Assembly (NCBI RefSeq): GCF_030684315.1
Contig: NC_081361.1
Coordinates: 5,791,150 to 5,855,013, forward strand
Reading direction: 5' to 3'
DNA: 63,864 nt
Source: Stegostoma tigrinum
Lineage: Eukaryota
Shown: in pieces, positions 1-63,864 of the stretch
Layout of the letters: each line of letters opens with the position of its first letter
How positions within the stretch are numbered: the first letter of the stretch is position 1
Translations under genes and position numbers: made by a program
The notes under the pieces: generated by a model
The model's input: the letters and a program-made list of their open reading frames with translations, nothing else
What the model was told of the DNA's origin: nothing
The model's database searches: none

Positions 1-66
1 TCAATTTGAACTGCTGAGAGTCTGATCTGAGCCAATTCTAATGAATCCCATGGAGAATCCCATAGG

Positions 67-380
67 GTGACAATGGCCTCGTGGTATTATTGCTGGACTG
101 ATATTCCAGAGACCCAGATAGCAGTCTGGGGACCCTGGTTTGAATCCCACCATGGCATATGGTAGAATTTGAATTCAATAAATATCTGGAATTAAGGATC
201 CAATAATGACCATGAATCCTTTGCAGATTGTCAGGAAGAATCCATCTGGTTCAGTAATGCCCTTTAAGGAAGGAAACTGCCATCCTTACCTGGTCTGGCC
301 TACATTTGACTCCAGATCCACAGCAGTGTGGTTGACTTTTAACTGCCCTCTGAGCAATAAATGATGCCCTCATCCCATGA
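67..380 (+). mobile_element. tRNA-derived SINE (partial copies at ~805-915 and ~19578-19815)
   Basis: A-box-like TGGCCTCGTGG (74-84) and B-box-like GGTTTGAATCC (137-147). The body CCTTACCTGGTCTGGCCTACAT...GTGGTTGACT recurs at ~878 and ~19700. Confidence 0.65.
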
Positions 381-577
381 GTGTATAAAGGAAAAAAGAT
401 AATGACAGGATATTTAGAGTGTAAGTTTGTTCCACATGCAAATGTGAACCATCACAGTAAAGATATTACAGATGGTTTGTACAGACAGCAAAGCCCAAAC
501 CAGAGCATTGTCACTAAGCACAGAGCTAATGAAAGCTTCAACAAAAACAGTTATTTATGCACACTCACATTAACACA

Positions 578-715
578 NNNNNNNNNNNNNNNNNNNNNNN
601 NNNNNNNNNNNNNNNNNNNNNNNNNNNNNNNNNNNNNNNNNNNNNNNNNNNNNNNNNNNNNNNNNNNNNNNNNNNNNNNNNNNNNNNNNNNNNNNNNNNN
701 NNNNNNNNNNNNNNN
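578..715. other. N block (gap or masked simple repeat)
   Basis: Run of N. Confidence 0.99.
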
Positions 716-914
716 CGTACAGCGGGATGAGTGGAAGCAGCTGGCTGATGTTGGGCTGAAGGGTCCCTTTTCAAGCTGTAAAATGTGATGAATCCAGGGA
801 TGACTATGAAACCATTGATGATTGTCTGAAAAACTCATCAGGTTCACGAATGTCCACCAAGGAAGGAAATTTGCTGCCCTTACCTGGTCTGACATATGTG
901 TGGTTCCAGAGCCA

Positions 915-3520
915 TTGATGAGGCAGGATCTGGCCAAAGTGGACTGGGAATAGTTCCTTGTAGGAAAATCCACATCGGAGCAGTGGAAATCTTTCGGAAA
1001 GGAAACACTAAGAGTGCAGAGCCAACATATTCCTGAAAAGGGGAAGGGTGGGACCAACATGACCAGAGGATTCACACACAAAGGCTGGACAGGATTGGAG
1101 AAGGTAAAAAGGGGAAGTTTACCACAGTTAGAGAGGGCTCAAAACTGTATTGAAGATCTGAGGGAGTTTGGTGTGTATATCCACAGATCCCGGAAGGTAA
1201 TCGGACAGGGAGATAAGGTGACTCAGAAGACTAATGAGATACTGGCCTTTATTAGAATACAAGAGCAGGGGCTTATGCTGAAACCGTATAAAACCCTGGT
1301 TAGACAACAACTGGAGTATTGTGTGCAGTTCTGGTCACCACATTGTATGAAGGATGTGATTGTACTTGGGAGGGTGCAGAGGAGATTTCCCAGGATGCTG
1401 CCTGACCAGGAGGGCCTGAGCTATGAGGAAAGATTGGAAAGGCTGGGATTGTTTTCCTTGGAACAGTGACAGTTGAGAGGGGACCTGATAGAGGGCTATA
1501 AGATTTTGAGGGGCAGAGATAATATGGATAGAAATATATTCCTTACATTGATTAAAATGTGAGTAATGTGGCCTACTACATTAACAAATATTGTTTGAAA
1601 AATATTAGAATCAATGGTGAAGGAAAAATAACAATAAAAATATTAAAATAACTCCTGAAATAACACCTAAAATAATAAAAATAAAAGTAATTGGGCTTCC
1701 AGAAGGTGTTTGACAAGGTACCTCTCAGAAGGTTAAGTCATAAGAGGCAATAGTTTTGGAGATAATATATTGACACGGATACAGTACTTGCGAATGGGCA
1801 GGAATTAGCGAGTGGGGATAGAAGGTTCCTGTTCAAGTTGGTGACCTGTGACTAGGGGTGTTCCACAGGGATCAGTGCTGGGACAGCAACTGTTTACAAT
1901 ACACATTAATGACATGGAGGAAGCAAGTGAATGTACTGTAGCCAAATTTACAGGTGACACAAAAATTGGTGGAAAGGCAAGTTGCAAAAGTGATACAGTT
2001 AACAGGGAGATATTGATAGGAAAATAAGTGAGCAAGAAGTTGACGGAGGAAGTTTCATGTGAGAAAATGTGAAATTGTGCATTTTGGAAGGCAGAACAAA
2101 AGATTAGAATATTTTTTAAATGGAAGAAAACTGCAGGAAGTTGCATTGTGAAAGTGCACAAAACACAGAAAGCTCGCACACAGGAGCAGCAGTGAGTCAG
2201 GAAGGCACATGGAATAGTGGCCCTTATTTCAGGGCAGGTGGAGTAGTGAGAAGAGACATCTTACTGCCGCTGGACAAGATGCTGGTGAGGCCACATCTGG
2301 AGCACTGAGAGCAGGCTTCGTCCCCTTACTGATGAAAAATGTATCATTTCACTGGAGGCAGATCAGAGAAGGTACACAGGATGATCCTTAATGTGGAGGG
2401 GCCATCTTAGGAAGAAAGTTCAAACAGCTTTGAAATCTTCTCCTAAGCTTAGAAGAACGAGAGGCAATCTCATTAAATTATAGAATTATTAAGAGGCTTG
2501 ATAGGGTGAATGCTGAGAGGATGTTTCTTCTCATGGGACAGTGAGGACTACACAGGCAGAAAAATATCAGGAAGATATAAGTAGGATAATGACTTTGGGA
2601 AGACCAGGAAATTAAACTGTATCTATTTCAATACAAGGAGCCTGACTGGTAAAGTAGATCAACTTAGAGCATTAATCAGCATGTGGGAACATGTTATTGC
2701 TGCAATCACTGAGACATGAATGAAGGAAGGATGGGACTGGCAATTCAACATTCCACAGTTTCAGTAAATTCAGTAAAAGTTTCAGGCAGAATAGGGGAGA
2801 CATAATAGAGGTGGGGCAATGCATTACGGATAAAGGAGACCATCTCTGCAGTCGTAAAGGAGAGTGTCTTCGATGGGTCTTCAAATGCGGCCATCTCATT
2901 TGAACTTGCAAATACAAAAGGGGCAATTACTTCACTGGGATTATACTACAGGTCCCCCAGTAATCAGTGTGAGATAGAGGAGCAGATACGTAGGCACATC
3001 ACAGAGAGATGTGAGAGGAATAGGGTTATATCAGTAGGGAATTTCAACTTTGCTATCATTAACTAGGATTGCCTTTATGTGAAGGGATGAGGTGGGGTGA
3101 AATTTTTAAGGTCCATCTAGGAGAGCTTTTGTGCCGACACGCTACTATTTCCACAGGAGGCAGGCAATGCCAGATCTAATCCCAGGGAATGAAGCCAGGC
3201 ACAAACATTCGTGGTGTTGGTGATAGTGAGAAGGATGGTCTCAGGGTATCTTTTGATATTGATCAGCTGGTAAATTTGGCAGAGCAACCCAGATGGAACT
3301 TAATCCTGATTAGAGTGAAGTGATGCATTTTGGGAGATCTGAGAATGGAAGGACATCCTCAATGAATGGTAGGTCCCTGGGCTTACTGAATAACAAAGGG
3401 ATCTTAGTGTACAGGCCAATAGATCACAATATGCAGAATTATGTGAGGCATAGACAAAGTAAGTCATGAGAATCTTTACCCCATGACAGATGTGTCTTAG
3501 ACTAGGGGGCACAAGTTAAA
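915..3520 (+). mobile_element. Mosaic of decayed CR1-type LINE fragments
   Basis: ORF 1014-1469 has YKTLVRQQLEYCVQFWSPH...VQRRFPRMLP. Also PQGSVLG-like RT pieces (~1862) and APE-like YYRSP/GNFNF pieces (~2940-3050). Confidence 0.8.
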
Positions 3521-3542
3521 GGCTGGGAATATTCACGATGCT

Positions 3543-6500
3543 AGATAACAAAGTGTGGAGCTGGATGAACACAGCAGGCCAAGCAGCATCTCAGGAGCAC
3601 AAAAGCTGATGTTTCAGGCCTAGATCCTTCATCAGAGAGGGGGATGGGGAGATGGAACTGGAATAAATAGGGAGAGGGGGAGGTGGACCGAAGATGGAGA
3701 GAAAACAAGATAGGTAGAGAGAAGAGTATAGGTGGGGATGTAGGGAGGGATAGGTCAGTCCAGGGAAGATGGACAGGTCAAGGAGGCGGGATGAGGTGGT
3801 AGGTTTGGAAATGGAGGTGCGGCTTGAGGTGGGAGGAAGGGATTGGTGAGAGGAAGAACAGGTTAGGGAAGCAGAGACAGGCTGGGCTGGCTTTGTGATG
3901 CAGTGGGGGGAGCATAAGAACTGAGCTGGTTTTGGGATGCAGTAGGGGAAGGGGAGATTTTGAAGCTTGTGAAGTCCACGTTGATACCATTGGGCTGCAG
4001 GGTTCCCAAGCGGAATATGAGTTGCTGTTACTGCAACATTCGGATGGCATCATTGTGGCACTGCAGGAGGCCCATGATGGACATGTCGTCTGAGGAATGG
4101 GAGGGGGAGTTGAAATGGTTCACGACTGGGAGGTGCAGTTGTTTGTTGTGAATCGAACGGAGGTGTTCTGCAAAGCGGTCCCCAAGCCTCCGTTTGGTTT
4201 CCCCAATGTAGAGGAAGCCACACCGGGTGCAATGGATACAATATACAACATTGGCAGATGTGCAGGTGAACATCCGTTTGATATGGAAGGTCATCCTGGG
4301 GGCTGGGATGGGGTTGAGGTTGGAGGTGTGGGGGCAAGTGTAGCACTTCCTGCGGTTGCAGGGGAAGGTGCCAGGTGTGGTGGCATTGGAAGGGAGTGAG
4401 GAGCATACAAGGGAGTCATGGAGAGAGTGGTCTCTCCGGAAGGCAGACAAGGGTGGGGATGGAAAAATGGCTTGGGTGGTGGGGTCGGATTGTAGATGGC
4501 GGAAGTTTTGGAGGATGATACGTTATTTCCGGAGGTTGGTGGGGTGGTATGTGAGGACGAGGGGGATCCTCTGGGGGCGGTTGTGGCGGGGCGGGTTGTG
4601 AGGGATGTATTGCGGGAAATGCGGCATTCTCGACCACTGCGGGGTGAAAGTTGCGGTCCTGGAAGAACATGGACATCTGGGATGTGCGGGAGTGGAATGC
4701 CTCATCCTGGGAGCAGATGCGGCGGAGGCGGAGGAATTGGGAATAGGGGATGGAATTTTTGCAGGAGGGTGGTTGGGAGGAGGAGTATTCTAGGTAGCTG
4801 TGGGAGTCAGTGGGCTTGAAATGGACGTCAGTTTCTAGCTGGTTACCTGAGATGGAGACGGAGAGGCCCAGGAAGGTTAGGGATGTGTAGGAGCTGGCCC
4901 AGTTGAACTTGAGGTTGGGGTGGAAGGTGTTGGTAAAGTGGATGAACTGTTTGAGCTCCTCTGGGGAGCAAGAGGCTGCGCTGATACAGTCATCAATGTA
5001 ACGGAGGAAGAGGTGGGGTTTGGGGCCTGTGTAGGTGCGGAAGAGGGACTGTTCCACGTAACCTACAAAGAGGCAGGCATAGCTTGGGCCCATGCGGGTA
5101 CCCATGGCCGCCCCGTTTGTCTGTAGGAAGTGGGAGGAATCGAAAGAGTTGTTGAGGGTGAGGACGAGTTCGACTCGGCGGATGAGGGTGTCGGTGGAGG
5201 GGAATTGGTCAGGCCTGTGGGACAGGAAGAAGCGGTGGGCCTTGAGGCCATCTGCATGAGGAATACAGGTGTATAGGGACTGGACGTCTATGGTGAAAAT
5301 GAGGTGTAGGTTATAGGTTGTAGGTTATGTGGAACAGTCCCTCTTCCGCTCCTACGCAGGCCCCAAATCCCACCTCTTCCTCCGTTACATTGATGACTGT
5401 ATCGGTTCCGGCTCTTGCTCCCCAGAGGAGCTCAAACAGTTCATCCACTTTACCAACACCTTCCACCCCAACCTCAAGTTCACCTGGGCCATCTCCAACA
5501 CATCCCTCACCTTCCTGAACCTCTCATTCTCCATCTCATAACCAGCTATATACTGATGTCCAATTCAAGCCCACTGACTCCCACAGCTACCTAGCATACA
5601 CCTCCTCCTACCCGCTCTCCTGCAAAAATTCCATCCCATATTCCCAATTCCTCCGCCTCCGCCGCATCTGCTCCCAGGATGAGGCATTCCACTCCCGCAC
5701 ATCCCAGATGTCCATGTTCTTCCAGGACCGCAACTTTCACCCCGCAGTGGTCGAGAACGCCGCATTCCCGCAACACATCCCTCACAACCCGCCCCGCCAC
5801 AACCGCTCCCAGAGGATCGCCCTCGTCCTCACATACCACCCCACCAACCTCCGGAAATAACGTATCATCCTCCAAAACTTCCGCCATCTACAATCCGACC
5901 CCACCACCCAAGCCATTTTTCCATCCCCACCCTTGTCTGCCTTCCGGAGAGACCACTCTCTCCATGACTCCCTTGTACGCTCCACACTCCCTTCCAACCC
6001 CACCACACCTGGCACCTCCCCTGCAACCGCAGGAAGTGCTACACTTGCCCCCACACCTCCAACCTCAACCCCATCCCAGCCCCCAGGATGACCTTCCAAA
6101 TCAAACAGCTGTTCACCTGCACATCTGCCAATGTTGTATATTGTATCCATTGCACCCGGTGTGGCTTCCTCTACATTGGGGAAACCAAACGGAGGCTTAA
6201 GGAACGCTTTGCAGAACACCTCGAGCTCAGTTCACAACAAACAACTGCACCTCCCAGTCGCGAACCATTTCCATTCCCCCTCCCATTCCTCAGACGACTT
6301 GTCCATCATGGGCCTCGTGCAGTGCCACAATGATGCCACCCGAATGTTGCAGGAACAGCAACTCATATTCTTCTTGGGAACCCTGCAGCCCAATGGTATC
6401 AACGTGGACTTCACAAGCTTCAAAATCTCCCCTTCCCCTACTGCATCCCAAAACCAGCCCAGTTCTTCCCCTCCCCCCACTGCATCCCAAAACCAGCCCA

Positions 6501-6875
6501 GCCTGTCTCTGCTTCCCTAACCTGTTCTTCCTCTCACCCATCCCTTCCTCCCACCTCAAGCCGCACCTCCATCTCCTACCTACCATCTCATCCCGCCTCC
6601 TTGACCTGTCCATCTTCCCTGGACTGACCTATCCCCTCCCTACCTCCCCACCTATATTCTCCTCTCCACCTATCTTGTTTTCTTTCCATCTTCGGTCTGC
6701 CTCCCCCCTCTCCCTATTTATTCCAGTTCCCTCTCCCCATCCCCCTCTCTAATGAAGGTCTCGGCCCGAAACATCAGCTTTTGTGCTCCTGAGATGCTGC
6801 TTGGCCTGCTGTGTTCATCCAGCTCCACACTTTGTTATCTTGGATTCTCCAGCATCTGCAGTTCCCATTATCACC
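3543..6875. mobile_element. Penelope-like element (Neptune-type), two 5'-truncated arms in inverted orientation (- arm 3543-5307, + arm ~5319-6875)
   Basis: 15-bp TSD AATATTCACGATGCT (3528-3542 / 6876-6890). RT motifs MGTRMGPSYA and FLRYIDD. GIY-YIG VVYCIHC...LYIGETKRRL. Cys-rich linker PCNRRKCYTC. Frameshifts and stops present. Confidence 0.93.
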
Positions 6876-6890
6876 AATATTCACGATGCT

Positions 6891-9350
6891 GTCTGATAAA
6901 TTATTCGTTGAGAAGAATTTAAAACTTCCTTCCCTTTGCGAAACACAATTCATGCAGAAGACCAAATGGGACAGAACTGGGTGGAAAATAAAAAGCGGGT
7001 GAGTGTAAGGAATGCAGGGGAGAGAACGGACAGCAGGGAGTACCTGAGAACTCCTTCTCAGATTAAGAAGGAAATTACTGAGGTTGGAGATGGCATTTGG
7101 AAGCTTAAATGTTTCTCGTGGAATAAGATGGGCCATGTGCTTTCGGAATGTTGGAAGTTGTGAGGTAGACCCATGGGAATTATAGGAGTTGGTAAAAATG
7201 AGTCAGGCATGAGAACACAAAAAGATAATCCTACAGAGCAGGCTGTAACTGTAACAAAAAGGCATGAGGTGAATTCTGTCATTAGTAAAGGAAGCTGTAA
7301 GGTAGATGAGACGTGTCAGGATTTTTATCAAAAGGAATGGTGACTCCTTTTTCTTCAGGTGCATGAGCTAAACCCAGAACCAAACTGAGAGATCCAGGGG
7401 GAACACAATCACTTTTACTGGAGAAAGAATCAATTTTCACTCCAGAGATTTCACTGGGAGCTGAGGTAACAAAAAAAGGATTGGTGTAAAATGTATTCTG
7501 GATCGATTCTGTAAAGTACAACTGGAATGCGGTTTGTTATCAGGAGAAGTAATTGTTGAAGTGGGAAAACGTTCCCTGTTGAGGCAGTCATTTTCCTTCT
7601 GGGCAATGTTTTGTCGGGACTAAAGGTAGTAGCTTCACCGATAAAATACAGAATGTCCAAAGGAGGCCCAAGAAACAGAACAATGACAGGAACAGGTTCC
7701 TGGTCTCTCTCCTTTGTGTGTGGTAACCAGGGCAATGGTTAAACAAATCCATCAATAAGGGTTGACGTGACACCACAAGCAAGTGAAAGCAGAGCTGAAA
7801 CTTTCCGAAAGTGTGAAGATAGCCCAGGTGGAGTGTTTGATATGACGTCCCTAATTACAGCAGATCTCAAAAGCAGATCATGAATGAAATAAAAGAACAC
7901 AGTGAGCTCACAGTGAGTTCAAGGCTGAAGGAGTTGCAGAGTGCTATTATCTTCAGAATGGAGTGCTGCTGAGGAAGTGGAGACCCCCCTCATAGACCCC
8001 CAGATGAAGAATAGTCAGTTAGACATCGGCTAGTGGTACCACCAGCTATCGTAGGGAGATATTGTGAGGGGCACATGGCAGGGCACGTGGGGATTTGGAA
8101 AACACAGGTGTCCAGAAATACATATTTTACCCAGCCAACATTGTCGAAAGATGTGGTTCAATTTTGTAAAACATGTCATACTTGGCAAGTTGCAGGTAAA
8201 AGTGATGAAATCAGCATCCTCAATTCCTCTCCCAGTTTTTGAGGAACCTTTCAGTCATGTACAGGTGTGTCAAGTAATCAGTGTAGTTGAGGAGGGGATG
8301 AGAAAAGGAATAAAAGCCAAAGAAAATTGAACAATTCCCAAAGTGAACTTGCAACTATTAGATGAACAAATGCAGAGATATTAAAGAATTCAAAAACTGT
8401 ATTTGTGTATCTGCTGAAGGATCAACAGGGAGTTAGAATGAGATTGCTCAGAAAACACAAAGAAGTTTGTATCAGGAGTGGTTAAGGTCCTTGGGCCTGT
8501 ACTCAATGGAATTTTGAAGGACGAAGGGGAATCTCATTGGAACTTGCCGAATCCTGAGAGGCCTGGATAGAGTGGATGTGGAGAAGATGTTTCCACAAGG
8601 ATGAGAAATGAGGGCCCGAGGGCACAGCTTTGGAGAGAAGGGACAATACATTGGAACTGAGATATGGGGGATTTTCATCAGACAGAGTGATGAATCTGTG
8701 GAACTCATTACCACAAACAGCTGTCGAGGCCAAGTCATTGTGTATTTAAGACAGTGATACATCGGTTTGTGATCAGTAAGGGGAATAAGGGTAACGCGGT
8801 GAAGGCAGGAGAATTTTAGAAGCAAATCAGCCGGGACTGAATGGCAGAACAGGCTCAATGGCCTAATACTGCTCCTATACACAGTGTTTTAAAGATACAC
8901 TTGAATGTACCACTTTAGTCAATGATAACATGCGTGCAGGTAATTCAAACCCCAAAAAAAACCATTTTAGTTAAACCCAGAGAAACAGGGCAAAGTAAAA
9001 AAGGAAATTCATATGTGTTGCAGAATCAATTGATTGAACTATCAGAGTAATCAGAGTTCTCCTGTTGTATTGATTCCTAAACCAGATAGTTCAATTAGAT
9101 ACTGTGTCGACTGTAAGGAAGTGAATGTAGTCACAAAGATGGATTTACGCCCTATTCCCAGACAAAATGATTACATTGATAGGATTGGTACAGTACCACT
9201 TTTATAAAATTGATTTGTTTAGACAATATTGAAAAGTACTTGATGACAAGAAGAACTGTGGAAATTTCTGCACTTTTCACATCTAATGGAGTCTATCAAT
9301 ATCACGTGATGCCATTTAGACTTGAGATTGCTCCAGACACATGTCAGTGA
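6891..9350 (+). mobile_element. Decayed Gypsy LTR-retrotransposon internal region, Gmr1-like order gag-PR-INT-RT
   Basis: Degenerate zinc knuckle CFSWNKMGHVLSEC (~7109-7151). Protease-like LRDPGGTQSLL (7385-7417). Integrase HHCC AGHVGIWKT...FCKTCHTWQVAGK and PLPVFEEPFSHV (8070-8262). RT SSPVVLIPKPDSSIRYCVD...PIPR...YHVMPF (9055-9330). Confidence 0.8.
8473..8880 (+). mobile_element. CR1 3' fragment inserted in the Gypsy remnant
   Basis: Resembles the 3' end of the CR1 at 11940-12310 (GGLD/MFP/RGHS-like coding, 3' UTR ...AATGGCCTAATACTGCTCCTA). Confidence 0.75.
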
Positions 9351-12310
9351 GTTACTGCCAGAATGAACAAGGTCACCCTCCCTCACATTACATTCCATCT
9401 GCACGATATTTCTCCAAAGCCCCGCTGTATCTCATATTCAGCAGAATGGAACTTCACTGGGAAAGAGTCGCTTGTAACTGGAATAATGGCACAACTCTGA
9501 GGATCACATCAATAACGGTTTTTATTGAATCTTTCATTAGCTCTGTGTTTAGTGACACAATGCCCTGGTTTGGGCTTTGCTGTCTGTACAAACCACCTGC
9601 AATGTCGTTGCAGCAATGGTTCACATTGGACAGACTGATGGGCAGAGGGGGTGGGTTGGCCCTGTTGTTGATGTATGATATTCAGTCCCTTGCGAGGGGG
9701 GACAAAGAATCAGGAGATGTAGAGTCAGTATGGATAGAGCTGAGAAATTCTAAGGGTAGAAAGACCCTAATGGGAGTTATCTACAGGCCCCCAAATAGTA
9801 GTCAGGATATAGGATGCAAGTTGAATCAAGAGTTGAAATTGGCCTATCACAAAGGTGTCACTACAGTTGTTATGGGAGATTTCAACATGCGAGTAGACTG
9901 GGAGAATCAAGATGGTACTGGACCCCAAGAAAGGAAGTTTGTGGAGTGCCTCCGAGATGGATTCTTAGAACAGCTTGTACTGGAGCCTACCAGGGAGGAG
10001 GCAATTCTGGATCTGGTGTTGTGCAACGAACCGGATTTGATCAGGGACCTCAAAGTAAAGGAGCCATTAGGAGATAGTGACCATAATACGATAAGTTTTA
10101 ATCTGCAGTTTGAGAGGGAGAAGGGAGAATTGGAAGTATCAGTATTGCAGTTGAATAAAGGGAACTATGGAGCTATGAGGGAGGAGCTGGCCAAAGTTCA
10201 ATAGTACAATACCCTAGCAGGGATGACAGTCAAATAACAATGACAGGTATTTCTGGATATAATCCAGAAGGTGCAGGATCAGTTCATTCCAAAGAGGAAG
10301 AAAGACCCTCAGGGGAGGCAGTGGCGGCCGTGACTGACGAGGGAAATTAAGGACTGTATAAAGATAAAAGAGAAGTATAACATATCAAAGATGAGCGGGA
10401 TGCTGGAGGACTGGGAAGATTTTAAAGAGCAACAGTGGATAACTAAAAAGGCAATACACAGAGAAAAAATGAGGTATGAAGGGAAACTGGCCAAAAATAT
10501 AAAGGAGGATAGTAAAAGCTTTTTTAGGTATGTAAAAAGAAAAAAAAAGGTCATGACTAAAATTGGGCCCTTGAAGTCAGAAACGGGTGAATTTATTATG
10601 GGGAACAAGGAAATGGCAGAAGAATTGAATAGGTACTTTGTATCGGTCTTCACTAGGGAAGACCCAAGCAATCTCCCAGATGCAATAGTGGTTGAAGGAC
10701 CTAGGGTAATGGATGAACTGAAGGGAATTTATATTAAGCAGGAAATGGTGTTGGATAGACTGTTAGGTCTAAAGGCAGATAAGTCCCCGGGACCTGATCG
10801 TCTGCATCCCAGGGTACTTAAGGATTAGGCTCTGGAAATTGTGGACGCATTGGTAATCATTTTCCAAGGTTCTATAGATTCAGGATCAGTTCGTGGGGAC
10901 TGGAGGGGGGCTAATGTTGTCCCACTTTTCAAGAAAGGAGGGAGAGAGAAAACAGGAAATGATAGACCTGTTAGCCTGACGTCAGTGGTGGGAAAGATGC
11001 TGCAGTCAATTATAAAAGATGAAATTATGACTCATTTGGATAGCAGTAATAGGATAGGTCAGAGTCAGCATGGATTTACAAAGGGGAAATCGTGCTTGAC
11101 TAATCTTCTGGAATTTTCTGAGGATGTATCTGTGAAGATGGACAAGGGAGAACCAGTGAATGTAATGTACCTGGACTTTCGGAATCCTTTGATAAAGTCC
11201 CACATAGGAGATTGGTGAACAAAATTAGGGCACGTGGTATTGGGGGCAAAAATACTGACTTGGATTGAAAATTGCCTGGCTGACAGGAAGCAAAGAGTAG
11301 TGATAAATGGGTCTCTTTCGGAATGGCAGGCGGTGACCACTGGGGTACCACTAGGTTCAGTACTGGGAGCGCAGCTGTTTACGATATACATTAGTGAAAT
11401 AGACGAAGGCATTAAAAGTAATATTAACAAATTTGCTGCAGACACAAAGCTGGGTGGCAGTGAGTAACGTGAGGAGGATGTTATGAGAATACAGGGTGAC
11501 TTGGACAGCATAGGTGAGTGGATGGATGCATGGCAGATGCAGTTTAATGTGGATAAATGTGTGGTTATCCACTTTGGTGGCAAGAACAGGAAGGCAGATT
11601 TCTATCTCAGTGGAGTCAAGTTAGGTGAAGGGGAAGTACAACGAGATCTAGGTGTTCTTGCTCATCAGTCCATGAAAGCAAACAAGCAGGTACAGCAGGC
11701 AGTGAAGAAAGCTAATGGCATGCTGGCCTTCATAAAAAGAGGAATTGTGTATAGGAGCAAAGAGGTCCTTCTGCAGCTGTACAGAGCCCTGGTGAGACTG
11801 CACCTGGAGTATTGTGTACAGTTTTGGTCTCCAAATTTGAGGAAGGGCATTGTTGCTATTGAGGGAGTGCAGCAGCATAGGTTCACGAGGTTAATTCCTG
11901 GAATGGCAGGACTATCATATGTTGAAAGATTGGAGCGACTGAGCTTGTATACACTTGAGTTTAGAAGGGTGAGAGGGGATCTGATTGAGATATATAAGAT
12001 TATTAAGGGATTGGACACTCTGGAGGCAGGAAGTATGTTCCCGCTGATGGGTGAGTCCAGAACCAGAGGACACAGTTTAAAAATAAGGGGTAGGCCATTT
12101 AGAACAGAGTTGAGGAAAAACTTCTTCACCCAGAGAGTGGTGGATATATGGAATGCTCTGCCCCAGAAGGCAGTGGAGGCCAAGTCTCTGGGTACTTTCA
12201 AGAAAGAGATAGATAGAGCTCTTAAAGACAGTGAAATCAAGGGTTATGGTAATAAGGCAGGAACAAGGTACTGACTGTGGATGATCAGCCATGATCATAA
12301 TGAATGGTGG

Positions 12311-14034
12311 TGAGATGTTAATGTGATAACATCCCATTGATTCCTGTACTTCTATAAATTAAAGTCTTTTATCTGCATTTGATTCCGACACTTCCATAAA
12401 TTAAAGTCTTTTATCTACCTACACATACGTATGCAGGCACTGCCCTGAAGCTTCCTACCCAGCTAGGAATTCAGTGTGAAACTTTTGTAACTCCTTATCC
12501 TCCCACACATTGGTAAGCAGACACTGTCTTAAGCTTCCTGACTGAATAAAATTAGAATTAAACTGTTTCAAATAGGGTTAGGTGGGGAACATTTGTAAAG
12601 GTGTGAGACCCCTAAAGCGTGTAACTTCTGTCGTTGACAAAGGGGCCAGGGCACTGACTTTGTTCTAGCCAGACACACTAGCAACTTGAAATCACAATCT
12701 GGCCCAATAACAACTTGAAATCGCCTCCTGCCATGAGCAGCCACTCCACTAGCAATTAATATGGTTGTGGCAGGGGTGGGGTGTGAGGGATGTGTTGCGG
12801 GAAATGCGGGAGACGCGGTCAAGGGCATTCTCGACCACTGGGGGAAAAGTTGCAGTCCTTGAAGAACTTGGACATCTGGGATGTGTGGGAGTGGAATGCC
12901 TCATCCTGGGAGCAGATGTGGCAGAGGCGGAGGAATTGGGAATAGGGGATGTGCTGGAGATGGCCCAGGTGAACTGAAGGTTGGGGTGGAAATTGTTGGT
13001 GAAGTGGACGAACTATTCGAGCTCCTCTGGGGAGCAAGAGGTGGCGCTGATACAGTCATCAATGTAACGGAGGAAGAGGTGGGGTTTGGGGCCTGTGTAG
13101 GTGCAGAAGAGGGACTGTTCCACGTAACCTACAAAGAGGCAGGCATGGCTGGGGCCCATGCGGGTGCCCATGGCCACTCCGTTTGTTCTGTAGGAAGTGG
13201 GAGGAATCGAAAGAGAAGTTGTTGAGGGTGAGGACAAGTTCAGCTAGGCGGATGAGGTGTCGGTGGAGGGGGACTGGTCAGGCCTGTGGGACAGGAAGAA
13301 GCAGAGGGCCTTGAGGCCATCTGCATGCGGAATACAGGTGTGTAGGGACTGGATGTTCATGGTGAAAATGAGGTGTTGGGGGCCAGGGAATTGGAAGTTC
13401 TGGAGGAGGTGGAGGGCGTGGGTGGTGTCACGGACATAGGTAGGGAGTTCCTGGACCAAAGGAGAGAAAATGGAGTCCAGATAGGTGGAGATGAGTTCAG
13501 TGGGGCAGGAACAGGCTGAGACAATGTGTCGACCAGGGCAGGCAGGTTTGTGGATTTTGGGAAGGAGATAGAAACGGGTCGTGCGGGGTTGGGGAACAAT
13601 GAGGATGGAGGCTGTGGGTAGGATGTCCTCTGAGGTGATGAGGTCATGAATGGTGTTGGAGATGATGGTTTGGTGCTCGGGGATGGGATCATGATCAAGG
13701 GGGTGGTATACTATATCCTGGTCTTTTATGTTCTTGATGTAATAATTGTTTGGTATCCTGTCTTTGTCTGTTGTAGTAATTGTTTTATGTATCATGTCAT
13801 TGTAAATTGTGAAATTGTTTTATATATCATGTCTTTTGTAAAGTATAAAAAGCGGAGATTGGCCGCTGCTCGGGAAGAATTACTTGCGAGGCTCTGCACT
13901 CTGTGCCGGGTTAAGTACAATGATTCTCCACAGCTTGTACTTGCTTGGTAATAAAAGAATTTGTGTTTTTCGAAACAGGTCAGTGTCTTGTTATTGCAGC
14001 AAGTCCATGAGGGTCTCGGAAAACGAACATGACA
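12311..14034 (+). mobile_element. Solo LTR (ERV/Gypsy-type)
   Basis: Starts TGAGATGTT and ends AACATGACA (7/9 inverted termini, TG...CA). 4-bp TSD GTGG (12307-12310 / 14035-14038). TATAAAA 13844-13850 and AATAAA 13950-13955. Internal direct repeat ATAAATTAAAGTCTTTTATCT x2. Confidence 0.8.
12763..13708 (-). mobile_element. Internal PLE RT fragment inside the solo LTR
   Basis: RFYLLPKIHKP...PGRHIVS...YVRDTTH and MGTRMGPS...FLRYIDD. Has an internal deletion and lacks GIY-YIG and 3' terminus. Confidence 0.9.
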
Positions 14035-15015
14035 GTGGTGCTGGCTCGAAGGGCCGAATGGACTACTCCAGCACCTATTGTCTCTCGTCTATTACTTACT
14101 TCGACAAACTTACACTCTAAATATCCTGACATTATTCTTCATGGGATTCACTGGAACTGGCTCAGATCAGACTCCCAGCAAAACAAATGCAGGGAGGGAT
14201 GGACATGAGAGACAGAGAGAGAGGGAGAGAAAGAAGCTTAGAGATACAGTGATGGTGTTCAAGGAGGTTTGTATCTGAGATGAATGGTGCTCTGGCTGGA
14301 GACTGCTCTGGACGAGTGAACCCTCGACAGCAAACACTGTGCCCTGGCTGATCCTTTCCCTACAGTAAACATCATCATTGGACCCGATATCAGATAGGAA
14401 CAGGCTCACTCCAGATCTTTGGGGATCTCAGGTCTGGTTTTCGGAATGAGCCAGAATGTTGGGTCTGAGAGGGGAATCTCTTCCAGAATCGGAAAAATGG
14501 AACAATGAGAATCCAATCAGATGGAGACTAGTCCAGGAGGGAGTGAGGCAACGGGTGTCAGTGCTGGGGGAACAGTAAACCAGCTCATGTTGCCCAAGAA
14601 GCCGAATGGGCAGTTTCTGGTTAGAAACTGAAGCTTCTGCAGCTTCTCAATGTTTCCAGCTCCATCATTAAATCAGGAGCAGTTTCAACAAAGGGACTCC
14701 ATTTCTCGTCAACACACACTCACACCATCATCAGAACAGAAGGAACAGGGACAGCAGGAGGCCATTCAGCCCTTTCAACCTGCTCCAATAAACTTCAGGG
14801 AATAATGTCTGAGGCCACTTAAACTCTCCTCATCGCAAATCCCCTCATCCCAGGAATGAGCCTCGTGAATCTTTGCACTCCTTCAAAGGTCAATCTATCC
14901 TGGAGATAAACTGAAACAGGACAAGTGCTCCTGGTGTAGCCTCACTAAGGTTCTATATAATTAGAATAAGTCTCCTTCCCTTGGACATGACCAGCAGATA
15001 GCTGTCAGTCACTCG

Positions 15016-15265
15016 TTCCCTCTCCCTCTTTCTCCATCGCTCCTTTTTTTTCACTCCTTTTCTCTTTGTTTCTCTCTCACTTTCTCACACCTTTTCCCTC
15101 TCACTGCCTCTCCCTCTCCATATCCTTCTGTCTGCCTCTCTGTGTCCCTCTTCACAGCTCTTCTTATCCATCACTCCCTACTGTCTCCCTTTCTCTATCA
15201 CTCTCTGTCTGCCTCTCCCTTTCTTTGACTCTCACTTGGTCTACCTCTCACTCTCCTTTCCCTCA
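15016..15265. repeat. CT-rich low-complexity tract
   Basis: Degenerate (CT)n / polypyrimidine. Confidence 0.85.
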
Positions 15266-15279
15266 ATATCAATGTAATA

Positions 15280-17580
15280 AGTGAATTTGACCGGGGAAGG
15301 CAGTAGATGTGGTTTATTTGTACTTTCAGAAGGCTTTTGACAAACTCCACAGAACAGATTAGTGCATGAAATTAGGATTCAAGGGACTGGGGACAATGTA
15401 CTGACAGGGCTTGAAAACAGATTGGCAGACAGGAAACAAAGAGCAGAAATAAATGGGCCTTTTTCTGAAAGGGTGCCGCAGCTATTCACAATATATGTTC
15501 ATGATTCAGATGAGGGAACTTAAGAATAATAGCCCCATGATTGCAGATAACACAAAGCTGGGTGGTGGGTGAGCTGTGAGGACAATGCAGAGATGCTTCA
15601 GTGTGACTTGGACAAGGTGAGTGAGGGGCAGAAGAAGTGCAATATGGATACATGCGAGATTATCCAGTTTAGTTACAAAAACAGGAAGGCAGATTATTAT
15701 CAGAATGGTGATAGATTGGGAATGGGGAGGTGCAATGCGGACATGGGTGTCAACATACAGCAGTCACTGTAAGCATGCAGGTGCAGAAGGTGGTGAAGAA
15801 GGTAAATGGTATGTTGGTCTTCATTCTGAGAGGACTGGATTTTAGGAGCAGGGATGTCTTGCTGCAAATGTACAGGGCTTTCGTGAGATCACACCTGGAG
15901 CATTCAATCCCAAACTGGCTCAGGGACAGGAGACACAGGGTGGGTGCACAAAACTGTTTGAGTGACTGGATCCAGTGTGCCGCAGCATACCCCAGGGATC
16001 AGTGCTGGGTCCCTAATTGTTTGTGATATATACAAACAATGTAGATGAGAATGTGAGAGGTGAGGGGTGAGGTTCTGATAACCAGGCTTATAGATTACAC
16101 AACGATTTGTGGATGGTTGACAGTGAGGAAGAAGGTTTTCAGTTCCAGGAGGGTATAACCGGATCGGTCAGATGGGCAGATCAGATGCGGATGGAATTTA
16201 ATCTTGATAAATGTGAGGTGATGCACTTTTGAAGGTATAACAGGTTTTTAGGATCATTATGAAGGGGAAATGGGACACTTACCTTCACCATTTCAGGTTT
16301 GGACTACAAGAGCAGGGAGGTTATGGTGGAGCTGTACAGAACTTTGGTGAGGCCATAGCTGGAGCACTGCGTGCACCACACTATATGAAGGATGTGGCTG
16401 TAGTGGAGGAGGTGCAGAGGAAATTCACCAGAATGTTGCCTGACATGGAGCATTTCAGATGTAAAGTGAGGCTGGGTAAGGTCAAGTTGATTCGTTTGGA
16501 GCAGGGAAGATGGAGGGGGGTGCTGATCAAGGGGTATATGGTTATGAGGGGAATGGACAGGGTGGATAGAAAGCAGCTGTTCCCCTTCGTCAGAGAGTCA
16601 GTAACAAGTTGGCACACATTCAATGTGGAAGGCAGGAGCTTTAGAGGGGAGTTGAGGAGCAGGGTTTCACCCAGAGGGAGGTTGGGTTTGGAATGCATTG
16701 CCTGGGAGAGTAGTTGAGGTTAGAAACCTCACATCTCTAAAAAAGTTTCAGCAACAGTAGGAACTGCAGATGCTGGAGAATCTGAGACAACAAGGTGTAG
16801 AGCTGAATGAACACAGCAGGCCAAGCAGCATCAGAGGAGCTGGAAAGCTGACGTATCGGGCCCAGACCCTTCTTCAGAAATGGGGGAGGGGAAGGGGATT
16901 TCTGAAACAAATAGGGAGAGAGGGGGAGGGGGATAGAAGATGGATAGAGGAGAAGATGGGGAGTTACCTACACCCACCTTTACTGGCTCCATCCCTGCAT
17001 CTTGGACCTGTCTAAATCCTTTCCACTTATCTTCTCCTCTATCCACCTTCTATCTGCCTCCCCCCTCTCGCTATTTATTTCAGAACCTCATTCCCCTCCC
17101 CCATTTTTGAAGAAGGGTCTAGACCCGAAACGTCAGCTTTTCCTGCTCCTATGATGCTGCTTGGCCAGCTGTGTTCCTCCAGCTCTTCACTTTGTTATCT
17201 CAGCCATCAAAAAGTACTTGGATGAATACTTAAAATGTCATAATATTCAAAGCTATGAGCCTTGTGACAGAAAGTGGGATGAGCGTAGGTTTAGTGCAGT
17301 TTGCCTAGCACAGATGCAATGGGCCGAAGGGCCTCTTCTGTGCTGTGTGATTTTATGATTCTATAGTGTACAGTTTCGGTCTTCTTACCTGAGGAAGGAT
17401 GTTCTGACTGTGGAGGGAGGGCAACGAAGGTTTACCAGACCGATTCCTGGGATGACAGCACTTACATCTGATGGTAAACTGTATCGGTTAGGACTATATT
17501 GGCTGGAGTTTAGAAGATTGAGGAGAATCACATTGACACTGGTAAAATTCTAACAGAAGAAGGCAGGTTAAACACAAGAA
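15280..17580 (+). mobile_element. Mosaic of decayed CR1 RT/3' fragments
   Basis: FQKAFDK, ADNTKLGG, LLQMYRAFVRSHLE and VQRKFTRMLP motifs. Confidence 0.8.
16755..17202. mobile_element. Short inverted two-armed PLE insertion (older subfamily)
   Basis: Left arm GGAACTGCAGATGCTGGAG...; right arm is its reverse complement ending ...TTTGTTATCTCAG. TSD decayed. Confidence 0.8.
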
Positions 17581-17710
17581 TCTAGGGAAGCAGCAGACAA
17601 TGCTCAAGGAGAGGGATAGAGCTGAAGAGGAAGGCTTTGGTCTTACCAATGAGTTTCCCAGTGAGCCTGGCCCCCCAGTTCTGACTGCTCTTAGCTGCTG
17701 TGATTGTCAC

Positions 17711-17845
17711 TGATTGGACACTTATTCTTAGAGATTCTGACCACAGCAGAAAGTCCCAGTGTAAAAAATAACTGCATAGCTTGTCAGATCGCACGGTTGA
17801 AACTTCACCAACAGAGGAAGTGAAAGCAGGAGCTCAGAGCAGCTG
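17711..17845. promoter_or_regulatory. Candidate B-cell enhancer upstream of V
   Basis: ACCACA (RUNX) 17740-17745. AGAAAGTCCC 17748-17757 (reverse GGGACTTTCT, 9/10 to kappaB). GAGGAAGTGAAA (EICE) 17814-17825. CAGCTG 17840-17845. Lies in non-repetitive DNA. Motif evidence only. Confidence 0.4.
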
Positions 17846-18309
17846 ATGTTTGTTACTGAGATGCGAGAAAACTGTGAACCGTCTGCACAATCGTATAGCA
17901 CAGGAGGAGGCTATACAGCCCATTGTGTTTGTGCGTGACCCAATTAGTCCCACTGCCCTCTCCCTTACCACAACACAACAAATCTTTCCTTTTCAGCTCA
18001 ATCTCCAATTCCCTCTTGTAGACCTGAGTCCACAGAGCAAGACTGCCCCTAACCTGGGCTCCAAACTGGCATCTCATTCATTCATTTATTGGGAGACAAA
18101 CTACCTGGGCTGGGAAATGGAGCTCAGGACCCTGAACATTCTCTCTCTCCTCCTGAGGGATAGTTCCATGGACTCTGACAGGATGTTCCTATATTTCTCA
18201 CTTCCCTGTTCTGTGTATGCAACTGTCAGCAGGACATTCAACTGCAGCAGCCATCATCACTTTAACCAATTCTGACAACATCCACTCTCCATAACTGAGT
18301 TTGAGTTAT

Positions 18310-19395
18310 AAGGAGATGTTGGATAGGCTGGGACATTTTTCACTGAAGTGTAGGAGGTTGAGAGGTGACCTTATAGAGGATTACAAAAGGGTGGTATAGA
18401 TAAGGTGAATGGCACATGTCTTTTCCCTCGGGTGGGACATTTCTCAACTGGGGGCATATTTTTAAGGTGAGAGGAGAATGGCTTATAAAAGACACCAGGG
18501 GCAAGTTTTATTTCCACATAGAGTGGTTTGTGTGTGTGATGAACTTTTCAGAGGAAGTGGTGGTTGTGGATATAAGGATTAATAGGCATTTGGGTAAGTT
18601 CATGAAAAAGAAATGTTTGGATGGATATGGGCCAATCACAGTCAGGTTGGATTAGTTTAGTTTGGGAATGTGGTCAGTGTGGATTGGTTGGACCGAAGGG
18701 TCTGCTTCTGTGCTGTGTGACTCTATGACTCTAGAACTGAAACTCTCCAGCCCAGGCAACATCCTGGTAAATCTCCTCTGCATCGTCTGCAGTGATACCA
18801 CACCTCTCCTGTAATGTGGATTCTTGAACTGCACACAATACTCTCGCTATGGCCTAATTGACTGATTAAACAGATCCAGCATAACCTGTCTGTTCTCAAA
18901 TTCCATACCTCGGCTAATCAAGGTAAGCATCCAAAACACCTTCTTAACCATTTTACTTGCCTACCCTGACACTCTGAGGGGCTGGTGTACCTGCACACCT
19001 GACCCTCGGTGCTTCCCAGATTCCTACCGTCCACCATGTATGCCCTTGCCTTATTGGTCCTGCCCAAATGCAAGACCTCACATTTATCCAGATTGAATTC
19101 CTTTTGCCCCTGATCAGCCCATCAATCCAGTCCATCTCTATACTACAGTAATCCGAGTCCCTCTCTTCATGATTTACCACTCACCAATTTTGTGCCATCT
19201 ATGATCCTACTGATCACCCTTTATACATTCAAAACTAAATCTTTGACGTTAGCTACTGGCCAACAAGAGCCCAAATATTGACTCCTGTGGTACCCCCACT
19301 GGATGCAGATTTCCAGTGAGAAAAATACACCTCAACAATCATCCACTGCTTCCCTGAACTCAGCAAATTCTGCATCCAATTTGTCAAATTTCCAT
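18310..19395. mobile_element. Two CR1 fragments (+ 18310-18730; - 18735-19395)
   Basis: RRLRGDL/GHIFKVRG on the + strand; QRRFTRMLPGLE on the - strand. Confidence 0.75.
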
Positions 19396-19844
19396 GGAGA
19401 CAGAGAAAGAGAGAGAGAGAAAGAGACAGAGAGAGAAGAAAGTCAGAGAGTAGAAGTGAGCATGAAAGCAGAATTTGTGTCAGAACGGTGATTATGAGGG
19501 ATTTGGAGAGGTGATGGCACTTAATTGTGAGACCATTAATCGAGTATACCAGGAACGTTGTCAGGAACATATTCTGTCACAGTAGATGGTGGAATTTGAA
19601 ATTCACATAAAACAAATCTGGAATTAAGAGTCTCATGCTGAACATAAATCATCACAAAAATCATCAATTCACAAATGCCGTTTTGGGAGGGAAAATGCCT
19701 TTCTTATCTGGTCTGGGCTACATGTGTCTGCACACACACAGTAATGTGGTTGGCTCTTTACTGCCTTTGAGCAACCAAGATTGGGCAATGAATCCTAGTT
19801 CAGCTAGTAATGCCAAAAGCTGAAGATAAGAAAAAGTTTTAAAA

Positions 19845-19987
19845 NNNNNNNNNNNNNNNNNNNNNNNNNNNNNNNNNNNNNNNNNNNNNNNNNNNNNNNN
19901 NNNNNNNNNNNNNNNNNNNNNNNNNNNNNNNNNNNNNNNNNNNNNNNNNNNNNNNNNNNNNNNNNNNNNNNNNNNNNNNNNNNNNNN
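19845..19987. other. N block
   Basis: Run of N immediately upstream of the V promoter. Confidence 0.99.
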
Positions 19988-20012
19988 CGTGGCTCTCTCT
20001 CTGCTTGATGCC

Positions 20013-20066
20013 ATTTACATACTGAGGAACAGCCAGTGAGATTCTCACAGGCTGCATCTTTATAAA
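20013..20066 (+). promoter_or_regulatory. Ig light-chain V promoter: variant octamer ATTTACAT (20013-20020) and TATAAA (20061-20066)
   Basis: 7/8 match to ATTTGCAT about 110 bp before the ATG, followed by a TATA box; the standard Ig VL promoter layout. Confidence 0.75.
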
Positions 20067-20126
20067 GCAGGGCAAAGTGAAGAAAGAGTTTATCAGGAAC
20101 CAGGCACTGGGACAGGAGCATACACC

Positions 20127-20175
20127 ATGATTTCACACATACAACTGATCTGGCCTCTGGCATTCTGCGTCGCAG
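20127..20175 (+). CDS. IGKV: Ig kappa V leader exon (MISHIQLIWPLAFCVA-G)
   Basis: ACCATG start, hydrophobic peptide, phase-1 donor G|GTAC at 20176. Splices in frame to GISG-DIT. Confidence 0.93.
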
Positions 20176-20361
20176 GTACAAATCTCTCTCCTCCCACCTT
20201 GAATCTTTAGTTGCTCTCCATTTCACTCCAATTCCGCTGACTTGTGATTGAAGGGAAAATGCTGAAACCAGAGGAATGCACAGTGTCTCCAACAACCTCT
20301 CATTTGACAGGCTCTTTCTGTGACAGTACTGACTTCACTGTGTTTCTCTCTGACCCCTCAG

Positions 20362-20659
20362 GTATCAGTGGGGACATCACCATGAGCCAGTCTCCCCCAG
20401 TGCTGTCAGTGGGACTGGGTCAGACCGCAACCATCACCTGTACGGCCAGCCAAAGCATTGGCAATAACATTGCTTGGTACCAGCAGCGAGAAGGACAGAA
20501 ACCCTCTCTCCTGATCTATGAAGCAACAGATCGATTCACAGGAATCTCCGAGCGATTCAGTGGCAGTGGATCAGGGACTAGTTTCACCCTGACAATCAGC
20601 AATGTTCAGAATGAGGATGTCACTGACTATTACTGTCAGCAGTATCAGAGCTATGCCTA
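20362..20659 (+). CDS. IGKV: Ig kappa (shark NS4-like) V segment, open and unrearranged
   Basis: Acceptor CAG at 20359-20361. [23 protein letters not shown]...WYQQ...[16 protein letters not shown]...[11 protein letters not shown], with both Cys and Trp intact, followed directly by an RSS. Confidence 0.97.
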
Positions 20660-20687
20660 CACAGTGATACAGAGCTGCACAGAAACC
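20660..20687 (+). promoter_or_regulatory. 12-RSS of V
   Basis: CACAGTG + 12 nt (ATACAGAGCTGC) + ACAGAAACC. Confidence 0.97.
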
Positions 20688-20728
20688 TCAATCTACACAG
20701 CACCACTCCCTGCACTGACATATCCCAC

Positions 20729-20736
20729 ATTTGCAT
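20729..20736 (+). promoter_or_regulatory. Perfect octamer ATTTGCAT in the V-J interval
   Basis: Exact motif about 40 bp after the V nonamer; function unknown. Confidence 0.4.
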
Positions 20737-20982
20737 AAAAATGAAACTGAACAAATGACCCCATTCCAGAATTGACACTGCCCACTGTAGTGTCCACCGC
20801 TCACTCAAGGCCTCACATTTCCCTCTTACACTCCTTGGCCACATGTGAAGAGCAGCTGTGAGATTTAACATCGGAAATAATGTTCAAAACTCACCCGATC
20901 CCAGCTGGGCACAAGCCAGAGAGGGAGGGGGTGAAGATAGAGACAGAGAGAGAAACAGAATGAGAAAAACAAAGAGTGAAAA

Positions 20983-21114
20983 NNNNNNNNNNNNNNNNNN
21001 NNNNNNNNNNNNNNNNNNNNNNNNNNNNNNNNNNNNNNNNNNNNNNNNNNNNNNNNNNNNNNNNNNNNNNNNNNNNNNNNNNNNNNNNNNNNNNNNNNNN
21101 NNNNNNNNNNNNNN
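20983..21114. other. N block within a GA-rich tract between V and J
   Basis: Run of N flanked by (GA)n-like sequence. Confidence 0.97.
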
Positions 21115-21204
21115 GAGGAGGAGTGTGCATGAGAGAGAGAAAGACAGGAAGATTGAGTGAGAGACAGGGAGAGGGTGAGAGTGACAGAGGGAAAAGAGAG
21201 CAGA

Positions 21205-21243
21205 GGTTTATGTACAGCATATGTACTGGGAGCTCTCACTGTG
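21205..21243 (-). promoter_or_regulatory. 23-RSS of J
   Basis: On the + strand: GGTTTATGT + 23 nt + CACTGTG. Confidence 0.96.
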
Positions 21244-21278
21244 GCTTACGTTCGGTAAAGGAACCAAGCTCAGACTGA
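21244..21278 (+). CDS. IGKJ: Ig kappa J segment (LTFGKGTKLRL-S)
   Basis: FGxGT motif. Donor GTAAGT 21279-21284, phase 1, matches the C exon (A|GC = Ser). Confidence 0.97.
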
Positions 21279-21719
21279 GTAAGTAAACCACAATACTCCA
21301 ATATTAATCCTTTTGAATACTGAAACTTTCTAAAACAAAAATGCTGAATTGTTGAACGTGCTTGTGGGGAGCTGCAGTGAAGGAAATGGTTGATTGCAGA
21401 GCACTGTGTCTAACAAGGGACCAGGCTGTATTTCTTTAGTTCCATTGCCCCCTTTAATCAGCAAGATATAAGTCAGTAGGTTTTACTCACCCTGTGGAGG
21501 AGCTGTGTCCATTTTCAGTCTGTGGTCACATTCCTGCAGCGTGGAGTGAAATCAGTGAGTAGCCTCCTGCCAGGCTCAGTGTGACGGACACGGACAGATT
21601 TTGATGTGAGCTCTGGCTCCCTGTCCCAGTTTCTGATCTCACTGACCCCAGCAGCTGCAGCAGCACTGTGAGGCACCAACCTCCCACCTCCCCAAGCTTC
21701 ACCTCTGCTTAATCACACA

Positions 21720-24700
21720 CTCACTGAATTGTTACAGTGCACAGGGAGGCCATTCTGCCCATCCTGTCTGGACCGGCTCTCTGAATGAACAATTCACTGA
21801 GTGTCATTCTCCTGCCTTCTCCCTGACACTCTGCACATTGTTCCTTTTCAAATAACAGTCTCATTCCCTTTGGAACATTTGAATTGAAGCTGCCTCCACC
21901 ACACTCTCAGGCAGTGCATCCCACACCTTAACCACTCGCTGGGTGAAAATGTTTTTCCTCATCTCGCTTCTGCTTACTTTACCAAATCCTTTCAACCTGT
22001 GGCATTTGGTTGTCAATCCTGTCGTGATTAGGAACATTTTCTCCCAACTTCGTGTTTCCAAAACTCTCCTGATTGTTAATTTTTCACTCAAACTCCCCTC
22101 AGCCTTGCCTTTTTCAAAGATGGCATTCCTAATATCTTCAGTCTATCTTCACAATTCACATTATTCATCCTCAAAACTTTATTGGGATTATCCTTTTCCA
22201 TCTCTGGAAAATAATCACATCCTTCCTGAAATATTCATCTTATCTACGCCCCCGAGTTCCATTTGTTTCCACTTGGTCCATAATCCTCTAATCCTTTCAT
22301 ATTCCCCCATCCAAATGACTTTTGTCGTTGTAGGCACCTCAAAACTTCCTTCAAATTCTTGTTCCATTTACCAACCACCCACTGTGTGTAAATATTCCCC
22401 CACAGGTCATTTTTCAGTCTGACCCCTCTCACTTTAAATCTATGATCTCCAGTTTGAACTCCCTGTCTCATGAGAAAAGACCTTGGCTATTCACCTATCT
22501 ATACCCCTCATGATTTTATAGGCCTCTTTCAGGTCTCTCCTCAGCCTCCTATGCTCCAGTGTTAAATGTCCAGTTTCTCCTAATTACACAGTCTTGGAAA
22601 CAACCTTGTAAATCCTTGTTGTGCCATTCCCAGATAAATAACATTACTGTTGTAGGGCACCCGGAATTGTAGACAGTACGCCAAATGTGGTCTCACCTAT
22701 GTCTTGTACAGTTACAGTACCAACTCCTGTACTCAATGCTCTGACCGATGTTGGCAATGTGCCCAAAGCCTTCTTCACCACTACATCCACCTGTGATGCC
22801 ACTTTAAGGCAACTATGTACCTGCATCCCTAGGTGTCCCAGTTCAACAACACTCCCCGGGACTACACCATTAATTGTGTAAGTCCTACCCTGGTTTGTCA
22901 AAGCAAACCTTGCATTTATCTGAACCAAACTTGATCTGCCATCCCTCGGCCCACTGGCCCTGCTGATCAAGATCCCATTGCACTCTCAGAAAACTTCTTC
23001 ACTGTTTACTCTGCCACCAAGTTTGTTGCCATCCACAAACTTACTAACCATACCTCCTATATTCTCATCCAAATCATTCATACAAATGATGAAAAACAGT
23101 GGACCCAGAAATGATCATTGCAGCCCTCTGCTGGGCACAGGCTTCCAATCTGAACAGCACACTTCTACCACCACCCTCTGGCTCCTACTGTCAAGCCAAC
23201 TTTATATCCAATTGGCCAGCTCACCTTGATCCGTGTGATTTAACAGGCAGGACGTTGTTGAAAGCCTTGATAAGGTCCATATAGACCACATCTATCACTC
23301 TGCTTTCATCTATCTTCTTGGTCATCTTTTCAAATACTCAATCAAATTCGTGAGACACGATTTCCCATGCACAAAGCCATCTGGAGTATCCTTACTCAAT
23401 CCTTGCCTTTCCTATCTCACAAAACCCCTCCACCCACGACTGATGTCATTCTCACCTGCCTAAATTTCACTGGGTTTTCTTTGCATCCTTTCTTCAATAA
23501 TGGCACAACATTTGCCACCTTCCAGTCTTTTGACACCTCACCGATGGCTGTTGATGATCATTGCAAAGGGCCCTGTAATCTCTTTCCCAGCTTCCCAAAA
23601 AGTCCTGGAATAGACCAGTTCAGGTCCTGGGGATTTATCTTTGTTTGTTCCTTCTAAGACCACATTATAGCACCTTTTCGATAATGTAGACTGTTTGAAG
23701 ATATCATCATTTATGTCCTGAATTTCCTAAGCTTTCATGTCTCTCCCAACAGTGAATACTGATGTAAAATATGTGTTTAGTCACCAATCCATCTCCTGTT
23801 TAAAAAAATGTGAAAATTTCCAACTGTAAGATATTTGGAGATGATCCAAGGGATTTGATCCATGTTCATGACTTCACTCTAGATTTTCCTTTGCCCTTTT
23901 CCATTGTCTCCCAAGCCTCGTGATACAATGATCACTCTTCCCTAAATGTCCTCTCACTGACTCCTGATTTAATTGGGCCTCCTCATTCCTAAGATCCAGG
24001 TCTCGCAGAGCCTCCTTTTACATTGGACAGTAAATACACGACCGGAGAAAATTCACCTGAACACACACTCACAACTCTGGCCCCTCTCTGCCCCTCAAAC
24101 TGCTGCTATCCCTGAGTATATTCAGTGAATTAAAGCCGCATATTAAAAAGCTCCTACAATGTTTGCACCTCTCTGTAAATTCCTTGCAGATTTGTTCCTT
24201 CTCATTGTTCGGTGACTTATAGACTGCACTGAGCAATCTGATTGCACATTTTTTCTTCCTTATCTCAAGCCAAATCAATTCTAATCCTTGAACCCTCTGG
24301 GGCATCCTCTTTCTCCACTTTACATGGATTTCCTTAACCAATCCCAAAACTGCCCTCTCCCTTTTCCTTTTTTCCCATCTTTCCTGAACCCTTTGTATGC
24401 AAGAATATTTAACACCCTGTCCTGCCCTTCTTTGAGACCCATCTCTTAGAGCCACAACATCAGATCCGCACTTGGACATCTGAGTCTGTATCTCTCCAAT
24501 CTAATTCTCCAGACTCCATGCTGTCATATACATGCACAGTGACCATGATTTAAACTTTATTACTCTTGCCATTGCTCTGACATTTCCTAATTGGTTACAA
24601 TTTTAACTCTGGTGCTATCTGTCTCTCCCAGGAATCAGTGGACCTTGGCGTTCCTCTCTAATATTCCCTCCTGGTTCCCACAGCTCTACCAAGTTTAAAT

Positions 24701-25440
24701 CCTCTCAAATAGCACTAGTAAACCACCGCAGAAGGAAATCAACCCCAGCTCTGTTCAGGAGCAATTTGTCTGGTCTGTCCAGCTCCTATCTCCCCCAGAG
24801 CCTGCCCCAATACCCAAATAATCCAAAGCCCTCCATCCTGGGCCCTCTTTCCAGCCCCACATTCAACTCTCTTACTCTCTTCTTCCTATCCTCACTTGTG
24901 CGCGGCACTGGGATTAATTGAAGACTTCAGCTGTGCAACCCAGTGATTCTTCCTTTTGAGCTCCTGCTGCTAATTCCCTGCCAAGCTCTGCAAATTCTGA
25001 CTGAAGGACCACATCCCTTTTCTCCCTCTGTCACTGGCACCGATGTAGATCACAACTGCTGACTGTGCCACCTCTCCCTCAGGGTGCTCTGCAGCTGCTC
25101 AGTGACATCCTTGACCCTGGCACCAGGGAGACAACACACCATCCTGGATTCACATCTGCAGCGACAGAAATACCTATCGATTGCTCTTGCTCTCGAATCT
25201 CCTCTCACTATTGCTCTTCCAGTCTTCCTTGTGTCCCCGCCACTCCCATACAGCTGAACCACCTGTGGTGTCCGGGGCTTGGCTCTGGCTCCACTCCCCA
25301 GATGAACCATCATTCCCAACAGGATTCCAACTGCTGTCACTGACCACACTTCCTTTATTCATCGTATTCCAGGAGCTGGGAAACATCCTGAAATTCCCAC
25401 ATGTAACAGGATGCAGACTCTCTCCACCTCCTGGTTATCT
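21720..25440 (-). mobile_element. Decayed CR1 mosaic in the J-C intron, including ORF1 SGNH-esterase remnant
   Basis: FTQRVVKVWDALP and LIWLEIR...YKSPN (ORF2). GRAIVRGDS...MVCCLPGARVKDV (25050-25349; CR1 ORF1 esterase-like). Confidence 0.8.
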
Positions 25441-25539
25441 CTTGGCAAAGTTTTGCTGACAGACAGCTACAGCAGGGCTCACAATCCAGTGCTTTCAGTG
25501 TTCCAGGGTTTTTTGGGAAACTCCCATTTGTTTTCTCTT

Positions 25540-26395
25540 TGGGTCGAGTTCGGGCCAATATTTATCCCTGATCCAACATCCCCAAAGAAGGCGTCTTGGT
25601 CCCATTGCAGCTTGTGGGATCTTACTTTGTACAAAGTAGCTGCCAAATTCCTGCCATTACAAGGGAGACTGGTTTTCAACCAAGTCCCTGACTGTCTGTA
25701 AAAGTCTTTGGGACAGTCTGAGGTGTGAAATGCTTAGTTGTAATCCAAGTCTTTCCTACTTTTGGATAACTTCCCCTCCAACCCCGGGTCCCCACCCCGT
25801 CGACTCCCCATCATCTGCTTATCATCTCTCTCCTGAAGGCACTGTCTCCGGCTGGGAAACAGCTCCAGCCTCCACAAGTGGCCTCATTCCTCCAAGTGTG
25901 AGCCAGGAGTTGGGGGTGCATGGCAGGCTATTGGACCAGGAGGTGTCAGCAAGACATCAGCAGGGAGCACTGTCACATCAGAATCACAATATTATGTCCT
26001 CATGTCGCACTCCAGCAAATGCAGGCTCGGTGGATTAGCCATGGGAAATGTTGGGTTACAGAGATAGGGTGGGGGCAGGTGTGTCTGGATGGAATGGTCT
26101 TCAGAGTGTCAGCATTCACAGGTTGGGCGTTTTACAGATCCTGCGATACTGCAATTATATGACTTGACCACATCATCCAGGCTGAGAGTGCAGTGCAGTA
26201 CTGAGGAATGGTCTTTCAGATAACTTAATGTCTGCTCTCACAGGGAGCGGTAAAAAATACCGTGGAACTATTAGAAGAAGAGCAGATAAGTTCCCCCTGG
26301 TATCCTGGTTAATATTTATCACCAAATAAACATCACTAAAAATCTGATTCTCTGCTCATTATCAGTCTGTTCACTGGGATCATGCTGTGCACAAT
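25540..26395 (+). mobile_element. Two decayed DeuSINE-like (SacSINE1-like) fragments (~25540-25760, ~26170-26395)
   Basis: Shared GGCCAATATTTATCCC...AACATC...GGGATC.TGCTGTGCACAA block, resembling the Deu core from memory. Confidence 0.5.
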
Positions 26396-26789
26396 CAGCA
26401 TTGAGGTACAGAAGTCATCCTTAGCATCAGGAACACCATCAAACAGAGCCCTGTTTACCCTGCTCCATCCTTCTTACAGACATATGGGATCTGGTCCCAA
26501 GTTTGGGAGAGATGTCTCACAGATGAGTCAAGTTACAGCCTGACACAGTCATACTCACAGTAGTGGGCTTTGCAGGCAATGTCCTAGACACCACCATCAC
26601 CACCCCTGGGTATGTCCTCTTACACCAGTTGGACAGACCCAGAAAGGGCAGCGCACAGTGGTATACAGTCAGGAAGAAGTGACCTTGGAGTCATCGACAT
26701 TGGCTCTGGACCTCAGGAAGCCTCATGGCATCAGGTCAAACATGTGCAAGGAAACCAGCGAGTCTCACATCAGTGTTCAGAAGTTGATG

Positions 26790-28270
26790 GGAGAAAATTT
26801 TGAAGTTAGAATGAATCTCCATTTCAGGGGTAGTCAGCACGGCTTTGTCAGAGGGAGGCCATGGCCAACAAATCTGGTGAGATTTTGTTGAGGAGGTGAA
26901 TAGGTGTGCAGGTGAGGGTGGCGCAGTTGGTGTAGTTAAATGGATTTCAGGAAGACCTTTGACAAGTTCCCACATGGGAGGTGGATGAAGGAGAGAATGG
27001 CCCATGGGATCCAGGGTAACTTGGCAATTTGGATAGTTTCGGGGGTGGGGCTTAGATTAGTTCACAGGTCGGTGCAACATCGAGGGCCGAAGGGCGTGTT
27101 CTGCGTTGTATTGTCCTATGTTCTATGTTCTAAAACTGACTTTGAGTCAGGTAACAGAGAATGATGGGAGAAGGCTGCGTGTGTGACTGGGCAGTGGGAT
27201 AGCTCAGTGATCAGTGCTGACTCCCTCACTGTGATATACAGGAACAATGTTGATGAGAACAGGTGAGGTGAGGATCAATGAGTTTGTGGATGACATGAAG
27301 ATTGGCTGGAAGGTCGATTGTGAGGAAGAAGGTTTTATGTTCCAGGATATAACCAGATTTGTCAGATGGGCAGGTCAGAGGCAGCTGGAATGTAAGCCTG
27401 ATAAATGTGAGGTGATGCACTTTGGAGGAAGTAACAAGACAAGGGACTACTCAATGAATCAGAGATAATGGGAACTGCAGATGCTGGAGATTCCAAGATA
27501 ATAAAATGGGAGGCTGGATGAACACAGCAGGCCAAGCAGCATCTCAGGAGCACAAAAGCTGACGTTTCGGGCCTAGACCCTTCATGAAGGGTCTAGGCCC
27601 GAAACGTCAGCTTTTGTGCTCCTGAGATGCTGCTTGGCCTGCTGTGTTCATCCAGCCTCCCATTTTATTACTACTCAATGAATGGCAGGAAACTGGGAAT
27701 CTCAGAGGAACAGCAGGATCTTGGGATGTTTGTCCACAGATCCCTGAAAGTGCCAGAGGAAGTCAATCAGGCAGTTATGAAGGCATACTGGACACCTGTC
27801 TTTATCATTTCAGATATAGATTATCTGAAGGTATGGGAAGGATATGGTGGAGTTGTACAGGACATTGGTTAGGCCACAGCTGGGCACTGTGTGCAGTTCT
27901 GGTCACCACACTATAGGAAGGATGTGAATGTACTGGAGGGGGTGCAGCGGAGATTCACCAGGATGTTGCCCACGATGGAGCGTTTCAGTGACGAAGGGGG
28001 ACTAGATAAGCTCACGTTGTTTTCTTTGGAGCAGAGAAGGTTGAGGCTGTTTCACCCAGTGCTGGGGAAGTGGAATACACTGCCTGGGAGGGGAGCAGGT
28101 GGGTAATTTCACAGGCATTCGAATGTACTTGGATGAGCCCCTGAAATATCCCAACATTCAATGTTATGGGCCCAGTTCAAGAAAGGGGGCAGAGAGCAGA
28201 CTTAGTGCAGCATTCATGGTGCAGACTTGATAGGGCGAATGGCCTCTTCAGTACAGTATGATTCTGTGAA
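26790..28270 (+). mobile_element. Decayed CR1 RT/3' region
   Basis: SQHGFVRGR, DFRKTFDK, FVDDMKIG, CEVMHFG and VQRRFTRMLP motifs. Confidence 0.8.
27460..27669. mobile_element. Miniature inverted PLE insertion containing a 172-bp perfect palindrome (27499-27670)
   Basis: 14-bp TSD ACTACTCAATGAAT (27446-27459 / 27670-27683). Arms are exact reverse complements about TTCA|TGAA. Confidence 0.95.
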
Positions 28271-28561
28271 AACTCCCACTGATTAGCACGTACTGCCCGC
28301 CCTTGGATGAAAAATCAGAATCTCCTCCAGGTTGAACAGCACTTGGAGGAAGCACTGAGAGTGGTGAGGGCACAGAATGCACTCTGGGTGGGGAATTTCA
28401 ATGTCCTCCATCAACAAGGAATTTTAATAAACATTAATTCTTTTGTTAGGTTTGTTCAGTATTGGCTGCAAATGTTCAAACAGATTGTTGTGCAACTGAA
28501 TGTTTGGAAAGTTAAAATCTTTTGAATGGTAGGGATTAAAATTGCTTCTGTTGTCTTTCAG

Positions 28562-28890
28562 GCCGTGACAGGTCTCAGCCCAAGCTGACCCTGCTGCCCC
28601 CCTCCCCGGAGCAGGTTCAGACCAAGGGCACTGCCACCCTGGTGTGCCTCGCCAATCACTTCTATCCTGATGAGCTGGTGGTGCAGTGGAAGAAGGATGG
28701 TGCAATCATTTCAGACGGGGTTCAGACCAGCAACTACTTGCTAGCTTCGGACAGCACCTACAGTGTCAGCAGCCTGCTGACCCTCTCTGGCTCTGACTGG
28801 GAGTCCAACGCTCGCTTCTCCTGTGCCCTGACCCACGTCACCCTCCCCTCTCCCCTCAGCAAGACCATCAGGAGATCAGAATGTGTGTAG
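28562..28890 (+). CDS. IGKC: Ig kappa constant exon C1
   Basis: Acceptor TTTCAG. RDRSQPKLTLLPPSPEQVQTKGTATLVCLANHFYPDELVVQWKKDG...YSVSSLLTLSGSDWESNARFSCALTH...RSECV*. Open frame with penultimate Cys. Confidence 0.97.
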
Positions 28891-29176
28891 TGTGTTTGAG
28901 ACAGTCCACAGAGGGGACACAACTTTAAATAGAACAGGGCTGAGCTGGCAGGACAAAGGTCATTGTCAGTACAGAATTTCAACTCTCTTCCTTCTCGCGA
29001 CTGGTTTGGAGACCCTTCTGAGGTTCAGGGGTTAAGACAGGTCATTGGGGCAGTGTAGAGGGTGCTTTACTCTGTTTCTCACCCCATGCTGTCCCTGTCC
29101 TGGAAGTGTTTGATGGAGACAGTGTTGAGGTGTGATGCCAAGTAAAATCTCTCAAAGTTGCTGAAGACTGCCAGCT

Positions 29177-29227
29177 GTACAAAAATCTCTGATGAAGGGT
29201 CTAGGTCCGAAACGTCAGCTTTTGTGC
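29177..29227 (+). ncRNA. Putative minimal type I hammerhead ribozyme (PLE-derived) in the C1 3' UTR
   Basis: CTGATGA-A-[GGGT CTAG GTCC]-GAAA-CGTC core at 29189-29216, palindromic ACGT stem III. Activity untested. Confidence 0.55.
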
Positions 29228-29282
29228 TCCTGAGATGCTGCTTGGACTGCTGTGTTCATCTAGCTTCACACTTTGTTATCTT
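29186..29282 (+). mobile_element. PLE 3'-terminal fragment in the C1 3' UTR
   Basis: Matches the 3' region of the PLEs at 6745-6842 and 59908-60004. Confidence 0.9.
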
Positions 29283-29506
29283 GAACCTCAGAAGTCTGTG
29301 CTTCAGTAAGCCAGAACTCCTTCCTGCTCAGCTGCCAGTTCCAATTTAAAGTTTTGTCACAGCTTAAAATGACACAACTCTAATGTTATTGAGAAAATCT
29401 CCTCAAGTGTTTTCCTCAAGCTCCATTATGGCTGTGAATTTGTGCACTTCCTCTGTCTGGGCTGTTAATTGCAGTCTTTTTTTGTCAATGTCAATCTGGA
29501 AAATGG

Positions 29507-29512
29507 AATAAA
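29507..29512 (+). terminator. Probable polyadenylation signal of C1
   Basis: First AATAAA I found after the stop codon; conserved at the paralogous position of C2; GT-rich downstream. Confidence 0.75.
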
Positions 29513-31295
29513 GATGAAGAAGATTCAGTCTCTGTCTGGTGTAGGGTTTGGAAATGAGCTATCCCTCTCTTAGCTGATTGGCTGGGTGAACTTTCAAACA
29601 ATGACACTTCACTGTAGTCTGGATTGAGAGCCTTTGATCTGGAATCTGTTGAGTTTACAAGATTCCAAACTGATCACAATCTGAAAGCTGCTGGGACTCA
29701 ATCATTGCAATCTGAGATATTAACTCTTCACTGTGTTGGTGAAGACCCACCAGCTGGGATTGCACTGTGCAGTGTCTGCTATCAAACACCTGAAATAAGC
29801 TTTGGCCAATCACAGACTCCGGAGGCTGAAATCGTAACATTACTTTCTTCCACATATGCCTTTTCCTCACAGTGACAGCTCAAAACTGAACTGAGTGAGG
29901 TCTAAGTTCAGAGACAGGATCAGTCAGGATCCCACAGTAAACACGACACCATGTGAGTGTGTCTGTTACGTGCTGCTGTCTGTGGGTGTGTATCTCAGCT
30001 TTACAGCACGTCATCGCTCCTTGAGTCTGATATCAGTGTAAAACCCTGTTGGTGATTTCAGATTTGTTTTGAGGAGGGGAATGGAGGGAGTGTGGTGTGT
30101 CAGAACAAGTTGTGATCATTTCCTGGCCCCCATTCCCATATTACATAAAAAACCTGGAATAACGGGATGTTATGATCGATATGCCTATCACTGAGATTGA
30201 CAGGGCAGAGTTCAGTCACTTACTGTTGATCCAACTTCTGACCAGAATGTGGCCACTTTAACACCAATCGAATAGTTTGAAGTGAAAGGGAATGAATTGG
30301 GGTCTTCCTGTATATTTACACTGGTCTGTCTGACTGCCCCTCATCCTTCCCAGTGTCTGGAGGATAAACCCAATCACCATTTTAAACCAATCAGATTCCC
30401 AAACAACAACAGCTGCCAATGAAAATGACAAGAAGGTGCTGATTATAAAATCTAATCTTTCTTGTTAGACAAGGTACAGACCAACAATCGGTAAGGTGAG
30501 ATTGCATTATGAGGAAGTACTTTATGCAGAGCTGGTGATCACCCTGTGAGACCTCAATGCCACAATTAACAACAAATGCTGTTTGAGATCAGAGTGAGGG
30601 GACAGGAGGGTCACCCAGTGTTTGTCAATGACTCTAAAACAATACACTTTAGGGCAGAACATGAGAGAGACCTCTTCGCTCATTCTCTCTGCAGATTATG
30701 ACTGTTCCCATTCAGCTCCATATGGGTGTGTGCTGTGCTGGTTAATGAGTTAGACTGCAGTGATCCTGCCCTCTGTATACTCATGTCACTGAGAGAGGGA
30801 TATGAGGCTGTGTTTCTGGGATTCATTCATGGGATATGGACATCAGTGTCCGGGCCCAGCATTTATTGCCCACACCCAGTTGTTCCGGAGAAAGAGGGTG
30901 AGCTGCAACTGGGGATGGCGAAACAATGCTGGCCCAGGCAGCAATACCCACATCCCATGCATGGATAGAAGATGCTGATTGTTGGGTATTTAGCTCATTG
31001 TGAACAGACTTTCCACAATCAGGAGGCTGGAGGAGAAGGAAATCTAAAGACATTTCAGAAGCATTTAGCTGAGTTAGTAAAACCCCTCAGCATACAAGGC
31101 TGTGGGCCAAGTCATTGGAAATGGGATTGGAGCATGTTTGACAGTCAGTTTGGACACAATGGGCCTTAGCACCTCTTTCCATACTGTAAAGACTCTGTGA
31201 CCACACAACGCACAACAGGTGACCCAATATGAAGGCTGCACAACAACAAGTGCAGGAGTGGGGTATTCAAAGGCTGATCATCAGCTGAATCCTAC

Positions 31296-31367
31296 ATTCA
31301 CTAGCCCCAGTTCCTCCTTACTCACCGCCTGCTGTCTCTCCTACCATTTACTCCACTGTGAACAAAC
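31296..31367 (-). pseudogene. RABGAP1L: RABGAP1L-like exon (VCSQWSKW*ERQQAVSKEELGLVN)
   Basis: 72 nt between TTCAG acceptor and GTAGG donor. Aligns to recalled RABGAP1L [24 protein letters not shown]. In-frame TAG. Confidence 0.8.
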
Positions 31368-31624
31368 CTGAACAGAACAAGAGGAGATACATTGCTGCTC
31401 CTGTCACCTCCCTGATGCATGTGCACAATTATTAAGGCTCAAGTCATCAGACTGCACTGTCCATAAGTTTAGTGGGAAGGCCTTAATTATTAGGGATTCA
31501 TGGGACTTTGTTGTTCCAAACTGAACTGTCTCTCTTAAACTGTCTGGATACCCCTCCATAAGGATTCATCCCCTTGGTATCCATCTCTCAGGGCCTTGGT
31601 TGGCCCAGCAAATTTTTGAAATAA

Positions 31625-33080
31625 GTTTATTCATTTGTGGGAAGTGGGTGCCATTCGCTGGGCCAGCCTTTACTGTCTGTCCCTGGTTACATTGAGAAGG
31701 TGGGGTTGAGCTGCTTTCTTGCACCGCAGCAGTCCACCTGCTGTAGGTTGACACATGATGCCCTTAGAGAGGGAATTCCAGGAATCTGGCCCAGTGACAG
31801 CAAAGGAACAACAATGTATTTCCAAGTCAGGATGGTGAGTGACTGGGAGGGGAACTTGAGGGTGATGTGCCCATCTATCTGCTGCCCTTGTCTTTCTCGA
31901 TGGAAGGGGCCATCAATTTGGAAGGTGTTGACTGAGGATCTTTGGTGAATTTCTGCATCTTGCAGATAGTACACTGCTGCTGGTGAGCATTGTTGGTGGA
32001 CAGAGTGGATGCTTGTGGATATAGAGCCAATCAAGTGGTCTCCTTTGTCCTGGATAGTGTCAAGCTTCTTGAGTGTTATTAGAACTGCACTCATCCAGGA
32101 AATTGTGTAGGAATCCTTCACACTCCTGACTTGTGCCTTGGAGATGGTGAGCAGGCTTTGAGAATCTCATACTGTGAGTTACTCATCACAGTATTCCAAG
32201 CCACGGACCTGCTCTTGTAGCCACCGCATTTATGTAATGAGTCCAATTGAGTTTCTGGTCAATGATAACCCTCAGGATGTTGATAGTGGGTGATTCAGTG
32301 ACAGTAACAGCATTGAATGTCAAGGGGTGGTGGTTAGATTGTCTCTTATTGGTGATGGTCATCACCTGGCATCTGTGTGACATGAATGTTATTTGCCACT
32401 GGTCAGCCTCTGGAATTTAGCTCTTTCGTCCACGTTTGGACCAAGGCTGGAATAAGGTCGGGGCTGAATGGCCCTGGTGGAACCCAAACTAGGCATCACC
32501 GAGCAGGTTATTGCTGAGCAGATGCTGTTTGATAGCACTGTTGACAACACCTTCCATCACTTTCTTGAAGATTGAGAGGAGACTGGTGGGGCGGTAATTG
32601 GATGAGTTGGATTTGCCCTGCTTTTCATGTACAGTGCATACTTACAATTTTCCATATTGTGGGATTCATGCGTGTGCGTAACCGTACTTCAGTAGGTTGG
32701 CTCTGCAGCATGAGTCTGAAGTAAAATTGCCAGAATGTTGTCAAGGCCCATAGCTTCGGCAGTGACCAGTGTCTCCAACCATTTACTGATATCATATCGA
32801 GTGAATCTAATTGGCTGAAGACAGGTATCTGTAATGTCCCACACTGGGGGAGGCCTAGATGCGTCATCCACTAAGCATGTCTGGCAGAAGATTGCCAAGA
32901 AAGCTTCAGCTTTATCTAACTTTTGCGCAAATGTGCTTTTTTTTCATCATTAAGGATTGGGTTATTTGTGGAGCCTCCTGCTTCAGTGAGTTGTTTAATG
33001 GTCGCCCACCATTCACGACATGAAGTGACAGGACTGCAGAGCTTAGATCTGATCTATTGGTTAGGGGAACTCCCAGCTCT
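31625..33080 (-). mobile_element. Decayed LINE of a second CR1/L2-like family
   Basis: KCQVMTI-like...INILRVIIDQKLNWTHYINAVATRAG and LKKLDTIQDK (RT C-terminal motifs). Confidence 0.7.
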
Positions 33081-34305
33081 GTCTATCACTTGTTGTTTAT
33101 CTGTGGAAATTGACACACAGTTCACATTTCTGGACCAGTACGACTTCTTCAGAAATCTTAACTCAATTCTCCTCTCCACAGATTCTGCTAGACGTCTTGA
33201 GTTTGTCCAGCATTCTCTGTTTTTTGGTACAGATTTCCAGCATCCACAGTCTCTAGTTTTTATCTTTCTGGATCCTATCTGTTTCAAATGGATCACTGCT
33301 TGTTCTCTAAAGTCCAGTGTGTACAGTATGTCCAACTTTTCCTCAGAGGATAACACCGTCATCCCAGGAATGAATTGAGTGAATTGTCTCTGAATTGTTT
33401 GCAACACAATATTAGCATAATTTCTCAAAGCTGAAGTAAGCCGGACAGCCCATCAATTCTGCTCCATGATTCAATGACATTGCGTTTGATCTGATAATCT
33501 TTAACTCCATTTTCCTGCCTTTTCCCCACAACATTTGATCTCCTTTCTTCAATGAGACCAGAACTATACACAGCTCTCCAGATGAGACCTCATCAACAGC
33601 CCTTTGCAATAAACACCAACAATCCATCTACCTTCCTCATCATTTGCTCGCACTGTCTACTAACTTTGTGATTCATGTACCAGGACACCCAGATCCCTCT
33701 GTGCCTGTCTGCAGAAAGGGGAGAAGTATAGAATGCTTCCTCTGGATCTTCGTGCTAGTGAGGGGGTTGGACTTGATAAAAGAACACTTACTAAAGGGAG
33801 TACTTGCTGGGAGAGAAGGTTCAGAGAATGCAGCCGGCACTTTCCAGTGAGCCACATGTCAATAGGTGGTTGCGATAACTGAAGGATTTGCGCTCTGCAA
33901 ATTCAGGAACAGGTACAACCTCAAGAGGAAGTGACCGTAAAATGCCTCTGCTCAGAAACGACTTTTAGAAAAGAGCAGTCTGCAGGTAGTGTGGTCACAA
34001 CAGCTAAGGTAGACCTGGAATTTTCAACTGAATGTCTTAAAGCTGCAACAGAGTTTCACATCAAGATTAAACTGATGATGAAACCTCAGAGTGTGTCATC
34101 AGTCAAAAGAAACCGGAAAGTCATGCCCCAGCAGTAGGAAGTTGCTCAAGGATGGACACCCCACACTGACTTTAGGAAAGGAATGAGAGACAAACCCTAC
34201 ACTCAGACCCAGAAACACCAAGCCATCCGATGCACCGTTCGTTTCAAGATAATCTGTTCAGTGTTCATATCCCAGGAAATATGCGGCAGGTCACGGTGTC
34301 CGGAC

Positions 34306-34387
34306 CTGTTCATTCTGAAATGATGCCATTTGTCTTGTAGACCTCACATTCAGCATTCTCTAACTCGCTGCGAGAAACCTCCTTAAT
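34306..34387 (-). pseudogene. RABGAP1L: RABGAP1L-like exon (IKEVSRSELENAECEVYKTNGIISE, 2-nt deletion at end)
   Basis: TTGCAG acceptor and CAG|GT donor. 82 nt versus 84 expected for recalled [28 protein letters not shown]. Confidence 0.8.
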
Positions 34388-34518
34388 CTGCAACATCGGG
34401 AAAGCAAAGACCTGAATGAGAGTCTCAATCAGCATCAAACATTAATCACATGGATGAGACTTCTACCCCGCCTTTTGCGTCAGGTGTCTCCCTCACCCCC
34501 TACTGCCTACACCCCCTA

Positions 34519-34644
<126 letters not shown>

Positions 34645-37235
34645 CTATCGAAGTGGGGAAGGTGGACACAGTGTGAGGGTCAGACAGCAGGTCTCCTTCC
34701 AATCTTCCAGACAATACGATAGGACACTCGGCCACTTTTCCTGAATTTCTTCCCTGGACGTCACCTTCACCTCTCAGTCATGGAGCAAACGGAAATTTAA
34801 CGTTTATTGCTGGTTGCGATTTAAAAATAGAGAAATCTTGTTATAACTGTGCAGGGAGTTAGCGAGCCTGCACTGAGAGTACTGTATACAATTTGAGTTT
34901 CTGTTTTTAAGAAAGGATGGACTGGCATGGGGAGCCTCCTCCAGCTTCTATTTCTCTTGTCCTTGTGTGCTCCAGGGTCATTTCCTCACATCTGAACTGA
35001 TTTGGGGCCTGCCTGCAGTAACAGCCTCCAGTCTCTGGGTCATGTTGCCAAATGATCTGTCTTGGCCAGCTTCCCAATTCCTCTCCCCAGTCTCCTGCTG
35101 CAGCAGGTGGACGTGATGCAGCAGGAGCACAGCTTTATCTTCAATACCTACCTCATCTCTCAAACTCTCCAATCTGGCCTCCCACCTCATGGCTGGCAGC
35201 TGTGCCTTCAGTCACCCAGGCCCTCAACACGGGAATTTCCTCCACAAACCCCTCTCACTGCTTAGAAATAGCTCTTTGACCCCTTTTGGTCCTCAACCCA
35301 AACACCATATGTGCCCTCCTTTTGGATGGTTACAGCATTAAAGATGCTCCATCAATACAAGTTGTTGTTGTTGATATGACTGACCGGGAGTTATTTATTG
35401 ACTGGTCTCACTGATATAAAAGGAAAGGGAGTGACCACTGGCTGTGGAGAGATGATCATTTTCAGCCTGCTGCACCATCACTACCCACTCACCAAGCTTC
35501 CTTAAGATAGCACCTTCCAAACCCACCACCACTTCCATCTAGAAGGACAAGGGCAGCAGATACATGGGAATACCACTCCCTGCAAGTTCCTCTCTAGGCC
35601 ACTCACCATCCTGACTTGGAAATATATCACCTTTCCTTCATTGTCGGTGGGTCAAGATGCTGGAATTCCCTTCCTCTTGGTATTGTGGGTTTGCCTATAG
35701 GACATGACCTGCAGCAGTTCAAGAAGGCAGCTCACCACCAACTTCACCAGGTCCACGAGGGATGGGTAATAAATGCTGGTACAGCTAGTGCCCCACATCC
35801 TGTGAATGAATTCCTTTCGCATCTCCCTCCCACCCAGCTCTATACTCCGACCTCACTGGCTATTTGGGTTTAATTTGCCAGCCTGTCCCATTCTTCGCTC
35901 CGATGTCCTACCCTCAATGTCCTGGTGAATAGTTCGCAGTTCCTGTGGGAGCCTGCTGAGAGTAAATGGACTGTCCCAGTTCCCACATTACAACAACTGC
36001 TAGACTTTGGAATATTCCATTGGCTGTAAAACATCTTCAAACATCCTGAGATCATGAACGGTGTAACAAAAATACAATTCTCTCTCCTTTTTGTTTCCTC
36101 TCCACGCCTTCCCTCTTTTTCTCTTCACAACACCACTCCCTTGTTGAAAATCCAGAATGAATCTTGAATCTCTTGGAGAATTGACTCTGTGATACAAATA
36201 ATGACGAGCTCCTTGGTGGGCTTTGAGTGTGAAGGTCAATAACAGTCTCATTGTGACTTGATCTGGGTTGTCTCCAGTCAGTCAGTGTTATTGTTCTGGG
36301 CACAGACAGTACTGGCCAACCTTGGATACTGAAATCTGATTGAGATGAAGGGTGAGCTGTGCCAGGCTTTAACATATGGGTCTGTATAGTGAGGCAGGGA
36401 TTACCCATTTCACAAGAGTGAAAATGGAATTGACAAACTGGGTGGGTGAACAGTAACATCCTCAAACAGAAAAGGATGGTAAAAATGGTACACACAGAGA
36501 TGGAGGGAACAAGATATCAAAACCACTCAGTGAGAAGAGACAGGAACATTGACCCTCCTCAGATGCTGAGCAGTGACCTTATACAGGTTTATAAAATCAT
36601 GACGGGCATGGATAGAGTAAATAGACATGGTCTTTTCACAGGAGTACGGAAGTCCAAAACTAGATTGCATAGATTTAAGGTGAGAAGCAAAAGGTTTAAA
36701 AAGGTCCTGAGAGGCAACTTTTTCTCCCAGAGTGTGGTGCAAGTGTAGAAAAAGCTGCCAGAGGAAATGGTGGAGGCTCATAGAATTACAACATTTAAAG
36801 GGCATCTGGATGTGCATATGAATAGGAAGGGTTGAGAGCGAAATGGGCCAAATGCTGGCAAATGGGATTAGGTTTGTGATGTCCAGTCAACATGGATGAG
36901 TTGAACCAAAAGATCTGATTGTACTGTATATCTTTTTGATTCTATACTGTGGATGCTGTAAATCTGAAAAAAATAACAAAAATTGCTGGAAAAGCTCACC
37001 TGGCCTGGCAGCATCTGTGACGGGAAATCATAATAATTTTTATAAAACCTGGGTTACACCTAATTTCAAATGTAGCTGCAAAGGCTACTGCATTTTCTTT
37101 GAAAGCGACATGATAGTGGGATGAGAATTCAAACACCCATCCACTCCATCACACAGCATTGAAGACACACTGCCTTCAATGAGACACATTTGCAAATCTC
37201 TTCATAACATGCATGGCAAAAGAAACACCGAAGTC

Positions 37236-39395
37236 AATAAATGTGGAGCTGGATAACGCAGTAGGTCAGACAGCATCAGAGGAGCAGGAAAGTCAATGTT
37301 TCAGGGTGAAACGCTTCATCAGGACTGTGGATGGAGAGAGGAGCCCAGGAATAAATAATTAGATGGCAATGGGGGCTGGGGCAAGGTAGGTGGGATGGTG
37401 ATAGGTTGATGAAGGTAAGGGGTTATTGTGACTGGTCTGTGGGAAAGGTGGAGCAGATAGGTGAGTAGGAAGATGAGATAACAAGGTTTAGACCTGGAGG
37501 AACACAGCAGGCCAGGCAGGATCAGAGGAGCAGGAAAGCTGACGTTTCGGGTCAGGAACCTTCTTCAGAAATAGGAGATGGGAAGAGGGCACTGAAGTAA
37601 GTAGAGTGTCGGGGGGTTGTGGTGACAGCAGGTAGATAATGGAGCAGATAGGTAGGAGAGAAGCTGGACAGGTCAAGGAGGTGGAGATGAAGCTAATGAG
37701 GGTGAGTGTAGGTAAGAGGTGGGGTGGGGATTTGTCAGTGAGGTGGGAGGAGCAGGCAGGTGGGAGAGAAGATAGACAGGTCAAGGAGGTGGGGATGAGA
37801 GGTTGGGCTGGTCTTGGGATGAGGTCAAGGGTGACGAGATTTTGAAGGTTGTAAAGGCCACATTGAGAGCATTGGGTTGCAGTCTTCCAAGGCAGAATAT
37901 GAGGTGCTATGCCTCCAGTATCCGTGTGGTGTTGTTGTGACACTGGTAGAGCCCCAGGATGGGCATGTTGTCCAGGGGGTGGGAGGGGAGTTGAAGTGGC
38001 TCGTGACTGGGAGGTGTTGTATTTTGTTGCAAACTATGTGTAGGTGCTCCACAAAGTGGTATCCAAGCCTCCACTGGCCTCCTTGATGTAGAGGAGGCCA
38101 CACCAGGAACAGCGGACACAGTAGACCATGTCCCAGATGTCCTCGTTTTTCAAGGAGCACAACTACGCCCTCCCCTCCCCCGCCACCCTCAGTGGTCACA
38201 AACACCTTCAACTGCATCCCTTGAGTTTCCCAAACCTCAGCCCTCATACCCCTCCTGCAATAAAATCAAAGACAGAATTTCCCTTGCCCTCACTTATCAT
38301 CCCATTAAACTCCGGATTCAATGCATCATTCTCCGCCACTTCTGCCACCTGAAACCTGACCCCACTCCCAAGGATATATTTCCCTCCCCACTCTTATCTG
38401 GCTTCTGGAGGGACCACTCTCAACGCAACTCCCTCGTCCACTCCACAGTCCTCACTAGCTCCACCAACCCTGGCATCTTTCCCTGCAACCCTAGGAGATA
38501 CTACACCTCACCCGACCTCAATCCCAGGCCCCAAAACAACCTTCCACATTAAACAAATGTTCACCTGCACAGCCATTAATGTGGTCTCCCGATTCCCAAT
38601 GTGGCCTCCACTTCATCGGGGAGACCAAGTGGAGGCTTGGAGATTGCTTTGCGGAGCACCTATGCTCTGTTTGTGACAAACGACAACACCAGTCGTGGCC
38701 ACTTCAACTTCCCCTCCCACTCCCTTTACTAGCTTCAAAATTTCTCCACTCCTGACCTCATTTCAAGAGCAGCACCTCCTATCAACCCTGCCTCCTTGAC
38801 CTGTCCATCTTCTATCCCACCGATCTGTACCTCCTGCCTCACTGACCAATCTCCACCCCCACTTCTTACTTAGTAGCTTCCTCCCCTCCCACATTTCTGA
38901 AGAAGGGTCCCGAACCAAAACGTCAGCTTTCCTGCTCCTCTGATTTTGCATGGTCTATTGTCTTCCTCCAGGTTCACATCTTGTTATCTCAGACTCCAGC
39001 ATCAGCAGTTGCAACCATCTCTGAGTGAGTAGGAAGGTGGACACTGGTTAACTCAGGTCACAGGGGTGGGACATGGGATAAGGATGTGGGTGTAGGGAGT
39101 TTGAAGTTGGCAAAGTCAATGTTGACATCCTTGGGCTGTCAAGGTGAAATATGAGGTGTTGTTCCTCCAGTTAACATTTGGCCTCACTCCGACAGTGGGG
39201 GAAGCTAAGGATGGGCATGTCACTGGGCAGTGGGAGGGGCAATTAAAACGCATGGCAACTGGAAGGTCGGGTTGGTTGATGAATGCAGACCACAAATGCT
39301 CTGCCAAATCCCCAAGTCTGCGTTTGGTCTCCCCAACATAGAAGAGACCTTATCAGGTGGAATGGATGCAATAAATCAACATTGAGAAACAGTGA
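37236..39395 (-). mobile_element. Old PLE hosting a nested PLE
   Basis: PLE 3' end at ~37236-37472; GIY-YIG region (AEHLWS...DLPVAMRFN) at 39037-39395. Confidence 0.7.
37473..39024. mobile_element. Nested inverted two-armed PLE
   Basis: 12-bp TSD GTGAGTAGGAAG (37461-37472 / 39025-39036). Strand switch at ~38128. Confidence 0.85.
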
Positions 39396-39889
39396 AAACT
39401 GTGTTATCATGAGTGAGAGTGCAGTTGATGTCTGTCTCAGTGTGCGTCCATGGGAAGACAGCTTTGAGCACAGAGTTCACAGCACAGAAACAAACCTGAT
39501 CAAAAACCAGTGCATTTCTTTCCAAACTTCCTTTGCACATCCACACACCCTATGGAGGTATCTGACAGTCTCATCGCCTGCCCTGCAGCAGCTCGAGGGC
39601 AGTGTGTGATGGTGTAGAGAGACTGGGCATGCATGAAGGATCTTACAGGCAGACCCCTTCTCACCACCAGCCGAGCAATATCCTGGTGCTTGTTGGAAAG
39701 CTGGGGGACATTTTCATTGTGGTCCGATAAATATCCTGCTTCTAAAGCGGTTCTCTCTCTCTCTCTCTCTTCTCTCTCTCTTTGATTGAGCCCGTTAGAT
39801 CCTTGCAGACCTGCAGTTTGATCGGTTCACGGACAATGAAAGAGCTGCCCTCTAATAGCTATATAGTGCTTGCCTAGCCACTGAGGAGT

Positions 39890-42170
39890 ATGGGTAATGA
39901 ATGCCATCCAGACGTTTGCTGACGACACCACCATGGTATGTCAGATATCAAGCAGGATGAACCAGAATTCAGGAAGGAGATGGACAGCTTGTTATCATGG
40001 TGCAATAATAACAGCTCTTTCTCAAGGTCAACAAAACAAAACAACTGATCGTTGACTTCAGGAAGAAAGGAGAACACGCCCCCATCTACATCAATGCAGC
40101 TATGGTGGACAGGGTCTGGAATGTCAAATTCCTGGGACTGATGATAAATGACAATCTGTCCTGGATGTCCCATGCATATGCAATGGCAAAGAAGGCAAAA
40201 CAATTTCATCAGGTAGCTTAGGAAATTCAGTAGGCCAAGAAGGACCATCATCAACATCTACAGATATACCATTGAAAGCATACTATCTGGTGCACAATGG
40301 CTTGGAATGGCAACGGCTCTGCACAGCACTGTAAGGAGCAACAGAAAGGTTTGCACACAGCCCAGACCATAACAGAAGCCAATGACCCATTTACACAAAG
40401 AAAAACAAAGTTGCTAGAAAAGCTCAGCACATCTGGCAGCATCTATGAAGGAGAAAACAGAGTTAACATTTCTGGACCAGTTCCTTCCTCAGAACTGATA
40501 GTGGCTGGGAAAACTTCAGTTTATAAGCAAAAAACAGGGAGGTGGGTGGGATAGGGAGTAAATAATAGGATAGAGCCAAAAGAGAGAGAAAAACAGTTGG
40601 GCAGGAAAAGGAATTGCTGACGATCAGACTGGGAGGATGGATAATTGCTGATTGGCACTGTTAGTGACTAACAACAGGGGCTGTGTAATGGCAGGGTATG
40701 TGGTAACAAGGCTTGGTGTGTGGGGTGGGGTCTGGGACATGGGAGAGTTTGAGCCATAAAATTATTCAACTCAATATTGAGTCTGGAGCGCTGTATGGTT
40801 CCCAAGCGGAATATGAGGCGTTGGGTTTCACTGGAACACTGCAGCAAGCCAGAGACAGAGATGTTGTCCAGGGAGCAGGGTGTTGCATTGAAGTGGCAGG
40901 GAGGTAGTCCAGGGTCTTTTTTGCAAGCAGAATGTAGGTGTTCTGCGAAGTGGTCGCCAAGTCTATGCTTTGTTTCACCAATGTAGAGGTGGCCAAATTG
41001 TGAGCAGCAAATGCAGTATACTAGATACTGGGAAGTGTTGCTTCACCTGGAAGGTATTTTTGGCCCCTTGGATACTGGGGAGGGAGAAGGTAAATGGGCG
41101 GGTGTTGCACCTTCACCAGTTACAGGGTAAGGTGCCGTAGGGCTGTGGGGAGGTTTTGGGGGTGAAGGAAGTGTGGGCCATGTTGTCCCAGTGGGAACAG
41201 ACCCTGCAGAAGGCAGACAAGGGAGGGGAGGGAAATATGTGCGTGGTGGTGGTATCTTGTTTGAGGTGGTGGAAACGGAGTCTGAGGATTTTCTGGATCA
41301 AGATGCTGGTGGGATGGTAGCTGAGGATAAGGGGAACCCTATCACTGTTGTGGGCGGGAAAAGAAGGGGTGAGGGCAAAAGTGCAGGAGATGGGTCAGAC
41401 CTAGTTGAGCGCCCTGTCAACAGTCGAGCTGGGGAATCCACAGTTGGGGAAGAAGGTGGATACTTCAGAGGCTCCCTTGTCAAATTTGGCCTCATCTGAA
41501 CAGATGAAACAGAGACAGTGGAACTGAGAGAATGGGATGGAGTGTTTACAGGAAGTGGGGTGTAAGGGTGTATAGTCCAGGTAGCTGTGGGAGTTAGTGG
41601 GTTTGTAATGGATATTAGTGGCCAGTCTATCCCCAGAAATGGAAACAGAAATGTCGAGGAAGGGAAAACAGAAATCAGAGATAGACCAGTTAAAGTGAGG
41701 GCAGTGTACAAATTGGAGGTGAAATTGATGAAGTTTTCCAAATCCAGATGAAAGAAGGAAGCTGCACTGATGATATCATTGCTGTATGGAAGACAGTTCC
41801 ATTTACAGACTCCATTTGCACTTATTGTTGCCATGGAAAAGCTTTCCTCCCAACCCGTAATGTTCTCTTTCAATCTCTTTTGTCAGGCAGAACATACAAA
41901 GCTCGAACACATGCACCAACAGATTCAAGAACAGCTTCTTCTCTGTTTTATTAGACTGCTGAATGGGCCTCTTTAACTATACATAATATTGATCTTGCTA
42001 AAGGTGATCTTGCTTTGAGCACCTCCTGTGCAACTGTAATCTTATATTCCTCTCTCTGTCTAAACACCCTCTGATTTATCTGACTTTGTTCGCTCTGATC
42101 TGCCTGTACTGCTCACAAAACACCGCTTTTCACTGTTCCTCGGTACAAGAGACCACAATAAATCAAATCA
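39890..42170 (+). mobile_element. Rex1/Babar-like LINE 3' part, interrupted by a PLE
   Basis: FADDTT...KTKQLIVDFRKK...VKFLGLMI.DNLSW (39915-40165); resumes at ~41800 and ends in CAATAAATCAAATCAAA. Confidence 0.7.
40395..41750 (-). mobile_element. Decayed PLE
   Basis: LENFINFTSN, ILRLRFHHLKQD...FPSPPLSAF and GETKHRLGDHFAEHL motifs. Confidence 0.8.
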
Positions 42171-43064
42171 AAGTACACATCTTCCACGGAAGTATCACAG
42201 ACTTTACTGAAATGAAATGAACTGAAAGAAGGGAAGGAAATGGGAAGAGGTAACGAGACATGCATGAAGATCAAGAGAGGTGAGACTGTATGGATTATAC
42301 AGTGCAATTAAAAAAGATCCCAACTGACTTTCAAAACAGAAGTTCAACTGTACAAGGATATAATTGAGAGAGCATTCACTGACACAAACAGGTTGCGTAT
42401 CGGGGATTCTGACTTTTTGGTGACTCACCCTGTTTGAGGCATTACTGTCAAGGACGGTTCAGATGTAAATAAAGGGAGGCTATGTGACAGGATACCAGCC
42501 TCTGTGGAGTTAATTCCAGATCTGTGACTGGGGGCATAGATTTAAAGTAAGGGGAAGGAGGCTTAGAGGAGATGTGAGAAAAAGTCGTTTTCACTCAGGC
42601 AGTGGTGGGAATCTGGAACTCACGGCCTATAAGGGTGGGAGAGACAGAAACCCACAGAACATTGAAGAGGTGTTTTGATGTGCGCCTGTAATGCCAAGAT
42701 ATAAAAGGCTATATGCCAAGTGCTGGGCAATGGGATTCAAAAAGTGAGATGGTTGTTGTTGGCTGGTGCAGATGCAATGGGCTGAAGGGTAATGTTCTGT
42801 GATGTTAATCTCCATAACTCTGTCAGCCAGCCACACTTCTCTGCCATCTGCCTTCCTCCTATCATTGACCATCTCTGTCAATCTTTCCACCTTTCCATAT
42901 GCATCAGTGACAGAGCCCCATTCTCTCTTTGTCTGACTCTCCCTGCCTCTCTCGCTATCCTTCTCTGAGTTTAAGTTCTCTATTTATCACTGTCTAACTC
43001 TTCTTCTAATTCCTTTCTTTCTTTCCCTCTCTTTCTCACTGTCTCTCTCAGCCTATATTTACTG

Positions 43065-43095
<31 letters not shown>

Positions 43096-43479
43096 TCCCT
43101 CTCCCTCTCTCTTTCCACCCCCACCGCTCACAATGCCTGTGTTTTTTTTTCCCTGCTCAGGTGTACATGTACATATGAGAATTAGGAACAGGAGAAGGCC
43201 ATTCAGTCCACCATCCTGTTCTGCTATTCAGTAAGCTTCTGGCGGATCTGATTGTAATCTCAAACCCATAGACCCCTCCAATTTCCACCCCTTTGTTTGA
43301 CAACAACCTGTTGTAAAAATGGCCAACGACTCTCTTGCTGAAAATATGCGGGAAGCAGAGTTCCACACACTCACAATCCTTTGAAAGAAATTTATGTTGA
43401 CAATGGGGTTCTCCTGGTTTCCAGTTTTAGAATCTTCCAGAGGGGGGAAATGCCCTCTCCACATGCTCAACATTTTGAC

Positions 43480-45960
43480 TCTCAGCATCTTCTGCAGAAA
43501 ATTTCATCTGGAGCTGTCCGAATTGAGCTGTGTCTTGCAGAGATACAGCTGAGACATGATAGGCTGAAGGTTTCCTTCTGCTCCAGAGTTATTCTGCTTC
43601 TTGCACATCATGACTATTAAAATAACCAGAGGCTGTTCGTTCTGTTGATCTAACAGTTCTCCAATTTGGTGTAGGAAAGTGAACTATTAAGATTTGCCTC
43701 GCAATTGGGAACAAAGGACTACGCACTCTTGACATGTAGGGATGAACAGCCAAATGCTAAAGGAGTGATACAAAATAAAGGATTGATATTCAACAGTCAG
43801 AAATGTTGTATCAATGATCTGTAGAAAATATTGAACATAAAAGCCATGCAAACTCCTCAACACAAGGACAATCTTCAAAAATGCCTCAGTCTCATCAATT
43901 TCATATTGGCACATACTTCAATTTTGCTCAAGAGTCTCATCATTGAGAGAATTCCTGAGAAATGTGTTCTCCCTCCTTTGAATTGAGGTTTACTGTCAGC
44001 TTTTTGTCGCAGTGAAACAGTCACAACTGGAAACATTAAACATGTAATTTTATGACCCCAGAGAGAGAGGGCTACGCTAGAGTTTGATGCCTCCCAGAAG
44101 GCTCTGGCAGCATGCAATCTACAAAGGCAAACACACCGAATTTGCTTCCAAAAATCTTTCTGTCATGCAGTCCAGCTCTGAGGAAGTAACCATCTTTAGA
44201 TTTTGGTTTGGATCCTTGTGTATTCATACTGATCTATTCAATGAAGATTTGTGGCACATGTTAACCGCAGCCACTGGAGGTGTTTGGCACAAACCATTTA
44301 GCAGTACTCCCTCAAGTTTACATAGACCCAAGGCTGTGAGTGTGAGCTTAGATCCAAGCCGAGTGGCCTGGTGGTCACGTCAGATATTTTCACAGCCTAC
44401 CTGACCCAGTGAAAACAGAAGATACACTGCTGGAGATGGAAGTAGAGCTCACTGATATTAAACTTGAAATGGTGTCCGAATTGACCTGGCACACTTTGTA
44501 TAACACGGATACAGGCAGCTCCAGGGAAATGTAACAGAAGATTCCACACAGTAGGAACATAGTACGGGGGTGTATCGCAATGGTCTGATTCAATTCAGCA
44601 AAGAACATGGACATGAGAGACAACATAGACCTCTTCAGAGTGAGCTCAGCATCTGCTACAGAGACATTTCCAAAGAACAGCAGGTCATTGTATCAGAATC
44701 CTCACAACCTGATATTCTCCAACATCCACATCACTCATGCATGGGCGTAGATGACATGAGAGGTATTGAAGGAGATTTGAGTGTATTGCCCAGGTATTGA
44801 CACTGGCATTGAGATCATACTATGAGCTGTGAGTGCCTGCTAAGTCAGAGCAAAAGGCCACCAATACCTCATGAAGTCTCTGCCTGACATAGATCCAAAA
44901 CCACACTAATGTCCATGGTAAGTGTCAGTGTTTTGACTTCTTTAGCAAGAACATGGTTCATCAGTTGCACAGTACATCATAACTCTCATGCTCACTCCAG
45001 GCTACATCTTTGGTGTATATGCAACATCTACATCGCACCCCGATGCCCATCTCACCATAGATATCAGGAAGAAATTATGGAGAAGTGTGAACACACCCCT
45101 CTCCATCTTGAAAACCAGTCTTCCTTCCATTGACTCTGTCTGCCTTTCCCACTGCCTCAGAAAAGCGGCCAACATTATCAAAACCCATCCCCCACCCCAG
45201 TTATACTCTCTTCCACCCTCTTTCTTTTGACAGAAGACACAAAAATTTGAAAATATGTACCAACTGATTGAGAACAACTCCTTCCTTGCTGTTATCTGAC
45301 TTATAAGCAGATGTCTCATATATTAGAGTTGATCTTTCTCTGCACCTTTTCTTTAGTTGTAACACTGTATCCCACATTCTGTTCCCTTACCCAAATGTAT
45401 AGATGTGAGGTATGATTTCTCTGGATAGCACCTAGAACAACATGTTTCACTGTATCTCAGGACGTGTAACAATAATAAATCAAACCAATTCATTACAGAA
45501 ATTACTCCATCAGCTATTCGTCATCCACTCTGCAACATATAAGAAAAAAATTGGATTATCGATCACACGACTTATTCTCCATCTTATCCAGGCTAACAGC
45601 AGATGAGCTGAATGCATGATTCACACGATCAAAAATCTAACCTCAAATGAGACAGACTGAACAAGATCTGCACATTGTAGCGTTACATATGAGAGCAGCA
45701 ACCATCACATTCCCCACTCTCGTTCCCCAGTGCAATCGCTCCATCATCAGGGGAGCTCCCGTACGGCAGATTAGGGCGGACCCATTTCACAATTCGAATC
45801 CAAACATATCTCTTTGAATCCCGACAGCAGCTTGTAAGACTCCAGGAGAAGATGAGCAACTTTCACCAGAATTGCAAGTGGGGCAACACATTTATGTTCA
45901 GGAAACCTTACAGTGGCCAGCTCAGGTGACAGGGATATGCTCAGAACTGAGATCCTATGA
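43480..45960. mobile_element. Highly decayed Gypsy-like pol fragments, with a Rex1-like 3' piece at ~45050-45485
   Basis: Weak RNase H-like motifs on the - strand (YTKLE, QPLVI); integrase-like TYSP..QAN.R.AE.MIHTIK on + (~45560-45635). Confidence 0.35.
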
Positions 45961-45974
45961 CGTTTGTATTATAT

Positions 45975-48285
45975 ATAGAGTCATAGAATCATACAAGACA
46001 GCGGACCCTTCAGCCAAACAAGTCTGTCCTATCAAAATTACACTACAACCTATACGAATCCTACTATCTCTGATTTAATGTACAACCTTAAATGTTGTGA
46101 CATTTCAAGTGTTTATCCAAGTGCTTTTTAAAGGTTTTGGGGTTATCGACCTCAACTGCTCACCCCCCGACTCCCAGGCAGTGCATTCCTGACACACACC
46201 ATCCTCTGGGTGAAAAACATTTTCCGCACATTGTCTTGAAACCTCCCGTCTTTCACTTTAAAATTGTGTCCGTTTGTTATTGATTCACCCACCCAATGCT
46301 AACTAAGGGGAACATCTGCTTTCTATTCACCCTGACCATGACCCGTCATAATCTTATTCACCTCAGTCAAGACCCTATCAGAACCCTTCCTTGCTCCAAA
46401 GAAAACAACCCATATTTATCCAGCCTCTCTTCATCGTTGGAATGTTCCACCCCAGGCAACACAGCTCCAACATAGCCTCTCTGCTTGGAAAATCCATGCC
46501 CGAACAGATAAAAGCAAGCATTCTGTTTGCCTTCTTAACTACACTTAACTAACTACTCTTAACTTGTCCTGTTACCTTCAGGGATCTGTGGACTTGGCTA
46601 TAATATTCATTTCCCTTCTCCAAGTCATTCATGTTTAATGTAAATAATGATGGCCTCATCACTGATCTCTGTGGTGCACATTTAGTGTTTGTATTGCTAT
46701 GCAGAAAAAGCTCCACTTCTTCCAATTCTCTGAGTTCTGTAAGTTACCCAGTCCTCTACCCAAGCCAATATACTACCTCTAACACCCTGCACTAATGTCT
46801 TACAGAGTAACCTAATATGTGGTATTTTATCAAGCGCATTCTGAAAATCCAAATATATTACACTCACTGTTTGTTACCTCATCAAAGAAATCTAATGAAT
46901 GTGTCGGGTATGACTTCTTCTTCCTGAAACGATGCTGTCTCTGCTTGATCATATTATATGTGTTTGTAAATGCTCTGTTATTACATACTTGAAGATAGAA
47001 TTCGATGCTGAAGTTCGACTTTATAGAGGTATATAAAATCATGAAGGGCATAGATAAGGTGAATAGTCAAAGTACTTTCCCCAGGATAGGGGAGAACAAA
47101 ACGAGAGAGCATAGATTTAAGGTGAGAGGGGACAGATTTCAAAGGGACCTAAGGGGCAACTTTTTCACGCAGAGGTTGGTGCGTGTTTGGAATTGGGCTG
47201 CCAGAGAACGTAGAGGAGGCTGGTACGATTACAACATTTAAAAAACATCTGGATGAGTAAATGAAAGGGTTATGGGCCAAATGCTGGCAAATGTGACTAG
47301 GTTAAATAAGAAAAAGTTGTTGGCATGGATCAGTTAGACTGAAGGGTCTGTTTCCATGCTAAATAACTCACTGACTCTATCTTCCAAACAACAAATAAAT
47401 TAACTGGCATTTAATTTTCTTTTTCTTTTATCTCCCCTTTTTTAAATAAAGCTGTTGAACAGGCAATTTTTCAACCATCTGGGACTGTCAAGGAAATAAG
47501 GATTTTCGGAATGCCACAACCAATGTATATATTATCTCTATAGCTATGACATTTCATATCCTAGGATGGATCCTGTCAAGTCCAGTGAACTTTGTGGTCT
47601 TTACCTCCATTAGTTTCCTGACCACTTTTTCACTGGTGATAGCTATTGTGTTAATTTCCCCTCATTCTCTTGACCTTTGAATATTTAGTAAGTTTGGAAT
47701 GTAAAGACATTTATTTAATTATTCAACTCCTTGGCCATTTCTTCAGTCCCCGTTATTATTTCACCAGTTTCATTCTTTAAGGGGCCTGTGATCACATTGT
47801 ATTCTGTCTTCATTTTTATATGTTTAAAGAAGCCCTTTCTCTTCATCTCGATATTGCCAACAAGTTTATTAGTTTCCTCCCTTTCTTTTTTCAGTCATTT
47901 TATTTCGCTTTTAAAGCTTTGCCAAATGCTCTGGCTTACCAGAAAATTGCCATCATTGTATGTATTTTTTTCTTTCAAACGGATGCTATACTTAACTTCT
48001 TGGGTTAACTATGGTTAGCTGATGCCCTTCCAAGAACCCTTATTCCTCACAGGAATATGTACTTGATGTGAGCTACAAACTGCATTTTTAAATGCTTGTA
48101 ATTGTTCCTCAACCATGTTTATTGTTAAACCTCTTCCCCAGTCTATTCCAGCATCCATGTCCGTATTTGTACAGCGACAGAGCTCAGAAAAAGGCTGTTG
48201 AGCCCATCACATACATTCTGGTCAAAAACAACCATCTAACTATTGTAAACTCATTTTCCAACACAAGGCCCATAACCTAGCCTAT
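45975..48285. mobile_element. Mosaic of CR1 fragments
   Basis: EVYKIMKGIDKV...FFTQRLVRVWN (47015-47380, +) inside - strand CR1 remnants. Confidence 0.7.
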
Positions 48286-48447
48286 ACATCTTTGCACATT
48301 GGGATGAAACCGGAGCACCCAGAGGAAACTCGTGCAAATACAGGGAGAATGTGCAAGCTCCGCACGCACAGTTGCCCGATGGTGGAATCATACCTGGGCC
48401 CCTCACACTATGAGACAGCAGTGTTAATCACTGGGCCACCATGCTGC
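48283..48447 (-). mobile_element. V-SINE (HE1-like)
   Basis: GAAACCGGAGCACCCAGAGGAAAC...GGGAGAATGTGCAAGCTCC is the reverse of the V-domain. Confidence 0.75.
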
Positions 48448-48608
48448 CCCAGACCCTCTAGATTTAAGAGCTCATCTGCTCTAAAAGCTTGTAATTTCAA
48501 ATAAATCTGTCGGACTATAGCCTGGTGTTCTGTGTTCTGGCCTTGTTTTGAGAAGATTAAAGCCTAATCTTCAATCCCCATCACAAACCCCAGTTTTCAA
48601 TCCATTGC

Positions 48609-48840
48609 TCAGAGACACACACCTACAGGCAGCATAGAGTGCACACACTCTCAAAGACACCAACAGGCAGCACAGAGTAACACACACATTCTCAGAGAGA
48701 CACCTGCAGATGCACAGAGTAACAAACACAGAATCAGAGAGACAACTGTAGGCAGCCCAGAATAACTTACACGCATGCACGCAGACACACCTACAGGCAG
48801 CAGAAGGTACCACACATACACCGACAGGCTGCACAGAGTT
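48609..48840. repeat. ~42-bp minisatellite, about 5 diverged units
   Basis: Unit approx. AGAGACACACCTACAGGCAGCACAGAGTAACACACACTCTC. Confidence 0.75.
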
Positions 48841-48852
48841 TGACGCCCGCAC

Positions 48853-49786
48853 TCATGATGTGGAGGTGCTGGTGTTGGACTGGGGCAGACAAGGTCAGAA
48901 GTCACATGACACCAGGTTATAGTCCAACAGGTTTATTTGAACTCACAAACTTTCAATATGGTTGCTAAGATCACATACCCACCACATACACAGCAGATAC
49001 TCATGTGTCTCAGCCAATGTTGGTAACAATGTCCTGAGGTGTGGTATATTGGCTGGACCATGCAGACACTACGACAATGGACACTGCACAACAATTGCCC
49101 AACAAGAATATTCCCTTCCAATTGGGAAACACTTCAGTGCTCAAAGATATTCAGTCTCCATTCTTTAGTACATGTCCTCCAAAGCGATGTTTGAGGTGCA
49201 CAACAATGTAGAATCACTGAGCAGAAACTGGTAACAAAGTTCTTTGCCCAAGAAGACATCCTCAACCATGATGTTAGGTGCATGTCCTGCTACATGTAAA
49301 CTCACCACACTCTTTTGCATTTGTAAAATCATCCTTACAGTCTTGTTTTGACACTATCACCTTGATAACTGGTAATGATCTCTCTACCTTAATTAGTTTA
49401 TATAGTTTTTGGACTACTTGTTACTTTGGTTAGACCCTCAGCATATGCCCCTTGTATCTATCATGTTATGCCAGTTGTTTGGTTTGTCTGCTGCACCATC
49501 CTATTTTAAATGTTTTGTAATTATCTCTCTGCCTTAATTAATCAGATTATGGATCATGCCTTCACTTGCTATTCAACTGTTGACACCTTACTCACACTGA
49601 CTGACAACTTTGTTTGCCTGCAGTCTTATTATTCAGCCTATCGACACTCCACTCACACTATTTGTCTGATCATTTGATCTCACTGCCCAGTGATCTCTCT
49701 GCCTAAAAAAATTCTGTACCTGCATGTTTTTCTTTACTTCACCTGATGACGGGACAGTGCTCTGAAAGCTTATGATTTCAAATATA
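48853..49786. mobile_element. Second PLE family: short inverted 3' arm, GIY-YIG remnant and hammerhead-like motif
   Basis: WYIGWTMQTL...PIGKHF (49042-49135). CTGATGA...GAAAGCTT (49743-49771). 48853-48953 is the reverse complement of the same family's 3' end. Confidence 0.65.
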
Positions 49787-52700
49787 CCGAGAATCATAGA
49801 GACATACAGCACAGAAACAGACTCTTCAGTCCAAATCATCCATGCCAACCAGATATCCTAAATAAATCTAGTCCCATTTGCCAGAACCCAGCCCATATCC
49901 TTCAGAACACTTCCTATTCAAATACTTACCCAGATGGCTTTTAAATGTTGTCTCCACCACTTTCTCTGGCAGCTCATTCCACACAAGCGCCACCCTCTGT
50001 GTGAAAAAGCTATCCCTTAGATCCCTTTTTATGCTTTCCCCTGTCACCTTAAACCTATTCCCTCCAGTTGTGGACTCCCTCACCACTGAAAAGAAAAAGA
50101 CTTTGTCTGTTTACTCTCATGTCACTCATGATTTTATAAAACTCTATGAGGTCACCCCTAAGCCTCCGACACTCCAAAGAAAATAGACACAGGTTTTTCA
50201 GCTTCTTCCTACAACTCAAACCCTCCAACCTGGCAATACCCTTGTAAATCTTTTCTGAACCCTTTCAAGTTTCACACCTTCCTTCCTAAAGCAGGGAGAC
50301 CAGAATTGCGCACAGCATTCCTAAAGTGGCCCAACCAATGTCCTTTAAGGCCACAGCATGACCCTCCAACTCCTGTACTCAATGTACTGACAGATAAAGC
50401 TAAGTATAGCAAATGCTTTCTTCACTATCTTGTCTACCTGTGACTCCTTTTTCAAGGAACAATGAACCTGCACTCCAAAGTCTCTTTGTTCAGCAACACT
50501 CCTCAGGACCTTACCATGAAGTGTATAAGTCCTGCCCTGATTTGCCTTTCCGAAATGCAGCACCTCACATTTATCTAAATTAGACAACAGACAATAGACA
50601 ATAGGTGCAGGAGTAGACATTCGGCCCTTTGAGCCAGCACCACCATTCATTCTGATCGTGGCTGATCATCCACAATCAGGATACTCTTCCTGCCTTATTC
50701 CCATAACCCTTGATTCCACTATCTGTAAGAGCTCTAGCCATCTCTTTCTTGAAAGTATCCAGAGACTTGGCCTCCACTGCCTTCTGGGGCAGAGCATTCC
50801 ATATATCCACCACTCTCTGGGTGAAGAAGTTTTTCCTCAACTCTGTTCTAAATGGCCTATCCCTTATTCTTAAACTGTGTCCTCTGGTTCTGGACTCATC
50901 CATCAGTGGAAACATGCTTCCTGCCTCCAGAGTGCCCAATCCCTTAATAATCTTATATGTCTCAATCAGATCCCCTCTCATCCTTCTAAACTCAAGTGTG
51001 TACAAGCCCAGTCACTCCAATCTTTCAACATATGATAGCCCCACTATTCTGGGTATTAACCTCGTGAATCAACGCTGCACTCCCTCAATAGCAACAATAT
51101 CCTGCCTCAAATTTGGAGACTAAAACTGCACACAATACTCCAGGTGCGGTCTCACCCGGGTCCTGTACAACTGCAGAAGGACCTCTTTGCTCCTATACTC
51201 AATTCCTCTTTTTATGACGGCCAGCGAGCCTTTAGCTTTCTTTACTGTCTGCTGTGCCTGCATGCTTGCTTTCATTGACTGATGTACAAAAACATGTAGA
51301 TCTCGTTGTGCTTCCCCTTTACATAACTTGACTCCATTGAGATAGTAATCTGCCATCCTGTTCTCTCCACCAAAGTGGATAACCTCACATTTATCCACAA
51401 TAAACTGCATCTAAATGCATCCCGTCCACTCATCTATGCTGTCCAAGTCACCCTGTATTCTCATAACATCCTCCTCACATTTCACACTGCCACCCAGCTT
51501 TGTATCATAAGCAAATTCACTAATATTACTTTTAACGCCATCATCTATATCATTAATGTATATCGTAAACAGCTGCGGACCCAGCACCGAACCTTGCGGT
51601 ACCCCACTGGTCACTGCCTGCCATTCCGAAAGGGACCCGTTTATCACTACTCTTTGCTTCCTGTCAGCCAGCCAATTTTCAATCCAACTCAGTATTTTGC
51701 CCCCAATACCATGTGCCCTAATTTTGCTCACTAATCTCCTATGTTGGACTTTATCAAAGGCTTTTTGAAAGTCCAGGTACACTACAACGACGGGCTCTCC
51801 CTTGTCCATCTTCATACTTACAACCTCAAAAAATTCCAGAAGATTAGTCAAGCACTATCTCCGCTTGGTAAACCCATGCTGACTCTGACCCATCCTGCTA
51901 CTGCTATCCAAATAAGTTGTAATTTCATCTTTTATAATTGACTCCAGCATCTTTCCCACAACTGACATCAGGTTAACTGATCTATAATTCCCCGCTAAAC
52001 TCCATCTGCGACTCTTCAGCGCATTGGCCCATCTATTCGACAACCCGTTGTACTTTGAGGTAACCTTCTTCTCTCTCCACTATACCTCTAATTTTGGTGT
52101 CAGCTGCAAACTTACAAACCACACCTCCTATATTCATATCCAAATCAGTTACATAAATGATGAATAGCAGTGGACCCACCACCAGTTCTGGTTGCACACT
52201 GCTGGTCATAGGCCTCTAGTCCATAAATCACCCCTCTGCCACCACCCTCTCTCTTCTACCTTTCAGCCAGTTCTGGATCCAAATGGCTAGTTCTCTCTGT
52301 GTTCCGTGTGATACAACTTCACTAAACAGTCTCCATGGGGAACCTTCTCGAATGCCTCACTGAACTCCAGAGAGATCACGTCCACCACTCTACCTTCATC
52401 AATCCTCTTTGCCACTTCTTCAAAAAACTCAAGCAAGTAAGTGATTCATGATTTCCCATGCACAAAGCCATGTTGACTATCCCTAATCGGACCTTGCCTT
52501 TTCAAATACATGTGCATCCTGCTCCTCAGGAACCCCTCCAACAACTTGCTCACCACCGAGGTCAGGCTTAATGGCCTATAGTTCACTGGCTTCGTGTTCT
52601 TGACCAAAACATCAATTTCTCTAGTCATATAGCATTCCCTACACCCATCATCCTTGCCCTTCAACCTAATAGGAACGTGCTGTCTGTGGGCTCTCTTTAC

Positions 52701-54070
52701 CCAATTGTTGAAGTCTTCTCATTTTCCAGCCATCCCTTAACCTGTGAATATCTGCCCTGGATCAGCCTTTGAAAGTTTTTGCCTAATAATGTCAAAATTG
52801 GCCATCCTCCAATTTTGAACTTCTACTTTTTGATCTCATCTATCCTTCACCATTCCTATTTTTAAAAAATAGATTTATGGCCACTGGCCCGAAAATGCTC
52901 TCCCACCAAAATCTCAGTCACCTGCCCTGGCTTATTCCCCAAGAATAGATCAAGTTTTGGACCTTCTCAAGTAGGTACATCCACATCATGAATCAGATAA
53001 ATTTCTTGTATATACTTAACAATTTCCTCTGCACCCAAACCCTTGAATGGTAGTCCCAGTCAATGTTTGGAAAGTTAAAATCCGCTACCATTAACACGCT
53101 ATTATTCTGAAGGATAACTGAGATCTCCTTAGAAATTTATTTCTCAATTTCCCGTTGACTATTCAGGGTTCTATTGTACTACAGAAAGAGGACCATTCCT
53201 GTCTTTTTCTCGGATCTACCCAAATAACTTCCCTGGATATGGTCCCAGAAATATCTTCCCAAAACACATCCATAATTTTATCCCTCATCAAAAATGCCAC
53301 TTCCCCATGTCACTTTGCCCCCTTTTGATTTTTGCTAGAGCATCTATACCCTGGAATGTCAAGCTGCCAGCCCTGCCCATCCCTGAGCCATGTCTCATCG
53401 TTGTGATAGCCTAGTCCTATGTCCGTAACAATGCCCTGAGTTCATCTGCCTTACCTGTGAGGCCTCTTGCAGGGAAATAAATGCAGTTTAATTTCCCAAT
53501 CCTACCTTGCTCTCTACTTTGTTCCTGCCTGCTCTGACTGCTTGATTTACTCTGTTTCTTAATTGTACCAGTCTTAGACTGATTATTTTCCTCACTATCG
53601 CCCTGGGTGCCACATATCATCCCCACCCCACGCCCCTTGCTTGTTCAATTCCCCCCAAGCAGCTCGAGCAAATTTCCCCACCAGTGCATTTGTCCCCTTC
53701 CAATTCAGGAACATCTTCTAGCACATCCTTCTTGAACAGGTCACTTCTACCCCAGAACAGATTCCAATGACACTGCACCAGCTCCTCAGCCACACATTCA
53801 TCATCTAAGCCTTTCTATTCCTACCCTCACTAGCTTGTGTCCGTGGAAGTAATCCACATATTACTCACCTTCGGGGCCTCCTTTTCAAATTCCTGCTTTA
53901 CATCCTATATTCTCTCCTCAGGATTTTATCCTTTAAACTTCCTATACTGTTAGTTCTAATAGGTACAATGATTTCCTGCTGGTCCCTCTCCCCTTAGAGA
54001 ATATCCTGCACTGTCTGAGATATTTTTGATCCTGCTTCCAGGGAGGCAACATACCATTCTGATGTCTCAC
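49787..54070 (-). mobile_element. Long decayed CR1
   Basis: KLNCIYF.ARGL (APE start, ~53480), NYRPLSLTS, KCEVLHFG and FFTQRV motifs. Confidence 0.8.
50582..51990 (-). mobile_element. Younger CR1 nested in the CR1 above (same family as 9625-14095)
   Basis: YLDFQKAFDKV...GVPQGSVLGPQLF...YDTKLGG; (ATTGTCT)n-like tail. Confidence 0.88.
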
Positions 54071-54196
54071 TTCAGCCTGTTGGGCATTGTGTGACTTCTG
54101 ACCTTGCACACCAATGCTCAGAGAGACCCCACCAGCAGCATCTATATTTAGCCGAAAATCATTTCAGGTGTTACCAGCAGAGAGTGCACAGTGTGA

Positions 54197-54409
54197 GAGA
54201 TACTAGAAACTGCAGATGCTGGAGAATCTGAGATAACAAGGTATGGAGCTGGATGATCACAGCAGGCCAAGCAGCATCAGAGGAGCAGGAAGGCTGACTT
54301 TTTAGGCCTAGACTGAAGAAGAAGGGTCTAGGCCCACAACTTCAGCCTTCCTGCTCATCTACTGCTGCTTCGTCTGCTATGTTCATCCAGTTCTACACCT
54401 CCTTATCTC
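54197..54409. mobile_element. Miniature inverted PLE insertion
   Basis: 14-bp TSD AGTGCACAGTGTGA (54183-54196 / 54410-54423). Confidence 0.88.
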
Positions 54410-54720
54410 AGTGCACAGTGTGACCCCACCAGCCAGGTCTGGATCAGCAGAGTGAAGACTGAATGCGTCAGATTGTAATGATTGAATCCCAGCAGGGCTC
54501 AGTTTCAGTCCTGTTTGGAATGTTGTAACCTCAACAAATTCCAGTCAAGGGGATTATTTGAAACTGATTGATTGGCTCCCAAGTCAATCAACAATATGTG
54601 GCATCGATTGACATGCTACGTAGCCAATCGGGACTGTGACTAATTGAATTGCAGCCAATCAGCTGAGGGTGGTGGCCCATTTCCAAAACACTCAGAGATA
54701 GACACTGAAACTTCTACATT

Positions 54721-54726
54721 TTTATT
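54721..54726 (-). terminator. Probable polyadenylation signal of C2
   Basis: TTTATT on the + strand, paralogous to 29507-29512. Confidence 0.72.
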
Positions 54727-54944
54727 CCCTTTTCCACATTGACATTGACAGAATAAACACTGCAATTAACAGCTCAGACAGAGGAAGCTGCAAAATTCAC
54801 AGCCACAATGGAAAATACTTGTGGAGATTTTCTCAATAACATGAGAGTCCCGTCCCTTCAAACAGTGACAAAACTTTAAATTTGAACTACCGGCTGAGCA
54901 GGAAGGAGGTCTGGTTTGCTGAAGCAGAAACGTCTGAGGTTCAG

Positions 54945-55004
54945 AGGTAACAAGGTGTAGAGCTGGATGAACAAAGCAGGCCAAGAAGCATCAGAGGAGC
55001 AGGA
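54945..55004 (-). mobile_element. PLE 3' fragment in the C2 3' UTR, lacking the hammerhead core
   Basis: TCCTGCTCCTCTGATGC...CCAGCTCTACACCTTGTTA on the - strand. Confidence 0.8.
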
Positions 55005-55300
55005 TGTTTTTGTGCAGCTGACAGTCTTCACCGTCTTTGAGAGGTTTGACTTGGCATCACATGTCAACACTGTCCCAAAAAACACTCCCAGGACAGCAAC
55101 AGCATGGAGTTAGATACAGAGGAAAGCTCCCTCTACACTGTCCCAATGACCTGCCTTAACCTCTGAACCTCAGAATTGTCTCCAACCCAGTCCCGAGAAG
55201 GAAGAGAGATGAAATTTCTTGCTGCCAATGATCTTTGTCCTGCCAGCTCAGCCCTGTTCTATTTAAAGTTGTGTTTCCTCTGTGGACTCTCTTAAACACA

Positions 55301-55629
55301 CTACACACATTCTGATCTCCTGATGCTCTTGCTGAGGGGAGAGGAGAGGGTGACGTGGGTGAGAGCACAGGAAAAGCGAGCATTGGACTCCCAGTCAGAG
55401 CCAGAGAGGGTCAGCAGGCTGCTGACACTGTAGGTGCTGTCCGAAGCTCGCAGGTAGTTGCTGGTCTGAATCCCATCAGAAATGATTGCATCATCCTTCT
55501 TCCACTGCACCACCAGCTCATCGGGATAGAAGTGATTGGCAAGGCACACCAGGGTTGCAGTGCCTTTGGTCTGGACCTGCTCTGGGGAAGGGGGCAGCAG
55601 GGTTAGCTTGGGCTGAGACTTGTCACGGC
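55301..55629 (-). CDS. IGKC: Ig kappa constant exon C2 (second cluster)
   Basis: 329 nt, intact acceptor and open frame RDKSQPKLTLLPP...RSECV*. 21 nt and 6 aa differences from C1. Confidence 0.96.
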
Positions 55630-56477
55630 CTGAAAGACAAGAGAAGCAATTTTAATCCATGCTATTTGAAGAGATTTGAACTTATCAAACATTGATTGGC
55701 AAAACGATTTATTTGAATATTTGTAGACAAAAACTAACAAACCTGACAAAAGAACAGGCATTGTTTAAATTGCTTCTTGGAATGTGAGTGTCACTGGCAG
55801 GGACAGCAATTATTGTCTATCCTAATTACCACTGACAAGGAGGTTGGGAAGGAGCAGAAAGCGAAGGGACAGTTTTGGACCATCATTTAGAGAATGAATG
55901 TAGGCAGCTGGAAGGGCTATCAATGGTGATTGATTGATTATCCAATGTACTGAAATACAGTGAAAAGCTTTGTTTACAAGTGGTACAGGAAGCAAAGAAT
56001 GTACATATCAGGAAAACTTAGACACAAGCATAAAGGTTACATTGCAGAGGGCATGTTAGCAAGATCAGCTGTTTTTGAATCTAGAGAGTCCATTCATCCA
56101 TCTGATAATGGCTGGGAAGAAGCGATTCCTAACCTGCCCCTGCATGTACATAGAACATAGAACATTACAGCACAGTACAGGCCCTTCGGCCCTCGATGCT
56201 GTAACGACCTGTCATACCGATCTCAAGCCCCTCTAACCTACACTATTCCATGTACGTCCATATGCTTATCCAATGACGACTTAAATGTACCTAAAGTTGG
56301 CAAATCTACTGCCATTGCAGGCAAAGCGTTCCATTCCCTTACTACTCTCTGAGCAAAGAAACTACCTCGGACATCTGTCCCATATCTTTCACCCCTCAAT
56401 TTAAAGCTACACCCCCTCGTGCTCACCGTCACCATCCTCGGCAAAAGACTCTCCCTATCCACCCTATCTAACCCTCT

Positions 56478-56561
56478 TGGAATGCTGCTTGGCCTGCTGT
56501 GTTCATCCAGCCTCACATTTTATTATCTTGGAATCTCCAGCATCTGCAGTTCCCATTATCT
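56478..56561 (+). mobile_element. 84-bp single-arm PLE 3' end insertion
   Basis: 14-bp TSD CTATCTAACCCTCT (56464-56477 / 56562-56575). Confidence 0.9.
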
Positions 56562-58099
56562 CTATCTAACCCTCTGATTATTTTATATGTTTCAATTAAG
56601 TCACCTCTCAACCTTCTTCTCTCTAATGAAAACAGCCTCAAGTCCCTCAGCCTTTTCTTGTAGGACCTTCCCTCCATACCAGGCAACATCCTAGTAAATC
56701 TCCTCTGCACCCTTTCCAAAGCTTCCACAACCTTCTTATAATGCGGTGACCAGAACTATGCGCAATACTCCAAGTGCAGCCTCACCAGAGTTTTGTACAG
56801 CTGCAGCATAATCTCTGGGTTCCTGAACTCGATCCCTCTATTAATAAAAGCTAAAACACTGTATGCCATCTTAACAGCCCTGTCCACCTGGGTGGCAACT
56901 TTCAAGGATCTGTGTACATGGACACCGAGATCTCTCTGCTCATCTACCTTACCAAGAATCTTACCATTAGCCCAGTGCTTTGCCTTCTGGTTACTCCTAC
57001 CAAAATGCATCACCTCACACTTGTCTGCATTAAACTCCATTTGCGATCTCTCAGCCCAGCTCTGCAGCTTATCTATGTCTCTCCGTGACCCACAGCATCC
57101 TTTGTCACTATCCACAACTCCACCAGCCTTAGTGTCGTCTGCAAATTTACGAACCAATCCTTCTACGCCTTTATAAAAATGACAAACAGCAGTGGACCCA
57201 ACACTGACCCTTGCAGTACACCACGAGTATAATAAAATGTGAGGCTGGATGAACACAGCAGGCCAAGCAGCATCTCAGGAGCACAAAAGCTGACGTTTCG
57301 GGCCTAGACCCTTCATCAGAGAGGGGGATGGGGGGAGGGAACTGGAATAAATAGGGAGAGAGGGGGAGGCGGACCGAAGATGGAGAGTAAAGAAGATAGG
57401 TGGAGAGGGTGTAGGTGGGGAGGTAGGGAGGGGATAGGTCAGTCCAGGGAAGACGGACAGGTCAAGGAGGTGGGATGAGGTTAGTAGGTAGCTGGGGGTG
57501 CGGCTTGGGGTGGGAGGAAGGGATGGGAGAGAGGAAGAACCGGTTAGGGAGGCAGAGACAGGTTGGACTGGTTTTGGGATGCAGTGGGTGGGGGGGAAGA
57601 GCTGGGCTGGTTGTGTGGTGCAGTGGGGGGAGGGGATGAACTGGGCTGGTTTAGGGATGCAGTAGGGGAAGGGGAGATTTTGAAACTGGTGAAGTCCACA
57701 TTGATACCATATGGCTGCAGGGTTCCCAGGCGGAATATGAGTTGCTGTTCCTGCAACCTTCGGGTGGCATCATTGTGGCAGTGCAGGAGGCCCATGATGG
57801 ACATGTCATCAAGAGAATGGGAGGGGGAGTGGAAATGGTTCGCGACTGGGAGGTGCAGTTGTTTGTTGCGAACTGAGCGGAGGTGTTCTGCAAAGCGGTC
57901 CCCAAGCCTCCGCTTGGTTTCCCAAATGTAGAGAAAGCCGCACCGGGTACAGTGGATGCAGTATACCACATTGGCAGATGTGCAGGTGAACCTCTGCTTA
58001 ATGTGGAATGTCATCTTGGGGCCTGGGATGGGGGTGAGGGAGGAGGTGTGGGGACAAGTGTAGCATTTCTCCACCTATCTGTACTCCATTTTCTCCCCT

Positions 58100-59686
58100 T
58101 TGGTCCAGGAACTCCCCACCTATGTCCGTGACACCACCCACGCCCTCCACCTCCTCCAGGACTTCCAATTCCCTGGCTCCCAACACCTCATATTCACCAT
58201 GGACGTCCAGTCCCTGTACACCTGCATTCCGCATGGAGATGGCCTCAAGGCCCTCCGCTTCTTCCTGTCCCGCAGGCCCGACCAGGCCCCCTCCACCGAC
58301 ACTCTCATCCGCCTAGCGGAACTCGTCCTCACACTCAACAACTTCTCTTTTGACTCCTCCCACTTCCTACAGACTAAGGGGGTGGCCATGGGCACCCGCA
58401 TGGGCCCCAGCTATGCCTGCCTCTTTGTAGGTTACGTGGAACAGTCCATCTTCCGCACCTACACAGGCCCCAAACCCCACCTCTTCCTCCGGTACATTGA
58501 TGACTGTATCGGCGCCGCCTCTTGCTCCCCAGAGGAGCTCGAACAGTTCATCCACTTCACCAACACCTTCCACCCCAACCTTCAGTTCACCTGGGCCATC
58601 TCCAGCACATCCCTCACCTTCCTGGACCTCTCAGTCTCCATCTCGGGCAACCAGCTTGTAACTGATGTCCATTTCAAGCCCACCGACTCCCACAGCTACC
58701 TAGAATACACCTCCTCCCACCCACCCTCCTGCAAAAATTCCATCCCCTATTCCCAATTCCTCCGCCTCCGCCGCATCTGCTCCCACGATAAGACATTCCA
58801 CTCCCGCACATCCCAGATGTCCAAGTTCTTTAAGGACCGCAACTTCCCCCCCACGGTGATTGAGAACGCCCTTGACCGCGTCTCCCGCATTTCCCGCGTC
58901 ACATCCCTCACACCCCGCCCCCGCCACAACCGCCCCAAGAGGATCCCCCTCGTTCTCACACACCACCCTACCAACCTCCGGATACAACGCATTATCCTCC
59001 GACACTTCCGCCATTTACAATCCGACCCCACCACCCAAGACATTTTTCCATCCCCACCCCTGTCTGCTTTCCGGAGAGACCACTCTCTCCGTGACTCCCT
59101 TGTTCGCTCCACACTGCCCTCCAACCCCACCACACCCGGCACCTTCCCCTGCAACCGCAGGAAATGCTACACTTGTCCCCACACCTCCTCCCTCACCCCC
59201 ATCCCAGGCCCCAAGATGACATTCCACATTAAGCAGAGGTTCACCTGCACATCTGCCAATGTGGTATACTGCATCCACTGTACCCGGTGCGGCTTTCTCT
59301 ACATTGGGGAAACCAAGCGGAGGCTTGGGGACCGCTTTGCAGAACACCTCCGCTCAGTTCGCAACAAACAACTGCACCTCCCAGTCGCGAACCATTTCCA
59401 CTCCCCCTCCCATTCTCTTGATGACATGTCCATCATGGGCCTCCTGCACTGCCACAATGATGCCACCCGAAGGTTGCAGGAACAGCAACTCATATTCCGC
59501 CTGGGAACCCTGCAGTCATATGGTATCAATGTGGACTTCACCAGTTTCAAAATCTCCCCTTCCCCTACTGCATCCCTAAACCAGCCCAGTTCATCCCCTC
59601 CCCCCACTGCACCACACAACCAGCCCAGCTCTTCCCCCCCACCCACTGCATCCCAAAACCAGTCCAACCTGTCTCTGCCTCCCTAA
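58100..59686 (+). CDS. 5'-truncated but uninterrupted PLE RT + GIY-YIG endonuclease ORF (528 aa)
   Basis: MDVQSLYT, GVAMGTRMGPSYA, RYIDD, FLDL, KPTD; CNRRKCYTC linker; VVYCIHC...YIGETKRRL...H...HF. Confidence 0.9.
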   Translation: MVQELPTYVRDTTHALHLLQDFQFPGSQHLIFTMDVQSLYTCIPHGDGLKALRFFLSRRPDQAPSTDTLIRLAELVLTLNNFSFDSSHFLQTKGVAMGTRMGPSYACLFVGYVEQSIFRTYTGPKPHLFLRYIDDCIGAASCSPEELEQFIHFTNTFHPNLQFTWAISSTSLTFLDLSVSISGNQLVTDVHFKPTDSHSYLEYTSSHPPSCKNSIPYSQFLRLRRICSHDKTFHSRTSQMSKFFKDRNFPPTVIENALDRVSRISRVTSLTPRPRHNRPKRIPLVLTHHPTNLRIQRIILRHFRHLQSDPTTQDIFPSPPLSAFRRDHSLRDSLVRSTLPSNPTTPGTFPCNRRKCYTCPHTSSLTPIPGPKMTFHIKQRFTCTSANVVYCIHCTRCGFLYIGETKRRLGDRFAEHLRSVRNKQLHLPVANHFHSPSHSLDDMSIMGLLHCHNDATRRLQEQQLIFRLGTLQSYGINVDFTSFKISPSPTASLNQPSSSPPPTAPHNQPSSSPPPTASQNQSNLSLPP

Positions 59687-59910
59687 CCGGTTCTTCCTCT
59701 CTCCCATCCCTTCCTCCCACCCCAAGCCGCACCCCCAGCTACCTACTAACCTCATCCCACCTCCTTGACCTGTCCGTCTTCCCTGGACTGACCTATCCCC
59801 TCCCTACCTCCCCACCTACACCCTCTCCACCTATCTTCTTTACTCTCCATCTTCGGTCCGCCTCCCCCTCTCTCCCTATTTATTCCAGTTCCCTCCCCCC
59901 ATCCCCCTCT

Positions 59911-59938
59911 CTGATGAAGGGTCTAGGCCCGAAACGTC
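59911..59938 (+). ncRNA. PLE minimal hammerhead motif (mirror copy 57292-57319 on -)
   Basis: CTGATGA-A-GGGT CTAG GCCC-GAAA-CGTC. Confidence 0.65.
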
Positions 59939-61129
59939 AGCTTTTGTGCTCCTGAGATGCTGCTTGGCCTGCTGTGTTCATCCAGCCTCACATTTTATTA
60001 TCTTGGAATCTCCAGCATCTGCAGTTCCCATTATCTCAGTACACCACGAGTAACTGGTCTCCAGGATGAACATTTCCCATCAATTACCACCCTTTGTCTT
60101 CTTTCAGCAAGCCAATTTCCAATCCAAACTGCTATATCTCCACAATTCCATTCCTCTGCATTTTGTACAATAGCCTACTGTGGGGAACCTTATCGAACGC
60201 CTTGCTGAAAATCACATACACACATCACCCGGTTTACTCTCATCTCCCTGTTTGGTCACCTTCTCAAAGAACTCAATAAGGTTTGTGAGGCACGACTTCT
60301 CCTTCACAAAACTGTGCTGACTATCCTGAAGCAATTTATTCTTTGCGAGATGATTATAAATCCTATCCCTGAAAGCCTTTTCCAACACTTTATCAACAAC
60401 TGAGGTAAGGCTCACTGGTCTATAATTACCAGGGTTGTCTCTACTCCCCTTCTTGAACAGGGGAAACACATTTGCTATCCTCCAGTCATCTGGCACTATT
60501 CCTGTGGACAATGACGAGTTAACGATCAATGCCAAAGGCTCGGCTATCTCCTCCCTGGCTTTCCAGAGGATCCTACGATAAATCCCATCTGGCCCAGGGG
60601 ACTTTTCTATCTTCACCCTCTGTAGGATTTCTAATGCCTGTTCCTTGTGAACCTCAATCCCACCTAGTCTAGTAGCCTGTATCTCAGTATTCTCCTCAAT
60701 AACATTGTCATTTTCTAGAGTGAATACTGTTGAAAAATATTCATTTAGTGAAATGTATTCAGGGTTCCAGTGGGATGGATCTTTGACGATGTTGGCAGCT
60801 TTTCTGTGGCAGCAAGTTGTGTAAATTGAGTCTATGGATGGCTTCTGTGATGGACTGGGTTGTGCACACAACCTTCAGTAGTTTCTTATTGGCCTGTGCA
60901 GAGAAGCTGTCAATATGTGCCAAGACAGTTTGCTTTCAATCGTGCATATGTAGAAGCTAGTGAGGAGCCTTACAGACATGCCAAATCTCCTGAGCCACCT
61001 GAGGAAGAAGACGTGTTGTTGTGCCTTCTTCTCTGTTGCATCTGTATGGGAAGTCTAGGGCAGGTCGTCGGTTAACGTCATGACATTTTCATGACGGCGA
61101 TCAGAACTCAGTGTGATCGACAGTAGAGA

Positions 61130-63864
61130 TGGAAATGGGGAACCGTGGAGCATGTGTAAAAGTTTTCATTTGAGAAAGAACCATTTTACAAAACTTTGCG
61201 GTGATTTGGTAAAAGGAGACTGGGATCAGCGACTTAATGGGAAATCGATGTCAGGGCAGTGGGAGGCCTACAAGGATGAAGCAGAGATCATTCAGAATCT
61301 CTTCCCACAAAGAGTAAGGGTGGGATTCCCAAATCCACACTCTCAATCCAGAATGTGAGAAAGCAGCCAGGGTAAGGAAGGCCAAACAGGGAAGGTGGAC
61401 CCGGAGTTCAATCATGCACAAAACCGAGAGGGGATTAGAAAGTTACCGAGTGAAATTAAAAGCAAAGAGCTGATAGGATGTAATATGTCCAAATGAGCAA
61501 GGGAAGGCCCAAAGATGTTTTGTAAGCACAGAAATAACAAGAGAATTGAGAGTCGGGTACTGACAAGGAGAGAGAACTGGTTGGCAGGGAGGACACAAAG
61601 ATTCGCAATAAATGGATCTTTGTCTGAATTTCAGGTAGTTACTAGTTGTTGTACACCACAGACATCAGGACTTCAGTTATTCACAATATAGAATAATAGA
61701 GTCATAGTGACCCGCAGCACTCAAAAAGGCCCTTCGGCCCATCGTGTCTGTGCTGATCAAAAACAACAATCGAACTATTCTGATCCATTTTTACAGCATG
61801 AGAGAAATAAACGGGGAATGTTTTCCAGAAGGAATTAAATTTAGGTTGAAGGATTTAAGGGATGTGGGGAGAAAGCAGGAACAGGGTACAGAGTTGGATG
61901 ATTAACTGTGATGATACTGAATGGTGAAGCAGGTTTGAAGGGCTGAATGGCTACTCCCTGCTCCTATGTACATTGTTTCTATCTGTTTCTCTGATAATGA
62001 AGGAAAGTCACTCGTCAATTTGAAACTGGAAGTAACCCCCAAGTAGAGGTGGAAGACGTGGCCATGTGCTTCATGAATACAGGTAAGGAAGGTGGTTAAG
62101 AAGACAAGTGGGGTAAGTTTTTTAACTTTATTCCTTGATGAAATGAAGAATTTGTCAGGAATGGGGAGTTTTAACTTTCAGGAATGATTAGATAGGCTGG
62201 GGCTGTTTTCTTTGGGACAGAGGAGACTAAGGGGAGATCTGATGTGGGTGTGTAAAATGGTGATGGGCCTGGATAGAGTCAATAGGATAGACTGTTTTCC
62301 ATCAACAGAAAAGGCAATAACCATGGGGAGAGACTGAAATGAATTGGAGATAGGGTTCAACGGAAATTTAGAAGTAATGTTTTTACCCAGAGGTTGATGG
62401 GACCCAGGACTCACTGTCTGAAAGTTTGGGAGAGGCAGAAATCCTCATTACTTTGTAAAAAAACACTTAGATATTCACTTGAAAGACTAAAACCTCCAAA
62501 GCTATGGAGCAAGTGTTGAAAAGTAGGATGGCACTTGATATCTCTTTACCAAACCTCTGATCACTCACAGATTGGCAGAACTTATTCGAGAACATTGGAG
62601 CAGACTGGGATCAACATATTTCAGGAAGGAATCATGTTGGGTGTCTGTGTAGAAGATTCTAGATTCACTTGGAATGTTGCTGCCCAACACTGGGCTGAGG
62701 TCAAGGGTGAGTCTGCAATGGGTTCTCAGTGTCCCGGTGTCAGACAGGGCCACTGTTCCCAATGACCCCATGACCCTGAAAGGTGTGAGGGTCAGAATCA
62801 GGAGATTCCAGCCACAGGGAAAAAGTTGTATGTGTGAAGCTGAAAAGGCTGAAGGTGGATAAATCACTCAGGCTGGATGGATTACACCAGATAATTCTGA
62901 AGGAGATCACTGAGGAGATTGTGGAGGCATTGTAGATGTGGAGGCATCTGCAATTGATGGAGTTGGGGCAGGGGAGTGGGGTCAGAGGACAGGAAAATGG
63001 CTCACGTGATACCCCTGTTTGAGAAGGGAGGGGGACAGAAGATGGGAAATTACAGGCCAGTTAGCCTGGACTTGGTTGTTGGTAAGATTTTACACTTCGA
63101 TTTAAAGATGAGATTGCAGAGGACTTGGAAATGCAATGGTAAAAAGAAGACTGAGTCAGCATCGGTTCATCAATGGGAGATCATGCTTGATAAATCTGTT
63201 AGATTTCTTTGAGGAGGCAATGAACCAGTTAGACAAAGGAGAGTCAGTGGATGTGACCTGCTTGTATCTCCAGAAGGCCTTTGACATAAGAAAAGAATCC
63301 GATATGTTAGGGGCAAGGTCCAGGCATGGACAAAGGATTGGCAGACTGGCAGAAGGCAGAGATTGGGGATAAGTAGCAGCTGGTGACGAGTGAAATTTTG
63401 CAGGGTTCTGTGTTCGGGCCACAACTGTTCACGCTATACATGAACAACCTGGATGAAGGAACAGAAGGCCTTGTTGCAAAGTTTGCAGATGACACAAAGA
63501 TTGGTGGGAGGGACAAGTAGTGTTGTGGAACAGGGTAGGCTGCAACAGATCCTAGACAGGCTCAGAGAGTTGGCAAAGAAATGGCAGATGGAATACAATA
63601 TAAAATGTGAGGTTTTGCACTTTGGTAGGAAGAAAAAATGCAAAGACTATTTTCTAGATGGGGAAAGGCTCGAAAATCTGAAGCACAGAGGGACTCAGGA
63701 GTCCTTGTTCAGCTTTCTTGATAGTTGACATGTAGGTTCAGTTGGTTGTTAGGAAGACAAATGCATTGTTAGCATTCATTTCAGTAGAGTTAGAATGTAA
63801 GAGCAGAGATGTTCTGCTGAGGCAGTATAAGGCTCTGGTCAGACCATATTTAGAATATCGCAAG
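61130..63864 (+). mobile_element. Mosaic of decayed CR1 fragments
   Basis: NYRPVSL, GRSCLINLLDFFE, LQKAFD, KFADDTK and CEVLHFG motifs. 62530-62820 is unassigned. Confidence 0.75.

What the first reader, a model, noticed from the sequence alone, without database searches (positions are those of the whole stretch)
29177..29227. Hammerhead ribozyme motif in sense orientation inside an immunoglobulin light-chain 3' UTR
Seen: between the C1 stop (28890) and AATAAA (29507) is a full core, CUGAUGA-A-[GGGU/GUCC stem II]-GAAA-CGUC, with predicted cleavage after C29216. In the parent PLE (59911) stem I has only 2 bp in cis. Here the upstream flank GUACAAAA(AU)CU can pair with the downstream AG(C)UUUUGUGC, adding 8 bp beyond a small internal loop. 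The C2 paralog has no core. Established: PLEs carry minimal hammerheads with palindromic stem III that cleave mainly as dimers, and 3' UTR hammerheads in rodent Clec2 genes reduce expression. Inference: very abundant light-chain mRNA in plasma cells could dimerise and self-cleave, removing the poly(A) tail. That would be a concentration-dependent, cluster-specific brake on Ig expression. It may equally be inert.
Basis: partly seen in the sequence, partly recalled or inferred. Interest (0 to 1): 0.8.

Follow-up and report, generated by a model that had tools for sequence, protein, structure and literature searches.

The report
Penelope hammerhead relic in antibody UTR
The hammerhead-ribozyme motif is real and sits in the expressed 3' UTR of a shark antibody light-chain gene, but it is the broken-off tail of a very common jumping gene (a Penelope-like element), and nothing found here suggests that it cuts the mRNA.

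Summary
A complete minimal hammerhead (HHR) core lies at 29189-29216 (+), between the C1 stop (28888-28890) and AATAAA (29507).

- **Origin.** It belongs to a 5'-truncated, about 96-nt 3' end of a Penelope-like element (PLE). This PLE 3' end occurs 16 times in the 64-kb window. It includes a full RT + GIY-YIG copy with the same HHR at 59911.
- **Expression.** RNA contigs from the same species show C1 spliced to J. They match the window exactly across the predicted cut site. They place the poly(A) site at 29527, so uncut message accumulates.
- **Paralogs.** C2 carries a different PLE subfamily at the same point without the core. A third expressed variant lacks the whole insert.
- **Extra stem I pairing.** It is no better than 4.6% of random genomic flanks. 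In folding models it clamps an inactive hairpin in which CUGAUG pairs with CGUCAG. The double-hammerhead dimer is far less stable than the competing folds.
- **Published activity.** Single PLE min-HHRs showed no detectable cleavage in vitro.

Verdict: a passenger repeat, a new member of a known kind, and low interest. Cleavage itself remains untested. The scan already holds 181 hammerhead notes for this genome.

The parts
21244..21278 (+). J segment of cluster 1, spliced to the C1 exon
   Evidence: The J motif FGKGTKLRLS was found and the sequence read, with a GTAAGT donor after 21278. RNA contigs carry J letters directly before 28562 (loose ends in X19, X20 and X22).
28562..28890 (+). Ig light-chain constant exon C1, including the stop TAG at 28888-28890
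   Evidence: Translation. Pfam C1-set 77.8 bits. RNA depth begins at 28562 and is zero in the intron 28074-28517 apart from one small peak.
28891..29527 (+). Unspliced 3' UTR of C1
   Evidence: Overlapping contigs with 0-1 differences from the window cover 28885-29093, 28929-29235, 29226-29476 and 29459-29527. In X19 the contig ending at 29527 runs on into A8 plus adapter.
29186..29281 (+). 5'-truncated 3' end of a 'young' (Y) subfamily Penelope-like element, ending at TTATCT
   Evidence: blastn gives 93.9% identity to 59908-60005. The alignment of 16 copies is. The X22 contig that skips 29183-29281 marks the same right-hand edge.
29189..29216 (+). Minimal hammerhead core, C3 to C17, with predicted cleavage after C29216
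   Evidence: Read. One mismatch (T29206) to the 59911 copy.
29197..29208 (+). Helix II (GGGT/GTCC, 4 bp including two wobble pairs) with the palindromic loop CTAG. T29206 replaces the family's C.
   Evidence: Predicted pairing probability 0.04-0.59.
29212..29215 (+). ACGT palindrome (15.1-16.1). It cannot form a helix III hairpin within one molecule.
   Evidence: This feature of PLE min-HHRs is described in PMC4209133.
29177..29184 (+). Upstream UTR flank that pairs with 29220-29227 (the outer 8 bp of 'stem I')
   Evidence: pair probability 0.75-1.0. Its counterpart is also present in C2, which has no core. 4.6% of random flanks pair as well.
29220..29227 (+). PLE tail segment TTTTGTGC, the 3' strand of the outer helix
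29507..29512 (+). AATAAA poly(A) signal. The poly(A) site is at 29527.
   Evidence: (loose end behind 29527).
55304..55627 (-). Paralogous constant exon C2
   Evidence: tblastn, 94.4% identity.
54936..55004 (-). PLE fragment in the C2 3' UTR. It is of the 'old' (O) subfamily, starts at TCCTGCTCC and has no hammerhead core.
57229..60035 (+). PLE with an inverted 5' arm. It has intact hammerhead motifs at 57292-57319 (-) and 59911-59938 (+). ORF 58100-59686 encodes RT followed by GIY-YIG.
   Evidence: Pfam RVT_1 24.9 bits and GIY-YIG 19.2 bits, both under the curated cut-offs but in the PLE order.

Best explanation
The motif is a passenger. It is the last ~96 nt (hammerhead plus 'tail') of a 5'-truncated Penelope-like retrotransposon copy that became part of the 3' UTR of one light-chain cluster (C1). 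It is transcribed and kept in the mature, polyadenylated mRNA.

Its catalytic core is intact by sequence. As a single copy it has no helix III. The RNA is predicted to settle into a hairpin in which CUGAUG pairs with CGUCAG, closed by the fortuitous 8-bp outer helix. It therefore most likely does not cleave the message to any meaningful extent and has no regulatory role.

Shown here: identity, origin, transcription, the poly(A) site and lack of conservation among paralogs. Inferred: catalytic inactivity in vivo.
For: - **Repeat origin.** There are 8 near-identical 31-mers and 16 tail copies in 64 kb. A full RT + GIY-YIG element carries the same motif.
- **Not conserved.** C2 has an O-subfamily fragment without the core at the same point. 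An expressed variant skips 29183-29281 altogether.
- **mRNA is intact across the site.** Contigs with 0 differences from the window cover 28929-29235 in X20 and X21 and 29125-29234 in X22. They link unique UTR sequence and the C1-specific T29206 to letters beyond 29217. The poly(A) site is at 29527. Contig depth upstream against downstream is 1246 vs 1028 in X21 and 10 vs 13.3 in X20.
- **Folding.** The MFE is -18.1 kcal/mol, with the alternative CUGAUG:CGUCAG helix at probability 0.98-1.0. The hammerhead-type structure scores -6.2, and its inner helix I pairs have probability <=0.004. The double hammerhead scores -10.7, against -48.6 for the extended duplex.
- **No sign of selected structure.** The hairpin has z = -1.4, and 22 of 200 shuffles fold as well. 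The stem I extension is matched by 4.6% of random flanks.
- **Literature.** A single PLE min-HHR showed no detectable cleavage, and dimers or trimers showed low activity (PMC4209133). No RNA-seq reads start or end at the HHR site of an Anolis PLE (PMC11167929). In Xenopus, the few exonic HHR-bearing PLE derivatives lie mostly in 3' UTRs (bioRxiv 10.64898/2026.07.22.740005).
Against: - The core carries no disabling change and keeps both CpGs, while most other copies in the window have lost core positions. The sample is too small to show selection.
- Only contigs, not raw reads, were available, so RNA ends at 29216/29217 could not be looked for.
- In two runs of one study, depth downstream of the motif is lower (X22: 160 vs 61-76; X19 bins about 436,000 vs 45,000-176,000). 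The tool warns that contig depth cannot rank parts of a gene.
- Nearest-neighbour folding ignores hammerhead tertiary contacts and co-transcriptional folding.
- The 66-nt model predicts that dimers (of the inactive kind) are thermodynamically possible.
Confidence: 0.78

Rival explanations
1. At the very high light-chain mRNA levels of plasma cells, two C1 UTRs pair through the ACGU palindrome, with strand-swapped helix I, into a double hammerhead. They cut after C29216 and lose the poly(A) tail. This would be a concentration-dependent, cluster-specific brake.
For: - The core is intact, with the four hallmarks of PLE min-HHRs.
- It lies between the stop codon and the poly(A) site of a highly expressed mRNA.
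- The 10 possible helix I pairs could equally form between two molecules.
- The 66-nt model gives a dimer ensemble of -49.4 against 2 x -19.2 kcal/mol, so association is not excluded.
- Depth is lower downstream of the motif in X19 and X22 (weak evidence).
Against: - The stable predicted dimer is a fully paired duplex, not the double hammerhead (-48.6 vs -10.7).
- The cis hairpin competes with the dimer.
- Published dimeric PLE HHRs need two copies in one RNA and still cleave poorly (PMC6765202).
- The mature mRNA holds only one copy.
- The nearest sense copy in the pre-mRNA (27581) has a mutated CUGAUGA box.
- The core is absent from C2 and from a third expressed variant.
- Uncut message is abundant.
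Confidence: 0.06
2. The insert acts without cleavage. The hairpin with its palindromic CUAG loop would serve as a structural element of the UTR, for example as a protein-binding or mRNA-stability site, or as a dimerisation site.
For: The outer helix has predicted probability 0.75-1.0 even in the context of the whole UTR. Helix II is near-palindromic and extends into a 12-bp intermolecular duplex in cofold.
Against: The hairpin is no more stable than shuffled sequence (z -1.4). The element is missing from the paralogs. The same hairpin is a property of every copy of this abundant repeat.
Confidence: 0.08
3. The UTR works in trans. Its 5' flank, core and ACGU would bind Y-subfamily PLE transcripts (helix I 10 bp, helix III 4 bp) and cut them, as a host-encoded anti-transposon ribozyme.
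For: This rests on geometry only. In a double hammerhead the core of one strand cuts the C17 of the other. Y-type PLE RNAs carry the matching 3' arm AGCTTTTGTGC.
Against: The UTR's own 3' strand occupies the arm in cis. The flank predates the core, because C2 has it too, and it is within chance. There are no supporting data.
Confidence: 0.02

Closest known systems
Minimal hammerheads (min-HHR) of metazoan Penelope-like elements (Cervera & de la Pena 2014, PMC4209133; Lunse et al. 2016/17, cited in PMC6765202)
   Same: - The CUGAUGA / GAAA / C17 core.
- An unpaired nucleotide between A9 and G10.1.
- A G10.1-C11.1 pair.
- A palindromic 15.2-16.2 with no helix III hairpin.
- A very short helix I in the parent element.
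- A position in the non-coding end of an RT + GIY-YIG element.
- Thousands of dispersed, truncated single copies per genome.
   Different: This copy has been captured in the 3' UTR of an immunoglobulin gene. Its helix II is weakened (C to T at 29206). A host-derived flank lengthens helix I.
Discontinuous hammerhead in the 3' UTR of rodent and platypus Clec2 genes (Martick et al. 2008, as reviewed in PMC6155905 and PMC6765202)
   Same: A hammerhead core in sense orientation between the stop codon and the poly(A) signal of an immune-system gene. Cleavage would separate the ORF from the poly(A) tail.
   Different: The Clec2 motif is a type III hammerhead with stable helices. It cleaves as a single molecule and is conserved across species. 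The shark motif is a type I min-HHR without helix III, is not shared by its paralogs, and has a recent repeat origin.
Monomeric non-LTR retrozyme / PLE pLTR derivatives in Xenopus genes (bioRxiv 10.64898/2026.07.22.740005)
   Same: HHR-bearing PLE derivatives are rare in exons (0.24-0.32%). When they are exonic, they lie mostly in the 3' UTR of the last exon. That is the situation here.
   Different: A different lineage and element family, and no Ig gene was reported there.
Double hammerheads of newt satellite 2 and ASBVd (Forster et al. 1988, as cited in PMC6155905)
   Same: Helix III is too short for monomer activity, and a palindromic loop lets two copies build an extended helix III.
   Different: Those act between tandem copies on one transcript. 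The C1 mRNA carries a single copy.

Membership tests
PLE minimal hammerhead (min-HHR) | Conserved core boxes CUGANGA ... GAAA ... H17 in type I order | tested here: met
   29189-29195, 29209-29212 and C29216.
PLE minimal hammerhead (min-HHR) | [quoted passage not shown] | tested here: met
   A29196. The criterion comes from PMC4209133.
PLE minimal hammerhead (min-HHR) | G10.1-C11.1 pair closing helix II | tested here: met
   G29197-C29208.
PLE minimal hammerhead (min-HHR) | Palindromic 15.2-16.2 with no helix III hairpin | tested here: met
   ACGT at 29212-29215.
PLE minimal hammerhead (min-HHR) | Derivation from an element encoding RT + GIY-YIG | tested here: met
   93.9% identity to the 3' end of the element at 57229-60035. 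That element's ORF has RVT_1 followed by GIY-YIG matches, each below Pfam's cut-off.
PLE minimal hammerhead (min-HHR) | Self-cleavage at C17, as a dimer | not testable with these tools
   Only contigs were available, so RNA ends cannot be seen.
Rfam hammerhead families (types I, II, III, HH9, HH10) | Score at or above the family's gathering threshold | tested here: not met
   No hammerhead match in the window at gathering score, nor at E<=10 in 29100-29300. I put this down to the missing helix III hairpin.
Regulatory 3' UTR hammerhead (Clec2 type) | Located between the stop codon and the used poly(A) site of an expressed mRNA | tested here: met
   Stop at 28890, motif at 29189-29216, poly(A) site at 29527.
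Regulatory 3' UTR hammerhead (Clec2 type) | All three helices can form within one transcript | tested here: not met
   No helix III is possible (A-U closing a 2-nt loop). The hammerhead-type fold scores -6.2 against an MFE of -18.1 kcal/mol.
Regulatory 3' UTR hammerhead (Clec2 type) | Conserved among paralogs and orthologs | tested here: not met
   Absent from C2 and from a third expressed variant.
Regulatory 3' UTR hammerhead (Clec2 type) | Cleavage lowers expression | not testable with these tools
   This needs reporter or RNA-end assays.

The most novel reading that the evidence does not exclude
The C1 light-chain mRNA does self-cleave at C29216 at a low but real rate. Cleavage would run through transient co-transcriptional or intermolecular double-hammerhead folding in plasma cells, where this message is extremely abundant. 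One Ig cluster would then carry a ribozyme-based, dose-dependent limit on its own output that its paralogs lack.
Probability: 0.05. Interest if true: 0.7.

Novelty: new member of a known kind. Interest (0 to 1): 0.2.

Why it matters
If the motif were active, it would be the second natural case, after Clec2, of a hammerhead that separates an immune-gene ORF from its poly(A) tail, and the first in an antibody gene.

As things stand it is mainly a caution. In genomes full of Penelope-like elements, intact-looking hammerhead cores turn up in UTRs and introns by insertion alone. Sequence integrity of the core is not evidence of function.

The locus is still a convenient natural test case. It offers a very highly expressed mRNA with a single min-HHR and paralogs without it. 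That could be used to ask whether PLE min-HHRs ever cleave in vivo.

Tried and rejected
- **Rfam.** The scan at gathering score and at E<=10 found no hammerhead hit. This is uninformative for a motif without helix III.
- **Is the upstream flank an inverted PLE tail (twin-priming style)?** That would explain stem I mechanistically. The best local alignment, 12 of 14 matches in C2, is reached by 199 of 2000 shuffles, and the C1 alignment by 942 of 2000. I rejected it as unsupported.
- **Paralog and ortholog survey.** The C-exon protein search gave 4 hits.
- **Isotype from solved structures.** Uninformative, because multi-domain Ig chains dominate the hits. I did not test 'kappa'.
- **Cluster 2 V/J.** No similarity to the V1/J1 region was found elsewhere in the window. 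That the PLE at 57229-60035 lies in the C2 J-C intron is therefore only an inference.
- **Contig depth as a cleavage readout.** It is flat in one study and falls in the other. I judged it unusable.
- **Spliced model.** Only the C exon was searched.

Full report
**Observation**

- CTGATGA at 29189-29195, then an extra A at 29196.
- Helix II: GGGT / loop CTAG / GTCC at 29197-29208. It has four pairs, two of them wobble.
- GAAA at 29209-29212, CG, T29215 and C29216.

The C1 stop codon is TAG at 28888-28890 and AATAAA is at 29507-29512. The copy at 59911 differs only by having C where C1 has T29206. The motif is not a chance match. The 31-mer, allowing up to 3 mismatches, occurs 8 times in the window against 0 expected. 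No Rfam hammerhead model matches, either at gathering score or at E<=10. I attribute this to the missing helix III hairpin.

**What it belongs to**

blastn with 59880-60040 finds 16 copies of this sequence in 64 kb. Two of them end large elements, at 3545-6872 and 57229-60035. These two elements share their interior at about 90% identity.

The element at 57229-60035 has a 528-aa ORF (58100-59686) with a YIDD reverse-transcriptase segment followed by a GIY-YIG nuclease segment. Pfam gives RVT_1 24.9 bits and GIY-YIG 19.2 bits. Both are under the curated cut-offs, but they stand in the order that defines Penelope-like elements. The element also has an inverted 5' arm carrying a second, perfect hammerhead motif at 57292-57319 (-).

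The UTR motif shows all four hallmarks that Cervera and de la Pena list for metazoan PLE minimal hammerheads (PMC4209133):
- the core boxes;
- a G10.1-C11.1 pair;
- a palindromic 15.2-16.2.

The alignment of all copies separates two subfamilies:
- A young one (Y), with tail TTTTGTGCTCCTGAGATG and core CTGATGA.
- An older one (O), with tail TTTCCTGCTCCTCTGATG and core CTGAAGA.

The C1 fragment (29186-29281) is of Y type, 93.9% identical to the 59880 copy. It ends at TTATCT, a short 3' end that several other copies also use. This fits the internal initiation of reverse transcription described for PLEs (PMC11167929).

**Gene context and expression**

The exon 28562-28890 encodes an Ig C1-set domain. 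A V segment lies near 20.4 kb, and a J segment lies at 21244-21278 with a GTAAGT donor.

Four runs of one coded organism were laid on 28000-30200:
- **The runs hold RNA.** There is almost no depth in the intron. Depth starts at 28562, and contigs carry J letters directly before 28562. C1 is therefore spliced to J.
- **The UTR is covered by window-identical contigs.** Contigs with 0-1 differences from the window cover 28885-29093 (X22), 28929-29235 (X20, X21), 29125-29234 (X22), 29226-29476 (X21) and 29459-29527 (X19).
- **The poly(A) site is at 29527.** The X19 contig runs on into A8 plus a Nextera adapter there, 15 nt after AATAAA.
- **Uncut RNA exists.** The contigs that end at 29234-29235 join unique UTR sequence, including the C1-specific T29206, to letters beyond 29217. 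They have 18-19 letters beyond the cut site, fewer than the 31 the tool asks for a formal bridge. The contigs stop there because the following words are shared with other PLE copies.

Contig depth on the two sides of the motif is similar in X21 (1246 vs 1028) and X20 (10 vs 13.3). It is lower downstream in X22 (160 vs 61-76) and in X19. The tool warns that contig depth cannot rank parts of a gene, so I draw nothing from it.

**Paralogs**

C2 (55627-55304, minus strand, 94% amino-acid identity) has a UTR that aligns with C1 at about 90% through to the AATAAA. At the same position it holds an O-type fragment that starts at TCCTGCTCC, so it lacks the 34 nt that contain the core. All five sites that distinguish Y from O in the shared tail differ accordingly.

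A third expressed variant (X22, depth 46.5, 30-nt sides) joins 29182 to 29282 with 8 other letters in between. It looks like an empty site. The C1 and C2 left flanks can be read as diverged copies of those 8 letters, which would put both fragments at the same TC|TG point.

Three histories fit these facts:
- Two independent insertions.
- A Y-type insertion that overwrote an O-type fragment. PLEs are said to insert into or beside older copies (PMC6765202).
- One insertion, followed by conversion in one cluster and a 36-nt deletion between TC repeats in C2.

I cannot choose between them. In every one of them the core is not a conserved feature of these UTRs.

**Stem I**

The flank G(T/C)ACAAAAA exists in C2 as well, which has no core. 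I tested whether it is an inverted PLE-tail fragment, and the alignment is not better than shuffled sequence. Its duplex with the tail (-8.1 kcal/mol) is matched or beaten by 4.6% of random genomic flanks. The extension is real but unremarkable.

**Folding**

As a monomer the motif cannot form helix III, because an A-U pair would have to close a 2-nt loop. The predicted fold of 29170-29235, and of the whole UTR, keeps the outer 8-bp helix (pair probability 0.75-1.0). Inside that helix, CUGAUG pairs with CGUCAG, which buries C3-G8 and C17. The figures are:
- MFE -18.1 against -6.2 kcal/mol for the hammerhead-type structure.
- Inner helix I pairs at probability <=0.004.
- The alternative helix at probability 0.98-1.0 in C1 against 0.36-0.58 in the parent copy.

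So the extra pairing clamps the inactive form. The hairpin is no more stable than shuffled sequence (z -1.4).

By strand connectivity (my inference), each active site of a double hammerhead uses the core and 5' arm of one molecule and the C17 and 3' arm of the other. For two UTR molecules that structure scores -10.7 kcal/mol. Two hairpins score -36.2 and a fully paired extended duplex scores -48.6. These models ignore tertiary contacts and co-transcriptional folding, so they weigh against activity but do not exclude it.

The only other sense copy in the C1 pre-mRNA, at 27581 in the J-C intron, has a mutated box, TTCATGA. It could not supply the core needed to cut the UTR.

**Literature prior**

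- A single S. mansoni PLE min-HHR gave no detectable cleavage, and dimers and trimers gave low activity (PMC4209133).
- Rates are very low even for dimers (PMC6765202).
- For an Anolis PLE, no RNA-seq reads begin or end at the hammerhead site (PMC11167929).
- In Xenopus, HHR-bearing PLE derivatives are rare in exons, and when exonic they lie mostly in 3' UTRs (bioRxiv 10.64898/2026.07.22.740005).
- The Clec2 3' UTR hammerhead is a different, monomer-competent type III motif that is conserved across species (PMC6155905; PMC6765202).

**Verdict**

The regulatory hypothesis is unsupported. The most likely reading (about 0.78) is an inert PLE relic carried in an abundant mRNA. It is a new member of a known kind, and its interest is low.

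**Limits**
- Only contigs were available, so RNA ends were not visible.
- The name 'zebra shark' comes from another agent's note and was not checked.
- The scan already holds 181 notes that mention hammerheads in this genome. The eight shown all concern Tx1 LINEs inserted in PLE hammerheads.

Noticed in passing
window 29186-29281 (+) and 54936-55004 (-): The paralogous C1 and C2 3' UTRs hold fragments of two different PLE subfamilies (Y and O) at what looks like the same TC|TG point. All five Y/O diagnostic sites differ. The flanks are about 90% identical. An expressed contig (X22, joint 29182->29282) looks like the empty site. The cause could be a hot spot, an overwrite of an older PLE tail, or conversion plus a 36-nt deletion.
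   Followed up: partly
window 27462-27670: Two Y-type PLE tails are joined head to head in a perfect palindrome. Its centre (TTCATGAA) lies inside the hammerhead box and destroys the CUGAUGA core of both arms. A similar head-to-head junction lies at 54197-54390.
   Followed up: no
Read laying, X20 loose end before 29216: One RNA contig from another PLE locus starts its direct arm exactly at the nucleotide after the predicted cleavage site (AGCTTTTG...), joined to an inverted tail. That is what reverse transcription of an HHR-cleaved PLE RNA followed by a template switch would leave. It is a single case.
   Followed up: no
window 57229-60035 and 3545-6872: Two PLE copies, about 90% identical to each other, each have an inverted 5' arm that repeats the GIY-YIG end and the hammerhead. 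The element at 57229-60035 probably lies in the J-C intron of cluster 2, with a perfect hammerhead in the sense orientation of that gene. This is an inference, because no V2/J2 was found in the window.
   Followed up: partly
PLE tail, e.g. 59995-60035: PLE copies end at one of two places about 30 nt apart. Both follow a TTATCT(C) motif (...TTTATTATCT and ...CCCATTATCTC). This agrees with internal initiation of reverse transcription at a repeated short motif.
   Followed up: no
proteins P0001 and P0002: The two closest database relatives of the shark C exon (78-82% identity) are filed as Aeromonas veronii and Salmonella enterica proteins. These are most likely fish or shark contamination in bacterial assemblies.
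   Followed up: no
Read laying, loose end behind 29122 in all four runs: Contigs match C1 up to 29122 and then continue with unrelated sequence (GGTCAGGGTTGAAG...). This suggests a further expressed paralog with a different distal UTR.
   Followed up: no
window 11532-11613, 15627-15708, 56756-57256 and others: Several LINE reverse-transcriptase fragments (family D13; a 166-aa ORF at 56756-57256) are interspersed with the PLE copies.
   Followed up: no
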